Part shown: positions 1 through 64,000 of the stretch, in pieces | Layout: the number at the start of each line of letters is the position of its first letter | How positions within the stretch are numbered: position 1 is the stretch's first letter | NCBI GenBank assembly: GCA_902492935.1 | Contig: CABUNJ010000004.1 | Location: 38,589 to 102,588, forward strand | Length of the DNA: 64,000 bases | DNA from: an uncultured Collinsella sp. | Lineage (GTDB): Bacteria > Actinomycetota > Coriobacteriia > Coriobacteriales > Coriobacteriaceae | Reading direction: 5' to 3' | The notes under the pieces: generated by a model | Database searches by the model: none | What the model saw: the letters and a program-made list of their open reading frames with translations, nothing else | What the model was told of the DNA's origin: nothing | Made by a program: the position numbers and the translations under genes

Positions 1-25
1 CTGTTCTAATTGTTAGACGGATCGG

Positions 26-661
26 CTAGTCACGCAGGATGATGTCCATGGCGAGCATCAGGTTGCGCTCGTCGATGGCAAACGGGGCGGCTTCGCGCGT
101 CTTAGGCTTGGCGCAAAACGCGATGCCCGTGCCCGCGGCCTGGATCATGGGGATGTCGTTTGCCCCGTCGCCAATAGCGACCGTGTGGGCCATGTCGACG
201 CCGCACTCAACTGCCCAGTCCAGCAGCTGGATGAGCTTGGACTCCTTGGTCACAATGTCTGCCGCCAGCTTACCCGTGAGCTTGCCGTCTACGACCTCCA
301 GGCGGTTGGCCAGGCAAAAGTCGATACCCGCGGCAGCCACGATCTTGTCGGCGACCTCGTGGAAGCCGCCGCTCACCACGCCGACCTTCCAGCCCTTGCT
401 GTGTGCCGAGCGCACAAGCTCCAGAGCGCCGGGGGTAAACGTCACGCGATCAAAAGTGCGCTCGAACACGCTCTCGTCCAGGCCGGCAAGCAGCCCCACG
501 CGTTCCTCGAGCGCTTGCTTAAAGTCCAGCTCGCCGCGCATAGCGCGTTCGGTGATCCGCGCAACTTGCTCGCCCACGCCGGCCTCCTCGCCCAAAAGAT
601 CGATGACCTCCTGGTTGATGAGCGTGGAGTCGATATCCATAACGATGAGGCGTGCAGTCAT
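26..661 (-). CDS. serB: HAD-IB phosphoserine phosphatase-like hydrolase
   Basis: ORF 26..706. HAD motifs MDIDST, VVSGGF, GDGANDIPM. Start moved to Met16 (MTARLIV), which follows GGAAAGG. Confidence 0.7.
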   Translation of the reverse strand: MTARLIVMDIDSTLINQEVIDLLGEEAGVGEQVARITERAMRGELDFKQALEERVGLLAGLDESVFERTFDRVTFTPGALELVRSAHSKGWKVGVVSGGFHEVADKIVAAAGIDFCLANRLEVVDGKLTGKLAADIVTKESKLIQLLDWAVECGVDMAHTVAIGDGANDIPMIQAAGTGIAFCAKPKTREAAPFAIDERNLMLAMDIILRD

Positions 662-917
662 GACGGGCCTTTCCAAGTGCTGTTTTATTGGGGCATATTG
701 TCGCACGTGACGAGCGCGGGCGGGTGCCGCGGCGCGTCAATTGTTTCGTCTCCGTCAAGTCTTTGGGCAGGAGCTACTTTTTCGCGGTACATCGGCGCAG
801 GTGCGATAACATAGAACGCCATGTCTGGCTGCGCGGTTTACGCAGGCTGGGCAAATCTGTACGACGCCGCCCGGAACGACACGGGGCGGCACAGATCCAT
901 AAAGGAGGATCACTGGT

Positions 918-2705
918 ATGAGCCAGACCCGTCCCATCGACGAGCATTCCATGCACACCCGTACCTGCGGCGAGCTTCGCCGCGAGAACGTGGGCGAAGA
1001 GGTCACCCTCACCGGTTGGGTGAGCCGTCGCCGCGATCACGGCGGCCTTATTTTCTGCGACCTTCGCGACCGCGAGGGCATCACGCAGCTCACCTTCGAC
1101 CCCGAGCACTCCGACGGCGACGCCTTTAAGATTGCCGAGACCATGCGTCCCGAGTGGCCCATCAAGATCCACGGCGTCGTGCGCTCCCGTGGCGAGGAGA
1201 CCACCAACGCCAAGCTCGCGACCGGCGAGATCGAGGTCCTGACCGACCACGCCGAGGTGCTCAACACTTCCGTCACCCCGCCGTTCCAGATCGAGGACGG
1301 CATCGAGACCAGCGAGGACACCCGTCTGCGCTATCGCTATCTGGACCTCCGTCGTCCCGAGATGATGGCTAACCTCAAGCTGCGCTCCGACTTTACCTTT
1401 GCCATTCGCGAGGCGCTGCACAACCGTGAGTTCATGGAGGTCGAGACGCCCTCCCTGTTCAAGTCTACGCCCGAGGGCGCCCGCGACTTCATCGTCCCCA
1501 GCCGCATCCAGCCGGGCAACTTCTACGCCCTGCCGCAGTCCCCGCAGCTTCTGAAACAGCTGCTCATGGTCGGTGGCGTCGAGCGCTACTACCAGGTTGC
1601 CAAGTGCTTCCGCGACGAGGACCTGCGTGCCGACCGTCAGCCAGAGTTCACCCAGGTCGATATCGAGATGTCTTTCGTGGACCAGAACGATGTCATGAGC
1701 GCGCTCGAAGAGGTCCTGTCCGATGCCTTCGGCCGCATGGGCGTCGAGATGCCCACGCCGCTGCGTCGCATGGACTACTGGGAGGCCATGGACACCTATG
1801 GCTCCGACAAGCCCGATACCCGCTATGGCATGCACCTGGTCGACCTGACCGACATCTTTGCCAACTCCAAGTTCAAGGTCTTTGCGACCGCCGCAAACGA
1901 GGAGGGCTCTGTCGTCAAGGCCATCAACGCCAAGGGTGCCGGTGCCTGGGCACGTGCCAAGATCGATAAGCTCGCCGGCGTGGCCTCCACGTTTGGTGCC
2001 AAGGGTCTGGCCTGGATCGCCTTCCGCGAGGACGGCTCCATCAACAGCCCCATCGTCAAGTTCTTCTCGGACGAGGAGATGGCGGCTCTGCGCGAGCGCA
2101 TGGACGTCGAGCCCGGCGACCTTGTGATGTTCGCCGCCGGCCCGCGCCTGCTCTCCGACGAGATTCTGGGCGGCATGCGTTCTCACATGGCCAACGCACT
2201 CGAGATCAAGCGCGAGGGCCACGACTTCCTGTGGGTCGTCAACTTCCCGCTGTTCCACTGGGATGAGGATCGCAAGGCCTATGCTGCCGAGCACCAGCCC
2301 TTTACCCTGCCGACCGAGACCGACATCGCCAAGATCGAGGCTGACCCGCTGGCGGCCGGTTCTTGCACCTACGACTTTGTCATGGACGGCTTTGAGGCTG
2401 GCGGCGGCGGTATGCGTATCCACAACGCCGAGATGCAGATGTCCATGCTCAAGCTCCTGGGCTTTACCGAGGAGCGCGCCGAGTCGCAGTTCGGCTTCCT
2501 CATGGAGGCCCTCAAGTTTGGTGCGCCCCCGATGGGCGGTTTCGCTCTGGGCCTGGACCGCGTGTGCATGCTGCTCACCGGTTCCGACTCCATCCGTGAC
2601 GTCATGGCGTTCCCCAAGACGGCCAGTGGCTCCGACCTCATGTCGGGCGCCCCGAGTGCCGTTAGCGGAGCCCAGCTCAAGGACGTCAGCCTGCGCCTGA
2701 TGTAG
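918..2705 (+). CDS. aspS: aspartate--tRNA ligase (class II)
   Basis: 595 aa. Motifs FRDEDLRADRQPEFTQVD, GGGGMRIH, GLDR. AAAGGAGG lies upstream of the ATG. Confidence 0.93.
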   Translation: MSQTRPIDEHSMHTRTCGELRRENVGEEVTLTGWVSRRRDHGGLIFCDLRDREGITQLTFDPEHSDGDAFKIAETMRPEWPIKIHGVVRSRGEETTNAKLATGEIEVLTDHAEVLNTSVTPPFQIEDGIETSEDTRLRYRYLDLRRPEMMANLKLRSDFTFAIREALHNREFMEVETPSLFKSTPEGARDFIVPSRIQPGNFYALPQSPQLLKQLLMVGGVERYYQVAKCFRDEDLRADRQPEFTQVDIEMSFVDQNDVMSALEEVLSDAFGRMGVEMPTPLRRMDYWEAMDTYGSDKPDTRYGMHLVDLTDIFANSKFKVFATAANEEGSVVKAINAKGAGAWARAKIDKLAGVASTFGAKGLAWIAFREDGSINSPIVKFFSDEEMAALRERMDVEPGDLVMFAAGPRLLSDEILGGMRSHMANALEIKREGHDFLWVVNFPLFHWDEDRKAYAAEHQPFTLPTETDIAKIEADPLAAGSCTYDFVMDGFEAGGGGMRIHNAEMQMSMLKLLGFTEERAESQFGFLMEALKFGAPPMGGFALGLDRVCMLLTGSDSIRDVMAFPKTASGSDLMSGAPSAVSGAQLKDVSLRLM

Positions 2706-2804
2706 GCGAGTGGCTACATATTGCCCGCAACGAGGGAAGGACGTGTGCCTTTCCTCGTTTTTTATGCGCCGAGATTGTGAGGGCTTGGGATGACCGGACG
2801 TCGC

Positions 2805-3003
2805 GGAAAGTGCATCCCGGAATCTGCGTCCGGAATGGGTCGCCCTTTCCCAAAGGGGTCCTCTGGGAAAGCGTGCCCCAGAATTCGGCAAAATAATGGG
2901 GCACAGTTTCCGGTTGAGCTGTCTAACGGAAACTGTGCCCCAGAATGAGCGCTCAAAACGGGGCAGGCTTTCCGCAACAACTGTCTGGCGGAAAGCCTGC
3001 CCC
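2805..3003. repeat. array of alternating inverted 15-mers (GGGGCAnnnTTTCCG / CGGAAAnnnTGCCCC), REP-like
   Basis: Two perfect 15-bp-stem hairpins at 2898..2941 and 2960..3003. More degenerate units reach back to about 2805. Lies between the convergent aspS and LacI genes. Confidence 0.75.
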
Positions 3004-3009
3004 AATTTC

Positions 3010-4026
3010 TTATAGCGAGTCTCTCTGGATCAGCTGCATGTGCATCACGGAGGTGGTGGGCTCGGCACCCTTGATCATGTCGAGCGCAATGTTGGCGGCC
3101 ATGTGGCCTTCTTCGCGCAGGGGCTGGCGGACGGTCGTGAGTGCGGGGACGCAGCGCGTCGCAATCTCGTGATCGTCGAAGCCGACGACAGAAACGTCCG
3201 CCGGAACGGATAGGCCTGCCTCGTTGAGTGCGGTGATGACGCCAGCCGCGATACGGTCCGATCCGCAGAGCACGCCATCGAAAGCGATCTCGCGCGCGAG
3301 GATCTGGTGCATGGCCTGATAGCCGTCTCCGTTGTTCCAGCCGGTATAGATAACGTTTGCGTCTGGGAGGTCTTCGCCCAAGACGGCGCGGTAGCCGCGC
3401 AGGCGGTCGACAACAGCGGGGTTGTCTTGCGGTCCCAACACGGCGACGATATCTTTGCGCCCGCGCTCCTTCATGGCGAGTGCCGCAAAGTGTCCGCCCT
3501 CTTCGTCGTCTGAATAGACCGTCGAAAACACATCGCGATAGGGGTGGCCCTCGAGCTGGCCGCACAACACGGTGGGTACGCCCAGCTCGCGCAGTACCTC
3601 GAGCAGCTCGCTGCCCTTGTAGGGGGAGACGTCGATCACGGCGTCGAACGAGCGGCGCTCAAAGTGCTCGCGTGCGCGGTTGCGCTCATGCGTAGAAGAC
3701 GCCTGCAAGATAACGGGCAGATAGGACGACTCCGACAGTTCCTCGGTAATGCCGCTCAAAAACTCGCTATAGGTGGGGTCGCTGAAGAGTTCACTCAGGG
3801 GCTCGGTCACGAGCACGGCGATGATTTCCGTGCGCCCGACAGCGAGCGCTCGGCCACGAGCGTTGGGGACAAAATTGACTTCCTTGGCCGCCGCGCGGAC
3901 GCGCTTTTTGGTTTCCTCGCTAATGCGGGGCGAATCGTTGAGAGCGCGCGATGCCGTGGAGCGCGACACGCCGGCAGCTGCGGCAACCTCGGCAAGCGTA
4001 GGTGCGGTGCGAACTGGTTGGGTCAT
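3010..4026 (-). CDS. LacI family transcriptional regulator (EbgR-like by position)
   Basis: 338 aa. N-terminal HTH (LAEVAAAAGVSRSTASRALN) plus a periplasmic-binding-protein-like sugar domain. Divergent from the beta-galactosidase gene. Confidence 0.85.
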   Translation of the reverse strand: MTQPVRTAPTLAEVAAAAGVSRSTASRALNDSPRISEETKKRVRAAAKEVNFVPNARGRALAVGRTEIIAVLVTEPLSELFSDPTYSEFLSGITEELSESSYLPVILQASSTHERNRAREHFERRSFDAVIDVSPYKGSELLEVLRELGVPTVLCGQLEGHPYRDVFSTVYSDDEEGGHFAALAMKERGRKDIVAVLGPQDNPAVVDRLRGYRAVLGEDLPDANVIYTGWNNGDGYQAMHQILAREIAFDGVLCGSDRIAAGVITALNEAGLSVPADVSVVGFDDHEIATRCVPALTTVRQPLREEGHMAANIALDMIKGAEPTTSVMHMQLIQRDSL

Positions 4027-4267
4027 GGCGTCTCCTGGAGAATGCGGTCGATGTTGTCGCTGATACGGGCTGGTGCGGATACAGCTTACTATAGTGCGCC
4101 TGAACAGCGTTCATGATATCCGGTGACCGGTGTCGTTTTGCAACCAAGCCGCAATCGAATACGTCTCGTATGGGTGAGATATCAGCGGGCGTGGCGGTTG
4201 CTTACGAGCTTAAGAACGATGTCTTGCGCTGAGTTTCGATACTCAGGGTGACATAAGTGTCGCGGTT

Positions 4268-4370
4268 GTACAACCGGTTGCACCGTTAACCCGACCAAAT
4301 CGACCGTTCAGCGGACAACCGGTTGCACAGTTTTTTGCATCGCCCGTAAGATAAGGACAACCGGTTGCAC
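4268..4370. promoter_or_regulatory. three copies of a near-palindromic operator GKACAACCGGTTGCAC
   Basis: Copies at 4268..4283, 4313..4328 and 4355..4370, in the divergent LacI / beta-galactosidase intergenic region. Confidence 0.6.
4283..4308 (+). promoter_or_regulatory. bipartite direct repeat CCGTT-N16-CCGTT (copy 1 of 4)
   Basis: CCGTT at 4283 and 4304, 21 bp start to start. The second half is AAATCGACCGTTCA. Confidence 0.45.
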
Positions 4371-4387
4371 AAGAATCACTACGATGA

Positions 4388-7411
<3,024 letters not shown>

Positions 7412-7414
7412 GCC

Positions 7415-7870
7415 ATGCATGTCTTTAACTCGCGCGCCGATTTCGACGCTCAGATGAAGTCCGTCAAGAAGTGGATGCGTACCGGTCAGGCGCTCGATGG
7501 CGTTGCCGACCTGCAGCACGACGTGGCGTACTCCATCGGCGACTCGTTGGTGTACTGGTGGGTCTATGCCCGCGAGGCCGCAACCGCCGATCTGGTCGGT
7601 CACCGTCGCTACCATGCCGTGCTCGCTCCGCTCGACGGCGACCTGACCGTCGAGGTTGCCCCTAAGGCAGGTCTCACCTGCACCCGCGCTTACAGCGATA
7701 TCGATGATCGCGAGCGCTTTGAGGGGGCGGGGGAGACCGTGACGATTCCCGCCGGCGGCGTTGCCGTCGTCGAAATTGACGAGGCGTATCGCGTCCTCGC
7801 CGACACTACGGATCCCCACGTCGTCGTACTGCACGTGACGGTCGAAGGTTATTCCTTCCCCAACAAGTAG
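7415..7870 (+). CDS. ebgC: EbgC-like YhcH/YjgK/YiaL family protein
   Basis: 151 aa. Blocks shared with E. coli EbgC as I recall it: KKW, YSIGDSL, GHRRY, APK, GETV, EAYR, C-terminal GYxxxNK. Confidence 0.78.
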   Translation: MHVFNSRADFDAQMKSVKKWMRTGQALDGVADLQHDVAYSIGDSLVYWWVYAREAATADLVGHRRYHAVLAPLDGDLTVEVAPKAGLTCTRAYSDIDDRERFEGAGETVTIPAGGVAVVEIDEAYRVLADTTDPHVVVLHVTVEGYSFPNK

Positions 7871-8011
7871 TATTCGTCCGTTTGGACGTTTGCTTCGCGC
7901 CGTTAAGGGGGATGGCTTTGTTGACTCCCTTTTCCCCATTCCCCTTAGCAGGTGCGCCGTCCGTGTTTGCACTTGCAGCTCGGACGGGTTTAGATGACAT
8001 TTAATAGATGA

Positions 8012-9487
<1,476 letters not shown>

Positions 9488-9534
9488 CGGCTAGGATTAA
9501 TCTACGGCTGTGGAATAAATCGATTCCCTTTCCT

Positions 9535-9571
9535 AAGGAGGGGCCTTACGAGGCCTCTCCTTTTGTGTTTT
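9535..9571 (+). terminator. intrinsic terminator
   Basis: AAGGAGGGGCC / GGCCTCTCCTT stem followed by TTTTGTGTTTT. Confidence 0.6.
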
Positions 9572-9607
9572 GGGGCATGGTTTTGGACCCCGTGGTCAAA
9601 AAATGCC

Positions 9608-9795
9608 AAATATGAGTACTGTTGCAAAATAGGTGTCATATTCTTTCGGCCGTTCTGAGCGAAAATGGACTCAAAATCAATCTATCTAACCCCCTATAAA
9701 GGGCGTTTGACGGCTTTCAACCTCTTCGAATCGTTCAAAGTAGGCAATTTGCTCTCGATTTTGCTGCTACTAAATTGGTGACAGTACTCATATTT
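9608..9795. repeat. 188-bp low-GC segment bounded by perfect 15-bp terminal inverted repeats (MITE-like)
   Basis: AAATATGAGTACTGT at 9608..9622 and ACAGTACTCATATTT at 9781..9795. Confidence 0.5.
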
Positions 9796-9908
9796 CCCAC
9801 TTTTTGCCCACGAGGTGCTCAGAGGAGCTCTCGACAAGCATCTAACGCTACAATAGCTACCACGTGGCTGGGTTTGCCGGCCGAATGTGCGATGTCGTGG
9901 GAGGGGAC

Positions 9909-10157
9909 ATGGTCGAATTTACGAAGACGATTAAAGATCCGTTGGGATTGCATGCCCGCCCGGTTGCGCTGCTTTATGACATTATCGCCAAGCATCGTAG
10001 TGACGTGTCGGTTTCGATTGGCAATCGTCATGTCGATGGCCGCGACGTTATAGGGCTCATGGCACTCTGTGGCGAATGTGGCGAGGACATCGTGTTCCGC
10101 GTTTCGGGCGTGGATGAGGCCTCCTGTGTCACATCGATCAGAAATCTCTCGCTCTAA
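9909..10157 (+). CDS. HPr-family phosphocarrier-like protein lacking the regulatory Ser
   Basis: ORF 9864..10157. ATG 9909 follows GGGAGGGGA. Active-site GLHARP is present. The KSI (Ser46) position reads RDV. Confidence 0.7.
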   Translation: MVEFTKTIKDPLGLHARPVALLYDIIAKHRSDVSVSIGNRHVDGRDVIGLMALCGECGEDIVFRVSGVDEASCVTSIRNLSL

Positions 10158-10166
10158 GCATGATAG

Positions 10167-10203
10167 GGCGCGGTAAAGGATGGTCCTTTGCCGCGCCTTT
10201 TTG
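10167..10203 (+). terminator. intrinsic terminator
   Basis: GGCGCGGTAAAGGA / TCCTTTGCCGCGCC stem followed by TTTTTG. Confidence 0.7.
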
Positions 10204-10248
10204 TTTCGTATAGGAAACTTTTTCGAAATCTGAATGGGGACCCTTTCC

Positions 10249-10304
10249 AAAAAGTTAACCACGTGCTAGTTTACTATAGCGAACATAGACGTGGTTAACT
10301 TTTT
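10249..10304. promoter_or_regulatory. perfect 15-bp inverted repeat bracketing the feo promoter region
   Basis: AAAAAGTTAACCACG at 10249..10263 and CGTGGTTAACTTTTT at 10290..10304. The 26-bp spacer contains TACTATAGC. Confidence 0.45.
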
Positions 10305-10345
10305 ACGCGTCGATGTTGAGGACGAACTGACGTTAGGAGCAACTC

Positions 10346-10588
10346 ATGTCTTGCGGACCGCAGATGCCGGCCATGCCGCTTTCGATGGTAAAAGCGGGCG
10401 AAACCGTGCGCGTGTCTCGTGTAAAGGGCAATGAGGACATGAAACACCACCTCAAGGACCTCGGCTTTGTCGAGGGCAACGAAATCCACGTGGTGAGCTC
10501 GAGTGGTGCCAATATCATCGTCACGGTGCTGGGCGCACGCTTTGGCATCGATTCCAAGGTTGCCATGCACATCATGACCGTCGGTTAG
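10346..10588 (+). CDS. feoA: FeoA family protein
   Basis: 80 aa with an SH3-like FeoA pattern (VRVSRVKG...LKDLGF.EG). Confidence 0.8.
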   Translation: MSCGPQMPAMPLSMVKAGETVRVSRVKGNEDMKHHLKDLGFVEGNEIHVVSSSGANIIVTVLGARFGIDSKVAMHIMTVG

Positions 10589-10627
10589 TCCGCAGCATTT
10601 CATAAAAACCGAAAGGGGGACAAGAGG

Positions 10628-10849
10628 ATGAAGACGTTGGGTGACGTTAAGGTGGGCGAGAGCTCTACCATCGTCAAGCTTCACGGTGAGGGTGCGCTTC
10701 GCCGCCACCTTATGGACTTGGGGCTCATCAAGGGCACTTCGTTCAAGGTCGTGAAGGTCGCGCCGCTCGGTGATCCGGTCGAGATCAACGTGCGCGGCTA
10801 CGAGCTTTCCATCCGCAAGGAGGAGGCGGCCGTCGTCGAGGTCCAGTAA
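10628..10849 (+). CDS. feoA: FeoA family protein (second copy)
   Basis: 73 aa (VGESSTIVKLHGEG..RRHLMDLGLIKG). AAAGGGGGA RBS. Confidence 0.8.
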   Translation: MKTLGDVKVGESSTIVKLHGEGALRRHLMDLGLIKGTSFKVVKVAPLGDPVEINVRGYELSIRKEEAAVVEVQ

Positions 10850-10972
10850 GGGCTCGCGGCGTATATTTCTGCAGATAAAGTTAGGTATTTCTAACTTAAT
10901 GCAGCATCTTTGAAGCACATTATCCAGCCTGCGCGGAGAAAGCAGCGCAGGCACACAAGGAAGAAGGATTGA

Positions 10973-13300
10973 ATGGCGGATTCTCAGATCCATGTCGCGC
11001 TGGCGGGTAACCCCAACTGCGGCAAGACCACGCTTTTCAACCTGATCACCGGCGCCAACGGCTACGTTGGCAACTGGCCCGGCGTCACGGTTGAGAAAAA
11101 GGAAGCCAAGCTCCTAAGCGACAAGAACGTTACCATCACGGACCTCCCTGGCATCTACTCGCTTTCCCCCTACAGCCCCGAGGAGCAATGCTCGCGCGAT
11201 TACCTCATGAGCGGCGAGCCCGATGTTGTCGTCCAAGTTGTCGATGCCACCAACCTAGAGCGCAACCTATACCTGGCGCTTCAGGTCATCGAGACCGGCC
11301 TGCCTGTGGTCGTTGCCCTCAACATGGCTGACCTGGTCGAGAAGAATGGCGACAAGATCGACACGGACAAGCTCTCCAAGAAGCTCGGCTGCCCGGTCAT
11401 GATGATCTCGGCTCTTAAGAACAAGGGTATCAAGGAGCTGTTCGAGCAGGTTAAGAAGTCTGCTGCTTCCAAGGGCCAGGTGCCGGAGCACAAGTTCGAC
11501 TCCTCCATCGAGGACGTTCTTGACCACATCGAAAACAATCTGCCTGCGAGCGTTCCCGCTAACAAGCGCCGCTATTACGCCGTCAAGCTGTTCGAGCGTG
11601 ATGCGGACGCCTGCAAGCTCATCAACCTCACCAAGGAGAAGGCCGCTCGCGTCGAAGAGCTGGTCGCTCAGTGCGAGCAGGACTGCGACGATGACGCCGA
11701 GTCCATCATCACCGGTGAGCGCTACGGCGTGATCGCACACATCATCGACGAGTGCCTCACCAAGGCCCCGGCCAAGATGAGCACCTCCGAGAAGATCGAC
11801 CGTGTGGTTACCAACCGTATCCTGGGCCTGCCGATCTTTGTGGTCATCATGTTCTGCGTGTACTACATCGCCGTTTCCACCCTGGGCGGAACGGTGACCG
11901 ACTTCACCAACGATCAGCTCTTTGGCACCGACGGTTGGTATGTGCTCGGTCAGGGCCGCGATGCTTACGATGAGGCTGTCGAGGCCGCGGGTGACGACGC
12001 CGACTCGGTCGACCCGGCACAGTACGGCCCCTATGTCCCGGGTATCACCACCATGGTGCACGACGCCCTCGTGGCGGGTGGCACCGAGGACGGTGGCCTG
12101 GTCGATTCGCTGGTCTGCGACGGTATCGTTGGCGGCCTGGGCGCCATCTTCGGCTTTGTGCCGCAGATGTTCCTGCTGTTCGTGATGCTGTCCTTCCTGG
12201 AGGACTGCGGCTACATGGCCCGCGTCGCCTTTATCATGGACCGCGTGTTCCGCCGCTTTGGCCTGTCCGGTAAGTCGTTCATCCCCATGCTCGTGTCCTC
12301 AGGCTGCGGCGTCCCCGGCGTCATGGCCACCAAGACCATCGAGAACGAGAAGGACCGCCGCATGACGGTCATGACCACCACGTTCATCCCCTGCGGCGCC
12401 AAGCTGCCGATCATCGCCCTGCTCATGGGCTCCATCATTGGCGATTCTTCCACCACGGCCGCATGGATCAGCCCGCTTTTCTACTTCCTGGGCGTCTTTG
12501 CCGTCATCGCCTCGGGCCTCATGCTCAAGAAGACCAAGCTCTTCGCCGGCCGTCCGACCCCGTTTGTCATGGAGCTTCCTGCCTACCACTTCCCGGCGAT
12601 CCGCTCTTGGGCGCTGCACGTGTGGGAGCGCTGCTGGGCCTTTATCAAGAAGGCCGGCACGGTCATCTTTGCGTCCACCGTCGTCGTTTGGTTCCTCTCC
12701 AACTTTGGTAGCTATAACGGTTCCTTTGGCTTCCTGCCTTCCATGGAGGGCATCCCCGAGGAGTTTATGGACTACTCCGTGCTCGCCATGCTGGGCAACC
12801 TGGTTGCCTGGATCTTCGCTCCGCTCGGCTTTAGCACCTGGCGGGCAGCTGCGCTGACCTTCTCTGGCCTTGTCGCTAAGGAGAACGTCGTCGCCACCGC
12901 CGGCTCGCTGCTGTCCGTCGCCGACGCGGGCGAGACCGACCCGAGCCTGTGGACCGCGTTTGCCGGCATGTTCCCCACCATGGGCGCCTGCGTCGCCTTT
13001 GGCGCCTTCAACCTGCTGTGCGCTCCGTGCTTTGCCGCCATTGGCACTATCCGCAACCAGATGAACTCCGGCAAGTGGACCGCGATTGCCCTCGGCTACG
13101 AGTGCGCCTTCGCTTGGGTGATCGGCCTGTTCATCAACCAGTTCTACAACCTGCTTGTTCTGGGGCAGTTTGGTATCTGGACCGTTGTGGCCATTGTGCT
13201 GCTGGTTGCGATGCTCTTCCAGATCTTCCGTCCCATGCCTAAGTTTGCTTGGACGGACGAGGACGAGACCAACACTGCTTCCGCCGCAGTTTCCGCTTAA
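10973..13300 (+). CDS. feoB: ferrous iron transporter FeoB
   Basis: 775 aa. N-terminal G-domain (GNPNCGKTTLFN, DLPG) followed by a polytopic membrane domain. Confidence 0.93.
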   Translation: MADSQIHVALAGNPNCGKTTLFNLITGANGYVGNWPGVTVEKKEAKLLSDKNVTITDLPGIYSLSPYSPEEQCSRDYLMSGEPDVVVQVVDATNLERNLYLALQVIETGLPVVVALNMADLVEKNGDKIDTDKLSKKLGCPVMMISALKNKGIKELFEQVKKSAASKGQVPEHKFDSSIEDVLDHIENNLPASVPANKRRYYAVKLFERDADACKLINLTKEKAARVEELVAQCEQDCDDDAESIITGERYGVIAHIIDECLTKAPAKMSTSEKIDRVVTNRILGLPIFVVIMFCVYYIAVSTLGGTVTDFTNDQLFGTDGWYVLGQGRDAYDEAVEAAGDDADSVDPAQYGPYVPGITTMVHDALVAGGTEDGGLVDSLVCDGIVGGLGAIFGFVPQMFLLFVMLSFLEDCGYMARVAFIMDRVFRRFGLSGKSFIPMLVSSGCGVPGVMATKTIENEKDRRMTVMTTTFIPCGAKLPIIALLMGSIIGDSSTTAAWISPLFYFLGVFAVIASGLMLKKTKLFAGRPTPFVMELPAYHFPAIRSWALHVWERCWAFIKKAGTVIFASTVVVWFLSNFGSYNGSFGFLPSMEGIPEEFMDYSVLAMLGNLVAWIFAPLGFSTWRAAALTFSGLVAKENVVATAGSLLSVADAGETDPSLWTAFAGMFPTMGACVAFGAFNLLCAPCFAAIGTIRNQMNSGKWTAIALGYECAFAWVIGLFINQFYNLLVLGQFGIWTVVAIVLLVAMLFQIFRPMPKFAWTDEDETNTASAAVSA

Positions 13301-13329
13301 GTCGGAATAAGGATTAACCCCTTTCCACG

Positions 13330-13363
13330 AGCCCGGGTGTCCCAGCGACACTCGGGCTTTTTG
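13330..13363 (+). terminator. intrinsic terminator
   Basis: AGCCCGGGTGTC / GACACTCGGGCT stem followed by TTTTT. Confidence 0.65.
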
Positions 13364-13474
13364 GTGGGGGAGATATGGCGTTTGCGCAGATAAAACCGAC
13401 CAAAATAAACCGTCCCTATTTGGTAGGTGGAGAATGGGGTAAAGTAAGTGATGGTTAACTAGAGGAGGCTTGCT

Positions 13475-13675
13475 ATGGCACCTATCGATATTGTTGTACT
13501 GGCTGTTATCGGCGTTGCGTTTGTCGCGGTATGCGTGCGCATCTACCGCAAGGGCACCTGCGCCGACTGCGCTCAGGGTGGCGTTTGCACGGGGCATTGC
13601 TCCAATAAAAAGACCTGCGCCGCACTTAAGGGCGTGGACAAAATCGCCGAAGACTTGGGTCGCGGTATCAAATAA
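13475..13675 (+). CDS. FeoB-associated Cys-rich membrane protein
   Basis: 66 aa. One N-terminal TM helix, then CADCAQGGVCTGHC. Confidence 0.6.
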   Translation: MAPIDIVVLAVIGVAFVAVCVRIYRKGTCADCAQGGVCTGHCSNKKTCAALKGVDKIAEDLGRGIK

Positions 13676-13690
13676 GGTCCGGACATCCAA

Positions 13691-13726
13691 GCGCTCCGCG
13701 GGCATCCGTTCGCGGGGCGCTTTGTG
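13691..13726 (+). terminator. intrinsic terminator
   Basis: GCGCTCCGCG / CGCGGGGCGC stem followed by TTTGTG. Confidence 0.45.
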
Positions 13727-13819
13727 CATTTGAGGGAGAGCACGGCGAGTCGAAGAGTATTTTTGGGGTATCGTTAACTGGACTATTAATTGGCAACTTA
13801 TCTATAACGGAGTAACCGC

Positions 13820-14899
13820 ATGAGCGCTCGCGTAACCATGAAGGACATAGCCGCCGAGCTTGGCGTTTCCATCAATACCGTGCACAAGGCCCTGACGGGA
13901 AAGGCCGGCGTGAGCGAATCCGTGCGCGCCAAGGTGAACGCTAAGGCCGAGGCCATGGGCTATCACCGCAACACAAGTGCCTCAAGCCTGCGCCGCAAGG
14001 ATATCAATCTGGTGTTTTGCCTGCCCCGCGCATCGCGCGAGGGAGCGTACTTTTTCCGTTACCTGTGGGAAGGCTGCAATCGCTTTGAACAGGAGGTCAT
14101 CGACCGGGGCATTACGGTTGAGCGCGTTGAATTTGGCGTGGGCGGCTACGCTGATGCACTCGAGCAAATCGACGAGCGTCTGCAGGTGGGCGAGAAGATT
14201 GATGGCTTGCTCGCCTATGCGCCGGGCGACGATCGTGCGACTGAGCTTTTGGGGCAGATCGCCGAGGCGGGCGTGACGATTGAGCTTGTCGACGGCGACC
14301 GTCCGCATTTGAATCGTTTGGGTGCGAGCTTGGCCGATTATTCGACGGCAGGTAGCCTTATGGCCGAGCAGGCGGCAAACCTGGTCAATGCTTCTGGGGC
14401 CGACGCCCGCGTGCTCCTTTTGACAGGCGACCCATATACCGATTCGCACTATCTAACCGCCCGCGCCTTCCACAATTACCTGCGCGAACGTGATATTCCA
14501 TGGCAGGTTGAGGATCTTGCAGGTGCCCATGCGCAAGTCAAACAGCTCAAGCATGAGCTCGAAAAGCGCTTGAGTGCGCCGGACGCCCCTGAGCTCATTT
14601 GTAGCGTTTTTGCCGTTGGTTCCGAAGTGGTTGCCGATGCGCTTGTCTCGAGCGGCAAGGCCGGTCAGGTTATGGTGATCGGCAACGACCTGTTTCCCGA
14701 AAGCGCCCTGGCCTTGCGCCGCGGTATCTTTACCAATATTGTCTATAAGGACCCGACGAGCCTGGCGTATCGCGGCGCTAAGACGCTGGGCGATTATCTG
14801 CTGTGGGGAAGGACCCCGACGGTGCCCGTCCAGAAGGGCGCCGTCGAGATGGTATTTGCCAGCAATGTTGACCGCTACTGCGAACTTGCGGGAATTTAG
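13820..14899 (+). CDS. LacI family regulator, candidate hexuronate/pectin regulon repressor
   Basis: 359 aa. HTH MKDIAAELGVSINTVHKAL. Sits next to uxaCBA, whose promoter carries the AGGTGAACGTTCACCT palindromes. Confidence 0.8.
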   Translation: MSARVTMKDIAAELGVSINTVHKALTGKAGVSESVRAKVNAKAEAMGYHRNTSASSLRRKDINLVFCLPRASREGAYFFRYLWEGCNRFEQEVIDRGITVERVEFGVGGYADALEQIDERLQVGEKIDGLLAYAPGDDRATELLGQIAEAGVTIELVDGDRPHLNRLGASLADYSTAGSLMAEQAANLVNASGADARVLLLTGDPYTDSHYLTARAFHNYLRERDIPWQVEDLAGAHAQVKQLKHELEKRLSAPDAPELICSVFAVGSEVVADALVSSGKAGQVMVIGNDLFPESALALRRGIFTNIVYKDPTSLAYRGAKTLGDYLLWGRTPTVPVQKGAVEMVFASNVDRYCELAGI

Positions 14900-14928
14900 C
14901 CGATTGGGCAGGTACCCCCTCTTGCGAC

Positions 14929-15119
14929 GTGCATTTTTGAGAGTATTCAGCATTGGCATGCCCTGAATGAGGCGCAGAACGACTGTTTTAAGTGCCGCCG
15001 GTGGCGTATTTCGCCATCGGCGGCACTTTTTATGCCGATCGGACGCAATGTGCGCATCAAATGGGGCGCCGAGGACGGCGCGCGGCGCGCTTCGATGCTG
15101 AATACTCCCAAAAATGCAC
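14929..15119. repeat. 191-bp element bounded by 25-bp inverted repeats (1 mismatch)
   Basis: GTGCATTTTTGAGAGTATTCAGCAT at 14929..14953 and ATGCTGAATACTCCCAAAAATGCAC at 15095..15119. Encloses the LacI terminator hairpin. Confidence 0.55.
14990..15032 (+). terminator. intrinsic terminator
   Basis: AAGTGCCGCCG / CGGCGGCACTT stem followed by TTTTA. Confidence 0.6.
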
Positions 15120-15211
15120 GGCGGGATATGACCCACCTGAGCAAAGCGCTCAAGTTCGGTGTTCGGGGACGCCAACCGGTCCGCAATACATGCAAGTCAC
15201 GGCTCCGGCAA

Positions 15212-15237
15212 CCGTTGAACGGACAAAATCGACCGTT
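15212..15237 (+). promoter_or_regulatory. bipartite direct repeat CCGTT-N16-CCGTT (copy 2 of 4)
   Basis: CCGTT at 15212 and 15233. The second half is AAATCGACCGTTCA. Confidence 0.45.
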
Positions 15238-15252
15238 CACCCCATGGTGGTT

Positions 15253-15306
15253 AGGTGAACGTTCACCTTTTGAGTTGCAATGGATTAGTATAGTGAACGT
15301 TCACCT
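15253..15306. promoter_or_regulatory. two AGGTGAACGTTCACCT operators upstream of uxaC
   Basis: A perfect 16-bp palindrome at 15253..15268 and AGTGAACGTTCACCT at 15292..15306. They flank TAGTATAGT. Confidence 0.65.
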
Positions 15307-15358
15307 AAAGGATAACGAGCGCGCCGTGCGCCCGCCTTGCCAGCAAAGGGGCTGTTTG

Positions 15359-16786
15359 ATGAAAAACTTTATGGACGATCAGGATTTCCTGCTGAGCACC
15401 AAGACCGGCGAGGAGCTGTTCCACAACTTTGCCAAGGGCATGCCCATCGTCGACTACCACTGCCACATTTCCCCCAAGGAGATCTGGGAGGACAAGCGTT
15501 TCGAGAACATCACCGAGGTTTGGCTGGGCGGCGACCACTACAAGTGGCGCCTGATGCGTGCCAACGGCGTCGACGAGCGTTTTATCACTGGCGACGCCCC
15601 TGCTCGCGAGAAGTTCCAAAAGTGGGCCGAGACCCTGGGTCGCTGCGTCGGCAACCCCGTCTTTGAGTGGAGCCACCTGGAGCTTAAGCGCTACTTTGGC
15701 TACGAGGGCGTCCTCAACGGCAAGACTGCCCAGGAGGTTTGGGACCTTGCCAACGCCAAGCTCGCCGAGGCCAGTTTCACCTGCCGCAACCTGATCAAGC
15801 AGTTCAACGTCCGCATGATCTGCACTACTGACGACCCCGCCGACAGCTTTGAGTGGCACAAGAAGATTGCAGCCGACGACAGCTTTGACGTTCAGGTCGT
15901 TCCCGCCATGCGCCCCGACGCCGCCCTGCGCATCGAGCGCGGCCAGGAGTTTGCCGACTACTGCAAGCGCCTCTCCGAGGTTGCCGGCGTTGAGGTCAGC
16001 GACTTCGAGGGCATGAAGGCTGCCATCTCCAAGCGCTACGACGTTGCTCACGAGCTGGGCTGCCGCGCATCCGACCACGCACTTGACTACGTTATGTACG
16101 TCCCGGCTACCGCTGACGAGATCGAGGCCATCTTTGCCAAGGGTCTGGCTGCTGAGCCGCTTACCGAGGAAGAGATCCTCAAGTACAAGACTGCCTTTAT
16201 GCAGTTTGTTGCCGGCGAGTATGTTCGTCTGGGCTGGGCCATGCAGCTGCACTTTGGCTGCAAGCGCGACAACAACCGCGCCATGTTTGCCAAGCTCGGC
16301 CCCGATACCGGCTACGACTGCATCTCCAACTACACGCCGTCCGACCAGCTCGCCGATTTCCTCAACTCCATCCAGGAGACCTGCGGCCTGCCCAAGACCA
16401 TCCTGTACAGCCTGAACCCCATCGATAACACCATGATCGATACCGTCATGGGCTGCTTCCAGGAGGCTCCGACCGCCGGTAAGATCCAGAACGGCTCCGC
16501 CTGGTGGTTCAACGACAACGAGGTCGGCATGCGCGAGCAACTCACGGCTCTGGCTAACGAGGGCGTCCTGGGCAACTTTGTGGGCATGCTTACCGACTCC
16601 CGCTCTTTCCTGTCCTATCCGCGCCACGAGTACTTCCGTCGCGTGCTGTGCAGCGTGATCGGCGAGTGGGTCGAGCAGGGCAAGTACCCGGCCGACATGG
16701 AGCTGCTGGGCAGTATCGTGCGCGACATCAGCTACAACAATGCGGTCCGCTATTTTGGCTTTGACCTGGACACCGTCGAGGCCTAA
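15359..16786 (+). CDS. uxaC: glucuronate (uronate) isomerase
   Basis: ORF 15032..16786. The conserved part starts at ATG 15359 (MKNFMDDQDFLL..PIVDYHCH..GDHYKWR). The upstream 109 codons overlap the operators. Confidence 0.9.
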   Translation: MKNFMDDQDFLLSTKTGEELFHNFAKGMPIVDYHCHISPKEIWEDKRFENITEVWLGGDHYKWRLMRANGVDERFITGDAPAREKFQKWAETLGRCVGNPVFEWSHLELKRYFGYEGVLNGKTAQEVWDLANAKLAEASFTCRNLIKQFNVRMICTTDDPADSFEWHKKIAADDSFDVQVVPAMRPDAALRIERGQEFADYCKRLSEVAGVEVSDFEGMKAAISKRYDVAHELGCRASDHALDYVMYVPATADEIEAIFAKGLAAEPLTEEEILKYKTAFMQFVAGEYVRLGWAMQLHFGCKRDNNRAMFAKLGPDTGYDCISNYTPSDQLADFLNSIQETCGLPKTILYSLNPIDNTMIDTVMGCFQEAPTAGKIQNGSAWWFNDNEVGMREQLTALANEGVLGNFVGMLTDSRSFLSYPRHEYFRRVLCSVIGEWVEQGKYPADMELLGSIVRDISYNNAVRYFGFDLDTVEA

Positions 16787-16880
16787 GCCCGCATCGAATC
16801 ACATCGAACCCTGGGCGCCGTTGCCACACGCGGAGCCCCGTTTTGCTTGCACGCTAACAGACATCTAAGGAGACACATAG

Positions 16881-18395
16881 ATGGAGAACATCAGCTACGA
16901 TGCGCTCGAGAAGATCGGCTACAAGGGCTATTTGCTGCCCAAGGATGCTCCCGAGAAGGTTCTGCAGTTTGGCGAGGGCAATTTCCTGCGTGCCTTCGTC
17001 GATCGCTTCTTTGACATGGGCAACGAGGCCACCGGATGGAACGGCAAGGTTGTCATGGTGCAGCCCATCAGTGGCGCCCTTGGCTTTGCCGATGGTATCA
17101 ACGCCCAGGACGACCTGTACACCGTGCTGGTGCGCGGCAAGGAGAACGGCAACACGGTTGACGAGTCCCGCGTGATCAGCGCCTGCAGCCGCTGCCTCAA
17201 CCCGTATCGTGAGGACGACTACCGCGCCATGATGGAGGTCGCCGTCTCCGACGACCTGGAGATCATCGTCTCCAACACCACCGAGGCCGGTATCGCCTAC
17301 GACCCGTCCTGCAAGGCCGACGACATGCCGCCCGCGAGCTTCCCTGCCAAGCTTGCCCAGGTCCTTCACGCCCGCTGGGCCGCCGGCAAGCCGGGCGTTA
17401 TCGTGCTCGCCTGCGAGCTCATTGATCACAACGGCGAGGAGCTGCTGCGCATCATGAACCAGTACGTGAGCGACTGGGGTTGGGAGGACGAATTTGCGCA
17501 GTGGATGGCCAACGACTGCACCGTCTGCACCACGCTCGTCGACACCATCGTACCGGGCCGTATCCGCGATCCTAAGGAGGCCGCGGCGGTTGCCGAGCGT
17601 CTGGGCTATGAGGACCCCTTCCTGGCCGTGCGCGAGCCCTTCCAGATGTGGGGCATCCAGGGCGACGAGTCGCTTGCCGAGAAGCTTCCCTTTGTGAAGG
17701 CTGGTCTTCCGGGCGTCTTTGTGACTCCCGACGTCACCCCGTACAAAAAGCGCAAGGTCCGCATCCTCAACGGTGCCCACACCGCCTTCGTTCCGGGTTC
17801 CTGGGTTGCCGGCTTTGATATCGTGCGCGACTGCATGCATGACGAGACCATTCGCGGCTTCATGAACACCATGCTCTACGACGAGGTCATTCCGACGCTT
17901 GCCGCCGACTTGGATGTCGAGGACTGCAAGGCCTTTGCCGCCGCCGTCGAAAACCGCTTCGACAACCCGTTTATTGATCATGCGCTGCTCTCCATCTGCC
18001 TCAACTCCACGGCTAAGTGGCGCGCTCGCGACCTGCCCACGCTCAAGGACTACGTTGCCGAGACCGGCAACCTGCCCAAGTGCCTGGCGACGAGCCTCGC
18101 TACGCTCATCTCCTTCTACACGCAGGAGCTCGTGTCCCGCGAGGGCGACGGCCTGCACCTGCGTCGCTCCGACGGCACCGAGTACACCGCTCAGGACGAC
18201 GCCTTCGTGCTCGACTTCTACGCCGCCCATGCCGGCGCCGACGATGCCCAGCTGGTGCACGACGTGCTCACCAACGAGCAGATGTGGGGCGAGGACCTTA
18301 CGCAGATCGCAGGTCTTGAGGAATTTGTCGTCAGCGCGCTCGCCGTCGTGCGTACCGAGGGCGCCAAGCAGGCCTTCGCCAACGCTCAGGCGTAA
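16881..18395 (+). CDS. uxaB: tagaturonate reductase (altronate oxidoreductase)
   Basis: 504 aa with QFGEGNFLRAFVD near the N-terminus, as in UxaB. Confidence 0.85.
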   Translation: MENISYDALEKIGYKGYLLPKDAPEKVLQFGEGNFLRAFVDRFFDMGNEATGWNGKVVMVQPISGALGFADGINAQDDLYTVLVRGKENGNTVDESRVISACSRCLNPYREDDYRAMMEVAVSDDLEIIVSNTTEAGIAYDPSCKADDMPPASFPAKLAQVLHARWAAGKPGVIVLACELIDHNGEELLRIMNQYVSDWGWEDEFAQWMANDCTVCTTLVDTIVPGRIRDPKEAAAVAERLGYEDPFLAVREPFQMWGIQGDESLAEKLPFVKAGLPGVFVTPDVTPYKKRKVRILNGAHTAFVPGSWVAGFDIVRDCMHDETIRGFMNTMLYDEVIPTLAADLDVEDCKAFAAAVENRFDNPFIDHALLSICLNSTAKWRARDLPTLKDYVAETGNLPKCLATSLATLISFYTQELVSREGDGLHLRRSDGTEYTAQDDAFVLDFYAAHAGADDAQLVHDVLTNEQMWGEDLTQIAGLEEFVVSALAVVRTEGAKQAFANAQA

Positions 18396-18476
18396 ATTTC
18401 CGGCGCAGACGCGGGCGCGGGACGGCGTGCCCGCGTCTCGACTTCTGCTCAACCTGTAGGGTTAGGACCATTTGCA

Positions 18477-19961
18477 ATGAACACTATCCAGATCAATCCG
18501 GCCGACAACGTGATCGTCGCGCTGTCGCCGCTTACCAAGGGCACCGCCGTTGCGGTACCCGGGGTGGGCGAGGTCGTGGCCGCGGAGGATATTCCGCAGG
18601 GTCATAAGATGGCCGTGCGCTCGATTGCCGCGGGGGAGGACGTCATCAAGTACGGCTTGCCCATCGGACACGTGACGGGCGATGTCCAGCCCGGTCAGTG
18701 GCTTCATACACATAATGTCAAGACTAACCTTTCGGGCGAGGTCGAGTACACCTACAACCCCACACATCCGGTCGTGGATCCCGTTGAGCCCGAGACCTTT
18801 ATGGGGTTCCGCCGCGCCGACGGTCGTGCCGCGACGCGTAATGAGCTGTGGATCATCCCCACGGTCGGCTGTGTCAACGAAGTCGCCCGTGCCATGTGCG
18901 AGCAGGCCCAGGATCTGGTCGATGGCTCGCTGGAGGGTGTTTACTACTTCCCGCATCCCTTTGGCTGCTCGCAGACCGGCGCCGACCATGCCCAGACGCG
19001 TCGTCTGCTGGTGGCGCTCTCGCGTCATCCTAATGCGGCCGGCGTGCTGTTCCTGTCGCTCGGTTGTGAGAACTGCACGCATCAGCAGGTGCTCGACGAG
19101 CTCGGTGACTTCGATCACGAGCGCGTCCGTTTCCTCACCTGCCAGGATGTCGCCGACGAGCAGATCGAGGGCCACAAGATTCTGGCCGAGCTGGCAGACC
19201 TCGCCAAGCAGGCCAAGCGCGAGCCCATTTTGGCCTCCGAGCTGGTTATTGGACTTAAGTGCGGCGGCTCCGACGGCCTTTCGGGCATTACCGCCAATCC
19301 CACGATCGGTCGCGTGAGCGATATGGTTGTCGCCCGCGGCGGCACGTCGGTGCTTACCGAGGTGCCCGAGATGTTTGGCGCCGAGAGTATCCTGCTCGAT
19401 CGCTGTGAGAACGAGCAGGTCTTTAACGCCGCTTCCGACATGCTCAATGGCTTTAAGGACTACTTTATTAGCCACGGCGAGGTCGTCTACGAGAACCCGA
19501 GCCCCGGCAACAAGGACGGCGGTATTACCACGCTCGAGGACAAGAGCTGCGGCTGCGTGCAAAAAGGCGGGTCTGCCCCCATCGTCGACGTGCTGCCGTA
19601 TGCCGGCCAGGCAACTAAACACGGCCTGAACATGCTGTGCGGTCCGGGCAACGACATGGTATCCACCACGGCGTTGACGGCTGCCGGCTGCCACGTGATT
19701 CTGTTCTCGACCGGTCGCGGCACGCCGTTTGGCGCGCCGGCGCCTACGCTCAAGGTGTTCACCAACCAGCGTCTGTGCGACCATAAGGCCAATTGGATGG
19801 ACTTTAACGCCGGCGTGATTGCCACGGGTGAGCGCACGCTCGACGAGGCCGCTCACGATTTGTACCAGCTGGTGCTACAGACGGCGAGCGGTAAGCTCAC
19901 GAGTGCCGAGCGTCGTGGCTGTCACGAGATCAGCATCTGGAAGGACGGCGTCTGCCTGTAG
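18477..19961 (+). CDS. uxaA: altronate dehydratase
   Basis: 494 aa. N-terminal SAF-like region (PADNVIVAL..GHKMA..IKYG.PIG) and the UxaA/GarD C-terminal domain. Confidence 0.88.
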   Translation: MNTIQINPADNVIVALSPLTKGTAVAVPGVGEVVAAEDIPQGHKMAVRSIAAGEDVIKYGLPIGHVTGDVQPGQWLHTHNVKTNLSGEVEYTYNPTHPVVDPVEPETFMGFRRADGRAATRNELWIIPTVGCVNEVARAMCEQAQDLVDGSLEGVYYFPHPFGCSQTGADHAQTRRLLVALSRHPNAAGVLFLSLGCENCTHQQVLDELGDFDHERVRFLTCQDVADEQIEGHKILAELADLAKQAKREPILASELVIGLKCGGSDGLSGITANPTIGRVSDMVVARGGTSVLTEVPEMFGAESILLDRCENEQVFNAASDMLNGFKDYFISHGEVVYENPSPGNKDGGITTLEDKSCGCVQKGGSAPIVDVLPYAGQATKHGLNMLCGPGNDMVSTTALTAAGCHVILFSTGRGTPFGAPAPTLKVFTNQRLCDHKANWMDFNAGVIATGERTLDEAAHDLYQLVLQTASGKLTSAERRGCHEISIWKDGVCL

Positions 19962-19997
19962 TGGCAAATGCACCCAAGCGTAGCGCTATGTCGTCGG

Positions 19998-20034
19998 CCC
20001 CGTCGGGAGTGTTCCCGGCGGGGTTTTCGTTTTG
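19998..20034 (+). terminator. intrinsic terminator
   Basis: CCCCGTCGGGA / TCCCGGCGGGG stem followed by TTTTCGTTTT. Confidence 0.7.
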
Positions 20035-20060
20035 TGGTTAAGTGAAAAAATTGGAAAATA

Positions 20061-20075
20061 CGATAAACGTTCACC
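20061..20075. promoter_or_regulatory. GATAAACGTTCACCT operator-like site
   Basis: Half-degenerate copy of the AGGTGAACGTTCACCT palindrome. Confidence 0.4.
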
Positions 20076-20141
20076 TATCTCATGGGTGTCCAGCATGGCA
20101 TCTTTACCAGCAGACAATAGGTCTTAGAGCCTCAATTGTGT

Positions 20142-20167
20142 CCGTTCAGCGATAAAAAACGACCGTT
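20142..20167 (+). promoter_or_regulatory. bipartite direct repeat CCGTT-N16-CCGTT (copy 3 of 4)
   Basis: CCGTT at 20142 and 20163. The second half is AAAACGACCGTTCG. Confidence 0.45.
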
Positions 20168-20181
20168 CGGGGATAATATGC

Positions 20182-20237
20182 AAGTGAACGTTCACCTCTT
20201 GTAAGGAATCGCGCATAATCTAGATAAACGTTCACCC
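20182..20237. promoter_or_regulatory. two AGGTGAACGTTCACCT-type operators upstream of the GPH transporter operon
   Basis: AAGTGAACGTTCACCT at 20182..20197 and AGATAAACGTTCACCC at 20222..20237. Confidence 0.6.
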
Positions 20238-20314
20238 TGAACGCTGGGCAGACAGATGTCAGTGTGGACTCAAATGTCTTGTTACAAGACAATCGAGAAA
20301 AGAGAGGGAGCTCG

Positions 20315-21874
20315 ATGACTAATAAGATCGGAAAAAAGCGTAAGATCACATTCTGGACGCGCTTGGGCTTTGGTATGGGCGGTATGCTCAATTCCGGTGC
20401 CCTGACCTTTACGCACAGCTACATGGTGCTGTTCCTGTCCACGGAGTGTGGCCTGTCCGCGGGCGAGGCTGCACTGATCAGCTCGTTTGCCATCTATGTC
20501 AACGCCATTCTTTGCCCGCTGATGGGCTTTGTGGCCGATAACTTCTATGCCACTAAGATTGGCCGCATCTTTGGTCGTCGTCGTTTCTGGATCTTGCTGG
20601 CCATCCCGATGATGATCGCCGAGCCGCTCATCTTCGTGGCTACGCCGTTTGGTTTCCCGTACTACTTTGTGCTGTACCTGATCTACAACGTCGCGTACAC
20701 GTTCTGCACCGCCAACCTGTCGCCGCTTACCATCGAGATGACCGACGACTTTAAGGAGCGTACGTACCTTACCGGCTACAAGCATCTCTTTGGTAACGCC
20801 GCCGGCTTCCTGATGGCAGCACTCGTCGGCTTTGGCTTTGGCACCTTCGGTGAGACCAACCCGTTCAGCTACTTCATCATCGCTACGGTCAACGCTTCGG
20901 TCATGGCAATCTCGCTGCTCTGCGTGTACCTGTCCACGTGGGAGCACACCCCCGAGGAGGTCGCTCAGGAGAAGATCGAGAGTGTCGGCGAGGGCATCAA
21001 GAAGTTCTTTATCGACGTTATCTCCACCTTCCGCAACAAGTCCTTCCGCAAGGTCCTGTATGCACAGGTCTCCACGAAGCTCGCTGCTGCCTGCTGGTCT
21101 GCCTGCCTGTCCTTCTTCATCGTCTACTGCCTGCAGATTCCTAAGTCCTACGAGTCCGTGATGGAGATGCCTGGCAAGGTCGTCGCTATCGTCTGCACCG
21201 CCATCTGGGTCGCCCTCATGGCCAAGAAGGGCTTCCACAAGTCTTGGTACCTCGCAAATGTCGGTTGCGCTGCGTGCATCATCGCCTACAACTACTTCGC
21301 CTTTGGTCAGATCAACGGCACCTCCACGGTCGCCATCGCCATGATCGCCTACCCCGTCATCTTCGCCATCTGGAAGTTCTTCTACGTCGGCTTCCAGTAT
21401 CTGCCCGATGTCCTGCTCAACTACATCCCCGATGTCGATGAGCTCATCACCCTGCGTCGTCGCGAGGGCATCTACAGCTCCGCGCAGCAGCTCTGCCAGC
21501 AGATCGCCCAGGCTATCGCCGTCAACGTATGGGCTATCGTCCTTGCTGCCTCCGGCTTCATTCAGACCGCCGGCAATAGCGACGCCGTGACCCAGCCCGC
21601 TACCGTTCCTCTGTATATCTGCGGCTACATGATCATCGGCTGCGCCGGCTTCTTCCTGCTTGCGGCCGTCCTTGCCCGCGGCATCAAGATCGACAAGGAG
21701 CAGTGCGACATCCTTTGCGACGAGATTCACCGCGTCAAGGAGGGTGGCAAGATGGCCGACGTCAAGCCCGAGGTCAAGGCGCTTTGCGAGGAGCTCTCCG
21801 GCTTTAAGTACGAGGACTGCTTTGCCCACAACAACGTTGGCTTCCAGGACGGTAGCGTAACCCCGGCCGAGTAA
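20315..21874 (+). CDS. GPH-family (glycoside-pentoside-hexuronide) cation symporter, TogT-like candidate oligogalacturonide transporter
   Basis: ORF 20264..21874. ATG 20315 follows AGAGAGGGAG. 12-TM profile. Genomic context with GH28 and esterases. Confidence 0.7.
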   Translation: MTNKIGKKRKITFWTRLGFGMGGMLNSGALTFTHSYMVLFLSTECGLSAGEAALISSFAIYVNAILCPLMGFVADNFYATKIGRIFGRRRFWILLAIPMMIAEPLIFVATPFGFPYYFVLYLIYNVAYTFCTANLSPLTIEMTDDFKERTYLTGYKHLFGNAAGFLMAALVGFGFGTFGETNPFSYFIIATVNASVMAISLLCVYLSTWEHTPEEVAQEKIESVGEGIKKFFIDVISTFRNKSFRKVLYAQVSTKLAAACWSACLSFFIVYCLQIPKSYESVMEMPGKVVAIVCTAIWVALMAKKGFHKSWYLANVGCAACIIAYNYFAFGQINGTSTVAIAMIAYPVIFAIWKFFYVGFQYLPDVLLNYIPDVDELITLRRREGIYSSAQQLCQQIAQAIAVNVWAIVLAASGFIQTAGNSDAVTQPATVPLYICGYMIIGCAGFFLLAAVLARGIKIDKEQCDILCDEIHRVKEGGKMADVKPEVKALCEELSGFKYEDCFAHNNVGFQDGSVTPAE

Positions 21875-21989
21875 GTCCGACATATCGTCTAAATCACAGG
21901 GCCGTGCCACCGGAATTCCGCCGGCAGGCACGGCCCTTTTTTAACAGCGTACAATTTGCCTTTAGAGCATCTTTTTGAGGGAGAAATCC

Positions 21990-23585
21990 ATGGAGACGAA
22001 CGTTATCTGGCGCAACGCCCGCGCGGCCGTGATCGAGCTTGACGACGGCGGCTACTTTACCTGTGCCGATACGTGGGAGATCTTTGTCAACGACGAGCCC
22101 GCCGGTACCACGAATACGGTCGAGACCTATGTCGACGGCCTGATCCCCGGCAAGCGCAACCTGGTTCGTTTTGTTTGTGGCGAGCGTGAGCTGAGCGTAG
22201 GTGTCACCACGCCGGCTGAGCCCTTTACCATCAACGTTCGCGACTGTGGCGCCAAGGGCGATGACGAGCACGACGACACCACCAACATCCAGGCTGCCAT
22301 CATGGCCTGCCCCAAGGGCGGCCGCGTGCTGATCCCCGCCGGTAGTTATCGCATCAAGTCTCTCTTCCTTAAGAGCAATATCAACATCGAGCTCGCCGAG
22401 GGAGCGGTGCTGCTGGCCCGCCACGATCGTGCCGCGCTTGCCTACATTCCGGGAACGGTCACGGGCAACGAGGGCGCCGGGTATGCCGGCACCGATATGC
22501 TGCCCCTGGGCCGCTGGGAGGGCGAGAGCTTCTCGACCTACTGTTCTACCTTTACGGGTCTGGGCGTGCACGACGTGTGCATCTATGGTCGCGGCGCGAT
22601 TGACGGTCAGACCGATTTTGCCGAGGACAACTGGTGGAACAAGGACTTTAAGAACATCTTTCGCCCGGAGGAGGGCCGCGAGGTCGCCCGTCCGCGCATG
22701 ATCTTCCTGTCCGAGTGCCAAAACGTGAGCCTTGCCGGCTTTACCGTGCGCAACAGCCCGGCGTGGAATATCCATCCCGTCCTGTGCGAGCATGTCGACG
22801 CGCTTTGCCTGTCGATCGAGGGTCCCAAGAACTCCCACAACACCGACGGTTTCGATCCCGAGAGCTGCGGCTTTGTCCGCATCCTTGGCTGTCAGTTCTC
22901 GGTGGGCGACGACTGCATCGCCATCAAGAGCGGCAAGCTGGGCATTGAGCCCGAGCTTCGTCCCGCTACGCACGACGTGCTGATCTCTCACTGCTACATG
23001 CACGATGGTCACGGCGCCGTGGTCCTGGGTTCAGAGGCTGCCGGCGGCATCAAGGACCTTACCGTGAGCAAGTGCCTCTTTGAGCGCACCGACCGCGGCC
23101 TGCGCGTCAAGACCCGCCGTGGACGCGGCAAGGATGCCGTCAACGAGGGCATTACCTTTGAGCACATTCGCATGGACGAGGTGCTCACGCCCTTCGTGGT
23201 CAACTCCTTCTACTTCTGTGACAAGGATGGCAAGACCGATTACGTGCAGTCTCGCGAGGCACTGCCCGTCGACGACCGCACGCCCGGCTTTGGTGCCACG
23301 ACGTTTTGCGATATCGAGGCCACTAACTGCCACGCGGCCGCTGCCTACATCACGGGCCTGCCCGAGAGTAAAGTAACGCGCCTGACGTTCCAGGATGTCC
23401 ACGTGACCTTCGCGCCGGATGCCGAGCCCTTTGCCCCGGCCATGGCCTGCGGCGTTGAGCCCATGGTGCGCCAGGGCATCATCGCGCAAAACGTCAAGGT
23501 GCTCGATCTGCAAAATGTGGTTATTGAGGGCCAGGACGGCGAGGAGCTGCAGCTCCAGAACGTCGACAAGGTTATCCGTTCCTAA
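21990..23585 (+). CDS. GH28 (exo)polygalacturonase, no signal peptide
   Basis: GH28 motifs NTDGFDP, GDDCIAIKSG, GHGAVVLGSE, RGLRVKT. ATG 21990 follows GAGGGAG. Confidence 0.85.
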   Translation: METNVIWRNARAAVIELDDGGYFTCADTWEIFVNDEPAGTTNTVETYVDGLIPGKRNLVRFVCGERELSVGVTTPAEPFTINVRDCGAKGDDEHDDTTNIQAAIMACPKGGRVLIPAGSYRIKSLFLKSNINIELAEGAVLLARHDRAALAYIPGTVTGNEGAGYAGTDMLPLGRWEGESFSTYCSTFTGLGVHDVCIYGRGAIDGQTDFAEDNWWNKDFKNIFRPEEGREVARPRMIFLSECQNVSLAGFTVRNSPAWNIHPVLCEHVDALCLSIEGPKNSHNTDGFDPESCGFVRILGCQFSVGDDCIAIKSGKLGIEPELRPATHDVLISHCYMHDGHGAVVLGSEAAGGIKDLTVSKCLFERTDRGLRVKTRRGRGKDAVNEGITFEHIRMDEVLTPFVVNSFYFCDKDGKTDYVQSREALPVDDRTPGFGATTFCDIEATNCHAAAAYITGLPESKVTRLTFQDVHVTFAPDAEPFAPAMACGVEPMVRQGIIAQNVKVLDLQNVVIEGQDGEELQLQNVDKVIRS

Positions 23586-23689
23586 CTCGGGTTGATGACC
23601 AGGGCTGCATTGTCGGATAGATCGGCAATGCAGCCCTTGTGCGATACGGCCGTGTGCGCTGCGCTACGCATCATGGTGAAAGGGAATAC

Positions 23690-24499
23690 ATGCTCAATAA
23701 AACGATTCCTGTCGGGGTCGATGGCTCGTCTGCCACGATTACGTCTTATGTTTTTGCCCCGACCGAAGATGCTTATGCTTTAAAACCGCTGCCTGCAGTT
23801 GTGGTCGTGCCAGGAGGCGGCTACGATCACGTTTCGCCGCGCGAAGGCGAGCCGGTAGCGCTTCGTTTGTTGGCGATGGGCTACCAAGCGTTTGTACTGA
23901 ACTATTCGGTTGCTCCGGCTGTCTATCCGCTGGCATTGCAAGAACTCGCGCGGGCGGTCGATACCGTCCGAGGCCATGCGGCAGAGTACTGTGTCGATCC
24001 TGATCGGATTACGGTCATGGGTTTTTCGGCCGGTGGGCATCTGGTTGGCTTGCTCGGGGCGCTTTGGGACCAACTCTGGCTTGCAGAGTCGATCGCGGCA
24101 TCGCCTGAGTCGATTCGGCCTGACGCACTTTGCTTGGGCTATCCGGTCGTAAGCTCGGGGGCCTATGCTCATCGTGGTTCGTTTGAACACCTAACGGGTG
24201 CCGATGGCGCTTTGGCTCAAAAGTTGTCGATCGAGAATATGGTGGGCGAGGGCTTCCCCCGTACGTTCTTGTGGCATACCGCCGAGGATGCATCGGTACC
24301 AGTTCAAAATAGCCTCCTTCTTGCGCAGGCTCTTGCCGACCACGGGATTGGCTTTAGCCTACATGTCTTTCCGCATGGAAAGCATGGGGCATCGCTTGCT
24401 ACGGCCCTAACGGCATTTAAGGGCTGCGCCGAGCATATTCAGCCACAGGTTCAGGGCTGGCCTGAGCAGTTCGCTTCCTGGGAGCGTGATGGACGATGA
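23690..24499 (+). CDS. alpha/beta-hydrolase esterase (PaeX-like candidate pectin acetylesterase)
   Basis: PGGGY oxyanion motif and GFSAGGH nucleophile elbow. ATG 23690 follows AAAGGGA. Confidence 0.65.
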   Translation: MLNKTIPVGVDGSSATITSYVFAPTEDAYALKPLPAVVVVPGGGYDHVSPREGEPVALRLLAMGYQAFVLNYSVAPAVYPLALQELARAVDTVRGHAAEYCVDPDRITVMGFSAGGHLVGLLGALWDQLWLAESIAASPESIRPDALCLGYPVVSSGAYAHRGSFEHLTGADGALAQKLSIENMVGEGFPRTFLWHTAEDASVPVQNSLLLAQALADHGIGFSLHVFPHGKHGASLATALTAFKGCAEHIQPQVQGWPEQFASWERDGR

Positions 24500-26685
24500 G
24501 CGAAAGTATCTATACGCTGCGCGTTTCGAGGGCTGCGGCAGGAGCGTATCCAACGATTTCCGATGCCTTGGCGGCAGCCGATCAGCTCTATCCGGATGCC
24601 GAGCAACCGGTGATGATTCACGTCGATCCGGACGAGTATCGCGAGCGGGTCGAGATTCATCGCTCGCATGTGACGATTGAGGGAGAGACGGCTGACAGCG
24701 TGCGTATCGTTGGCGGCCTTGCGGCGCAGATGCCCTCGGAGGACGGCAGCGGCCAGGACGGAAAGCTCGGCACCTTCCGCACGTATACGGTGCTGGTCGA
24801 TGCCGATGACGTGACGCTTGCAAACCTCACGATCGAAAACGGTGCGGGCGATGGGCGCGAGGTCGGTCAGGCGATTGCCCTGTATGCCGATGGCGACCGT
24901 CTGGTTGTCGATGCCTGCTGCATTAAGGGACACCAAGACACGCTGTTTTTGGGTCCGCTGCCGCCGCATGAGGCCAAACCGGGCGGGTTTATAGGACCCA
25001 AACAGTATGCGCCGCGCCGGGTGGGGCGCCAGTATTTTCGACGTTGCCGGATCGAGGGCGATGTCGACTTTATCTTTGGCGGCGCGCGTGCCTACTTTGA
25101 GGGATGCGAGATTCGCTCGCTCAACCGCAATATGGACGTGAACGGCTACGTGACGGCTGCGTCGACGCCCGAAGGCGAGCCATATGGCTTCGTGTTCCAC
25201 GGCTGCTCGTTTACAGCCGCGCAAGATGTGGCACCGGATTCGGTCTATTTGGGTCGTCCTTGGCGTGAGTGGGCCCAGACCGTGCTGATCGATTGTTGGC
25301 TAGGGCGACATATCAAGCGCGAAGGCTGGTGGGATTGGAATAAACCGGCGGCGCACAACTGCGCGCAGTATGCTGGCGCGATCCTGTATGGGCCGGCGGG
25401 CGATACTACCGGCTGGGTGCCGTGGGCGAATAAACTCGATGTGATGGCTGCCGCCGGGTACGCCCGCGAACAGGTGCTTGCCGGTGCGGATGGCTGGGAT
25501 CCCGAGGGAGGCACCGGTGATGCGGTTGAGACGGCTGGGCTATCTGCCAATGGTCGCACCGTGCACATCGAGACGTACTGCGAAGACGAGCCTGCGCTGC
25601 GTGCCCGGCTGAAGCGCGAGGGGCGCTCTGCCGCATTTGCGGGCCAGACTCCTGCAGATTTTGAGGCATGGAAGATTGCGACCAGGACTCGCCTGCGCGA
25701 TGTTTTGGGCCTTTCGCTTATGGACCGTGCCCCGATTGAGATTCGTGAACTCAGCCGTGTGCAGATTGCCGGCGGCATCGTGCGCACCCATGCGATGTTG
25801 CAGGTCGAGCGTGATGTTTGGATGCCGTTCTACCTGCTCGAGCCGCAGTCGCCTAAGCTCGATGCGCGCGGCCGCAAGTGTTGCTATATCTGCCCGCATG
25901 GCCATCAGGGAGCAGGCGCCGCAAGTGTTGCGGGCGTGACGGGCGTGCCGGCGGTCGACGATGCTGTGCGTAAGTTCAATTACGACTACGGTCTACGTTT
26001 GGCGCGTATGGGTTACGTGACCGTCTGCCCCGACGCACGCGGTTGGGGATACCGTCGTGACTGGAAGGGTCAGGGCGATGACGAGAACAGCTTTCTGCGC
26101 GGCACGTGCCTAAACCAGGCGCGCATGGCCGAGCCGCTGGGACTTACGGTCGCGGGTCTCAACGTCTGGGACAACATGCGCTTGATCGATTACCTAGAGG
26201 CGCGCGGCGACATTGCCATGGACGACCTGGGCTGTTTTGGCTTTTCGGGCGGCGGATACATGACGCTGTATCTGGCGGCGCTCGACCCACGCGTATGCAA
26301 GACGTTTGTTTCGGGCTACCTGTACGGTGTCGATGATTCGCTGCTGCACCTCAACGGCAATTGCAGCTGCAACTACACACCCGGACTTTGGCGCTTGCTC
26401 GACATGGGCGATATTGCCTCGCTCATCGCGCCGCGCCCGTTGTTAGTGCAGAGCTGCGAAGAAGATCATCTGAACGGTTCGCGCGGGCTGAAAAATGTTG
26501 ACGAGCAGCTCGAGATCGTGCGCGATGCCTACAAGTTGCTGGGTCGCAGAGATGGTCTGCGGCACGAAGTGTGTCCGGGTGAACACCATCTGGGCGTGGC
26601 GCATCTTGCCGAGGATATCGAATGGCTCGATTCGCACGTTGCGGAATGCGCCCCCGTGCATAGCCCCTCGGCATGCTGCGAATAA
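24496..26685 (+). CDS. fusion protein: CE8 pectin methylesterase plus C-terminal alpha/beta-hydrolase esterase domain
   Basis: 729 aa. N-terminal half has GHQDTLF, DFIFGG, YLGRPW. C-terminal half has the GFSGGG elbow. ATGA overlap with the upstream gene. Confidence 0.8.
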   Translation: MSESIYTLRVSRAAAGAYPTISDALAAADQLYPDAEQPVMIHVDPDEYRERVEIHRSHVTIEGETADSVRIVGGLAAQMPSEDGSGQDGKLGTFRTYTVLVDADDVTLANLTIENGAGDGREVGQAIALYADGDRLVVDACCIKGHQDTLFLGPLPPHEAKPGGFIGPKQYAPRRVGRQYFRRCRIEGDVDFIFGGARAYFEGCEIRSLNRNMDVNGYVTAASTPEGEPYGFVFHGCSFTAAQDVAPDSVYLGRPWREWAQTVLIDCWLGRHIKREGWWDWNKPAAHNCAQYAGAILYGPAGDTTGWVPWANKLDVMAAAGYAREQVLAGADGWDPEGGTGDAVETAGLSANGRTVHIETYCEDEPALRARLKREGRSAAFAGQTPADFEAWKIATRTRLRDVLGLSLMDRAPIEIRELSRVQIAGGIVRTHAMLQVERDVWMPFYLLEPQSPKLDARGRKCCYICPHGHQGAGAASVAGVTGVPAVDDAVRKFNYDYGLRLARMGYVTVCPDARGWGYRRDWKGQGDDENSFLRGTCLNQARMAEPLGLTVAGLNVWDNMRLIDYLEARGDIAMDDLGCFGFSGGGYMTLYLAALDPRVCKTFVSGYLYGVDDSLLHLNGNCSCNYTPGLWRLLDMGDIASLIAPRPLLVQSCEEDHLNGSRGLKNVDEQLEIVRDAYKLLGRRDGLRHEVCPGEHHLGVAHLAEDIEWLDSHVAECAPVHSPSACCE

Positions 26686-26732
26686 ACGGTACGTTCCTGT
26701 ATGACCGCCGATGGGCGGATGAGGAGAAGATT

Positions 26733-27401
26733 ATGGAAACGAAGAGCTTGAGTGAATCGACCATTTGCTGCTTTGGCGACTCAACGACCTGGGGCGACAA
26801 CGGCTGCGGTGGGGGAGGCAACGACATCTCGTGGACCTCGCATTTGGGCGCGTTGCTGGGAGGTGCGGTCATCGAGAACTTTGGCATCAAGGGTTCGCGT
26901 ATCGCCATCAAGGCCGACCGCAGCGATTCGTTTGTCGAGCGCCTGGACGGCATCGACAATGCGGCTGATATTTACATCGTCTTTGGCGGCGTCAACGACT
27001 TTAGCCGCAACGTGCCGCTTGGCGAGTTGGGTTGTACCGATGTGCACGAGTTCTATGGTGCACTCGATTACCTGATCCGCACCATCACGGCGCGTTCGCC
27101 CCAGGCAAAGCTTGTGTTTATGACGCCGTGCAAGACGAGCGGTAAGCACGAGAAGGATATCCCGGCAAGCGATGAGCTCAATCACCTGGGGTTGACGCAG
27201 GTCGCCTACGTAAAGGCGATGCTCGAGGTCTGTGACCGCTACTCCGTTCCGGTGATTGACCTGTATGCGCAAAGTGGCATCAGCCCGTTTTTGCCAGAGC
27301 ACCGCGAGCTCTATATGCCGGACGGTCTGCATTACAGTCCTGCCGGCTATGAGCGCCTGGCGCATCGCATCGCCGCGGGTCTCACCGCCGTTTGCCGCTA
27401 A
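26733..27401 (+). CDS. SGNH/GDSL hydrolase (candidate acetylesterase)
   Basis: Blocks FGDSTTWG, GGVNDF, DGLHYS. ATG 26733 follows GAGGAG. Confidence 0.75.
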   Translation: METKSLSESTICCFGDSTTWGDNGCGGGGNDISWTSHLGALLGGAVIENFGIKGSRIAIKADRSDSFVERLDGIDNAADIYIVFGGVNDFSRNVPLGELGCTDVHEFYGALDYLIRTITARSPQAKLVFMTPCKTSGKHEKDIPASDELNHLGLTQVAYVKAMLEVCDRYSVPVIDLYAQSGISPFLPEHRELYMPDGLHYSPAGYERLAHRIAAGLTAVCR

Positions 27402-27416
27402 AAGTCTGCCGTTTGC

Positions 27417-27483
27417 GGGGAATATAGGGTTAACGTTCACCCTATATTCCCCGTTCGCGTTACACTAGGGGTAACGTTCACCT
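27417..27483. promoter_or_regulatory. 36-bp near-perfect palindrome containing one operator, plus a second operator
   Basis: GGGGAATATAGGGTTAACGTTCACCCTATATTCCCC at 27417..27452 (1 mismatch) and GGGGTAACGTTCACCT at 27468..27483. Confidence 0.6.
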
Positions 27484-27508
27484 ATCGTTTATGTCAGAGG
27501 GGACAGCA

Positions 27509-28747
27509 ATGGGTTGCAATCAAATCCTGGACCGTTATATCGAGCAGTTGATCGAAACCTCTACGCCGCAGGCGCCGGCTTGGAATATCGAAAAGATTCG
27601 CGCCGGCAAGGAGAACACCTGGAACTATATCGACGGCTGCATGATCAAGGCGCTCATCGAGCTGTACGAGATCACGGGTGAGCAGCGCTACCTGACCTTT
27701 GCCGATGACTACATCGATTTCTTTGTCCAGGACGACGGTACCATCAAGCATTACAACCCGCAGGAGTACAACCTCGATAACGTCAATGCGGGCAAGACCC
27801 TCTACAAGCTCTATGACCTGGTGGGCAAGCCCAAGTACCGTGCCGCCATGGACACCATCTACCGCCAGCTCGAGACCCAGCCGCGCACCAAAGAGGGCGT
27901 GTTTTGGCACAAGGCCGTCTATCCCAACCAGATTTGGCTCGACGGCATGTACATGGCACAGCCGTTCTACATGCAGTACGAGCTGAGCTTCCACAACCGT
28001 CGTGCCTGCTCGGACAGCTTCCATATGTTCCAGGTCGTGCATGACCTGATGCGCAACCCCCTCAACGGTCTGTACTATCACGCTTACGACGCGAGCCGCA
28101 AACAGTTCTGGTGCGACCCGGTCACCGGTCTTTCGGCTAACTTCTGGCTGCGCGCCGAGGGCTGGTTTGCCATGGCGCTCATCGACACCTGGGAGCTTAT
28201 GCCGCCTTCGATGTCGGCCGAGAAGGACGAGATCCGCAAGATGTTCCACGATCTGATCGACGCCATGCTGCCGTATCAGGACGAGAAGACCGGCATGTGG
28301 CACCAGGTCATCAACCTGCCCAATATCGCCCCCAACTACCTGGAGGAGTCGGGCAGCGCCATCTTTGCCAACGCCATCATGAAGGGCGTGCGTCTGGGCG
28401 TGCTGGGTGAGCGCTACTACCAGTACGGCCGTCGCGCCTTCGACGGCATCTGCGACACGTGCCTGTCCGAGCATGATGGCCAGCTGGCGCTCGACAACAT
28501 CTGCCTGGTTGCGGGCTTGGGAAACACCGCGCACCGCGAGGGCACGTTTGATTACTACATGAGCGAGCCCGTGGTCAAAAATGATGCAAAGGGCGTCGCG
28601 CCGCTGGTGCTTGCCTATATCGAGACCATGCATCACGACAAGCTGGCCGGTAAGCGCGATCCGCTCGCCCCCTCGGGCGTGTGCTCCATCGAGGACCCGT
28701 TTGGCGGATACACCCCGGGCATCAACGCTCATAAGGGATGTGAATAA
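27509..28747 (+). CDS. GH105 unsaturated rhamnogalacturonyl hydrolase (YteR/YesR-like)
   Basis: ORF 27491..28747 of alpha/alpha-toroid GH88/105 type (WNYIDGC, WHQV). ATG 27509 follows AGAGGGGA. No signal peptide. Confidence 0.75.
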   Translation: MGCNQILDRYIEQLIETSTPQAPAWNIEKIRAGKENTWNYIDGCMIKALIELYEITGEQRYLTFADDYIDFFVQDDGTIKHYNPQEYNLDNVNAGKTLYKLYDLVGKPKYRAAMDTIYRQLETQPRTKEGVFWHKAVYPNQIWLDGMYMAQPFYMQYELSFHNRRACSDSFHMFQVVHDLMRNPLNGLYYHAYDASRKQFWCDPVTGLSANFWLRAEGWFAMALIDTWELMPPSMSAEKDEIRKMFHDLIDAMLPYQDEKTGMWHQVINLPNIAPNYLEESGSAIFANAIMKGVRLGVLGERYYQYGRRAFDGICDTCLSEHDGQLALDNICLVAGLGNTAHREGTFDYYMSEPVVKNDAKGVAPLVLAYIETMHHDKLAGKRDPLAPSGVCSIEDPFGGYTPGINAHKGCE

Positions 28748-28748
28748 C

Positions 28749-29654
28749 GTGGGGGCTATTACTCCGGGCGTACGTTTGCACGACCTTCCGCAGGGGACCG
28801 TCGAGGAACGCATTCGCATGGCGGGAGAGCTGGGCTTTTCGTGCATTCAGCTGCCGAGCAAGGTGCTCTACGCATCGATGGGGATCGATCGAGGCGGCCT
28901 GACCCGCGAGCTTGCCGACCATTTGCGTGCCGTGCTCGACGAGGCGGGCGTTTCGGTCGCCGTGCTCGGCTGCTATAAGAATTTGGCGACGCCCGATCGC
29001 CAACAGCTCATGGATAACTTTGCCGAGTACGAGGCGTGCCTGAACTTTGCCCAGATGCTCGGCGGCTGCCCGGTGGGTACCGAGACCGGTCGCCCCAATG
29101 CGCAGAACCGCGTTGCTGACGACCGCATGACCGATGAGGCACTCGATGCGTTTGCAGACGGGCTTGCACACGTCTGCGATCGGGCCGAGGCCGTGGGTGG
29201 GCAAATTTTGATCGAGCCCGGTTGGAACGAGACGGTCAACACGCCAGATCGCTGCCGTGAGGTGCTGGAGCGCGTCTCGAGCCCGTCGCTCGGCGTGATC
29301 TATGACCCAGTGTCGCTGCTGCACCCCAGCGTCGTTGACGAAGCGCAGGAAATCACCGCGCGCATGCTCTACTTATGCGGCAGTAAGATCCGCGTGCTGC
29401 ACGCCAAGGATTTTGAGGTCGTTGATAACGAGGACGAAGCCGGTTGGTGCGACGGTACGGGTTCACGCCTGGTGTGTCATGGCGTGGGCGAGACGGGCCG
29501 CTATGACTTTGAGCCCGTAGTGGCCTGGGCGGCTGCCGCCTGCCCTCGGATTCCCTGCGTGGTCGAGAACAGTGTGCCGGCGACGGCGGCTGACTGCCTG
29601 GCGACACTCGAGCACATGTCCGCTCGCTGCGGGGCTTCGCATCGCGAGTTATAG
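28749..29654 (+). CDS. xylose-isomerase-like TIM-barrel (sugar phosphate isomerase/epimerase family) protein
   Basis: ORF 28581..29654. The first 56 codons overlap GH105. GTG 28749 lies 1 nt after the GH105 stop and follows AAGGGATG. Confidence 0.6.
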   Translation: MGAITPGVRLHDLPQGTVEERIRMAGELGFSCIQLPSKVLYASMGIDRGGLTRELADHLRAVLDEAGVSVAVLGCYKNLATPDRQQLMDNFAEYEACLNFAQMLGGCPVGTETGRPNAQNRVADDRMTDEALDAFADGLAHVCDRAEAVGGQILIEPGWNETVNTPDRCREVLERVSSPSLGVIYDPVSLLHPSVVDEAQEITARMLYLCGSKIRVLHAKDFEVVDNEDEAGWCDGTGSRLVCHGVGETGRYDFEPVVAWAAAACPRIPCVVENSVPATAADCLATLEHMSARCGASHREL

Positions 29655-29758
29655 CATTGGCTTTTGCTGTGTCGGCAGATTGAGATTACCTGTATGGGGG
29701 CGGCGGTGAAGGGTCTTTATCGTCGCCCCCATTGGATTGCATTAAAAAGGGGAGTTGC

Positions 29759-30976
29759 GTGGCTATCCACATTGTCGAAGAGGCGAATCGTTGCCTAGGT
29801 TGTAAAAGGGCGTTCTGTCAGATTAAGGGCTGCCCGGTTCAGACGCCTATTCCGCAGGTCATCGACCTGTTCAAACAGCGCCGTCTAGAAGAGGCGGGCG
29901 AGCTGCTGTTCCAGAACAATCCCATGAGCGCGGTCTGCTCCGTGGTGTGCAACCATTCGGGCCAGTGCGAGGGTGCTTGCATCCAGGGCCGCAAGGGCAC
30001 ACCCGTGCATTTCTCGAGCATCGAGAACTATATCTCGACAGCGTATTTGGACCGTAAGGAGTGGAAGCCCGCGCCGTCGTGCGGCAAACAGGTCGCCGTG
30101 GTCGGTTCCGGTCCTGCCGGTATCACCGTGGCCATTAAGATGGCCCAGCTGGGCTGTGCCGTCACGGTATTTGAGCAGCGCCCCGAGATCGGTGGTGTGC
30201 TGGAGTACGGTATCCCTGAGTTCCGCCTGCCCCGTGCGCTCGTGCAAAAGTATCGTCACGTGATGTGCTCGCTCGGCGTGCGCGTTCGTCCGTCGACCAC
30301 CATCGGCGGTGCGCTCCACATCGACGACCTGCTGCGCGACGGCTACGATGCGGTCTTTGTTGGCACCGGTACCTGGCGAGCTCGCAAACTGGGTATTCCC
30401 GGCGAGTCGCGCGGCAACGTGCTGTTTGGTATCGATTACCTGGTCGATCCTTCGAGCGTGGCGATCGGACAGAATGTGGCGGTTATCGGCGCCGGCAATG
30501 TGGCCATGGATGTTGCCCGCACGGCGCTGCGCTCGGGCGCTCGCAAGGTCACCGTGTATGCCCGCTCGCGCCATATCTCGGCCATCGACGACGAGGTCGA
30601 GCTGACCGAGCTCGATGGTGCCGAAATCGTGTGCGGCAAGGCGATCTGTGCCATCGACGATAACGGTCCGGTGTTCGAGACGGCTATCTTCGACGAGGAG
30701 AATAACGTGGTGGGTTACGAGGAAGAGCTCGACCATGCGTCTGCCGACACGGTTGTGATTGCGGCTTCGCAGGTGCCCAAAGACAAGCTTGTGCTTACGA
30801 CGGGTGGTCTGGAGACCGACCATCGCGGCCTTCTTTCGGTCGACGAGCGCGGCATGACCACCGTGCCTGGCGTCTTTGCCGCCGGCGACGTGGTTAACGG
30901 CCCGCTGACGGTTGTTCACGCCGTAGCCGGCGCCAAGCTCGCCGTCGAAGGCATGACCAGCTACCTGGGTCTCTAA
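29759..30976 (+). CDS. GltD-like Fe-S / FAD NAD(P)H oxidoreductase (glutamate synthase small-subunit family)
   Basis: N-terminal Cys clusters (CLGCK..C..C; CSVVCNHSGQCEGAC). Dinucleotide motifs VAVVGSGPAG and VAVIGAGNVAMD. GTG 29759 follows AAGGGGAG. Confidence 0.75.
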   Translation: MAIHIVEEANRCLGCKRAFCQIKGCPVQTPIPQVIDLFKQRRLEEAGELLFQNNPMSAVCSVVCNHSGQCEGACIQGRKGTPVHFSSIENYISTAYLDRKEWKPAPSCGKQVAVVGSGPAGITVAIKMAQLGCAVTVFEQRPEIGGVLEYGIPEFRLPRALVQKYRHVMCSLGVRVRPSTTIGGALHIDDLLRDGYDAVFVGTGTWRARKLGIPGESRGNVLFGIDYLVDPSSVAIGQNVAVIGAGNVAMDVARTALRSGARKVTVYARSRHISAIDDEVELTELDGAEIVCGKAICAIDDNGPVFETAIFDEENNVVGYEEELDHASADTVVIAASQVPKDKLVLTTGGLETDHRGLLSVDERGMTTVPGVFAAGDVVNGPLTVVHAVAGAKLAVEGMTSYLGL

Positions 30977-30991
30977 CCCATCCCACCCATC

Positions 30992-31064
30992 AGTTGCGGT
31001 GAAATACGGACTGTTTTGGCTGTCAAAAGCCTCGATTGCTCCGTATCTCACCGCAACTTTTTTG
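30992..31064. repeat. AGTTGCGGTGAAATA-family palindromic element (copy 1 of 3), also terminator-like
   Basis: 19-bp arms at 30992..31010 and 31040..31058 (1 mismatch), followed by TTTTTT. Confidence 0.65.
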
Positions 31065-31174
31065 TGGGTCGATACGTAGGCAGGGGAGTGCGTGCGGTCG
31101 GGTGTTGTGCAGTTGCTGGTACGATAGATACGTCAGCAACTGCCGCCGAGCGGCTCAAACGAAAGGAAGCCTGT

Positions 31175-33124
31175 ATGGAGTCCTCTGCCTACCCGATGCT
31201 CTTTAGCCCGATCAAGGTCGGTACAACCGAGGTCAAGAACCGCGTCTTTATGCCGCCGGTGTCCACGAACCTGGCCGATCATGGCTATGTGACCGACGAC
31301 TTGGTCGATCATTACCGTGCCCGTGCCAAGGGCGGCGTTGGCCTCATCATTACCGAGGTCGTGACGGTCGAGCCCACCTATACCTATCTGCCGGGTGACA
31401 TGTGCTGCTACGACGACACGTTTATCCCTGGCTGGGAAAAGCTCGCCGCGGCCGTCCACGAGTACGGCTGCAAGATCATGCCGCAGCTCTTCCACCCCGC
31501 CTACATGGCCTTTAACATTCCGGGCACGCCGCGCCTGATCGCTCCGTCCTTTGTGGGCCCGTCCTATGCCCGCGAGGCACCGCGCCCCATTACGGTCGAT
31601 GAGATTCACGAGCTCACGCATCAGTTTGGCGACGCCGCTGTGCGTATGCAAAAGGCTGGCGTCGACGGTGTCGAGGTCCATGCGGCGCACGCCCACGGCA
31701 TGCTCGGCGGTTTCTTGACCCCGCTCTATAACAAGCGTACCGATGAGTACGGCGGCTCGCTCGACGCCCGTATGCGCTTTTTGCTCGAGGTCATCGCCGA
31801 GATTCGCGAGCGCTGCGGCAAGGACTTTATCATCGACGTCCGTATCTCGGGCGACGAGTACACCGATGGCGGCCTGACCCTCAACGACATGATCTACGTC
31901 TCACGTCGCCTGGAGAAGGCCGGCGTCGACATGATTCATGTGTCGGGCGGCACCACCATCAAGCGCGGCTCCGCGATTCCCGCCGCCGGTACGCAGCAGG
32001 CCTCGCACGCCGCCTGCTCGCGCGAGATCAAGAAGCACGTCAACATTCCTGTCGCCACGGTCGGACGTATTAACGAGGCCTGGATCGCCGAGGAGCTGAT
32101 CGAGGACGGCGCCGCCGACATCTGCATGATGGGCCGCGCCAATCTGTGCGATGCCGAGTTCTGCAATAAGGCCGCTGCCGGCAACGCCGACGACATCCGC
32201 CCCTGCATCGGCTGCCTGCGCTGCCTGAACGGCATTATGTTTGGCAAGCGCATCTCCTGCACCGTCAACCCGGACGTGGAGCGCGACGAGGCCGGCTACG
32301 AGCCTGCCGCCGAGGCCAAGAACGTACTGGTTGTGGGTGCCGGTCCCGCGGGCATGGAGGCAGCCTACATTGCCGCCAAGCGCGGCCACAACGTGGTGCT
32401 CGTGGATAAGCAGGACGAGCCGGGCGGCGAGATGCGCATCGCAGCCGTTCCGCCGGCAAAGCAGGAACTCACCCGCGTGATCAAGTATCAGTATCGTCGC
32501 CTGGCCGAGGCCGGCGTGAAGTGCGTATTTGGCACCGAGCTTACTGCCGAGGACATTCAGCGTGACTACGCGGGCTACGAGGTTGTCCTGGCTTATGGCG
32601 CCGAGCCCATCGCTCCGGCCTTCATGCAGGGCTTTAAGCAGGTTATGACGGCTGACGACCTGCTGGGTGGCAAGGCTTTCCCGGGCAAGAAGATCGTCAT
32701 CGTGGGCGGCGGCACCGTTGGCTGCGAGACGGCCGACTACTTGGCCCCGCTGGTCAATGATCTGTCGCCGGCCAATCGCGATGTCACCGTTATCGAGATG
32801 ACCAAGACGCTCGCTGCCAACGAGGGCGGTGCCGGTCGCGCGGTGCTCATCACGCGCATGCTCTCCAAGGGCGTCCACGTGCTGACCGAGGCCAAGGTGA
32901 CCGAGATTACCGAGGACGCTATCAGCTATGAGAAGGACGGCGAGGTCCACACCATCACCGGTGCCGATACGTTGGTGCTCGCTATGGGCTACCGTCCCAA
33001 CACCAAGCTGGCCGACGACCTTGCTGCAGCCGGCGTTACCACCCACGTGTTGGGCGATGCCAACAAGTGCGGCAACATCCGCGACGCCATCGGCGACGGC
33101 TACAAGATTGCCTGCGAGCTCTAG
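31175..33124 (+). CDS. OYE-like FMN domain plus FAD/NAD(P) domain oxidoreductase (2,4-dienoyl-CoA reductase / enoate reductase / BaiCD-BaiH family)
   Basis: ORF 31016..33124. ATG 31175 follows GAAAGGAAG. About 649 aa. Fe-S motif CIGCLRC..C. VLVVGAGPAG and IVIVGGGTVG Rossmann motifs. Confidence 0.8.
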   Translation: MESSAYPMLFSPIKVGTTEVKNRVFMPPVSTNLADHGYVTDDLVDHYRARAKGGVGLIITEVVTVEPTYTYLPGDMCCYDDTFIPGWEKLAAAVHEYGCKIMPQLFHPAYMAFNIPGTPRLIAPSFVGPSYAREAPRPITVDEIHELTHQFGDAAVRMQKAGVDGVEVHAAHAHGMLGGFLTPLYNKRTDEYGGSLDARMRFLLEVIAEIRERCGKDFIIDVRISGDEYTDGGLTLNDMIYVSRRLEKAGVDMIHVSGGTTIKRGSAIPAAGTQQASHAACSREIKKHVNIPVATVGRINEAWIAEELIEDGAADICMMGRANLCDAEFCNKAAAGNADDIRPCIGCLRCLNGIMFGKRISCTVNPDVERDEAGYEPAAEAKNVLVVGAGPAGMEAAYIAAKRGHNVVLVDKQDEPGGEMRIAAVPPAKQELTRVIKYQYRRLAEAGVKCVFGTELTAEDIQRDYAGYEVVLAYGAEPIAPAFMQGFKQVMTADDLLGGKAFPGKKIVIVGGGTVGCETADYLAPLVNDLSPANRDVTVIEMTKTLAANEGGAGRAVLITRMLSKGVHVLTEAKVTEITEDAISYEKDGEVHTITGADTLVLAMGYRPNTKLADDLAAAGVTTHVLGDANKCGNIRDAIGDGYKIACEL

Positions 33125-33175
33125 TTAATCCCTCGGTGCATGGGGCCTGTCCCCGCGGCGTCAGTCGGTAGATAG

Positions 33176-33217
33176 CAAAAAGCGGCGGTCGTCCCGTACG
33201 TGGGACGACCGCCGCTT
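33176..33217 (-). terminator. intrinsic terminator (minus strand; hairpin also faces the plus-strand gene)
   Basis: AAGCGGCGGTCGTCCC / GGGACGACCGCCGCTT 16-bp stem. U-run on the minus strand. Confidence 0.75.
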
Positions 33218-33242
33218 GCGTTAGCTGCAATGAGTCGTGCGA

Positions 33243-33884
33243 TTAGAGGCCCAGGATCTCCTTGACCTTGGTGATGATGGCCTCGTCGGTTGCGTTGGCA
33301 AAGAAGTACTCCTGGAAGTGTTCGCCGGCAAGTGCGCCCTTCACCAGGTCCTGATCGATCTCGCCCAGAACGTCGACGAGCGGACGCATGGTCACAGCGC
33401 GCACGCCGTCGAGGATCTTCTTGTTGCGCTGCTCGGGCTCAACGCGCTCGGCGGGGTAGCCGTTGCCCGAACCAAAGCCAAAGAGCTTCTCGAAGGTGTA
33501 CTCAAGGTTGAGCTCCTGGCCCCAACCGTTCTTAAGAGCGAAGGGCATGGCGACGGCGTTGCCATCGTTGACCTGGGCAAAGGTGTAGGCATCGAGCGGG
33601 TCGGCAACGTGGCCGCACAGCACGCCGGGGAAGGAGTTGCAGGCGAGCATGGCGCCCTCGCCGGTACCGCAGCCGGTCACGACGTAGTCGGCAGCGCCGG
33701 AGTTGAGCAGCACGGCGGCAAGGATGCCGTTCTGCACGTAGGTGAGGGGCTTGGAGTCGGCGTCGGCATACATGCCATAGTTAAAGACGGTGTGGCCCAT
33801 GGGCTCGACAACCTTCTTAAGCGCAGCCTCGATCATAGGGTTCTTGGAGTTCTGAGAGTTCTCATTGATCAGAGCGATCTTCAT
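33243..33884 (-). CDS. RpiB/LacA/LacB-family sugar isomerase, DhuI-like (candidate 4-deoxy-L-threo-5-hexosulose-uronate isomerase)
   Basis: 213 aa. CGTGEG motif typical of the RpiB/LacAB fold. Immediately downstream of kduD. No cupin KduI found in the window. Confidence 0.6.
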   Translation of the reverse strand: MKIALINENSQNSKNPMIEAALKKVVEPMGHTVFNYGMYADADSKPLTYVQNGILAAVLLNSGAADYVVTGCGTGEGAMLACNSFPGVLCGHVADPLDAYTFAQVNDGNAVAMPFALKNGWGQELNLEYTFEKLFGFGSGNGYPAERVEPEQRNKKILDGVRAVTMRPLVDVLGEIDQDLVKGALAGEHFQEYFFANATDEAIITKVKEILGL

Positions 33885-33963
33885 GATAGATAACCTTCCA
33901 CTATTTTCTAAATTAATTGTTAGTTATGTTGCGTGGCATCTCCAACAGAGAGGCCGCTCTGCG

Positions 33964-34073
33964 GGCGGTGGACGATAAGGTCTGTCGCGAGTTCCGCACG
34001 AGCCGAAGAGCACTTAATGTGCTCTTCGTGCGAGTCAGGACTGTTCGAGCAGCAGACCTTATCGTCCGCCGCC
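33964..34073. other. 110-nt nested hairpin in the kduD / DhuI-like intergenic spacer
   Basis: 21-bp outer arms at 33964..33984 and 34053..34073 (1 G-U). Inner hairpin CGAAGAGCAC-TTAAT-GTGCTCTTCG. Confidence 0.6.
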
Positions 34074-34086
34074 TCGCCCAGACGTC

Positions 34087-34896
34087 TTACTGCGGCTGCT
34101 TGCCGATATAGGCCAAGATTCCGCCGTCGACATAGAGGATGTGGCCGTTGACGAAGTTCGACGCGTCGGAAGCCAAGAACACGGCGGGGCCCTTCAGATC
34201 CTCGGGCGTGCCCCAACGGGCGGCCGGCGTCTTGGCAATGATGAACTGGTCAAACGGGTGGCGGCTGCCGTCGGGCTGCGTCTCGCGCAGGGGTGCGGTT
34301 TGCGGCGTGGCGATGTAGCCGGGCCCAATGCCGTTGCACTGGATATTGGCCTCGCCAAACTCGGAGCAGATGTTCTTGGTGAGCATCTTGAGTCCGCCCT
34401 TGGCAGCGGCATAGCCGGCGATGGTCTCGCGGCCCAGTTCGCTCATCATCGAGCAGATGTTGATGATCTTGCCGTGGCCCTTAGCGATCATGCCGGGCAG
34501 GCAGGCCTTGGACACGATAAACGGTGCATTGAGGTCGATATCGACGACACGGCGGAAGTCCTCGGCGCTCATGTCGAGCATCGGGGTGCGCTGGATAACG
34601 CCGGCGTTGTTGACCAGGATGTCGGGCGTGGTGCCAAAGTCGGCCTCGATCTTGGCGATGAGCTCGGCGACGACGGCCTCGTCGGTGACGTCGGCAACAT
34701 AGCCGTGAGCCTCAAAGCCCAGCTCGCGGTAGTGCTTCTCGGCCTCGGCGACCTTGTCGGCATGACGGGCGTTAAAAGCAATCTTGGCGCCAGCCTCTCC
34801 GAGCGCCTCGGCGATAGCCATGCCAATGCCATAGGTGGCGCCGGTTACCAGTGCGACCTTGCCGTCCAGACGGAAGCTGTCCATAAGATCAGACAT
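34087..34896 (-). CDS. kduD: 2-dehydro-3-deoxy-D-gluconate 5-dehydrogenase-type SDR (KduD/DhuD)
   Basis: ORF 34087..34923. TGATYGIG, NNAG, YAAAKGG. ATG 34896 follows AAAGGA. Confidence 0.75.
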   Translation of the reverse strand: MSDLMDSFRLDGKVALVTGATYGIGMAIAEALGEAGAKIAFNARHADKVAEAEKHYRELGFEAHGYVADVTDEAVVAELIAKIEADFGTTPDILVNNAGVIQRTPMLDMSAEDFRRVVDIDLNAPFIVSKACLPGMIAKGHGKIINICSMMSELGRETIAGYAAAKGGLKMLTKNICSEFGEANIQCNGIGPGYIATPQTAPLRETQPDGSRHPFDQFIIAKTPAARWGTPEDLKGPAVFLASDASNFVNGHILYVDGGILAYIGKQPQ

Positions 34897-34999
34897 AGCG
34901 ATCCTTTCAAAAGAAACGTTCATCTATATAAGTCTTGCTTTTCATACAAGGTCAGTATAGATGAAGCGGCGTAATAGCCACCCCTTATTTCCTAAAATC

Positions 35000-35015
35000 A
35001 GGTGAACGTTCACTT
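35000..35015. promoter_or_regulatory. AGGTGAACGTTCACTT operator upstream of kduD
   Basis: 15/16 match to the palindrome, about 105 nt upstream of the kduD start. Confidence 0.55.
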
Positions 35016-35056
35016 TTAAAAGGCGAACGGCAGTCTTGTCCTTGCCGCACGGACGT

Positions 35057-35749
35057 TTATTCGCCCTGTTCCTGCGTGCCCTCTGCAATCATGTTGCGGT
35101 TATACACCAGGTGCAGATACATCGCGTCGTGCGCGGCGGTGGGATTGCGCGAGGCGATGGCGTCGGCCACATCGCGGTGCGTGCGGATAGTTTCCTCGAC
35201 GAGCTTTTTGCCAGTCACGTCGATAAAGAGGGGGACGGATGCCTTGAGCACGCCCATCAGGCGGGGAACGACGAGGTTTCCGGAGCTCTCGGCAATGGCA
35301 TTGTGGAACGCGGTGTCGGCAGCGGAGTAATCCTCACCGGCCTCGGCCAGGCGCTCAGATTCATCGCAGAGCTCTTTGATACAGACGACCTGGTCGTTGG
35401 TTGCGTGCTCGGCTGCCATGCGTGCCATCTGTGGCTCGATCATAAAGCGCACCTCGAGTAGGTCGTGCGCCAGACGCTGCTTGTCGTCGATAAAGGTAAA
35501 GCCCAGCGGGTCGTCGGCAACGCCGGGGTTTGACGCCACATAGGTGCCCGAACCCTGCTTAATGCGCACGATATTGCGCGACTGCAGCAACTTCATGGCC
35601 TCGCGAACGGTGCTCCTGCCGGCGCCCAAGCGCTCGACCAGCACGGTTTCCTTAGGCAGGCGATCGCCTTGCTCAAGGTGTTCATCCAGAATCAATTGAA
35701 TGATTTTCTCCGATATTTGCTCGGGGAGTCCCGATTCGGCGCGGGCCAT
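35057..35749 (-). CDS. GntR family (FadR/FCD subfamily) regulator
   Basis: ORF 35057..35806. wHTH (LPKETVLVERLGAGRSTVREAMKLL) plus an FCD-like C-terminus. ATG 35749 follows GAAAGG. Confidence 0.8.
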   Translation of the reverse strand: MARAESGLPEQISEKIIQLILDEHLEQGDRLPKETVLVERLGAGRSTVREAMKLLQSRNIVRIKQGSGTYVASNPGVADDPLGFTFIDDKQRLAHDLLEVRFMIEPQMARMAAEHATNDQVVCIKELCDESERLAEAGEDYSAADTAFHNAIAESSGNLVVPRLMGVLKASVPLFIDVTGKKLVEETIRTHRDVADAIASRNPTAAHDAMYLHLVYNRNMIAEGTQEQGE

Positions 35750-35844
35750 AGCTATACCTTTCATTACAAAATTCATCTGAGCTATTTTAGCGCACCACGG
35801 ATGCAATATTGGCCGCTGGATTTGAGTCGGGCAGCTTAGATATA

Positions 35845-35870
35845 CCGTTCGCAGCGCAAATACGACCGTT
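35845..35870 (+). promoter_or_regulatory. bipartite direct repeat CCGTT-N16-CCGTT (copy 4 of 4)
   Basis: CCGTT at 35845 and 35866. The second half is AATACGACCGTTTA. Confidence 0.45.
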
Positions 35871-35878
35871 TACCGAAT

Positions 35879-35971
35879 ACATCAGATGTATTTCGAGCAA
35901 ATTTCAAAATGAAACATCAGACCTTTCCAAAACACGTTATAGTCATCAGACGAATTCAAAAGGTCTGATGA
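35879..35971. promoter_or_regulatory. ATCAGA-type GntR operator candidates
   Basis: Palindrome ACATCAGATGT at 35879..35889, AACATCAGACC at 35913..35923, and the 9-bp inverted repeat TCATCAGAC-N11-GTCTGATGA at 35943..35971, which overlaps the RBS region of gntP. Confidence 0.5.
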
Positions 35972-35983
35972 ATTGGAGGAAAG

Positions 35984-37345
35984 ATGTCAGACCCAACGTT
36001 TATGGCTGATCCCACCAGGCTGGTCATCGCCGCCATCGTGGGCATCGCGCTGCTGCTTACGCTCATCATTAAGTTCAAGCTGCATCCCGTGCTTTCGATG
36101 ATGGTCTCGGCGCTCGCGATCGGCATCGGTGCCGGTATGCCGCTCGACCTGGTGGCGGATACTGTCACCAAGGGCGTGGGTACTACGCTGCAAAACATTG
36201 CCCTGCTCATTGGCCTGGGTTCGATGTTTGGTCAGATTCTTGAAGAGAGCGGCGGCGCCAAGAAAATTGCCCAAACCTTCATCGATACCTTTGGGCAGGG
36301 TCACTCTAGCTGGGCACTGGGCATTACTGGTCTGGTCATCGGCACCACGGTGTTCTTTGAGGCCGGCGTGGTCGTTTTGATCCCGCTTGCCTTTAGCGTG
36401 GCATCGCAGACCAAAAAGTCGACGCTCTACTACGGCATCGCGCTGCTCGCGGGACTTGCCGCTGGCTATGCGTTTGTGCCGCCATCGGCCGGGTCGGTTT
36501 TGGTCGCCGGCACGCTCGGTGTCGACCTGGGCACCATGATTCTCGTCGGTATCCCCACCGCCTTCATCGCCATGGCGATTGCCGGCGTCATCTGGGGCCG
36601 CAACGTGGGCGGTCGCATTTTTACCGATGTTCCGGAGCACTTTACCTCTGCCGAGGGTGCGAGCGTCGAAAAGGAGCTTCCCTCCTTTGGCATGGTGCTT
36701 GCCATCGTGCTCACGCCGCTTTGTCTGATTTTGCTGGGCACGTTGTCCTCTTATATCCCCATGCCCGCCGAGCTCGCCTCGATTCTCGCCTTCCTGGGCA
36801 AGCCGTTCGTCGCTTTGACGCTCGCCACGCTCGTCGCGATGTATCTGCTGGGCGCGCGCCGCGGCTACTCCGGCGCCGAGCTCAAGGCCCTGCTCGACCG
36901 TTCTCTTAAGCCCGTCGGCATGATCTTGCTGGTTATCGCCTGTGGCGGCGTCATTCGCTGGATGCTGCAAGACTGCGGCTTGGGCCAGGTTATCGGCCCT
37001 ATGCTCGAGGCCTCACCGCTGCCTTTGGTGGTCGTTGCCTTTTTGATTGCCGTCATGGTGCGCGCCTCTGTCGGCAGCTCCATCGTCGCTATGACCATGG
37101 CATCGGGCATTATGGCTGCCATGCCCGCGGTCGCTGGTGCTTCGGTGCTCATGCGTGCCGCTGTCTGTCTTGCTATCTGCGGCGGTGCCACGGCCCTCTC
37201 GCACGTCAACGATGCCGGTTTTTGGATGTGCTCCTCGTTTCTGGAGATTGACGAGAAGACCACCCTCAAGTCCTGGACCGTTATGGAGACGCTTATCGGC
37301 CTTTCGGGTCTTGCCTGCGCCCTGGTGATTTCGTTCTTTGCCTAG
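35984..37345 (+). CDS. GntP family sugar-acid permease
   Basis: 453 aa. Polytopic GntP-type sequence (LLLTLIIKFKLHP...). Confidence 0.85.
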   Translation: MSDPTFMADPTRLVIAAIVGIALLLTLIIKFKLHPVLSMMVSALAIGIGAGMPLDLVADTVTKGVGTTLQNIALLIGLGSMFGQILEESGGAKKIAQTFIDTFGQGHSSWALGITGLVIGTTVFFEAGVVVLIPLAFSVASQTKKSTLYYGIALLAGLAAGYAFVPPSAGSVLVAGTLGVDLGTMILVGIPTAFIAMAIAGVIWGRNVGGRIFTDVPEHFTSAEGASVEKELPSFGMVLAIVLTPLCLILLGTLSSYIPMPAELASILAFLGKPFVALTLATLVAMYLLGARRGYSGAELKALLDRSLKPVGMILLVIACGGVIRWMLQDCGLGQVIGPMLEASPLPLVVVAFLIAVMVRASVGSSIVAMTMASGIMAAMPAVAGASVLMRAAVCLAICGGATALSHVNDAGFWMCSSFLEIDEKTTLKSWTVMETLIGLSGLACALVISFFA

Positions 37346-37453
37346 TTCGTGTAGCTAAACATCTTTCGCCGAGTGCATCGCTCGGTACCCATTTACACCT
37401 GATTCATTAACCAACGATTGGTACAACCGTTCAAACCAAAAGAGGAGAGCATC

Positions 37454-39232
37454 ATGGACGAGAAAACCAAAGCACAGATTCAGCAGGAGGCCGCCGACCT
37501 GGTTGCCAAGCTGCAGCCGCGTTCTGGCAAGTTCCGCACCATCAGCCCCGAGATGGACCCGCTGCGCCTGGGCTCTGGCTGGAGCATCGAAGACCTGGAC
37601 AAGCCGCAGGTCATCATCGAGTCGACCTTTGGCGATTCGCACCCGGGTTCTGCCGGCCTGTTCGAGCTGGTCGAGGAGGTGCGCGCTGGCGTTGCCGAGG
37701 CTGGTGGCCACGGTGCCCGTTACTTCTGCACCGACATTTGCGACGGTGAGGCCCAGGGCCACGACGGCATCAACTACTCGCTGCCCAGCCGCGACATGAT
37801 CGCCAACATGATCGAGATCCACGCCAAGGCCACCCCGTTCGATGCCGGTGTCTTCGTTGCCAGCTGCGATAAGGGCCTGCCCGCGAACCTCATGGCCATG
37901 GGCCGCATCAACATCCCCTCCATCGTCGTCACCGGCGGCGTCATGGATGCCGGCCCCGACCTGCTGACCCTGGAGCAGCTCGGCGCCATCTCGGCCCGCT
38001 ATGAGCGCGGCGAGATCTCCCGCGAGGAGCTCGAGTTCGCCAAGCATAACGCCTGCCCCAGCTGCGGCGCCTGCTCCTTTATGGGCACCGCCTCGACCAT
38101 GCAGGTCACGGCTGAGGCCCTGGGCCTTATGCTTCCCGGTACCGCCCTGCTGCCCGCTACCAGCTCCGACCTGCGCGAGTTTGCCCGCGAGGCCGGCCGC
38201 CAGTCCGTGTGGCTCTCCGAGCACAACCTGTGCCCCCGCGACATCGTGACCAAGGAGTCCTTCGAGAACCTCATCATGGTCCACGGCGCCATTTCGGGCT
38301 CCACCAACTCGCTGCTGCACATTCCCGCGATCGCCCGCGAGTTTGGCATCGAGATGTCCGCCGACGACTTCGATCGTCTGCACCGTGGTGCCCACTACCT
38401 GCTCAACGTTCGTCCCGCAGGTGAGTGGCCGGCGCAGTTCTTCTACTATGCGGGCGGCGTGCCGCGCATCATGGAGGAGATCAAGTCGATGCTCCACCTC
38501 GATGTCATGACCGTCACCGGCAAGACCCTCGGCGAAAACCTCGAGGACCTTAAGAACAACGGCTACTACGAGAAGTGCGGTCGTTACCTTGAGAAATGGA
38601 ATCTCAAGCGCGAGGACATCATCCGTCCGTTTGACCAGGCTTTTGGTACCGATGGCTCCATCGCCATCCTCCACGGCAACCTTGCCCCCGAGGGCGCCGT
38701 CGTCAAGCACACGGTTGTTCCGCGCGAGATGTTCCAGGCCACGCTTAAGGCACGTCCGTTCGATTGCGAGGAGGACGCTATCCACGCCGTCCTGACGCAC
38801 GAGGTCAAGCCCGGCGATGCCGTTATCATTCGCTATGAGGGCCCCAAGGGTTCCGGTATGCCCGAGATGTTCTACACCACCGAGGCTATCGCCAGCGATC
38901 CCGAGCTGGGTGCGAGCATTGCCCTTATCACCGATGGCCGCTTCTCCGGCGCTTCCAAGGGCCCGGCTATCGGTCACGTTTCGCCCGAGGCTGCCGTGGG
39001 CGGTCCGATTGCCCTGATCGAGGAGGGCGACCTTATCCAGATCAACATCCCCGAGCGCTCGCTGTCCATCGTGGGCATCGCCGGTAAGGAGATGGAGCCG
39101 GCCGAGGTCGACGCCGTCCTGGCCGAGCGCCGAGCCGCTTGGAAGCCCAAGGCTAATCGCTATACCTCCGGCACGCTCAAGTTCTTTACCGAGCATGCAG
39201 TTTCCGCCATTCAGGGTGGCTACATGGAGTAG
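37454..39232 (+). CDS. IlvD/Edd family sugar-acid dehydratase
   Basis: ORF 37418..39232. ATG 37454 follows AAGAGGAGAG. CDGEAQG, SCDKGLP, ITDGRFSGAS motifs. Confidence 0.8.
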   Translation: MDEKTKAQIQQEAADLVAKLQPRSGKFRTISPEMDPLRLGSGWSIEDLDKPQVIIESTFGDSHPGSAGLFELVEEVRAGVAEAGGHGARYFCTDICDGEAQGHDGINYSLPSRDMIANMIEIHAKATPFDAGVFVASCDKGLPANLMAMGRINIPSIVVTGGVMDAGPDLLTLEQLGAISARYERGEISREELEFAKHNACPSCGACSFMGTASTMQVTAEALGLMLPGTALLPATSSDLREFAREAGRQSVWLSEHNLCPRDIVTKESFENLIMVHGAISGSTNSLLHIPAIAREFGIEMSADDFDRLHRGAHYLLNVRPAGEWPAQFFYYAGGVPRIMEEIKSMLHLDVMTVTGKTLGENLEDLKNNGYYEKCGRYLEKWNLKREDIIRPFDQAFGTDGSIAILHGNLAPEGAVVKHTVVPREMFQATLKARPFDCEEDAIHAVLTHEVKPGDAVIIRYEGPKGSGMPEMFYTTEAIASDPELGASIALITDGRFSGASKGPAIGHVSPEAAVGGPIALIEEGDLIQINIPERSLSIVGIAGKEMEPAEVDAVLAERRAAWKPKANRYTSGTLKFFTEHAVSAIQGGYME

Positions 39233-39281
39233 CGCCCGTGCGCATCAAATATCTCCTCTCATAGATGCGCGGCACAAAGAG

Positions 39282-39312
39282 CCTCGAGTTCATACGAGCT
39301 CGGGGTTCTTTT
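39282..39312 (+). terminator. intrinsic terminator
   Basis: CCTCGAGTTC-ATAC-GAGCTCGGGG stem (with G-U pairs) followed by TTCTTTT. Confidence 0.6.
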
Positions 39313-39482
39313 CGTCTGGATTGCAGACGTATCGTCGGACGAAAGCACGTTGCGTCTAGCGAAAAAACGTACGAAAGCGCAATTTCCATCCTTATTCCGG
39401 ACGCAAATCAAGACGTAAACCGTTTGCGTCTGCTATAAATCCGCACGAAAACGGTTTTCGTCTTGCAGGGCAGTTGCCGTTT

Positions 39483-40574
39483 CTACAGTTCAACTTCCAG
39501 TTCGGCTTTGTGTTCGTAGAGGTAGTCGCGCATGTAGGGGATGGCAAATGAGACCTTGCCGTACGAAGGAGCCTCGATAATCGATTCTCTTAACAGGCGG
39601 CTGCGGACGGAGCTCACCTGTTGAGGCGTTTTGTTTAGGGCATCGGCAACCATGCTGCTCGAGCTCGTTTGCCCCAAAGACGCCATGCTCAGCAGATAAG
39701 CGATGCACGTGGGCGGAATGCGCTGCAGCGCGGGCTCAATCACCATGGCGCAGAAGCGTTCGCGTGCCGTTGCAATGCCGCGCTCGGCTTCTTCTTCTCC
39801 AATAATCGCTGTATGTGCGCGTCTCGCCAACTGCCATGCGTAGTATCCAACGAGTTGGATCATGAAAGGATAACCTTGCGTTGCCTCGGCAAGTTGGCCG
39901 GCAATACCTGGCTGCAACTCCATGCCAGACGCTTCAATGGTTTCCTCGAGGGAGTACGACACTTCGGTTACTGCCACAGCCTTCAGGTCAAAGGGGAGGG
40001 CACGGCGAAAAAACGCAAGTGTCTTTCCGTTGATGATGCTTTCAATCATCGAAGGCAGCCCCGCAAAAACAAAGGCGATATCAAGGTCTTCGCCGATAAC
40101 CTGCTGAATCGCAATGGAGAGCGTTCGGACCTCATCGAGCTCTGCGTCTTGAACCTCGTCGAGAGTGATGAGCAGGCCATTTCCATTCTTGGATATTGTC
40201 TGTCTCATGGCGTCGCGTAGCGATGGGCCGATTCGCTCAATGTCTATGCTGCCGATGGATATGCTAGCTACGGTGGGCTCAAATCTGGCGTGTTTGGCCT
40301 GGAATTTGGGCTGCAGCTGTTCGAGAATGCGCTGGCAAAGTCCCTCGGTTGCGACCTCTTTTATGACCGTCCAGCCACGGCTTTGCGCCAAACGTGAGCA
40401 CTCGTCAAGGAGGACCGTCTTGCCCGTTCCACGGACGCCGGCTATGCGCATTAGGCGCCCAGGGGCACCAGGCCCGTTGGTGAGGCCTTCACTGAATTCT
40501 TCAAGTACATCTTCGCGGCCGATAATCGTGGGAGGTGTTTTACCTGCTGTGGGCTTAAAAGGGTTTGTTTGCAT
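39483..40574 (-). CDS. stand-alone AAA/STAND-like ATPase with a C-terminal wHTH-like region
   Basis: Walker A GVRGTGKT, Walker B LLITLDEVQ. ATG 40574 follows AAAGGTGG. Visibly lower GC than its neighbours. Confidence 0.6.
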   Translation of the reverse strand: MQTNPFKPTAGKTPPTIIGREDVLEEFSEGLTNGPGAPGRLMRIAGVRGTGKTVLLDECSRLAQSRGWTVIKEVATEGLCQRILEQLQPKFQAKHARFEPTVASISIGSIDIERIGPSLRDAMRQTISKNGNGLLITLDEVQDAELDEVRTLSIAIQQVIGEDLDIAFVFAGLPSMIESIINGKTLAFFRRALPFDLKAVAVTEVSYSLEETIEASGMELQPGIAGQLAEATQGYPFMIQLVGYYAWQLARRAHTAIIGEEEAERGIATARERFCAMVIEPALQRIPPTCIAYLLSMASLGQTSSSSMVADALNKTPQQVSSVRSRLLRESIIEAPSYGKVSFAIPYMRDYLYEHKAELEVEL

Positions 40575-40594
40575 GTGAGCCACCTTTGCTCAAG

Positions 40595-40634
40595 ATATAG
40601 CAAGCTATAGCAAAGTATAGTGAGATATAGCAAA
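40595..40634. repeat. 4 x 10-bp tandem repeat (minus sense TTTGCTATAT/CTCACTATAC/TTTGCTATAG/CTTGCTATAT)
   Basis: TATAG cores at 40596, 40606, 40616 and 40626, exactly 10 bp apart. About 20 nt upstream of the ATPase start. Confidence 0.7.
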
Positions 40635-40665
40635 GTAAGCGCTACTCGCGGGTTTTGCGGTGGTG

Positions 40666-41346
40666 CTATTTTCCAAATGCCGCGTGGATAAAGCGCTGGG
40701 CGAACAGCTTGTTGGCGACGTTGATGACATGGCCCAGGAACAGCGCCGAGATGGCGGTGGTCACGCCAAAGCCGCCCAGGTTGTGCATGAGCGCGAGCGA
40801 CAGAACGAGAGACACGGCGACATGCGAGCAGTCGAACACGACTTTTACGTCGCCAAAGCGGCGTTTAATCTTTTCGGCAATGACCTGCACCAGGCCGTCG
40901 GGCGCGTTGGGGACAACGCCCATGTTGACGACGAGACTTACGCCAAATGCAGTGACAGCGAGGGAGAGCAGCATGGTCGCAATCTGTGTGGGGAGTGCCG
41001 TGGGATGCAGTGGGTTGACCGCCGTGAAGAGGTCGGTCAAGCCGCCAATCAGCGTTGAGAAGAACAACTCGAGCAGGATGCGCGGCTGGAACTCGCTTCG
41101 CAAGATGGCTAATTGCGCCACGATGTAGGCGACGTAGGTTGCGGTGATCCAAAAGCCGAGCGTCTTGCCCGTGAGCATGGATAGGGTTGTGGCAAAGCAC
41201 GTGAGCGCGGCGACGCCCAGGCCGGATGCCGTCTGGAGACTCATACCGAGTGCCAGTACTGCAACGCCTACCAGATACATCAGCATTCTGATGACGGTAT
41301 GGCACCAGTCGATGTTCTCGCCATGCATGATGATGAGCGGTCGCAT
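40666..41346 (-). CDS. YczE/YitT-like integral membrane protein of unknown function
   Basis: 226 aa with about 6 hydrophobic segments. Confidence 0.55.
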   Translation of the reverse strand: MRPLIIMHGENIDWCHTVIRMLMYLVGVAVLALGMSLQTASGLGVAALTCFATTLSMLTGKTLGFWITATYVAYIVAQLAILRSEFQPRILLELFFSTLIGGLTDLFTAVNPLHPTALPTQIATMLLSLAVTAFGVSLVVNMGVVPNAPDGLVQVIAEKIKRRFGDVKVVFDCSHVAVSLVLSLALMHNLGGFGVTTAISALFLGHVINVANKLFAQRFIHAAFGK

Positions 41347-41378
41347 GTTGCTACCCGTCCTTTCGGTTGTGTGAAAAA

Positions 41379-41506
41379 GCTGACCCGGGCCGGCAAAAGA
41401 GGGTTATCGGAGGCACTGCTGCAAAAGCAGAAAAGCCGGCCCCACGGTCAGTCGTCTAGGAAGTGTCTCGCTGTGCCGGAATGGGACTAAAGGTCCAACG
41501 AGACGG
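41379..41506 (-). promoter_or_regulatory. candidate structured 5' leader RNA (copy 1), paralogous to 45706..45838
   Basis: Shares invariant blocks GGTTATCGGAGGCACTGC (41402..41419) and CCGGAATGGGACT (41476..41488) with copy 2. The closing helix is followed by a U-run. Confidence 0.4.
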
Positions 41507-41525
41507 GAAGAAAACAAATGGCATT

Positions 41526-41583
41526 GCGTGGGCGATAAGATGCCAAGATGGTAGGGTGCGTCTTAGCATCCTATTGCCCACGC
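41526..41583 (-). promoter_or_regulatory. conserved 58-nt 5'-UTR hairpin (copy 1)
   Basis: 44/58 identical to 46987..47044. The differences fall in the stem and are compensated. Confidence 0.45.
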
Positions 41584-41586
41584 TCA

Positions 41587-41602
41587 ACGAAATCGGTTTC
41601 GT
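41587..41602. promoter_or_regulatory. ACGAAATCGGTTTCGT operator (KdgR-like LacI site)
   Basis: Same 16-mer as at the kdgK promoter. Sits just downstream (minus sense) of TATACT. Confidence 0.5.
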
Positions 41603-41655
41603 TTGAGCCTAAGTATACGCACGGGATTTTATTTGCGAAGAGAAAAACAATAAAA

Positions 41656-41671
41656 AGGTGAACGTTCACCT
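41656..41671. promoter_or_regulatory. perfect AGGTGAACGTTCACCT operator upstream of HIT-gntP
   Basis: 16/16 palindrome. Confidence 0.6.
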
Positions 41672-41703
41672 AATCGCAACAACTCGTTGGCTGTATCATG
41701 GCG

Positions 41704-41737
41704 GTAGTCGATACGAAACCGATTTCGTATCGACTAC
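41704..41737. promoter_or_regulatory. 34-bp perfect-arm palindrome embedding ACGAAACCGATTTCGT
   Basis: GTAGTCGATACGAAA-CCGA-TTTCGTATCGACTAC. Confidence 0.55.
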
Positions 41738-41834
41738 GCATGCGTTGTATCTGTCCATTATCTGGTGGTGTAAACGAGGGGTTACACCTGCCGCAAAAGC
41801 GGCATTCATCATTGTCCAGATCGAAAGGATCACC

Positions 41835-42269
41835 ATGGAACAGCATACCGATTGCTCGTACTGCATGTGCGGGACCGACAACACGCTCGTCGATGCCTTT
41901 GGCATCCCCATGCTTGACCTGCCTGCCAGCAAGCTCATCTTGTTTAAGGAGCAGAGTCATAAGGGCCGCGTAATCGTGGCCTCCAAGCAGCACGTCGATG
42001 ACATCTCCTGCATGTCCGAGGAAGACGCCGCCGCCTTTATGGCCGATGTCCGCCACGTCGCGGCAGCGCTGCACAAGGCGTTCAATCCCGACAAGATTAA
42101 CTTTGGTGCCTATGGCGACACCATGCATCACCTGCACGTGCATATCGTCCCCAAGTACAAGGACGACCCGTTTGAGTTTGGTGACGTGTTTGCCATGAAC
42201 CCCGGTCGCGTCACGCTCGAGTCGGCTCAGTACGACGAGATCGCCCAGGCAATTGTCGCCAACCTGTAA
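41835..42269 (+). CDS. HIT family protein
   Basis: ORF 41658..42269. ATG 41835 follows GAAAGGA. Histidine triad HHLHVHIVP. N-terminal CSYCMC. Confidence 0.75.
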   Translation: MEQHTDCSYCMCGTDNTLVDAFGIPMLDLPASKLILFKEQSHKGRVIVASKQHVDDISCMSEEDAAAFMADVRHVAAALHKAFNPDKINFGAYGDTMHHLHVHIVPKYKDDPFEFGDVFAMNPGRVTLESAQYDEIAQAIVANL

Positions 42270-42335
42270 GCGAGTAAAAGCTGCTATTTCGAATAGAAGC
42301 ACTTGGCTTCATTGCCAGTTAAAAGGAGCTTATCT

Positions 42336-43670
42336 ATGAATGCAGGAGTTGTTTCACTCCTTTGGGTGCTGGTGGGCGTAGTCCTGCTGGTCGCCATGAT
42401 CGTTAAGTTTAAAATCAACAGCATCATTGCGCTTATTCTTTCCGCCATTTTTATCGCCCTTGCCGACGGCATCTCTGTGGGCGACCTTGTCACCACCATG
42501 GAAGATGGGCTGGGCGGAACGCTTAAGTCGCTTGCGCTGATCATTATCTTTGGCGCAGCCATCGGAAAACTGATGACCGATTCGGGTGCCTCACAGCAGA
42601 TTGCCGACACTATCGTTGACAAGCTCGGTATTAAGCTGCTGCCTGTTGCGCTTCTGATCATCGGCGTTATCTTTGGTATGAGCATGTTCTACGAGGTGGC
42701 GTTCCTTATCGTTACGCCGCTCGTTATCAGCATCGCCAAAGAGGCCGACATCCCCTATATGCGCCTGATTATCCCGGCTGTTTCTGGTACCACGATGGGC
42801 CATTCTCTTTTTCCGCCGCAGCCTGGTCCTATGGCGCTGGTGAGTGCCTTTGGTGCCGAGGTTCCGCCGGTCTACATCTTTGGTCTGATCGTCACGATTC
42901 CGACACTTATCTGCTCTGGTCTTTTGCTGTGCCATTTCATCCCCGGTCTCGATGACATGCCGCTTGGCAATGTTATGAAGCCGGCGGAGCGCAGGCCCGC
43001 GGACGAGCTTCCGCCGTTCTGGCTTTCCATTCTGGTGCCGCTGTTCCCGGCAATCATCATGATTGGGGCTTCGATTATCAAGAACACGGTGGGCGAGGGT
43101 TGCTTTGCATACGATCTTGCCAGCTGCATCGGTAGCGCAGATATCACTATGCTCATCACGATGATTCTTGCCATGGTTGCGTATGGTTATACGCGCGGCA
43201 TGGATGGCGGAGAGATCTCTAGCTCTATGTCCGATGCTATCAAGGACGTCGCGAACGTGCTGCTCGTTATCGGTGCCGGCGGCATCATGAAGCAGGTCAT
43301 CATTACTTCTGGCGTTGGCGCGACGCTTGCCGACATGGTGAGCCTCATGCCGGTGTCGCCGCTGATTTTGGCTTGGGTGATCACGGTGGTCCTGCGCCTG
43401 CTCACCGGCCAGGGTACCGTCTCGGCCATCACCGCCGCCGGCGTCGTGGCACCTATGGTTACGCAGTTTGGCATCAACCCGGTGCTTGCAGTACTGGTCT
43501 GCGCCTGCGCGTCCAATACCATCACGCCTATGTATGACGGCGGCTACCTGCTGTTCCAGCAGTCGTTTGGCCTGTCGATGAAGGATACCTATAAGACATG
43601 GGGCCTGTTGGAGCTCGTCAACTCCGTTGTCGGCCTCATCATGGTTCTGATCCTGAGCCTGTTTATCTAG
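42336..43670 (+). CDS. GntP family sugar-acid permease (second)
   Basis: ORF 42303..43670. ATG 42336 follows AAGGAG. GntP-like polytopic sequence. Confidence 0.8.
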   Translation: MNAGVVSLLWVLVGVVLLVAMIVKFKINSIIALILSAIFIALADGISVGDLVTTMEDGLGGTLKSLALIIIFGAAIGKLMTDSGASQQIADTIVDKLGIKLLPVALLIIGVIFGMSMFYEVAFLIVTPLVISIAKEADIPYMRLIIPAVSGTTMGHSLFPPQPGPMALVSAFGAEVPPVYIFGLIVTIPTLICSGLLLCHFIPGLDDMPLGNVMKPAERRPADELPPFWLSILVPLFPAIIMIGASIIKNTVGEGCFAYDLASCIGSADITMLITMILAMVAYGYTRGMDGGEISSSMSDAIKDVANVLLVIGAGGIMKQVIITSGVGATLADMVSLMPVSPLILAWVITVVLRLLTGQGTVSAITAAGVVAPMVTQFGINPVLAVLVCACASNTITPMYDGGYLLFQQSFGLSMKDTYKTWGLLELVNSVVGLIMVLILSLFI

Positions 43671-43706
43671 GCGAGAAACGCATAAGACAAGCGTGTCTCA
43701 CCGCAA

Positions 43707-43755
43707 GCCCGCGGACAGTTGCCTATCAAACTGTCCGCGGGCCTTTGCTTTTTAT
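43707..43755 (+). terminator. intrinsic terminator
   Basis: GCCCGCGGACAGT / ACTGTCCGCGGGC stem followed by CTTTGCTTTTT. Confidence 0.7.
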
Positions 43756-43780
43756 ACCAACGGCATGTCGCACCCGTCCC

Positions 43781-43865
43781 CCCCCCATAAGTTGCGGTGG
43801 AATAGTTCCTGTTTTTGCTGCTGAAGGCCTTGAACAGGAACTATTCCACCGCAACTTATGAGGGG
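43781..43865. repeat. AGTTGCGGTGGAATA-family palindromic element (copy 2 of 3)
   Basis: 33-bp arms at 43781..43813 and 43833..43865, 32/33 complementary. Confidence 0.7.
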
Positions 43866-43929
43866 GCGGGGGATGCGATAGTATTACGTGGTGATATTCG
43901 ACAAACCGTGGGCTTCATCCGAGGGCTTT

Positions 43930-44622
43930 ATGGAACAGCACCAGCATTATCAGAGCCTGCAAGACCAGGCATACAACGCACTGCGCTCCAAGATTATCTA
44001 TGCCGAGCTCAAGCCCGGCACGCGCCTTTCGGCGATTGGTCTGGAAAAAGAGACGGGAATCGGGCGCACGCCTATTCGCGAGTCCTTTGTGCGCCTGCGT
44101 GAGCAGGAGCTGGTGGAAACGCGTCCCAAAAGCGGCACCTATGTCTCAAAAATCAGCATGGAGCGCGCCGAGAACGCCTGCTTTTTGCGCGAAAAACTCG
44201 AGAGAAGCGTGCTCATTAAATGCTGCTCTGCCGCCACACCCGAGCAGAAGTGTCGGCTCGAGCAGATTCTTGCCGAGTCCGAGTCGCTCGACCATAGCGA
44301 GACGCGTCGTTTCTTTGATCTGGACAACCTGTTCCATGAGACATGTTTTGAGATTGCCGGTCGTCACATGTTGTGGGATTGGATGAAGAGCATCAACACG
44401 CATTTTGAGCGATATAACTGGTTGCGTATGGTGTCGCAGGATTTGGATTGGGAGCCGATTCGTCGGCAGCATCGCCGGATTCTCGAGGCCATTAAGAGGG
44501 GCGATACCGACGCGGCGAGCTATCTGGCAGAGACACACCTGCACCTGATGCCCGAAGAGCAAGGTCCGGTTATCGCCTTGCATCCCGACTATTTTGAGCT
44601 GTCCAAAGACTCGTTCATCTAA
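43930..44622 (+). CDS. GntR family (FadR/FCD-type) regulator
   Basis: ORF 43888..44622. ATG 43930 follows GAGGG. wHTH LEKETGIGRTPIRESFVRL. Confidence 0.78.
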   Translation: MEQHQHYQSLQDQAYNALRSKIIYAELKPGTRLSAIGLEKETGIGRTPIRESFVRLREQELVETRPKSGTYVSKISMERAENACFLREKLERSVLIKCCSAATPEQKCRLEQILAESESLDHSETRRFFDLDNLFHETCFEIAGRHMLWDWMKSINTHFERYNWLRMVSQDLDWEPIRRQHRRILEAIKRGDTDAASYLAETHLHLMPEEQGPVIALHPDYFELSKDSFI

Positions 44623-44636
44623 TCAATCCCCATATA

Positions 44637-44703
44637 AGTTGCGGTGAAATAGGGACTGTTTTGCGGCCTAGGTGGCGCAAACAGTCCCTATTTCACCGCA
44701 ACT
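44637..44703. repeat. AGTTGCGGTGAAATA-family palindromic element (copy 3 of 3)
   Basis: Perfect 25-bp arms at 44637..44661 and 44679..44703. Confidence 0.7.
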
Positions 44704-44956
44704 GCGTTGGGGCGTAACCGGGGCACAAAGCTGCGGCGCCGCTTGGAGAAAATGACCAGAAGCAAGGGTCCATTCCTCCAGACGGCGCCGCAGCTGTTTT
44801 GATGGCTCAGTTTTTGTCTATGTGGCTCAACTGGGCGCGGTTGCCAGCCGAGTAGGCAAAGCGGCTCGGGGGCGTGTCGCTTCCGTCACGTTCTATCAGC
44901 ATACAAGACGGTTTTGGTTCTTGTTCGTGACGGAAACGGCGCGCTTCCGAGCCGCT

Positions 44957-44996
44957 TTAAAAGAAAGGGGGCGAGGTCTAGGGCACGCCCCCTTTC
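44957..44996 (-). terminator. intrinsic terminator of eda
   Basis: Minus sense: GAAAGGGGGCG-loop-CGCCCCCTTTC followed by TTTTAA. Confidence 0.65.
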
Positions 44997-45013
44997 ACGA
45001 TAGAGAGCTAAAC

Positions 45014-45655
45014 CTAGCCGCGGACCTTCTTGACGACGTCCATGGCCTCGCGGGCGATCTGCTCGACCTTGGAGAAGTCGCCGTCGGCAAACAGGGCCGG
45101 CTTGACCATCCAGGTGCCACCGCAGGCGATGATGGCGGAGGAGCTCAGGTACTCCTCGACGTTGGCGGTGCTCACGCCGCCGGTGGGCATAAAGCGGTGG
45201 CCGACAAACGGAGCGGCGAGGGCCTTGATGGTGTTCAGGCCGCCATACTGGGACGCGGGGAAGAACTTGGTGACCTTGAGGCCCAGGTTCTCGGCTGCGG
45301 TGACCTCGGAGGGGGTCACGGTGCCGGGAAGGACAGGCAGGTCGATATCGATGCAGTGCTTCACGACGTCCTCGTTGTAACCCGGGGAGACGATGAACTT
45401 GGCATCGGCTGCGCGGGCCTGCTCAACCTGCTCGACGGTCAGGACGGTGCCGGCGCCAACGCACATCTCGGGCTCGGCCTCGGCCATAGCGGCGATGCAC
45501 TCGGCGGCGCAGGCGGTGCGGAAGGTGACCTCGGCGGACTTCATGCCAGCTGCCATAAGGGCGTGGGCGAGCGGAGCGGCGTCCTCGACCTTGTCGAGCA
45601 CGACGACCGGCACGATACCCAGGGACTCAAGCGTGGTGTAGAACTGATCGAACAT
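45014..45655 (-). CDS. eda: KDPG / KHG aldolase
   Basis: ORF 45014..45700. ATG 45655 (MFDQFYTT) follows GAAAGGA. VPVVVLD, EVTFRT, GAGTV, KFFPA, GGV blocks. Confidence 0.88.
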   Translation of the reverse strand: MFDQFYTTLESLGIVPVVVLDKVEDAAPLAHALMAAGMKSAEVTFRTACAAECIAAMAEAEPEMCVGAGTVLTVEQVEQARAADAKFIVSPGYNEDVVKHCIDIDLPVLPGTVTPSEVTAAENLGLKVTKFFPASQYGGLNTIKALAAPFVGHRFMPTGGVSTANVEEYLSSSAIIACGGTWMVKPALFADGDFSKVEQIAREAMDVVKKVRG

Positions 45656-45705
45656 GATGTTCCTTTCGATGTGTGGCGCGCATGGGCGCGTGATTGCCAA
45701 ATGTG

Positions 45706-45838
45706 CTGGTCAGGAGCCGATTTTGGATTGGTTATCGGAGGCACTGCTTGGGGTTCAAGCAATTCCAAAACCGGCTGCTCGACCAGTCATGTAGGGAATG
45801 CCAGGCAAAACCGGAATGGGACTTGTGGTTTTGCCCGG
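45706..45838 (-). promoter_or_regulatory. candidate structured RNA element (copy 2) in the 253-nt kdgK-eda spacer
   Basis: Invariant blocks at 45730..45747 and 45811..45823. Helices differ from copy 1 but remain complementary. Confidence 0.4.
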
Positions 45839-45908
45839 CCGGAGGAATCGGGGAGTGGGCCGCAGGGGTATGGGATTGGAAAGCTGCGGCCCGCGGAATG
45901 GAGACGGA

Positions 45909-46943
45909 CTAGCGCGCGACGCGGGTGCCACCGTCGGCGGCGGATGCCACGGCGGCGATCTCGTCAGCGGTCACCAAGTTGGAATCGCCCTTGATGGTGA
46001 GCTTGAGGATCGAGGCTGCAATCGCGTAGTTGACGGCGTCCTGCGGGTCAAAGTCGTTGATGAGGGCATGGACGAGGCCGGCGTTGAAAGCGTCGCCGGC
46101 GGCAACGCCCTCGAGCACGTGCACGTCGTGAGCAGGGGAGAACCAGTGCTCGCCGCTCTCGGCGTCAAAGAGCATGCCCATCCAGATGGAGCGCTCGACG
46201 CAGGAGATGTTGCGGACGACCGAGGCGACCTTCTTGCAGCCGTACTCGGCGCAGATCTGGCGGGCCATCTCGACGTAGGTGTCGCGCTCCTCGATGCCGT
46301 GGGCAAGGGAGCCAGAGACGCAGGTCATGCCGAGGCCGGCAGGCGCGTCCTCGTCATTGGCGATGCAGATGTCGACGAGCGGCAGGAGTTCCTTCATGGT
46401 GGCCTGCGACTTCTCGGGCGACCACATCTTGCCGCGATAATTCACGTCGCACACGGTCGTGATGCCCTTGGCGCGGCAGGCGGTGAGGGCATCCTTGCAG
46501 GCGGCAGCCATCTCATCGGAGACGGCGGGCGTCACGCCGGAGAAATAGAAGACATCGATGCCCTTGAGGATCTCGTCCCAGTCAAAGACATCGCGCTTGG
46601 CCATGTTGATGGCAGAGTACTTGCGGTCGTAGACGCAGCCGTTACCGCGCTGCGAGGCACCGACCTCAAACACATAGGAGCCAAGGCGGTCGCCCTGACG
46701 CACGACGCGCGTGGTGTCGACGCCGTAGGCCTTCAGCGAGCGCAGCGCGCACTCGCCCAGACGGTTGGCCGGGACAACGGAGACGTAAGCGGCCTTGTCG
46801 CCCTGGTAGGCCAGGGAAAGCGCGGTGTTTGCCTCGGCGCCGCCGTAGCGGACATCAAACTCGGTCGCCTGCTCAATGCGCAGGTGGTCTTTGGGCGATA
46901 GCCTCATCATGATCTCGCCGAAGGTAAGAACCGTTTTACCCAT
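45909..46943 (-). CDS. kdgK: 2-dehydro-3-deoxygluconokinase (PfkB family)
   Basis: ORF 45909..47048. ATG 46943 (MGKTVLTFGE) follows GAAGGAG. PfkB motifs GGAEAN and DxxGAGDAF. Confidence 0.82.
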   Translation of the reverse strand: MGKTVLTFGEIMMRLSPKDHLRIEQATEFDVRYGGAEANTALSLAYQGDKAAYVSVVPANRLGECALRSLKAYGVDTTRVVRQGDRLGSYVFEVGASQRGNGCVYDRKYSAINMAKRDVFDWDEILKGIDVFYFSGVTPAVSDEMAAACKDALTACRAKGITTVCDVNYRGKMWSPEKSQATMKELLPLVDICIANDEDAPAGLGMTCVSGSLAHGIEERDTYVEMARQICAEYGCKKVASVVRNISCVERSIWMGMLFDAESGEHWFSPAHDVHVLEGVAAGDAFNAGLVHALINDFDPQDAVNYAIAASILKLTIKGDSNLVTADEIAAVASAADGGTRVAR

Positions 46944-46986
46944 GGTCGCGTAGCTCCTTCTTGCTCGTGCGTACACCTTTGATATG

Positions 46987-47044
46987 GCGTTGGCACGCAG
47001 GTGCCAAGACGGTAGGGTGCGTCTTTGCACCTGCGTGCCAACGC
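46987..47044 (-). promoter_or_regulatory. conserved 58-nt 5'-UTR hairpin (copy 2)
   Basis: Perfect basal stem GGCACGCAGGTGC/GCACCTGCGTGCC. The apical part is identical to copy 1. Confidence 0.45.
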
Positions 47045-47047
47045 TCA

Positions 47048-47076
47048 CCGAAATCGGTTTACGAAATCGGTTTCGT
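47048..47076. promoter_or_regulatory. two overlapping (A)CGAAATCGGTTT(A/C)CG operators at the kdgK promoter
   Basis: CCGAAATCGGTTTACG at 47048..47063 and ACGAAATCGGTTTCGT at 47061..47076. TATACT (minus sense) at 47087..47092. Confidence 0.55.
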
Positions 47077-47178
47077 TTCGAGTTGTAGTATACTCACCTA
47101 CAGCGTTTTGCAACCGAGATTTTTAAAAAAATGCCTAAAATGGCTCAGATCGCCGACAATTGGGAAACGGGGTGCGTT

Positions 47179-48201
47179 ATGGCGCAGATGAGAATCAAGG
47201 ACATTGCCGCCGAGGCGGGCGTGAGCCCGGCCACGGTCTCGCGCTATCTCAACAACCGCCCCGGGCAAATGACCGAGGAAACCCGTGCTCGCATCGCGGC
47301 GGTTATCGAGCGCACCGGCTATCGCCCGCGTGCCGCCGCGCGCAATCTACGCAGCTCGCGCACCAACCTCATCGGCGTGATCCTGGCCGACATCGCCAAC
47401 CCGTTCTCGAGCGCCATGCTCGAAGGGCTTTCCGCCAGTGCCGCCGCGCGCGGCTGCTCGCTCATGACGGCCATTAGCGGCAACGACCCCGCAAAGGAAG
47501 TTGAGTCGCTCACCAGACTTATCGATGCCGGTGTGGACGGCCTGGTCGTCAACACCTGCGGAGGCAATGACGAGGCGATCGCCGCGGCAGCGGGACGCCT
47601 GCCCGTCGTGCTGCTCGACCGCGATGTTGTCGACGGCGGTGTTGACCTGGTGACATCTAACAACCGCGAGCTGGTCGCCGGCTTGGTAGACGCCTTGGCC
47701 GCCGCTGGTAGCGAGCGCCTGTGCCTGCTCACCGAGGCAAGCGACGACAGCCCCGTGCGTCGAGAGCGCGCCGAGGCCTTTGCCGACGAGCTTTCGCGCC
47801 GCGGCCTTGCAGGCGAGGTCGTTACCCTGGCCGACGGTGGCGCCACGGGCGTTGGTCGCTTAGACGAGGCCATCCGCGACTATGCGGGCAAAAAACTCGG
47901 CCTCATTGCTGTCAACGGCCTGGTCTTCCTGCGTCTGACCGAGGCACTGGCGCAGCTTGGTCCCTCGCTGCCGGCGGGGCTCAAGATCGCGACGTTTGAC
48001 GACTACCCCTGGAACCATGTGCTCTTTGGCGGCGTGACCACGGCCGCGCAAGACACCCTCACCATTGCCGAGCGCGTAGTCGAGCGCCTCTCCGAGCGCA
48101 TCGACGTTGTTACCACCACCGTGGGCGAGGCCGCAAAGCTCGCCCCCAAGCGCATCGAGGTCCCCGGCCACATCGAACACCGCGCCTCGACCTCGCGCTA
48201 G
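47179..48201 (+). CDS. LacI family regulator (KdgR-like by position)
   Basis: ORF 47131..48201. HTH IKDIAAEAGVSPATVSRYLN. Divergent from kdgK-eda. Confidence 0.8.
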   Translation: MAQMRIKDIAAEAGVSPATVSRYLNNRPGQMTEETRARIAAVIERTGYRPRAAARNLRSSRTNLIGVILADIANPFSSAMLEGLSASAAARGCSLMTAISGNDPAKEVESLTRLIDAGVDGLVVNTCGGNDEAIAAAAGRLPVVLLDRDVVDGGVDLVTSNNRELVAGLVDALAAAGSERLCLLTEASDDSPVRRERAEAFADELSRRGLAGEVVTLADGGATGVGRLDEAIRDYAGKKLGLIAVNGLVFLRLTEALAQLGPSLPAGLKIATFDDYPWNHVLFGGVTTAAQDTLTIAERVVERLSERIDVVTTTVGEAAKLAPKRIEVPGHIEHRASTSR

Positions 48202-48254
48202 CCGCTCGCTCGCAACTGCCTGTTCGCGCACGTTTTTTGAGCGCTTGATACGCT

Positions 48255-48311
48255 TTAACCCTGCGGAAACATTTTTCTGCGATAGTATCTGCGATATAGA
48301 CCAGTCGAAAC
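48255..48311 (+). promoter_or_regulatory. GlnR-box-like sites upstream of glnA
   Basis: TTAAC-N6-GAAAC at 48255..48270 and a second GAAAC at 48307..48311. TAGTAT at 48283..48288. Confidence 0.4.
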
Positions 48312-48335
48312 CCGCCCGAAAGAAAGGGGAGCGAC

Positions 48336-49673
48336 ATGAACCAGCAGAACATCGATTACGTACTCCGCTCCGTAGAGCAGCGTGACATCCGCTTTGTGCG
48401 TCTGTGGTTTGTCGACATTCTCGGCCGCCTCAAAAACTTTGCCATTAGCCCCGAGGACCTCGAGGTCGCTTTTGAGGAGGGTATTGGCTTTGACGGCTCC
48501 GCTATCGAGGGCTTTGCCACGCCCGAGGAAGCCGACATGCTGGCGTTTCCCGATGCTTCGACCTTCCAGATCCTGCCGTGGCGTCCGAGCCACAACGGCG
48601 TCGCCCGCGTGTTCTGCGATGTGTGCACCCCCGACCGCAAGCCCTTCGCCGGCGATCCGCGCGACGCCCTGCGCCGCATGTTCTATAAGGCCGAGAAGGC
48701 TGGCTATCTGCTCAACGTGGGCGCCGAGCTGGAGTATTACTATTTCCCCGACGAGCACACCCCCGAGCCGCTCGACAACGTGGGCTACTTCGATCTTTCG
48801 GTGAGCGATGCCGCTCGCGACCTGCGCCGCAACACGGTCCTCACGCTCGAGAAGATGTCCGTGCCCGTGGAGTACACCTTCCACGCCGCCGGCCGCTCGC
48901 AGCACGGCATGAGCCTGCGCCACGCCGAGGCCCTGAGCATGTCCGACGCCATCACCACGGCCAAACTCATCATTAAGCAGCAGGCTTACGAGAGCGGGTG
49001 CCACGCCTCCTTTATGCCCAAGCCGTTGGCGGGCGAGGACGGCAGCGCTATGTTCCTGTGCCAGTCGCTGTTCGACCACGACGGCAACAACGTCTTTTGG
49101 GGAGAGGACGACGAGAAGTACCATCTTTCCGACGTCGCCAAGCACTACATGGCCGGTATTCTGGCGCATGCCCGCGAGATCAGCGCCATCACCAACCCCA
49201 CGGTCAACTCGTACAAGCGCATCACCACGGGTGGCGACTCCGTGCCGCAGTACGCCACGTGGGGCTTGCGCAACCGCGCGAGTATGGTCCGCATCCCGGT
49301 CTACAAGCCCGGCAAGCAGCTGTCCACGCGCATCGAGCTGCGCAGTCCCGATCCCATGGCCAACCCGTATCTGGTCAACGCCGTCACGCTGGCGGCCGGT
49401 CTCGACGGCATCGAGCGCAAGCTGGAGCTCCCGCCCGAGGCAACGGCCGAGACGCTCAAGCTCACCGACCGTCAGATGCTCGAGGCCGGCTACACGCCGC
49501 TGCCGCGCTCGCTCAAAGAGGCGCTCGACGTATTTGAGGACTCGCAGTTTATGAAGGATGCCCTCGGCGAGCACATCCACAGCTTCTTCCTCAAAAAGAA
49601 GCGCGCCGAGTGGCATAAGTTTGAGTCCACGATCACCGAGTGGGAGATCAAGCACTACCTGGCGAACTCCTAA
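48336..49673 (+). CDS. glnA: glutamine synthetase, type I
   Basis: 445 aa. FVRLWFVDILG, GFDGSAIEGF, NSYKR, and the C-terminal catalytic domain. Confidence 0.9.
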   Translation: MNQQNIDYVLRSVEQRDIRFVRLWFVDILGRLKNFAISPEDLEVAFEEGIGFDGSAIEGFATPEEADMLAFPDASTFQILPWRPSHNGVARVFCDVCTPDRKPFAGDPRDALRRMFYKAEKAGYLLNVGAELEYYYFPDEHTPEPLDNVGYFDLSVSDAARDLRRNTVLTLEKMSVPVEYTFHAAGRSQHGMSLRHAEALSMSDAITTAKLIIKQQAYESGCHASFMPKPLAGEDGSAMFLCQSLFDHDGNNVFWGEDDEKYHLSDVAKHYMAGILAHAREISAITNPTVNSYKRITTGGDSVPQYATWGLRNRASMVRIPVYKPGKQLSTRIELRSPDPMANPYLVNAVTLAAGLDGIERKLELPPEATAETLKLTDRQMLEAGYTPLPRSLKEALDVFEDSQFMKDALGEHIHSFFLKKKRAEWHKFESTITEWEIKHYLANS

Positions 49674-49723
49674 TCGCGCCGGCTTGTTCCAGTACGATTG
49701 AGCTCATTTCTTTGGAGGCCGAT

Positions 49724-50386
49724 ATGTCCGAAAAGAGTGCCCTGTTCATGGCGCGCACGACGCGCTTCCACGAGTTTGCCCGCAGCTTGACGACTACCCT
49801 GGGTGTCGAGGTGAGCCTGGCAACCCCCGATTCGCCGACTGCAGCGCACGACTTTGACCTGCTGATTCTCGATTCCGATGGCATCCGCAGTGACCGCATC
49901 GATCAGATTGCCAAGTGGCTTGACGACCGCGGCGGCGTCCCCATGCTGGTGATCGTCGACGACGAGGCACTCGGCACCCTGCGTCTGCCGAATCACGCGC
50001 ATGCCGACTTTGTATGCCCCACGGCGACCCCCAACGAGCTTAAGGCTCGTGCGCAGCGCCTGATGGGCGAGGAGGAGACCGTCACCGCCGACGACGTGCT
50101 CAACATCGATAACCTCGAGATCAACCTGGCCACCTACCAGGTGACGCTCGATGATGAGCCCATCGACCTGACGCTGATGGAGTACTCGCTGCTGAGCTTT
50201 TTGGCGACGCACCCCAACCGCGCCTACAGCCGCGAGGTGCTACTGCACCGCGTGTGGGGCTTTGAGTACTGCGGCGGCACGCGCACCGTCGACGTGCACA
50301 TCCGACGCATCCGCTCCAAGGTGGGCCCGCAGATCGCGGCGCACATCACCACCGTCCGCGGCGTGGGCTATCTGTTTAAGGACTAG
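49724..50386 (+). CDS. glnR: GlnR-type atypical orphan OmpR-family response regulator
   Basis: ORF 49640..50386. ATG 49724 follows GGAGG. The receiver lacks the N-terminal acidic pair. C-terminus has GGTRTVDVHIRRIRSKVGP..TVRGVGYLF, as in actinobacterial GlnR. Confidence 0.7.
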   Translation: MSEKSALFMARTTRFHEFARSLTTTLGVEVSLATPDSPTAAHDFDLLILDSDGIRSDRIDQIAKWLDDRGGVPMLVIVDDEALGTLRLPNHAHADFVCPTATPNELKARAQRLMGEEETVTADDVLNIDNLEINLATYQVTLDDEPIDLTLMEYSLLSFLATHPNRAYSREVLLHRVWGFEYCGGTRTVDVHIRRIRSKVGPQIAAHITTVRGVGYLFKD

Positions 50387-50392
50387 CTTTTC

Positions 50393-50428
50393 ACCACAAA
50401 GGGGACAGGCACCTTTGTGGTGGTTTTG
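50393..50428 (+). terminator. intrinsic terminator
   Basis: CACCACAAAGG / CCTTTGTGGTG stem followed by GTTTT. Confidence 0.65.
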
Positions 50429-50594
50429 ACGCAGGTGCGGGTTCCTTTTGGGCCTGCAACAGAACTTAAGCCTTCCTAAAAGATTGCGTTCTCATACACG
50501 TTCGCCCGCATATTGGGGTACAACTCAACGTGAACAATGATGGCCCGCCACATGTTTGGCGGGCCTTTGGTTATTTGACGAAAGGATCGCAGCT

Positions 50595-52055
50595 ATGAGC
50601 GAGTACGATTCCCAGCGTCCCCAGGATGCGGGCAACGCCGGCGAGACCCAGCAGCAGCCGCGCGTGCAGGTAGAGTCGACGCCTGCCGACAGCAACATTC
50701 CCTACGTGCAGGCCTACGACACGCAGACCGGAAAGCCGCTGGGCAGCCAGCAGGTTGTAAACAAGCACACGGTGGTCAAGACCAAGACCAAAAAGCTGCC
50801 GATCTTTATTACAGCGCTTGCCGGCTGCGCCTGCGGCGCCCTGCTGGTCATCGCGCTCATTATGAGCGGCACGCTCAACATTGGCGGCGGAAAGAATGCC
50901 GTGACGGCGGGTGCTTCGGGTTCGTCGACGCAAAAGATTACGATTGATTCCGAGGACACCACGCTGGCCGAGGCCGTTTCTGCCAAGGCCCTGCCCTCCG
51001 TGGTTTCCATTACCGCCACTTCGAGCGGTAGCCAGAATGGTTCGCTTTCGCAGTCTGCCGACGAGTCGGATAGCTCGGGTAGCGTCGGATCGGGCGTTGT
51101 GCTCGATACCGAGGGCCACATCCTCACCAACAATCACGTGGTCGACGGCTACGACCAGTACGTGGTGACCATGGACGACGGCACCACCTATGAGGCCGAG
51201 TTCGTGGGCAACGATGCCTCGAGCGACCTCGCCGTCATCAAGCTCAAGGACGCCGACGCCTCCAAGCTCACGCCGATCGAGATTGGTGACTCCTCCAAGC
51301 TCAACGTGGGCGAGTGGGTCATGGCGATTGGCTCGCCCTTCGGCAACGAGCAGTCTGTCTCCACGGGCATTGTGTCGGCGTTGTATCGCTCCACGGCCAT
51401 GAGCTCTACCAGCGGCAACACCATCTATGCCAACATGATTCAGACCGATGCTGCCATCAACCCGGGCAACTCTGGCGGCGCGCTCGTCAACGACAACGGC
51501 GAGCTGGTGGGTATCAACTCGCTCATCGAGAGCTACTCGGGCTCCAGCTCGGGCGTGGGCTTTGCCATTCCCGTTAACTACGCCAAGAACATTGCCGACC
51601 AGATCATCGACGGCAAGACGCCGGTGCATCCGTACATGGGCGCTACGCTTTCGAGCGTCAATGCGCTCAACGCCCGCACCAACAAGCTGAGCACCGATAG
51701 CGGCGCGTATGTGGCGAGCGTCGTCGAGGACGGTCCTGCCGCTAAGGCTGGCATTCAGGAGGGCGACGTCATCACCAAGCTGGGTGACGACGAGATCACG
51801 AGCGCCGATGGCCTGATCATCGCACTGCGCAGCCACGAGGTGGGTGAGAAGGTCGAGATCACGCTCATGCGCGGCAAGGAAGAGAAGAAGGTCACCGTCG
51901 AGCTGGGCTCCGATGAGGAACTGCAGAACCAGCAGCAGGACGACAGTTCGACCGACACCGGCAACGGCGGTATTACCGACGAGCAGCTGCGCCAGTACCT
52001 GGAGGAGCTGCTAGGCCAGCAGGGCCAGGGCCAAGGCTACGGCCAGGGTTACTAA
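50595..52055 (+). CDS. HtrA/DegP-like trypsin-fold serine protease with PDZ domain, membrane anchored
   Basis: ORF 50556..52055. ATG 50595 follows AAAGGA. TM segment; TNNHV, GNSGGAL; PDZ; Q/G-rich tail. Confidence 0.82.
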   Translation: MSEYDSQRPQDAGNAGETQQQPRVQVESTPADSNIPYVQAYDTQTGKPLGSQQVVNKHTVVKTKTKKLPIFITALAGCACGALLVIALIMSGTLNIGGGKNAVTAGASGSSTQKITIDSEDTTLAEAVSAKALPSVVSITATSSGSQNGSLSQSADESDSSGSVGSGVVLDTEGHILTNNHVVDGYDQYVVTMDDGTTYEAEFVGNDASSDLAVIKLKDADASKLTPIEIGDSSKLNVGEWVMAIGSPFGNEQSVSTGIVSALYRSTAMSSTSGNTIYANMIQTDAAINPGNSGGALVNDNGELVGINSLIESYSGSSSGVGFAIPVNYAKNIADQIIDGKTPVHPYMGATLSSVNALNARTNKLSTDSGAYVASVVEDGPAAKAGIQEGDVITKLGDDEITSADGLIIALRSHEVGEKVEITLMRGKEEKKVTVELGSDEELQNQQQDDSSTDTGNGGITDEQLRQYLEELLGQQGQGQGYGQGY

Positions 52056-52081
52056 CGAGCCGTATCGCACATATCGAAGCC

Positions 52082-52123
52082 AGAGGGGCTGTCCCACCAA
52101 CGCGGGACAGCCCCTCTTTTCTT
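52082..52123 (+). terminator. intrinsic terminator
   Basis: AGAGGGGCTGTCCC / GGGACAGCCCCTCT stem followed by TTTTCTT. Confidence 0.8.
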
Positions 52124-52251
52124 ATTGATCCGTTGGGGACGGAGGAAAACGGATCATTTTGAGCTGGCGAAGGACTTGCCTCGGAAGGGGCTGCCGATTC
52201 GGTGCGGTTTGAGACCGCTATTCGGCCCTATCGTGACCGGTGGTACTCTAG

Positions 52252-54513
<2,262 letters not shown>

Positions 54514-54533
54514 CACATCGATAATCAAATTAG

Positions 54534-54577
54534 AAAACCTCCCGGAAAGGTTGATACTTTCCGGGAGGTTTTTATTT
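54534..54577 (+). terminator. intrinsic terminator
   Basis: AAAACCTCCCGGAAAG / CTTTCCGGGAGGTTTT stem followed by TATTT. Confidence 0.8.
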
Positions 54578-54619
54578 GGGCGTGGTGGCGGGCAGCATGA
54601 TCTGCGTCATGTAGGTTGC
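54561..54619 (+). repeat. 59-bp imperfect direct repeat, left copy, flanking the toxin-antitoxin cassette
   Basis: 47/59 ungapped identity (manual count) to 55692..55750. Confidence 0.6.
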
Positions 54620-54730
54620 TGAGGGTGACCCTGCGGAGTGGTGTCGTTCCGGAGCGATAGAAGATTCATACAAAGCAAAGGGGCCCCGCAATGAGGTCCC
54701 ACAACGGGGCTGCCCCATTGTGATGAGTTT

Positions 54731-54762
54731 TATACACGTTAACATTAACATTATCGTGTATA
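54731..54762. promoter_or_regulatory. inverted repeat TATACACG-N16-CGTGTATA upstream of the antitoxin
   Basis: 8-bp perfect arms in an AT-rich promoter region. Typical position for a TA autoregulatory operator. Confidence 0.45.
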
Positions 54763-54797
54763 CTTAGCAGTGAAGATATATGTTGAGAGGAACAGTT

Positions 54798-55190
54798 ATG
54801 GTTACCGTCGCGTTTTCGGAACTGCGCCAAAACCTTACGCAGGTGGCCGAAAAGGTTGCCAATGAGGGCGAGGAGGTTGTGGTCTTCAAGCGGAGCAAGC
54901 CGTTGTTCAAGATCGTGCCGCTCGACTATGAAGGTCCAGTTACGGTGGAATATGACGCTGCCCAGGAGCGTGGGGACGCAAAACCGACGTGCGGCACGGG
55001 CAAGCCCAAGCGCGACGTGGGTACGATGTGGCATCCCAAGATTACCTGGAAGGAGATTCGCGAGATGCTCGCGGAGAATGAGGACTACCAGGAGTATCTC
55101 GATATCGTAGCCAAAATGCCAAAAGGAACGCCGCTCGATACGATGACGGTTGAAGATGAAAAGCGCGTCGCGAGGGAGCGCTACCTATGA
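54798..55190 (+). CDS. Phd/YefM-like type II antitoxin with extended C-terminus
   Basis: ORF 54780..55190. ATG 54798 (MVTVAFSELRQNL..VVVFKRSKP). 4-nt overlap with the PIN gene. Confidence 0.65.
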   Translation: MVTVAFSELRQNLTQVAEKVANEGEEVVVFKRSKPLFKIVPLDYEGPVTVEYDAAQERGDAKPTCGTGKPKRDVGTMWHPKITWKEIREMLAENEDYQEYLDIVAKMPKGTPLDTMTVEDEKRVARERYL

Positions 55191-55609
55191 GGGCATTTCT
55201 CGATACTAATTTTCTGCTCGATTGCGTGCTTCCGGGCCGGCCGGAGCACGCAGCGGCACAAACGATCAAGGGGCTCGTCGACGTGGGGCTTATCGAAGGC
55301 GTTGTTTCGGCCTGCTCTCTCAAGGACGCGTACTACATTCTCACTAAACAGGCAGGCGAGGCGCGCGCCCGCGAGGTGGTGCGCGACTGCCTTAAGAGCT
55401 ACTCGGTAGAGCCTCTCGACCAAGAGGCTTGTTTTACCTCCGCCTATTCCGATGAACCGGACTTTGAGGACGGCTGTATCCGCGCGATGGCCGAGCGTGC
55501 CGGCGTGGACTTTATCATCACGCGTGACCGCGTCGCTTTTGTGCGCTCGACCATCAAGACCTTCTCGCCTGCAGAGTTCATCCGTGCGTTTCCGATTCCG
55601 GAGGAGTAA
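55187..55609 (+). CDS. PIN-domain (VapC-like) toxin
   Basis: 140 aa. FLDTNFLLD N-terminus and acidic residues (EPDFEDG, ITRD) typical of PIN. Confidence 0.7.
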   Translation: MRAFLDTNFLLDCVLPGRPEHAAAQTIKGLVDVGLIEGVVSACSLKDAYYILTKQAGEARAREVVRDCLKSYSVEPLDQEACFTSAYSDEPDFEDGCIRAMAERAGVDFIITRDRVAFVRSTIKTFSPAEFIRAFPIPEE

Positions 55610-55691
55610 AACCGCCATATCGGGGACTGTCCCCGGCATGGCGGTTATCCTGTAGCCGACGCTCCTTAGCTGAGCTACGCTTCATGCCTGT

Positions 55692-55750
55692 CCGGGAGGT
55701 TCTTAATCGAGCACGGTAGCGGGCACCGTGATCTGCGTCACATAGGTCGC
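55692..55750 (+). repeat. 59-bp imperfect direct repeat, right copy
   Basis: See 54561..54619. Confidence 0.6.
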
Positions 55751-55800
55751 GGGGTCGTCGCTGATGATGTCGTCGATCAGGGCGATCTCGCGTTGCCCCG

Positions 55801-57147
55801 CTACGCCACCAACTTGTCAAAAGCCCCGCGCCGGTTGAGCACGGTAAACGCGACAACACAGATGACTGCCGACAGAATTGACCCGCACGGCGAGGCGATG
55901 CCCATGGGAAACAGCGTGTCGGAATAGGCGTTCGACAGCAGCCACGCGCCCGGCACGCGAATGAACGCCACGGCCAGCACGTTGTGCGCAAAGCCGATGT
56001 AGCTCTTGCCGTACGCAGCGAAAAAGCCACTAAAGCAAATGTGGATGCCGGCAAAGATCGCGTCGAAAATGTAGCTGCGCATGTAGCCGGTGCCGGCCGC
56101 GACCACTGCGGCGTCCTTGGCAAAAAAACCGATAAACGCCGGTGCCACCAGCCACATCAGAACCGTGATCAGACAGCCGTACGCTACCGAGATGGTCATG
56201 GCGTCCTTGAGTACCTGACGTGCGCGGTCGCCCTTGCCCGCACCGGCGTTTTGCGCCGTGAGTGCGCTGACGGTGGCGCCCATGGAACTCGGCACAATGA
56301 ACAAAAAGCTGATCATCTTTTCGACCAGGCCTACGGCGGCGGCGTCGACGAGCCCTCGGTGGTTGGCGATGACGGTGATGAACATAAATGCCACCTGGAT
56401 GCAGCCGTCCTGCACGGCCACGGGCACGCCGATCTTAAGGATGCTGCCGAGCACCTCGGGCTGGGGGCGCAGGTCGCTGCGCTTAACGTGGATGTTCGTG
56501 CGACGGCTCTTAAGCCACATGAGCGCGAGGGCAACGCTGACCGTCTGGGCGGTTACCGTGCCGAGCGCCGCACCCACGGGGCCGAGCCCCATGTGCCCGA
56601 TAAACAGAAAATCGAGCGCGATGTTGATGATGCATGCCACGCCAATCACGTACATGGGCGAGCGCGAATCTCCCAGCCCGCGAAAGATGGCCGAAAGAAT
56701 GTTGTACGCGGCGATGCACGGAATGCCGACAAAGCAGATACGCAGGTAGGCGGCGGTGCCTTCGACCGCCTCGGCCGGCGTGCCAATGAGCGCCACGATC
56801 TGCGGGCACAGCGCAAGCAGGATGGCGGCCAGCACCACCGAGACGCCCATAAAGAGCGTGATGGTGTTGCCGATGGCGGTCTCGGCGCGGTCGAAGCGGC
56901 GCGAGCCCACGGCGTGGCCGACGACCACCGTCGTTCCCATGGCCAGGCCCACGAGTGCCACGGTAATCATATAGAGCGTCTGCGCGCCATTTGCTACGGC
57001 GGTGATGCCGGCGGCACCGCTAAACTGCCCCATCATGTACAGGTCGGCCATGCCGTAGAGCATCTGCAAAAAGTACGAGAGCATATAGGGCAGGGCAAAG
57101 ACCGCGATGGTCTTAAGGACATTGCCGCGTGTGAGGTCGTGTTCCAT
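55801..57147 (-). CDS. MATE family efflux transporter
   Basis: 448 aa. N-terminus LKTIAVFALPYMLSYFLQMLYGMADL. 12-TM profile. Confidence 0.88.
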   Translation of the reverse strand: MEHDLTRGNVLKTIAVFALPYMLSYFLQMLYGMADLYMMGQFSGAAGITAVANGAQTLYMITVALVGLAMGTTVVVGHAVGSRRFDRAETAIGNTITLFMGVSVVLAAILLALCPQIVALIGTPAEAVEGTAAYLRICFVGIPCIAAYNILSAIFRGLGDSRSPMYVIGVACIINIALDFLFIGHMGLGPVGAALGTVTAQTVSVALALMWLKSRRTNIHVKRSDLRPQPEVLGSILKIGVPVAVQDGCIQVAFMFITVIANHRGLVDAAAVGLVEKMISFLFIVPSSMGATVSALTAQNAGAGKGDRARQVLKDAMTISVAYGCLITVLMWLVAPAFIGFFAKDAAVVAAGTGYMRSYIFDAIFAGIHICFSGFFAAYGKSYIGFAHNVLAVAFIRVPGAWLLSNAYSDTLFPMGIASPCGSILSAVICVVAFTVLNRRGAFDKLVA

Positions 57148-57338
57148 GGGCGGGGCACTTTCTGACTGGGTTTGTTTGCGTACCAGTGTAGTGAAAACCC
57201 TACAACGATTGTAGAGTCAAGGTTTGTGTTGACGCCGGAGCGAAAAAGTCTCGCGCACCATTATTCCGAGTGAATATGGACACACGTCACGAGAACTCGC
57301 CGCCGGCGTTAACCTTGCAGAAAACGATTTCGGAATAC

Positions 57339-57367
57339 TTGACACCATTATTCGGCGCGCAATAATA
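57339..57367 (+). promoter_or_regulatory. sigma-70-like promoter TTGACA-N17-ATAATA
   Basis: About 40 nt upstream of the ABC exporter start (GTG 57408). Confidence 0.45.
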
Positions 57368-57407
57368 CGTGCGTTTGCGAACAACGTTTGATGGGGGTTG
57401 AACCTGC

Positions 57408-59237
57408 GTGCGCAATCTCAAAATACTGTTTTCCTATCTAGGGGCATACCGTCGCGATGCCATCCTCGGTGTGTTCTTTGTGTCGGTCGAGACGGTGCTC
57501 GAACTGTTTATCCCGGTCATCATGGCCAACATCATCGATGTGGGCGTGCCTGCGGGTGATATCAACTACATGCTGCTACAGGGCGCGTACATGTTGGTGT
57601 GCGCTGCGCTTTCGCTGGTACTGGGCTTGGGTTATGCCCGCACGTCCGCCCGCGTTGCCTCGGGCCTAGGCGCTAACCTGCGCGAGGCCGAGTACAAAAA
57701 GATTCAGACGCTCGCTTTTGGCAACCTGGACAACTACGACGCCAGCTCGCTCGTCACCCGCATGACCACGGACATCACCGTTATCCAAAATGCTGTGGGC
57801 AACGGCTTTCGCCCTATGGTGCGCGGCCCGGTGACGCTTATCGTCGGCCTTATCTACGCGCTGATGCTGTCGCGCCCGCTCGCCACCGTCTTTGCGATCA
57901 TCTTGCCCGTGCTGGCAATCGTACTGGGCGTCATCACCTATCGCGTCAGTCCGCTCTACCGCCAACTCCAGACCTCGATGGACCACCTCAACGGCGTGGT
58001 ACAGGAAGACCTCACCGCCGTGCGTGCCGTCAAGGCCTACGTTCGTACCGAGCACGAGGAGGCCAAGTTTGACACCGTCAATACCGAGCTCGCCGGCACG
58101 GCGACGAAGACGTTCGGCAATGCCGTGCTCAACCTGCCGGTGTTTCAGCTGTCGATGTACGTGGCCGCGCTTTCTATCCTGTGGATCGGCGGACGCATGA
58201 TTCTCGCCGGCGAGCTGGGCGTGGGCTCACTCACGGGCTTTATGAGCTACGTCCTGCTGATTATGAACTCGCTCATGATGATCTCCAACGTATTTTTGCT
58301 GCTTACGCGCGCTCTTACGAGTGTGGGCCGTATCGCCGAGGTGCTCGATGAGGAGCCCTTTATCGCCAACCCCGCGGGAGACCTCGCGATTGCGGCGCCA
58401 GCGGACGGCAGTATCGAGTTTCGCGACGTTTCCTTTAAATACCGCGCGGATGCAGCCGAGGATGTGCTCGAGCATATCGACCTTCGCATCGAGAGCGGCT
58501 CGACGGTGGGCATCCTCGGCGGCACGGGTTCGGGCAAGAGCTCGCTTGTGCAGCTGATTGCGCGCCTGTACGACGCCACCGAAGGCGCCGTGCTTGTGGG
58601 CGGACGCGACGTGCGCGACTACGACCTCGCCGCCTTGCGCGACGCTGTGGGCATTGTGCTGCAAAAGAATGTGCTGTTTACGGGTACCGTGCGCGAGAAC
58701 CTGCAGTGGGGCGCGCCCGATGCCACCGACGAGGAGTTGTTGGATGCCTGCCGCGCGGCGTGCGTGGACGAGTTCCTTGATCGCATCGGCGGGCTGGACG
58801 GCGAGTTGGGCCAAGGCGGCGCTGGTGTTTCGGGTGGCCAGAAGCAACGCCTGTGCATCGCGCGCACGCTGCTCAAGCATCCGCGCGTGCTCATTTTTGA
58901 CGACTCCACCAGTGCGGTCGATATGGCGACCGACGCCAAGATCCGCGAGCATATCGCCCGGATTTCCGATACGACCGTGCTCATCATCGCCCAGCGCATC
59001 GCGAGTGTCATGGATGCCGATCGCATTGTGGTATTGGACGACGGTCGTGTCCACGGCGTGGGCACGCACGAGGAACTGCTAGCGGGCGACAACATATACC
59101 AGGAGATTTATGCCTCGCAGATGGAGTTTGCGGGGAACGCGGACGCCGGCGACGGCAGCGACGATGGTTGCGCGAATGATCCGTTTTCCTCCGTTGCATG
59201 CGGATCGCCCTTGGAAGGGGGCGAGCGCCATGCCTAA
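57408..59237 (+). CDS. ABC exporter permease/ATPase subunit with degenerate catalytic site
   Basis: 609 aa. Walker A GGTGSGKSS, signature VSGGQKQR. Walker B is LIFDDSTSAVD, with Asp in place of the catalytic Glu. Confidence 0.88.
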   Translation: MRNLKILFSYLGAYRRDAILGVFFVSVETVLELFIPVIMANIIDVGVPAGDINYMLLQGAYMLVCAALSLVLGLGYARTSARVASGLGANLREAEYKKIQTLAFGNLDNYDASSLVTRMTTDITVIQNAVGNGFRPMVRGPVTLIVGLIYALMLSRPLATVFAIILPVLAIVLGVITYRVSPLYRQLQTSMDHLNGVVQEDLTAVRAVKAYVRTEHEEAKFDTVNTELAGTATKTFGNAVLNLPVFQLSMYVAALSILWIGGRMILAGELGVGSLTGFMSYVLLIMNSLMMISNVFLLLTRALTSVGRIAEVLDEEPFIANPAGDLAIAAPADGSIEFRDVSFKYRADAAEDVLEHIDLRIESGSTVGILGGTGSGKSSLVQLIARLYDATEGAVLVGGRDVRDYDLAALRDAVGIVLQKNVLFTGTVRENLQWGAPDATDEELLDACRAACVDEFLDRIGGLDGELGQGGAGVSGGQKQRLCIARTLLKHPRVLIFDDSTSAVDMATDAKIREHIARISDTTVLIIAQRIASVMDADRIVVLDDGRVHGVGTHEELLAGDNIYQEIYASQMEFAGNADAGDGSDDGCANDPFSSVACGSPLEGGERHA

Positions 59238-61128
59238 GACCGCAGCCCAAGCACGCCCGGCCGACCTCAAGCGCACTGTGCGCCGCTTGCTCTCCTACAT
59301 GGGGCATGCCAAGTTCTCGTTGCTCGCGGTGGGCGTGCTCGCCTCCGTCGCCGCCGTCGCGAGTCTTGTCGGCACCTATATGGTGCGCCCCATCGTCAAC
59401 GGCCTGGCCACGGGCGGCGAGGAACTGCTCGCCAAGCAGGTCATCCTGACGGCGATCATCTACACCGCGGGCGTGCTCTCGGCCCTGGGCTACTCGCAGA
59501 TCATGGTGCGCGCGGCCCAACGCGTGGTGTCCGAGGTTCGCCGCGATCTGTTCGCGCACATCCAGACGCTGCCGCTCAGTTATTTTGACAGCACGCGCTC
59601 GGGCGACATCATGAGCTTTTTCACCAACGATGTCGACACCGTCTCCGAGGCACTCAACAACAGCTTTGCCAACGTGATTCAGGCGACCATCCAGGTGATC
59701 GGCACCACGGCCATGCTCATCATCCTTAACTGGCAGCTCACGATTATCACGCTCGTGTGCGATGCGGCCATTGTGCTGTATGCGCGCTACTCGGGCGCGC
59801 GCTCTAAGCGCTTCTTTGCCGCCCAGCAGGCATCGCTTGGCGACCTGGACGGATATATCGAAGAGATGGTCTCGGGCCAAAAGGTCATCAAGGTCTTTAA
59901 CCGCGAGGCGGCGAATGTCACCGGCTTCACCTGCCGCAACGACGAGCTTCGCCGCACCGGCACCGCCGCCGTGAGCTATGCCAACTCCATGGTGCCCATG
60001 ACCGTCGTGATTGGCTACGTCAACTATGCCATCGTCGCCGTGGCGGGCGGCATGCTCTGCATCAAGGGGCTCGCCGACGTAGGTGCGCTTGCAAGCTACC
60101 TGGTCTTTGTGCGCCAGGCGGCCATGCCCATCAACCAGTTTACGCAGCTGGGCAACTTCTTACTCAACGCGCTGGCCGGTGCCGAGCGCCTGTTTGCCGC
60201 GATGGACCTTAAGCCCGAGGTGGACGAGGGCTGCGTGGAGCTGGTGCAGACGGGCGACGCCGCGTGGGCGTGGAAGATTCCTAAGGGTCAGGGCGTGGGC
60301 GCGTACGGGCATCTGCATGACGTGGCAGCCGTTGATGAGTCGGGCCGCGCGGTGGCCGCCGACGGCACCGAGCTTACGTGCGGCTTGGTTCCGCTTGCCG
60401 GCGACGTGCGCTTCCACGCCGTGGACTTTTCCTACGTGCCGGGCACCCGCGTGCTCACGGACCTCAACCTGTTTGCCAAGCCGGGGCAAAAGATCGCCTT
60501 TGTGGGCTCCACGGGTGCCGGAAAGACGACCATCACCAACCTCATCAACCGCTTCTACGAGGTCGATGACGGCGAGATCACGTACGACGGCATCGACGTC
60601 AAGCACATTGCCAAGGCCAGCCTGCGCGGGTCGCTCGGCATTGTGCTGCAGGACACGCACCTGTTTAGCGGCACCATTGCGCAGAACATCCGCTTTGGCA
60701 AGCTCGACGCGACCGACGAGGAGGTACGCGCCGCTGCCGAGGCCGCCTGCGCGGATTCGTTTATCCGCCGCCTGCCGCGGGGCTACGACACACCGGTCAC
60801 GGCCGACGGCGCCAACCTGTCGCAGGGTCAGCGTCAGCTGCTCGCCATCGCGCGCGTGGCCGTCGCCGATCCGCCGGTGCTCATCCTGGACGAGGCCACG
60901 AGTTCCATCGACACGCGTACCGAAAAGCTCATCGAGCGCGGTATGGACCGCATCATGCGCGGTCGCACCACGTTTATGATCGCGCACCGCCTGTCCACTG
61001 TCCGCGACGCCGACGCCATCATGGTCCTCGAACACGGCCGCATCATCGAGCGCGGCACGCATGAAGAGTTGCTCGCCCAGCACGGCGAGTACTGGCAGCT
61101 GGCGCATGGCTTAAAAGAGCTGGATTAA
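59230..61128 (+). CDS. ABC exporter permease/ATPase subunit (canonical site)
   Basis: ORF 59110..61128. ATG 59230 overlaps the upstream stop. GSTGAGKTT, LSQGQRQ, LILDEATSSID. Confidence 0.88.
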   Translation: MPKTAAQARPADLKRTVRRLLSYMGHAKFSLLAVGVLASVAAVASLVGTYMVRPIVNGLATGGEELLAKQVILTAIIYTAGVLSALGYSQIMVRAAQRVVSEVRRDLFAHIQTLPLSYFDSTRSGDIMSFFTNDVDTVSEALNNSFANVIQATIQVIGTTAMLIILNWQLTIITLVCDAAIVLYARYSGARSKRFFAAQQASLGDLDGYIEEMVSGQKVIKVFNREAANVTGFTCRNDELRRTGTAAVSYANSMVPMTVVIGYVNYAIVAVAGGMLCIKGLADVGALASYLVFVRQAAMPINQFTQLGNFLLNALAGAERLFAAMDLKPEVDEGCVELVQTGDAAWAWKIPKGQGVGAYGHLHDVAAVDESGRAVAADGTELTCGLVPLAGDVRFHAVDFSYVPGTRVLTDLNLFAKPGQKIAFVGSTGAGKTTITNLINRFYEVDDGEITYDGIDVKHIAKASLRGSLGIVLQDTHLFSGTIAQNIRFGKLDATDEEVRAAAEAACADSFIRRLPRGYDTPVTADGANLSQGQRQLLAIARVAVADPPVLILDEATSSIDTRTEKLIERGMDRIMRGRTTFMIAHRLSTVRDADAIMVLEHGRIIERGTHEELLAQHGEYWQLAHGLKELD

Positions 61129-61176
61129 CCCGTTCGAGCACGATGCTTTGGCCCTCCATGCCCCTCACCTCGCCCC

Positions 61177-61241
61177 AAACCATCACAACATTCGACGTTT
61201 TTTGCCAAAATCGGGAAAAGCATCGAATGTTGTGATGGTTT
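61177..61241. repeat. 65-bp hairpin element, left copy
   Basis: 19-bp stem AAACCATCACAACATTCGA / TCGAATGTTGTGATGGTTT. 64/65 identical to 62419..62483. Confidence 0.8.
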
Positions 61242-61342
61242 TTCTACCACTCGACCGGGTGGAATCGCTTTCTTGCGCACGAAGGTGTGCGAACCCGTGA
61301 GCAGGGGAATAAGGTTGGTTATCCGACTCCATTGGAGGGCTC

Positions 61343-62380
61343 ATGGACCTGCCGATTGTCCTGTCCCATAAGACTGCCTGGCTGTACCACAACGTGGCGC
61401 GCCCGTCCGAGCCGCTCTCGCGAGCAAGCAGCCTATACGATGAGGACTCGCTTGCCAACGAGGCGGAGCCGACCGCGAGCCTGCCCAAATTGGGACTCGA
61501 TGCCAAGGGGCTGAGGGCTTCAACGGCAGTTAGGATCGTTACCGACTATCTGGTTTCGCTTGGTATTCCACGAGAAGAGCTCGATCATATCGACACGCTC
61601 GTCAACTTTGATTTTGAGCGCTCGACGCCGGCTGGATTTAGGTGCCACGTGTTTGGAGCGCCGATACCTCCAGGCCATCTTATCGAGGTGGCAGAGGGCC
61701 TTCTGGTGGTTGATGAGGCCATGTGCTTTGTCCAAGCGGGTTCGTGGATGAGCGAGCCCGAGCAGCTGGAATATGGCTACGAAATCTGCGCCCGATACCA
61801 TTTGAATCATCTGTCGACAGGCGATTATATCGAGATAGGGCAGAGGTATACCGTTGCCGATTTGATTGCTTATTGCAATGAGAACCGATCTCGTCAGGGG
61901 GCCATACGCGCGGCCGCCGTGCTCAGGCGCGTGCACGATGGCGCGCGGTCGCCCATGGAGACGGCCACCGCAATCTTGGTCGTAGCAAAACGTTCCCAGG
62001 GAGGGCTGGGATACACCAAGATCGAGCTCAACCATCGGGTCGATGTTCCCAACGAGTTCAAGTATCTCGCTAAGGCCGGGTATTTCGAGATCGACGTATA
62101 TGCGCCTGCGAGCGGTACGGGGATTGAGTACAACGGCTCGGACCATCTTGATAAACAGCGCAGCGCGTCGGATGCGGAGCGTATGACCGTGCTGAGCGCG
62201 CTGGGCTTTAGGATGATCGTTCTCACTGGGACTCAGTTTGCCCATCAGCTGCAATTGCACCGGGCGATGAACGCCATCGCGCTCGCTATGGGTCTCAAGT
62301 GCGACCGAAGCGAAGCGTTCCAGAAACGTCAGAACGACCTGCGAGAGTTCGTGATCCGGCACTGGGACGGCGGCCTTTAG
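61343..62380 (+). CDS. hypothetical protein with C-terminal DUF559/Vsr-like (PD-(D/E)xK) endonuclease-type motif
   Basis: 345 aa. C-terminus has FEIDVY...GIEYNGSDH...D..R...L...GFRMIVLT, the pattern of DUF559-type domains. Confidence 0.5.
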   Translation: MDLPIVLSHKTAWLYHNVARPSEPLSRASSLYDEDSLANEAEPTASLPKLGLDAKGLRASTAVRIVTDYLVSLGIPREELDHIDTLVNFDFERSTPAGFRCHVFGAPIPPGHLIEVAEGLLVVDEAMCFVQAGSWMSEPEQLEYGYEICARYHLNHLSTGDYIEIGQRYTVADLIAYCNENRSRQGAIRAAAVLRRVHDGARSPMETATAILVVAKRSQGGLGYTKIELNHRVDVPNEFKYLAKAGYFEIDVYAPASGTGIEYNGSDHLDKQRSASDAERMTVLSALGFRMIVLTGTQFAHQLQLHRAMNAIALAMGLKCDRSEAFQKRQNDLREFVIRHWDGGL

Positions 62381-62418
62381 GGGCGTTCCGGTCCTTCTAC
62401 GGGGTGCTGTGGGCAGGC

Positions 62419-62483
62419 AAACCATCACAACATTCGACGTTTTTTGCCAAAATCGGAAAAAGCATCGAATGTTGTGATGGTTT
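62419..62483. repeat. 65-bp hairpin element, right copy
   Basis: Direct repeat of 61177..61241 (one G/A difference in the loop). Confidence 0.8.
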
Positions 62484-62615
62484 GTATGCTGAGGATGGGC
62501 TTGGGAAGCCGGTCTTGTTCGAAGTGACCTGTCCTGTCGTACGGGTGTCGGCATGATTCCCTCGTGGGGTATTATGTTTTCCGAAGAATAAAACGCCGCG
62601 TGAGGGGAGGGCTGC

Positions 62616-63671
62616 ATGGACGGGCACGTGCAACATGACGGTTTTGGCCGCGACATCAACTACCTGCGCATTGCCGTTACCGACAAGTGCAATTTCCGCT
62701 GCATCTATTGCATGCCGGCCGATGGCGTGGCGCCCCGCGCGCACGACGAGCTGCTCAGCGCCGAGGAAATCGCCCGCTTTGTGCGCTTGGTGGCGGGGGA
62801 GGGCATTCGCCGCGTGCGTCTGACGGGCGGCGAGCCGCTGGTCAGCCGCCGTATTATTCCGCTCATTCGTGATATCCGCGCGATTCCGCAGATCGAGGAC
62901 ATTTCGCTCACCACCAATGGCGCCCTGCTGCCCAAGCTGGCGCCGCAGCTCAAAGATGTCGGGCTTGACCGCGTCAACATCTCGCTCGACACGCTCGACC
63001 CTACGCTGTTTGGAAAGATCACGCGCCTGGGTCGGCTCGAGCAGACCATGGCTGGCATCGATGCGGCGCTGGCTTGGGGCTTTGAGCCCGTTAAGGTCAA
63101 CTGCGTTGTGGTGCGTCGGCTCAACCAGGATGTGGCGGCTCTCGCGCGGCTGACCGTCGACCGCCCCATCCACCTGCGCTTTATCGAATATATGCCCATC
63201 GGCGACGAGCGCACGAGCTCGCATTGCGCTGTGGACCCGCATGCGCCCGCGCTCAATCCCGAGCTGTGGGACGCAAGCGATACCGTTCCGAGCGACGAGT
63301 TGCGGGCGCGCATCAATGCCGGGGCCGCCGCGGCGGGACTGGGCGAGCTCGAGCCGCTCGACATCAACGACGCTCCTGCCGGCGCGGGCCCTGCGCGCTA
63401 TTGGCACTTTCCGGGTGCGGCGGGAACGGTCGGCTTCATCAGTGCCATGTCCAACCATTTTTGTGCGAATTGCAACCGTTTGCGCCTGACGGCCGATGGC
63501 AACGTGCGTCCGTGCCTGTTCAGCGATGCCGAGTATTCGGTGCGTGAGGCGCTGCGCCGTGGTGATGATATGCAGGTACTTTCGATTTGGCGCGATGCCG
63601 TGGCCCACAAACCGCAGGAACACGCGATAATTGAGGGCACGCAACGATTTATGTCCCAAATCGGAGGATGA
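62616..63671 (+). CDS. moaA: GTP 3',8-cyclase (radical SAM)
   Basis: 351 aa. CNFRCIYC radical-SAM cluster and the C-terminal CxxCxxxxxxxxxxxxxC region (CANCNRLRLTADGNVRPC). Confidence 0.9.
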   Translation: MDGHVQHDGFGRDINYLRIAVTDKCNFRCIYCMPADGVAPRAHDELLSAEEIARFVRLVAGEGIRRVRLTGGEPLVSRRIIPLIRDIRAIPQIEDISLTTNGALLPKLAPQLKDVGLDRVNISLDTLDPTLFGKITRLGRLEQTMAGIDAALAWGFEPVKVNCVVVRRLNQDVAALARLTVDRPIHLRFIEYMPIGDERTSSHCAVDPHAPALNPELWDASDTVPSDELRARINAGAAAAGLGELEPLDINDAPAGAGPARYWHFPGAAGTVGFISAMSNHFCANCNRLRLTADGNVRPCLFSDAEYSVREALRRGDDMQVLSIWRDAVAHKPQEHAIIEGTQRFMSQIGG

Positions 63672-63675
63672 TCAT

Positions 63676-64000
63676 ATGGCCAAGAGCAGGTACGCCGATG
63701 CCACCAAGGCCGCTCGCAGGGCCGCGATGTCTGCCCACAAAGTCACGGCTGCGGCGAATGCTGGCAACGCCGACGCGTCCGCGCAGCCGTCTGCCAGTGC
63801 TGCCACCGAGTCTGTCCGTGACGCCCGTCGCGACGAGCTGACGCATGTGGACGCCAAGGGCGAGGTACGCATGGTCGACGTGTCCGACAAGGCCGAGACC
63901 CATCGCATCGCCATCGCCGAGGGCACCATTCTTATGCACCCCGAGACGCAGACCATGGTGCTGCAAGACCGCGCCAAAAAGGGCGACGTGCTCGCCTGCG
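63676..64000 (+). CDS. moaC: cyclic pyranopterin monophosphate synthase, 5' partial with about 50-aa Ala-rich N-terminal extension
   Basis: My own translation from ATG 63676; the frame is not in the ORF track because it runs off the window. It contains LTHVDAKGEVRMVDVSDKAET..AEG..KGDVLA. Confidence 0.7.
   Translation, partial: MAKSRYADATKAARRAAMSAHKVTAAANAGNADASAQPSASAATESVRDARRDELTHVDAKGEVRMVDVSDKAETHRIAIAEGTILMHPETQTMVLQDRAKKGDVLAC

Follow-up and report, generated by a model that had tools for sequence, protein, structure and literature searches.

Collinsella is a common genus of the human gut, and associations of its abundance with diet and metabolic state are frequent. In a 64-kb window of an uncultured Collinsella genome (the whole stretch of DNA analyzed here, C4:38589-102588; genome 2.2 Mb, 60% G+C), several sugar operons share a bipartite direct repeat, CCGTT-N16-CCGTT, next to operators of their own. 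A preliminary description of this stretch had proposed that the repeat is bound by a global carbon regulator superimposed on operon-specific regulons. The locus therefore raises the questions of whether the repeat is a regulatory site, how many promoters carry it, and which protein is likely to bind it. The public UxaC loci closest to that of the window were all from Collinsella, mostly from the C. aerofaciens group, at 97 to 100% identity.

The repeat and its neighboring operators in the window

A pattern search recovered the four copies first described in place, all on the + strand, together with a fifth exact copy that had been overlooked (27388..27413, + strand), upstream of a GH88/105 gene. 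Five matches to CCGTT-N16-CCGTT in the window compare with 0.12 expected, and none of 100 shuffles gave five. The first pentamer lies 120 nt before the start codon of the beta-galactosidase gene (4403), 147 nt before that of uxaC (15359), 122 nt before that of the MFS_2 permease gene (20264), 103 nt before that of the GH88/105 gene (27491), and 139 nt before that of gntP (35984). The sites and their targets were as follows, scored in bits with the genome-wide weight matrix:

Site 1, 4282..4314, + strand: ACCGTTAACCCGA-ccaaatcg-ACCGTTCAGCGG, exact pattern, 21.7 bits; target, GH2 beta-galactosidase gene (4403..7411, Pfam), 88 nt downstream.
Site 2, 15211..15243, + strand: one of the copies first described, exact pattern, 30.5 bits; target, uxaC (15359..16786, Pfam UxaC, E = 3e-202), 115 nt downstream.
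Site 3, 20141..20173, + strand: exact pattern, 36.9 bits; target, the operon of an MFS_2 (GPH) permease (MFS_2 by Pfam) and GH28, with its ORF from 20264.
Site 4, 27387..27419, + strand: exact pattern, 32.5 bits; target, GH88/105 gene (27491..28747, Glyco_hydro_88 by Pfam), 71 nt downstream.
Site 5, 35844..35876, + strand: exact pattern, 43.2 bits, the top score of the genome; target, gntP (35984..37345, GntP_permease by Pfam), 107 nt downstream.
Possible sixth site, 34998..35030, - strand: 28.1 bits; target, kduD-like SDR gene (34087..34923, - strand, SDR by Pfam).

The second half of the sixth site coincides with a local GTGAACGTTCACC operator (35001..35014), so the match could be spurious or a hybrid of the two. 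A further element, CGACCGTT, had been called fully conserved; this holds for the four copies first listed and fails in the fifth, which reads CTGCCGTT. Genome-wide, CGA after the core is a preference, with C in 35 of 59 sites and A in 44 of 59. On its own, CGACCGTT was not enriched in the window (six found versus 3.1 expected), and the signal hence resides in the phased pair. The exact 21-bp phasing stood up throughout the genome, where 22 exact pairs occurred at spacer 16 versus 2 to 11 at each other spacer from 8 to 29; as only spacer 16 is enriched, the phasing is strict.

All three kinds of local operator named in the preliminary description were located, namely ACAACCGGTTGCAC, the GTKAACGTTCACC-type palindromes, and the ATCAGA-type boxes. 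ACAACCGGTTGCAC occurs three times (4270, 4315, and 4357), its first copy (4270..4283) overlapping the first repeat of site 1 by 2 nt and its second (4315..4328) abutting that site. GTKAACGTTCACC-type palindromes start at 15254, 15292, 20183, 27428, 27470, and 35001, and ATCAGA/TCTGAT boxes lie downstream of the repeat at gntP. Two of the predicted core-promoter regions illustrate how these elements are arranged:

Predicted core promoter of the beta-galactosidase gene, 4315..4370: -35 TGCACA at 4324..4329 and -10 TAAGAT at 4347..4352.
Two GTGAACGTTCACC palindromic operators, 15254..15305: flanking the predicted uxaC -10, TATAGT (15289..15294).

Two ACAACCGGTTGCAC operators cover the predicted -35 and start region of the beta-galactosidase gene, leaving the center of the repeat at about -60 relative to this predicted promoter. 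At uxaC, the first GTGAACGTTCACC operator supplies the predicted -35, TTCACC, the second covers +1, and the repeat is centered at about -74. The same arrangement is found at the GH28 operon (predicted -10 CATAAT, 20214..20219; repeat center about -69) and at the GH105 gene (predicted -10 TACACT, 27461..27466; about -70), and at gntP a predicted -10, TATAGT, at 35938..35943 places the repeat center at about -90. In these five window promoters, local operators bracket the predicted -35 and -10 and the repeat lies upstream of both. The repeats are thus located upstream of, or abutting, LacI- and GntR-type local operators, which agrees with the idea of a site superimposed on specific regulons. The preliminary description allowed for either an activator or a repressor; the predicted positions upstream of the core promoter favor an activator.

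Genome-wide distribution and target genes

An iterated weight matrix of 34 columns rendered the motif as tACCGTTyrCCGa-N9-tACCGTTyrCCGa with a strict 21-bp period, the 9-nt spacer being variable apart from its A/T-rich center. The genome contained 55 matches of at least 20 bits, versus none in the reversed genome, and 61 of at least 18 bits, versus four. Called coding sequence makes up 85% of the genome, and 57 of the 61 matches at the lower threshold fell outside called genes, which argues against a similar density in coding DNA. The distance from the motif end to the start of the longest ORF had a median of 106 nt (interquartile range 80 to 167, n = 43). The settings of 59 sites were:

Between divergent genes: 23.
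Between convergent genes: 0.
Between tandem genes, oriented with the downstream gene: 22.
Between tandem genes, oriented against the downstream gene: 7.
In the 5' part of a called (longest) ORF, the uxaC site included: 4.
At a contig edge: 3.

The seven sites that face away from their gene are real signal: their scores reach 37.8 bits, and at least three stand before genes for PTS EIIAB(man), L-lactate dehydrogenase, and a LacAB/RpiB isomerase. These sites also bear on whether an alternative, ECF-like sigma factor could use the pentamers as its promoter -35 and -10, a reading that we consider very improbable. A 16-nt spacer and a downstream element containing CGT do recall ECF promoters, and the sites have a strong bias toward the coding direction. 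However, 7 of the 29 tandem sites, high scorers included, face away from the gene, the half-sites occur as an inverted pair in one region (C8:21883), and start codons follow at long and variable distances. Moreover, both elements are the same 12-mer, whereas different domains of a sigma factor read different sequences. Identical 12-mers in the same direction, two helical turns apart, point to two identical subunits bound head to tail and hence to neither a sigma factor nor a palindrome-binding dimer.

Core promoters predicted near the sites did not share one geometry. TANNNT counts peaked at +71..+74 from the first repeat (15 sites) and were more diffuse at +32..+43. For 26 of 59 sites, the best -10 box by a simple sigma-70 score fell at +58..+74 relative to the first repeat, and other clusters lay at +32..+43 and about +93. 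A single fixed -10 distance was accordingly rejected, the predicted boxes being spread over several clusters. At some sites, -10-like boxes directly follow the repeat, where it may overlap the core promoter in a manner that suits repression; repression is therefore possible at some promoters.

Targets were taken as the 47 nearest downstream genes, approximately 38 of which were run through Pfam. Transport was represented by the GntP permease, the MFS_2 permease, and a sugar-binding protein, and the PTS by seven EIIC proteins (one of them a fructose-type IIB-IIC), IIA(lac), EIIA(man), and EIIAB(man); fruK/fruA are also among the targets. Sugar catabolism contributed GH1, GH2, GH32, GH88, GalK, UxaC, a SIS-domain protein, and a PfkB kinase, along with a TAL/FSA aldolase, a Gfo/Idh/MocA oxidoreductase, and the KduD-like SDR. 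Sites also preceded genes of the pyruvate/PEP node, encoding Ldh, AdhE, pyruvate phosphate dikinase (ppdK), and PEP carboxykinase (pckA), and of the arginine pathway, comprising two arginine deiminase genes, carbamate kinase, and argininosuccinate synthase (ArgG). Two regulator genes carried sites, one LacI-type and one YheO-type. This target set is what a global catabolic regulon would contain, in line with the guess of the preliminary description.

The role itself has precedents in CRP-cAMP of Enterobacteria, CcpA-cre of Firmicutes, and SugR of Corynebacterium, in each of which one type of site lies over many sugar regulons and over pyruvate/PEP genes. The Collinsella site is a direct repeat, unlike the palindromes to which CRP and CcpA bind as helix-turn-helix dimers. 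No HPr kinase gene was found in the genome by a PF07475 search, and matches to CRP-type helix-turn-helix domains were weak only; the usual global systems are thus absent or not evident. Control of the CRP/FNR type or by CcpA-cre was set aside, the site being a direct repeat and an HPr kinase gene lacking in that search.

Conservation in Collinsella and its family

To judge from related genomes, the motif is conserved within the family. ACCGTT-N16-CCGTTYR occurred 3 to 14 times per genome in 24 congeners versus 0 to 5 times in the reversed control, and with three mismatches allowed, 18 to 48 times versus 2 to 14. Each of the 24 congeners showed enrichment, as did all six genera that make up the family (Coriobacteriaceae, as inferred from genus), whereas 16 genomes from 12 other families of the order showed none. 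A partial exception is family f6, with a few canonical-looking sites before genes for a PTS EIIA, a GH35 beta-galactosidase, galT, and a GntR regulator. A look-alike site in the same family falls within a stretch resembling a mobile element and is no orthologue.

Across 57 distinct Collinsella uxaC promoters, the 33-bp motif and both local operators were nearly invariant and the -10, TATAGT, was semi-conserved, with the DNA upstream of the motif varying freely. Footprinting in Collinsella thus found the motif retained in orthologous uxaC promoters. The uxaC footprint does not extend across genera, as the gene is missing from nearly all other genera. Outside Collinsella, no site was found within 350 nt of galK, which there lies inside operons with a different upstream context. 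The best sites of genera g20 and g22 were followed by genes for two PTS EIIBC proteins, an EIIC, EIIA(man), EIIB(lac), and GH4, and also for LacI and GntR/UTRA regulators; the EIIC is the counterpart of one of the targets in the genome studied here, as indicated by resemblance of the N-terminal sequence.

The same comparison speaks to a nonregulatory origin. Many intergenic copies might suggest a recombination site or a dispersed element of the REP or MITE kind. Yet only the 33 bp are conserved, the flanks being unrelated and the spacer free save for its A/T bias. The copies also go with a single functional class of genes and persist at equivalent promoters in different genera, so that we regard this explanation as scarcely credible. 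With approximately 55 sites, nearly all noncoding, with catabolic targets, and with conservation throughout the family, the proposal of a global carbon regulator acting on direct repeats over specific regulons is supported.

Resemblance to LytTR operators and the candidate regulator

The preliminary description had not recognized the repeat as a described site. This part of it has to be revised, since both the geometry and the half-site are those of operators of LytTR-family response regulators, and the repeat looks like a site for a LytTR-type two-component response regulator. LytTR operators consist of two repeats of 9 to 11 nt separated by spacers of 11 to 13 nt (PMC4847170). In the Collinsella motif, correspondingly, the conserved block at -1..+9 recurs at +20..+31, and the half-site ACCGTT(C/T)(A/G)CC resembles the half-sites of AlgR, BtsR, and BrsR; ACCGCTTACCGAACAAATACAACCGTTCGCGG is an example of a Collinsella site.

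The AlgR consensus is CCGTTCGTC, with the variants CCGTTTGTC, CCGTTCATC, and CCGTTTGGC (PMC4064291); this core and its variants are almost the Collinsella half-site CCGTT(C/T)(G/A)CC. AlgR, the LytTR regulator of the AlgZ/AlgR pair of P. aeruginosa, acts globally, with 157 loci reported by ChIP-seq (PMC4787818), and its sites function in either orientation, the Collinsella sites also occurring in both. Those of AlgR are, however, mostly single 9-mers at widely varying distances, whereas those of Collinsella are strict 21-bp pairs, and the AlgR regulon comprises alginate, pili, and virulence rather than sugar catabolism. The HdrR/BrsR regulators of S. mutans recognize direct repeats, ACCTCTTAG and ACCGCTTAT, with a 12-bp spacer, which are activator sites 4 to 11 bp upstream of the -35 (PMC6193735). 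For the Collinsella beta-galactosidase promoter, a gap of 12 bp is predicted. Unlike the candidate RR1 described below, HdrR and BrsR are without receiver domains, are held by membrane inhibitor proteins, and regulate themselves, and they control bacteriocin and competence genes, not sugar catabolism.

The operator of the E. coli BtsS/BtsR (YehU/YehT) system also comprises two 9-nt direct repeats, ACCG(C/T)T(T/C)A(C/G), 21 bp apart. The E. coli btsT (yjiY) promoter contains ACCGCTTAC-N12-ACCACTCAG, 134 nt before the ATG; in full, the box reads gACCGCTTAC-atccctaaaata-ACCACTCAG, and an A-rich tract leads into its second repeat. Several Collinsella sites are only a few bases away from this box. 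Both regulons touch carbon and pyruvate physiology, ldh, adhE, ppdK, and pckA carrying sites in Collinsella, but BtsR is described in the literature as controlling btsT and the Collinsella site is found at approximately 55 promoters.

Three LytTR response regulators are encoded in the genome:

RR1, C16:42785-43522: 245 aa, outside the window; adjoins HK1, a LytS-type histidine kinase.
RR2, C16:48671-49405: with its kinase gene at a contig end, C20:91-1545.
RR3: adjoins an AgrC-like kinase gene.

RR1 and RR2 both scored best against the NCBIfam BtsR model and then against LytR, in each case below the equivalog cut-off, and each is 33% identical to E. coli BtsR. For RR1, the BtsR equivalog score was 173.7 bits against a cut-off of 246, so that RR1 falls outside strict BtsR orthology. 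HK1 contains His_kinase, HATPase_c, and GAF_3 domains and lacks the LytS-type multi-pass membrane sensor domain by Pfam; two short hydrophobic or membrane helices can be read at its N-terminus. With two helices and a GAF domain in place of the multi-pass LytS sensor, its signal is presumably intracellular, and external pyruvate sensing in the manner of BtsS cannot be assumed. No CstA-family gene was recognized among the 47 nearest downstream genes (approximately 38 checked by Pfam). In score, sensor domain, and the small CstA-centered regulon, the Collinsella system thus departs from strict BtsS/BtsR orthologues.

RR2 or the Agr-like RR3 might bind the site in place of RR1, which we consider improbable. 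RR2 is as BtsR-like as RR1 by NCBIfam, and a related 21-bp-phased repeat, GCCGTTCGT-N12-GCCGCTCGT, lies 105 nt before the permease-amidohydrolase-HK2-RR2 operon, in which the RR2 kinase gene adjoins the genes for an amidohydrolase and an amino-acid permease; self-regulation of this kind is typical of LytTR systems. However, no RR2 orthologue (at least 61% identity) occurs in genera g19, g20, or g21, in part of g22, or in several 98 to 99%-complete Collinsella genomes, although all of these retain motif enrichment, and family f6 lacks RR2 and yet has canonical-looking sites. RR2 was rejected because it is missing from so many complete genomes that carry the motif. RR3 was rejected on its phyletic pattern as well, being absent from genomes G003, G005, and G013, each with 7 to 12 exact sites. 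As the phyletic patterns of RR2 and RR3 fail, RR1 is the sole LytTR candidate left.

RR1-type proteins were found in 40 of 41 and in 27 of 28 genomes, the misses being 59%- and 96%-complete assemblies, and RR1 is 98 to 100% identical across most Collinsella species. Every other family of the order has orthologues with 55 to 69% identity but no enrichment of the motif, so that the presence of RR1 by itself is no predictor of the motif. Self-regulation is common among LytTR systems, whereas the HK1-RR1 operon has no nearby site: none of at least 10 bits was found within 5 kb, and no 21-bp repeat in its upstream regions. Resemblance of the site and co-occurrence nevertheless make RR1 most likely the regulator, short of proof. 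A PDB search with RR1 returned receiver domains only.

We lean, with somewhat better than even confidence, toward one global factor of Collinsella and its family, probably the LytTR-type RR1, that controls approximately 50 to 60 catabolic promoters. These would be the promoters of genes that take up and break down carbohydrates and of those belonging to the pyruvate/PEP node or to the arginine deiminase pathway. The operator would consist of two half-sites of 11 to 12 nt (tACCGTTyrCCGa), head to tail with an A/T-rich tract between them; as they are exactly 21 bp apart, two protein subunits would sit on the same face of the helix. In the mechanism that we infer, with RR1 as the protein and activation as its mode, HK1 would detect a metabolic signal, probably an intracellular one, and phosphorylate RR1, dimers of which would occupy the repeat approximately 60 to 90 bp upstream of the transcription start and recruit RNA polymerase. 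Operon-specific LacI- and GntR-type repressors over the -35 and +1 would then decide the response of each promoter. That the regulon includes ldh, adhE, ppdK, and pckA invites the guess, and a mere guess, that a metabolite of the pyruvate/PEP node is the signal. More tentatively, and with rather less than even confidence, a BtsR-like system may have expanded in Coriobacteriaceae from a one-gene switch into a master regulator of carbon catabolism, taking the part of CRP or CcpA in other bacteria, its GAF kinase reading an intracellular metabolite, perhaps at the pyruvate/PEP node, in place of external pyruvate.

Literature searches with half-site words, for Collinsella regulons, and for LytTR sugar regulators found no description of the motif or regulon. 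The type of site is already known; a family-wide global catabolic operator with a differently built kinase would be new. A 33-bp site that marks approximately 55 catabolic promoters offers a handle on sugar choice in Collinsella, predicting a regulon, and its analysis names one candidate regulator and kinase, an RR1/HK1 system predicted to stand above many LacI- and GntR-type local switches. The main roles for which the LytTR family is known are in quorum sensing, bacteriocins, and autolysis and in the control of a single pyruvate transporter. If the protein is a LytTR regulator, the family can also run global carbon control, and this would constitute a third solution besides CRP-cAMP and CcpA-HPr.

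A global regulator from another family that binds tandem repeats, either a DeoR-type (SugR-like) repressor or an AraC/XylS-type activator, is the alternative that we take most seriously, unlikely as we judge it to be. SugR of Corynebacterium, which is of the DeoR type, represses genes of the PTS and of glycolysis, and its regulon resembles the targets found here (PTS genes, fruK/fruA, ldh, and the pyruvate node); dimers of the AraC/XylS type also use 21-bp-phased direct repeats. The genome encodes two AraC-family proteins and, as judged by sequence reading, DeoR-type proteins, the link between RR1 and the site is inferential, and some sites could overlap core promoters. For a repressor, however, a position upstream of both the operators of local repressors and the predicted -35, such as the repeat has in the five window promoters, would be unusual. 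AraC-type sites fit the 21-bp period but have two boxes a helical turn apart, unlike the half-site found here, a contiguous block of 11 to 12 nt that matches three independent LytTR consensus sequences. The two AraC-family genes also lie in seemingly local contexts, one by a HAD hydrolase gene and one by ABC exporter genes. The YheO-like regulator, which has a 32-bit site upstream of its gene, is an unlikely binder, as a helix-turn-helix dimer would not be expected on a direct repeat, and was treated as a target.

Overlap of global and local operators

At the beta-galactosidase promoter, the global site (the 33-bp direct repeat of two tACCGTTyrCCGa half-sites at a 21-bp period; window 4282..4314) shares 2 nt of its first repeat with the first ACAACCGGTTGCAC operator (window 4270..4283), and the second ACAACCGGTTGCAC operator begins 1 nt past the end of the whole site. 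The global factor proposed to bind the site and the local repressor may therefore compete or make contact there. In another type of local operator, the pectin/hexuronate palindromes (window 15254..15305), the half-site AACGTTCACC is one base away from the global half-site ACCGTTCACC. Before the kduD-like gene, the second half of a matrix match (window 34998..35030, -) is itself a local operator of this type, and this match could represent cross-talk or a false positive.

Sites and catabolite repression elsewhere in the genome

Outside the window, two near-identical arginine deiminase genes on contig C31 of the same genome (G000) are both preceded by a site at a distance of 115 nt, and one has an additional site in reversed orientation ~230 nt further upstream.

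Sites at the arginine deiminase genes
G000:C31:1359-1391 (-) and 1622-1654 (+)
G000:C31:4446-4478 (-)

A ComF-like gene contains, in its longest reading frame and immediately past a terminator-like hairpin, another high-scoring site (G000:C8:33327-33359, -; 34.6 bits) that is kept across the genus. This site probably lies immediately upstream of the true GTG start, a position that would leave almost no space for a leader. No HPr kinase/phosphorylase domain was found in the whole genome, which is 99.97% complete and rich in PTS genes, and hence the HPr-Ser-P route of Firmicute-type catabolite repression is unavailable.

The second LytTR system and repeated elements

A weaker repeat, GCCGTTCGT-N12-GCCGCTCGT (G000:C20:4599-4629, -), resembling that of the Pseudomonas LytTR regulator AlgR and sharing the 21-bp phase of the global site, lies outside the window, 105 nt upstream of an operon that encodes an amino-acid permease, an amidohydrolase, HK2 and RR2, and may be a self-regulated site of this second LytTR system (regulator RR2, kinase HK2). 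The beginning of the gene for RR2, together with ~110 nt of upstream DNA, is present twice with a few differences (G000:C20:1-95; G000:C16:49350-49470). At a contig end, one copy comes after the HK2 gene, and the other comes after a repeated element, with no kinase; duplication or an assembly break could account for this. A short palindromic element, CTAGTCATTGGGGACGTTCTTAAACGACTAGT, recurs with near copies in intergenic DNA and resembles a MITE or the end of an insertion sequence.

Palindromic elements of the CTAGTCATTGGGGACGTTCTTAAACGACTAGT type
G000:C20:5835-5882
G000:C1:26630-26670
G000:C16:~49470

Follow-up and report, generated by a model that had tools for sequence, protein, structure and literature searches.

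Introduction

In Escherichia coli and in Bacillus regulons, kdgK and eda are repressed by KdgR-type (LacI- or IclR-family) and GntR-type proteins, and control of the sugar-acid, Entner-Doudoroff and hexuronate pathways is repressor biology. To our knowledge, neither sugar acids nor intermediates of the Entner-Doudoroff and hexuronate routes have a known riboswitch. The glmS ribozyme-riboswitch senses glucosamine-6-phosphate, a sugar phosphate, and would be the nearest functional precedent for an mRNA element that recognizes a phosphorylated sugar acid, for instance KDPG. Literature searches turned up neither a riboswitch nor an RNA motif associated with eda, kdgK, KDG/KDPG or DUF6198/YczE. The Collinsella-1 RNA motif (RF01700), which is known from comparative genomics only, is listed as not cis-regulatory (Weinberg et al., 2010, PMC2864571).

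Here, we describe an RNA element of about 130 nt that occurs in two copies, both on the minus (mRNA) strand, in the window, the whole 64-kb stretch of DNA from an uncultured Collinsella sp. that was analyzed. Copy A lies in the spacer between kdgK and eda, and copy B in the 5′ UTR of a gene for a DUF6198/YczE-like membrane protein. How does it compare with the systems above? With KdgR/GntR-type control it shares the target genes, and a LacI-family gene and three identical operators are present at the locus; such control, however, is exerted by protein on DNA at transcription initiation, whereas the present element is RNA downstream of the operators, copy A even being inside the operon. Should its ligand be a phosphorylated sugar acid, it would resemble glmS in that an mRNA leader monitors a sugar-phosphate intermediate from the very pathway that it controls, but it differs in having no Rfam match, no sign of self-cleavage and an architecture of two hairpins in which nested pseudoknots were not detected. 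With Collinsella-1 it has in common the genus, the habitat (Actinobacteria, human gut) and the discovery by comparative genomics only; unlike that motif, it is linked to genes in mRNA sense, and RF01700 gives no match to either copy at E ≤ 10. It is most similar in kind to the orphan motifs of comparative genomics (Weinberg et al., 2010, PMC2864571; Weinberg et al., 2017, PMC5737381), being an mRNA leader of about 130 nt with covarying helices, invariant loop, linker and bulge nucleotides and a fixed place upstream of functionally related genes, and it departs from those sets in its restriction to a single genus among the matches listed, in the unusually pyrimidine-rich character of its invariant positions and in its tie to keto-deoxy sugar-acid catabolism. 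The element is, in our view, very probably a structured cis-regulatory RNA with a function. A metabolite riboswitch is a tentative reading with a little less than an even chance; judged from sequence comparison, the element is an orphan riboswitch candidate, a new family of a known kind, which is genus-restricted among the matches listed and would possibly sense a metabolite of the KDG/KDPG pathway.

The Locus

The kdgK gene, of the PfkB family, occupies 45909..47048 on the minus strand and is followed on that strand by eda, which starts at 45655 and whose product matches the KDPG aldolase family of Pfam (5.8e-65). The two are separated by a 253-nt spacer from the kdgK stop to the eda start, and the coordinates 45909 and 45655 agree with the spacer length given in the sequence-only reading of this DNA. 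The DUF6198/YczE-like membrane-protein gene (41346..40666, minus; Pfam DUF6198 match, 4.2e-16) lies about 4.3 kb beyond eda on the same strand, and genes for a GntR/FCD regulator, a GntP permease and a HIT protein lie between them on the opposite strand. Database relatives of this DUF6198 protein are 96-98% identical, and one of them is named Collinsella aerofaciens; the genome is aerofaciens-like. A gene for a LacI-family regulator (47131..48201) is divergent from kdgK. As read from the sequence, the ribosome-binding site is GAAAGGA for both genes, at 45667-45661 with the start codon at 45655-45653 for eda and at 41364-41358 with the start codon at 41346-41344 for the DUF6198 gene (all minus); the former lies 40 nt 3′ of helix P2 of copy A and the latter 17 nt 3′ of P2 of copy B.

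Architecture of the Two Copies

The core of copy A comprises 134 nt (45706..45839, minus) and that of copy B 125 nt (41380..41504, minus). The extent of copy A had been put at 45706-45838, which is almost exact for the core, while the flanking parts described below make the whole slightly larger. A covariance model built from 79 distinct sequences recovered both, copy A with 155.7 bits (E 2e-36) and copy B with 105.7 bits (E 3e-24), and neither this model nor a second, more general one run with filters off found any other real copy in the 64-kb window; a 22.7-bit match of the general model at 52083-52153 is an ordinary terminator. The sequence blocks reported to be shared by the two places are indeed exact at both: the 17-mer CAGTGCCTCCGATAACC occurs exactly twice in the 64 kb, at 45730-45746(-) and 41402-41418(-), and still at these two sites only when three mismatches are allowed (0.09 expected), and AGTCCCATTCCGG is found at 45811-45823(-) and 41476-41488(-).

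Both copies adopt a fold of four helices, in which a hairpin, P1, is joined by a linker of 13 nt to a long interrupted hairpin, P2-P2a-P3. P1 has 13 positions per side and closes a loop of 14 nt, the end of which is the invariant AGUCCCAUUCC. The linker reads A-Y-Y-Y-C-C-Y-A-n-A-n-G-R. The long hairpin begins with P2 of 6 bp, which is followed by a small internal loop, P2a of 8 bp (13 bp in eda-type copies) and P3 of 4-8 bp, and the 3′ strand of P3 is terminated by a conserved GCAG. An invariant 3′ bulge, G(C)AGUGCCUCCGAUAACC, which can also be written (G)UGCCUCCGAUAACC or GUGCCUCCGAUAACC, separates P3 from the 3′ strand of P2a. Thus, three pyrimidine-rich single strands, namely the P1 loop AGUCCCAUUCC, the linker and the bulge GUGCCUCCGAUAACC, are essentially invariant, in appearance more so than in fact since the sequence set was collected with exact block patterns; three distinct copies found by the model only supplied the sole block-adjacent changes seen, C to U in the loop and C to U in the bulge.

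In copy A (minus strand throughout), P1 pairs 45839-45827 with 45812-45800 around loop L1 (45826-45813, ACAAGUCCCAUUCC), the linker AUUCCCUACAUGA spans 45799-45787, P2 pairs 45786-45781 with 45711-45706, P2a pairs 45776-45764 with 45727-45715, P3 pairs 45763-45756 with 45750-45743, and the 3′ bulge GCCUCCGAUAACCAA occupies 45742-45728. The corresponding parts of copy B, likewise on the minus strand, are P1 (41504-41492 with 41477-41465), L1 (41491-41478), the linker (41464-41452), P2 (41451-41446 with 41385-41380), P2a (41442-41435 with 41394-41387), P3 (41430-41427 with 41419-41416) and the bulge together with a U-rich strand (41415-41395, UGCCUCCGAUAACCCUCUUUU). All four helices are present in the MFE structure of copy A, whose z-score against shuffles is -5.6. 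The MFE structure of copy B has the same fold, as does the consensus fold of 23 B-type sequences, and ViennaRNA lets the four helices form spontaneously in the MFE structures of all 11 representatives. The helices named in the sequence-only reading are all present, and the copies differ in them by compensatory changes; what has to be revised is the register of the small hairpin in copy B, better read as CUGC[UUUUGCA]GCAG, which pairs the conserved GCAG and is kept in other lineages (CUGCC/GGCAG, CUGCUU/AAGCAG).

Does the element belong to a family already described? A scan of the window at the gathering thresholds of Rfam 15, whose 4227 models include Collinsella-1 (RF01700), the T-box, the known riboswitches and ribozymes, found aspS RNA alone, at 823-906. 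At E ≤ 10, both copies gave just chance matches to miRNA and snoRNA models of at most 15 bits, and divergent copies from two other lineages (L140 and L141, see below) gave no match at the element, so that the early impression that the element fits no known riboswitch class is borne out for Rfam 15. Two other readings were rejected. An IRE-like CAGUG lies inside the covariation-supported P3 strand and not in an apical loop, and a small open reading frame of 22 codons (AUGCCAUUUG...) running through P1 of copy B has its AUG replaced by CUG or absent elsewhere and is interrupted by 1-nt indels.

Covariation and the Functional Strand

Copies A and B differ at most helix positions, yet the pairing is kept. 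Among 82 distinct sequences, in an alignment fitted to the model, 93.5% of the cells fall into standard pairs, as against 24-46% in slid controls in which the 3′ partners were moved by 1-3 columns, and 15 of the 40 pairs have changed on both sides. When the divergent lineages L140 and L141 are included, in a set of 41 distinct sequences, 90.9% of the cells are paired, as against 24-45% with slid partners, and 19 of the 40 pairs have changed on both sides, a number reached by none of 500 shuffles; 47 further pair types were counted, which 4 of 500 shuffles reach. Many of these changes are shared by descent, the effective number of lineages being about seven (A, A′, B, B′, B′′, L140 and L141). 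An alignment made by MAFFT, predating any model, gave the same pattern of pairs. The extension of P2a illustrates the degree of rewriting: it reads UUUUGGA/UCCAAAA, UUCCGAA/UCCGGAA or CCCGUGA/UCACGGG. Covariation thus exceeds both the shuffled and the slid controls, and the element is, on the strength of these alignments, a conserved structured domain supported by covariation.

G-U pairs are frequent (4-39, GU:39; 71-123, GU:40; 80-99, UG:54). They would be A-C oppositions on the plus strand, and the reverse strand attains covariance scores of just 25-35 bits; the functional strand is therefore the mRNA strand. Each part of the initial description, that is, a structured RNA on the mRNA strand, invariant single strands combined with covarying helices and the existence of two paralogues, holds, and none of the three conditions under which that description would have failed (a known Rfam family, no homologue in the spacers of relatives, unsupported covariation) came true.

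Distribution and Gene Association

A scan with a two-block pattern over one genome per GTDB species returned at least 120 stretches. Those among the matches listed are titled Collinsella or Coriobacteriaceae, apart from a few named 'uncultured bacterium' and one contig of a 'Sodaliphilus' bin, which is 4 kb long and probably mis-binned. They fall into two size classes, type A with a core of 134-135 nt and type B with one of 125-127 nt, within which sub-lineages A′, B′ and B′′ can be told apart by their helices. All 148 testable copies on these stretches (at least 120) lie upstream of eda (type A) or of the DUF6198 gene (type B) in the orientation of the gene. Where the flank was long enough, among the matches listed, 92 type A copies were followed by the start of eda and 51 type B copies by that of the DUF6198 gene, and in three cases scored as 'other' the gene was again one of these two, its start codon altered by a point change. 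The distance from the element to the Shine-Dalgarno (SD) sequence of the eda or DUF6198 gene is 17-41 nt. The loci sampled carry one or two copies each, and no third type of copy was found in about 0.6-0.9 Mb of Collinsella loci (0.6 Mb corresponding to 72 of about 120 loci).

Homologues in orthologous kdgK-eda spacers, whose absence would have refuted the sequence-only reading, were found in many Collinsella species, two divergent lineages included. In L140 and L141, whose Eda proteins are 86-88% identical to that of the window, a divergent copy lies in the kdgK-eda spacer (5838-5969, 87.6 bits, and 5852-5986, 50.9 bits, respectively). Both invariant blocks are exact there and the helices differ, CCCGUGA/UCACGGG replacing UUUUGGA/UCCAAAA in the P2a extension. 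These loci lack a DUF6198 copy, and hence the eda type is probably the older. The element is absent, with filters off as well, from L139 (Eda 82%) and from L135-L138 (73-79%), in whose spacers the best score was 17 bits, on an unrelated hairpin. In two of them, L135 and L137, the genes form a compact kdgK-eda-DUF6198-SDR operon with spacers of 44 and 3 nt. Nor is the element present upstream of DUF6198 homologues in Enorma and other relatives, where spacers are short. Those homologues sit inside pectin/hexuronate clusters, together with kdgK, oligogalacturonate-lyase-like genes, GH88, uxuA/uxuB-type genes and a kduD-like SDR gene, and from this setting and from the joint operon of the relatives it follows that eda and the DUF6198 gene are partners in one pathway.

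Two metagenome scans designed to leave out the Collinsella A and B types (K after GATAACC; R after CCGG) gave 0 and 4 chance matches with patterns that were strict and each covered half of the possibilities; distant homologues with exact blocks therefore seem rare. Among the matches listed, the element is a candidate for restriction to Collinsella. The comparison of these loci indicates that it arose within Collinsella and was duplicated upon the split of the operon.

Flanking Sequences and the Search for an Expression Platform

Several structured or pyrimidine-rich parts surround the core. Directly 5′ of P1 of copy A is a pyrimidine tract, UCCCCGAUUCCUCCG (45840..45854, minus), and all lineages have a YCYCC tract here. 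In folding models this tract is a candidate anti-SD partner: in the centroid fold of copy A, UCCU pairs with the SD sequence, the register differing between lineages. Directly after the kdgK stop, a hairpin GCGGGCCGCAG ... CUGCGGCCCAC (45855..45894, minus) carries a C-rich loop of CCCAUAC repeats; it is formed in the consensus fold with a compensatory pair (CG:10, UA:8), occurs in aerofaciens-type copies but not in L140 and L141, and is accessory to the core rather than part of it. The segment from copy A to the SD sequence of eda (45668..45705, minus) contains a G+C hairpin, CGCGC-CCAU-GCGCG, with no U tail and is likewise lineage-specific, L140 and L141 having no such segment. Upstream of copy B, still within the 5′ UTR, a hairpin GGCAAUAGGAUGCUAAGA ... 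UCUUGGCAUCUUAUCGCC (41531..41578, minus) has 18 positions with 17 pairs and one mismatch, includes G-U pairs in minus sense, and shows compensatory changes (UA:18/CG:3; GC:12/GU:5/AU:3) in its consensus fold. As for the sequence CACACAWC(C)GAAAGGA next to the ribosome-binding site, it is shared by the two copies as had been noted, but it is no part of the conserved core, CACACA being lost in several lineages; CCGAAAGGA is the ribosome-binding site of eda and is also present in relatives that lack the element.

If the element switches gene expression, what does it switch? A consensus scan for a G+C-rich, short-looped hairpin leading straight into a U tract found no intrinsic terminator in 45600-46000 or at copy B. 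The P2-P2a stem encloses about 45-66 nt, and the U-rich stretch after P2 varies (CUUUUU, CCCAAUUCC, CACAUUUGG); the U-run of copy B, CUUUUU in the window, is not conserved. Neither a conserved terminator/antiterminator nor a clearly covarying helix that sequesters the SD sequence was found, which counts against a riboswitch. A U/C-rich tract lies 3′ of P2 in every lineage, and pairing with the SD sequence is possible for either this tract or the YCYCC tract before P1, in registers that differ. Composition alone would yield some of this pairing between the tracts and the SD sequence. ViennaRNA modeling of 11 representatives gave an unpaired probability of 0.2-0.5 for the SD sequence, which was unchanged when the four helices were enforced, another point against a riboswitch; these models gave no consistent SD-sequestration switch. 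Inspection by eye of the element and its flanks found no conserved pseudoknot or partner for the invariant blocks: of the short matches, GACUG/CAGUC overlaps P2, GGAAU/AUUCC exists in type A only, and CGAU/AUCG is present only where the ribosome-binding site reads AUCG. The unpaired positions are rich in C and U and poor in G (22 C vs 6 G of 54), a composition that also counts against the riboswitch reading.

Transcriptional Setting

A LacI-type operator, the 16-bp palindrome ACGAAATCGGTTTCGT (also given as ACGAAAYCGRTTTCGT), lies at 41587..41602, downstream of a promoter-like sequence TTCGCA-16-TATACT (41639-41612, minus) for the DUF6198 transcript. Identical operators are located at 47061..47076, between kdgK (start 47048) and the LacI-family gene, and at 41713..41728, on the HIT-gntP side of the divergent intergenic region between the DUF6198 gene and HIT-gntP. 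These are the three exact sites in the window, and none of 100 shuffles reached four matches when up to three mismatches were allowed. Since the same operator serves both element-bearing transcripts, they belong to one repressor regulon, with the RNA as a second layer of control. Since a promoter-like site was not found in the kdgK-eda spacer, kdgK and copy A probably share a transcript.

A Possible Metabolite Sensor and Its Rivals

In the riboswitch model, a small molecule of the KDG/KDPG branch would be received in a pocket, or on a docking surface, made by the three invariant segments, namely the P1 loop, the linker and the bulge. Their tertiary docking would depend on this ligand, whose binding would alter translation initiation of the downstream gene. 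A likely route would run through the ribosome-binding site GAAAGGA, with which either the pyrimidine tract before P1 or the U/C-rich one after P2 would pair or not pair; docking would tip the equilibrium of an SD/anti-SD helix closing the junction. In this way, eda and the membrane-protein gene would gain control by metabolite level on top of the repressor, and the blocks AGUCCCAUUCC and GCCUCCGAUAACC would matter for expression of eda and of the DUF6198 gene. KDPG would be the most logical ligand because it is the substrate of Eda, the meeting point of the hexuronate and gluconate routes and, in E. coli, harmful if accumulated; KDG or an unsaturated-uronate product may be considered as alternatives. 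The full combination of claims is unlikely to be right in every part, namely that keto-deoxy sugar acids have here their first riboswitch class, with KDPG, KDG or a related unsaturated-uronate product bound in a pocket made of loop, linker and bulge, that binding switches on the aldolase by which the compound is consumed, and that it also switches on a DUF6198 protein, which would be a transporter of the same compound.

The main rival, which we regard as somewhat unlikely, is that the element is a binding platform for a macromolecule acting in trans, which represses or activates translation of eda and the DUF6198 gene. Candidates for such a factor would include proteins of the KH, cold-shock or S1 type, Rho, and a G/A-rich small RNA containing GGAAUGGGAC or GGUUAUCGGAGG. 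Invariant unpaired segments that are pyrimidine-rich, G-poor and without an internal partner fit a platform at least as well as they fit a pocket; related motifs surround copy A (CCAUUCCGCG after the kdgK stop, the CCCAUAC repeats, and CCUCC 5′ of P1), and the modeled fold is stable without a ligand. However, in the contexts seen no gene for an RNA-binding protein is linked to the element, whose neighbors are LacI, GntR, gntP, HIT, AAA_16, SDR and rpiB; the 9-mer CCCATTCCG is not enriched in the window (18 occurrences vs 19.6 expected), and sequence complementary to the blocks is absent from it. Moreover, blocks of 13-18 nt kept strictly within a precise three-dimensional scaffold are more reminiscent of an aptamer than of sites for Rho or S1.

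A decidedly unlikely explanation is a constitutive device that senses nothing, for example an element for processing or stability, an insulator or standby site for translation, or an attenuator that depends on Rho, which would set the ratio of eda to kdgK expression and stabilize the DUF6198 mRNA. The intercistronic place of copy A in a spacer lacking a promoter-like site, the stable hairpins that flank both copies and the failure of the models to predict a switch are all in keeping with it. The same can be said of the C/G ratio of the kdgK-eda spacer, 1.83, which is rut-like, yet a rut region is a largely unstructured, C-rich and G-poor RNA of about 70-80 nt, and most of the RNA here is in stable helices. 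Stabilizing hairpins or rut sites, on the other hand, do not need invariant loops of 13-18 nt maintained across lineages whose helices have been rewritten; one device would have to serve both a 5′ UTR and an intercistronic spacer, and relatives manage with spacers of 3-44 nt.

A functionless recent duplicate or mobile-element remnant, or a unit working on the plus strand or at the level of DNA, is highly improbable and has been largely refuted: the narrow taxonomic range, the two copies within 4.3 kb and a possible derivation of copy B from a duplicated eda leader with its ribosome-binding site speak for it, but the helices have diverged between the copies and still pair, position and orientation are the same in 148 of 148 copies among the matches listed, there are just two copies in the 64 kb and no third type in the sampled Collinsella loci, no transposase, terminal repeats or integrase is nearby, and a plus-strand unit is opposed by the G-U pairs and reverse-strand scores given above. 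A REP- or MITE-like repetitive or mobile element was rejected likewise, the window having two copies with filters off and about 0.6 Mb of Collinsella loci showing the two gene-linked types only, as was an attC-like or other DNA-level element, with no integrase, no inverse core site and G-U pairs that favor RNA.

Implications

The narrow distribution limits how general the finding can be. Even if its partner is a protein or an RNA, the element would offer a clean and compact test case, with a defined scaffold presenting three invariant pyrimidine-rich strands. If the RNA senses KDPG or KDG, it would add a new class of ligand to riboswitch chemistry. The riboswitch reading, if true, would also provide a functional handle on the uncharacterized DUF6198/YczE family of membrane proteins, and it would explain why Collinsella split the compact kdgK-eda-DUF6198 operon into separately tuned units, in a genus that is abundant in the human gut and of interest for its growth on dietary pectin and host uronates.

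Structured RNAs and flanking hairpins

In an Rfam scan of the whole window, the aspS RNA (RF02930) was recognized at 823-906 on the plus strand, where its 76.1 bits exceed the gathering threshold of 42.5, and no other Rfam family was found. The covariance model of the element also gave a weak match at 52083-52153(+), which was rejected as a relative: it is an intrinsic terminator of the ordinary type, consisting of GAGGGGCUGUCCC...GGGACAGCCCCUC followed by UUUUCUU.

Each copy of the element is accompanied by a hairpin. Upstream of copy B, the copy in the 5′ UTR of the DUF6198/YczE-like gene, a hairpin at 41531-41578(-) spans 18 positions, forming 17 pairs and one mismatch, with compensatory changes. 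In the comparison locus L056 (2295-2350), its 5′ arm and loop are inverted, which looks like a flip or rearrangement of the segment bounded by the inverted repeats. The other hairpin, at 45855-45894(-), follows the kdgK stop codon, and its loop is made up of CCCAUAC repeats. This loop behaves as a short tandem repeat, since it has one additional CCCAUAC unit in L024 (348-621).

Putative operators

A predicted LacI-type palindromic operator, ACGAAAYCGRTTTCGT, occurs in three exact copies (41587-41602, 41713-41728 and 47061-47076), which link kdgK-eda and DUF6198 to one common repressor; through these copies, HIT-gntP is probably under the same repressor, which is likely to be the LacI-family product of the gene at 47131..48201. 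A second palindrome, GTGAACGTTCAC, is over-represented in the window (10 matches with up to two mismatches versus 2.6 expected), with exact matches at 15255, 15293, 20184, 35002 and 41658 and five near matches. Its copies are often paired at a spacing of about 40 nt, and it is also present upstream of kdgK (5846-5857) in L135, a relative lacking the element. GTGAACGTTCAC resembles an operator of a second type, LacI/CcpA-like, that is scattered across the sugar-utilization region.

Gene neighbourhoods

The gntP and HIT genes lie between eda and copy B (41835-43670), adjoining an ILVD/EDD-family dehydratase gene (37355..39196), and many other Collinsella genomes have neither. The distance from copy A, in the kdgK-eda spacer, to copy B is 4.3 kb in the window but about 2.2 kb in genomes without gntP/HIT (compared with L016, 2332-3676). 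This segment is a lineage-specific insertion. Directly 3′ of DUF6198 in aerofaciens-type genomes is an AAA_16 ATPase gene (39483-40583, minus strand), whereas in relatives an SDR gene takes this place. An element-bearing 4.2-kb contig (CAVKNR010000125.1) assigned to a Sodaliphilus (Bacteroidota) MAG most likely comes from Collinsella and was mis-binned.

DUF6198/YczE-family genes are consistently housed in pectin/hexuronate clusters (loci L003-L010, L135 and L137), with neighbours including kdgK, eda, a kduD-like SDR, GH88, oligogalacturonate-lyase-like genes and uxuA/uxuB. This consistent embedding suggests that the family has a role in transport of a uronate-derived keto-deoxy acid.
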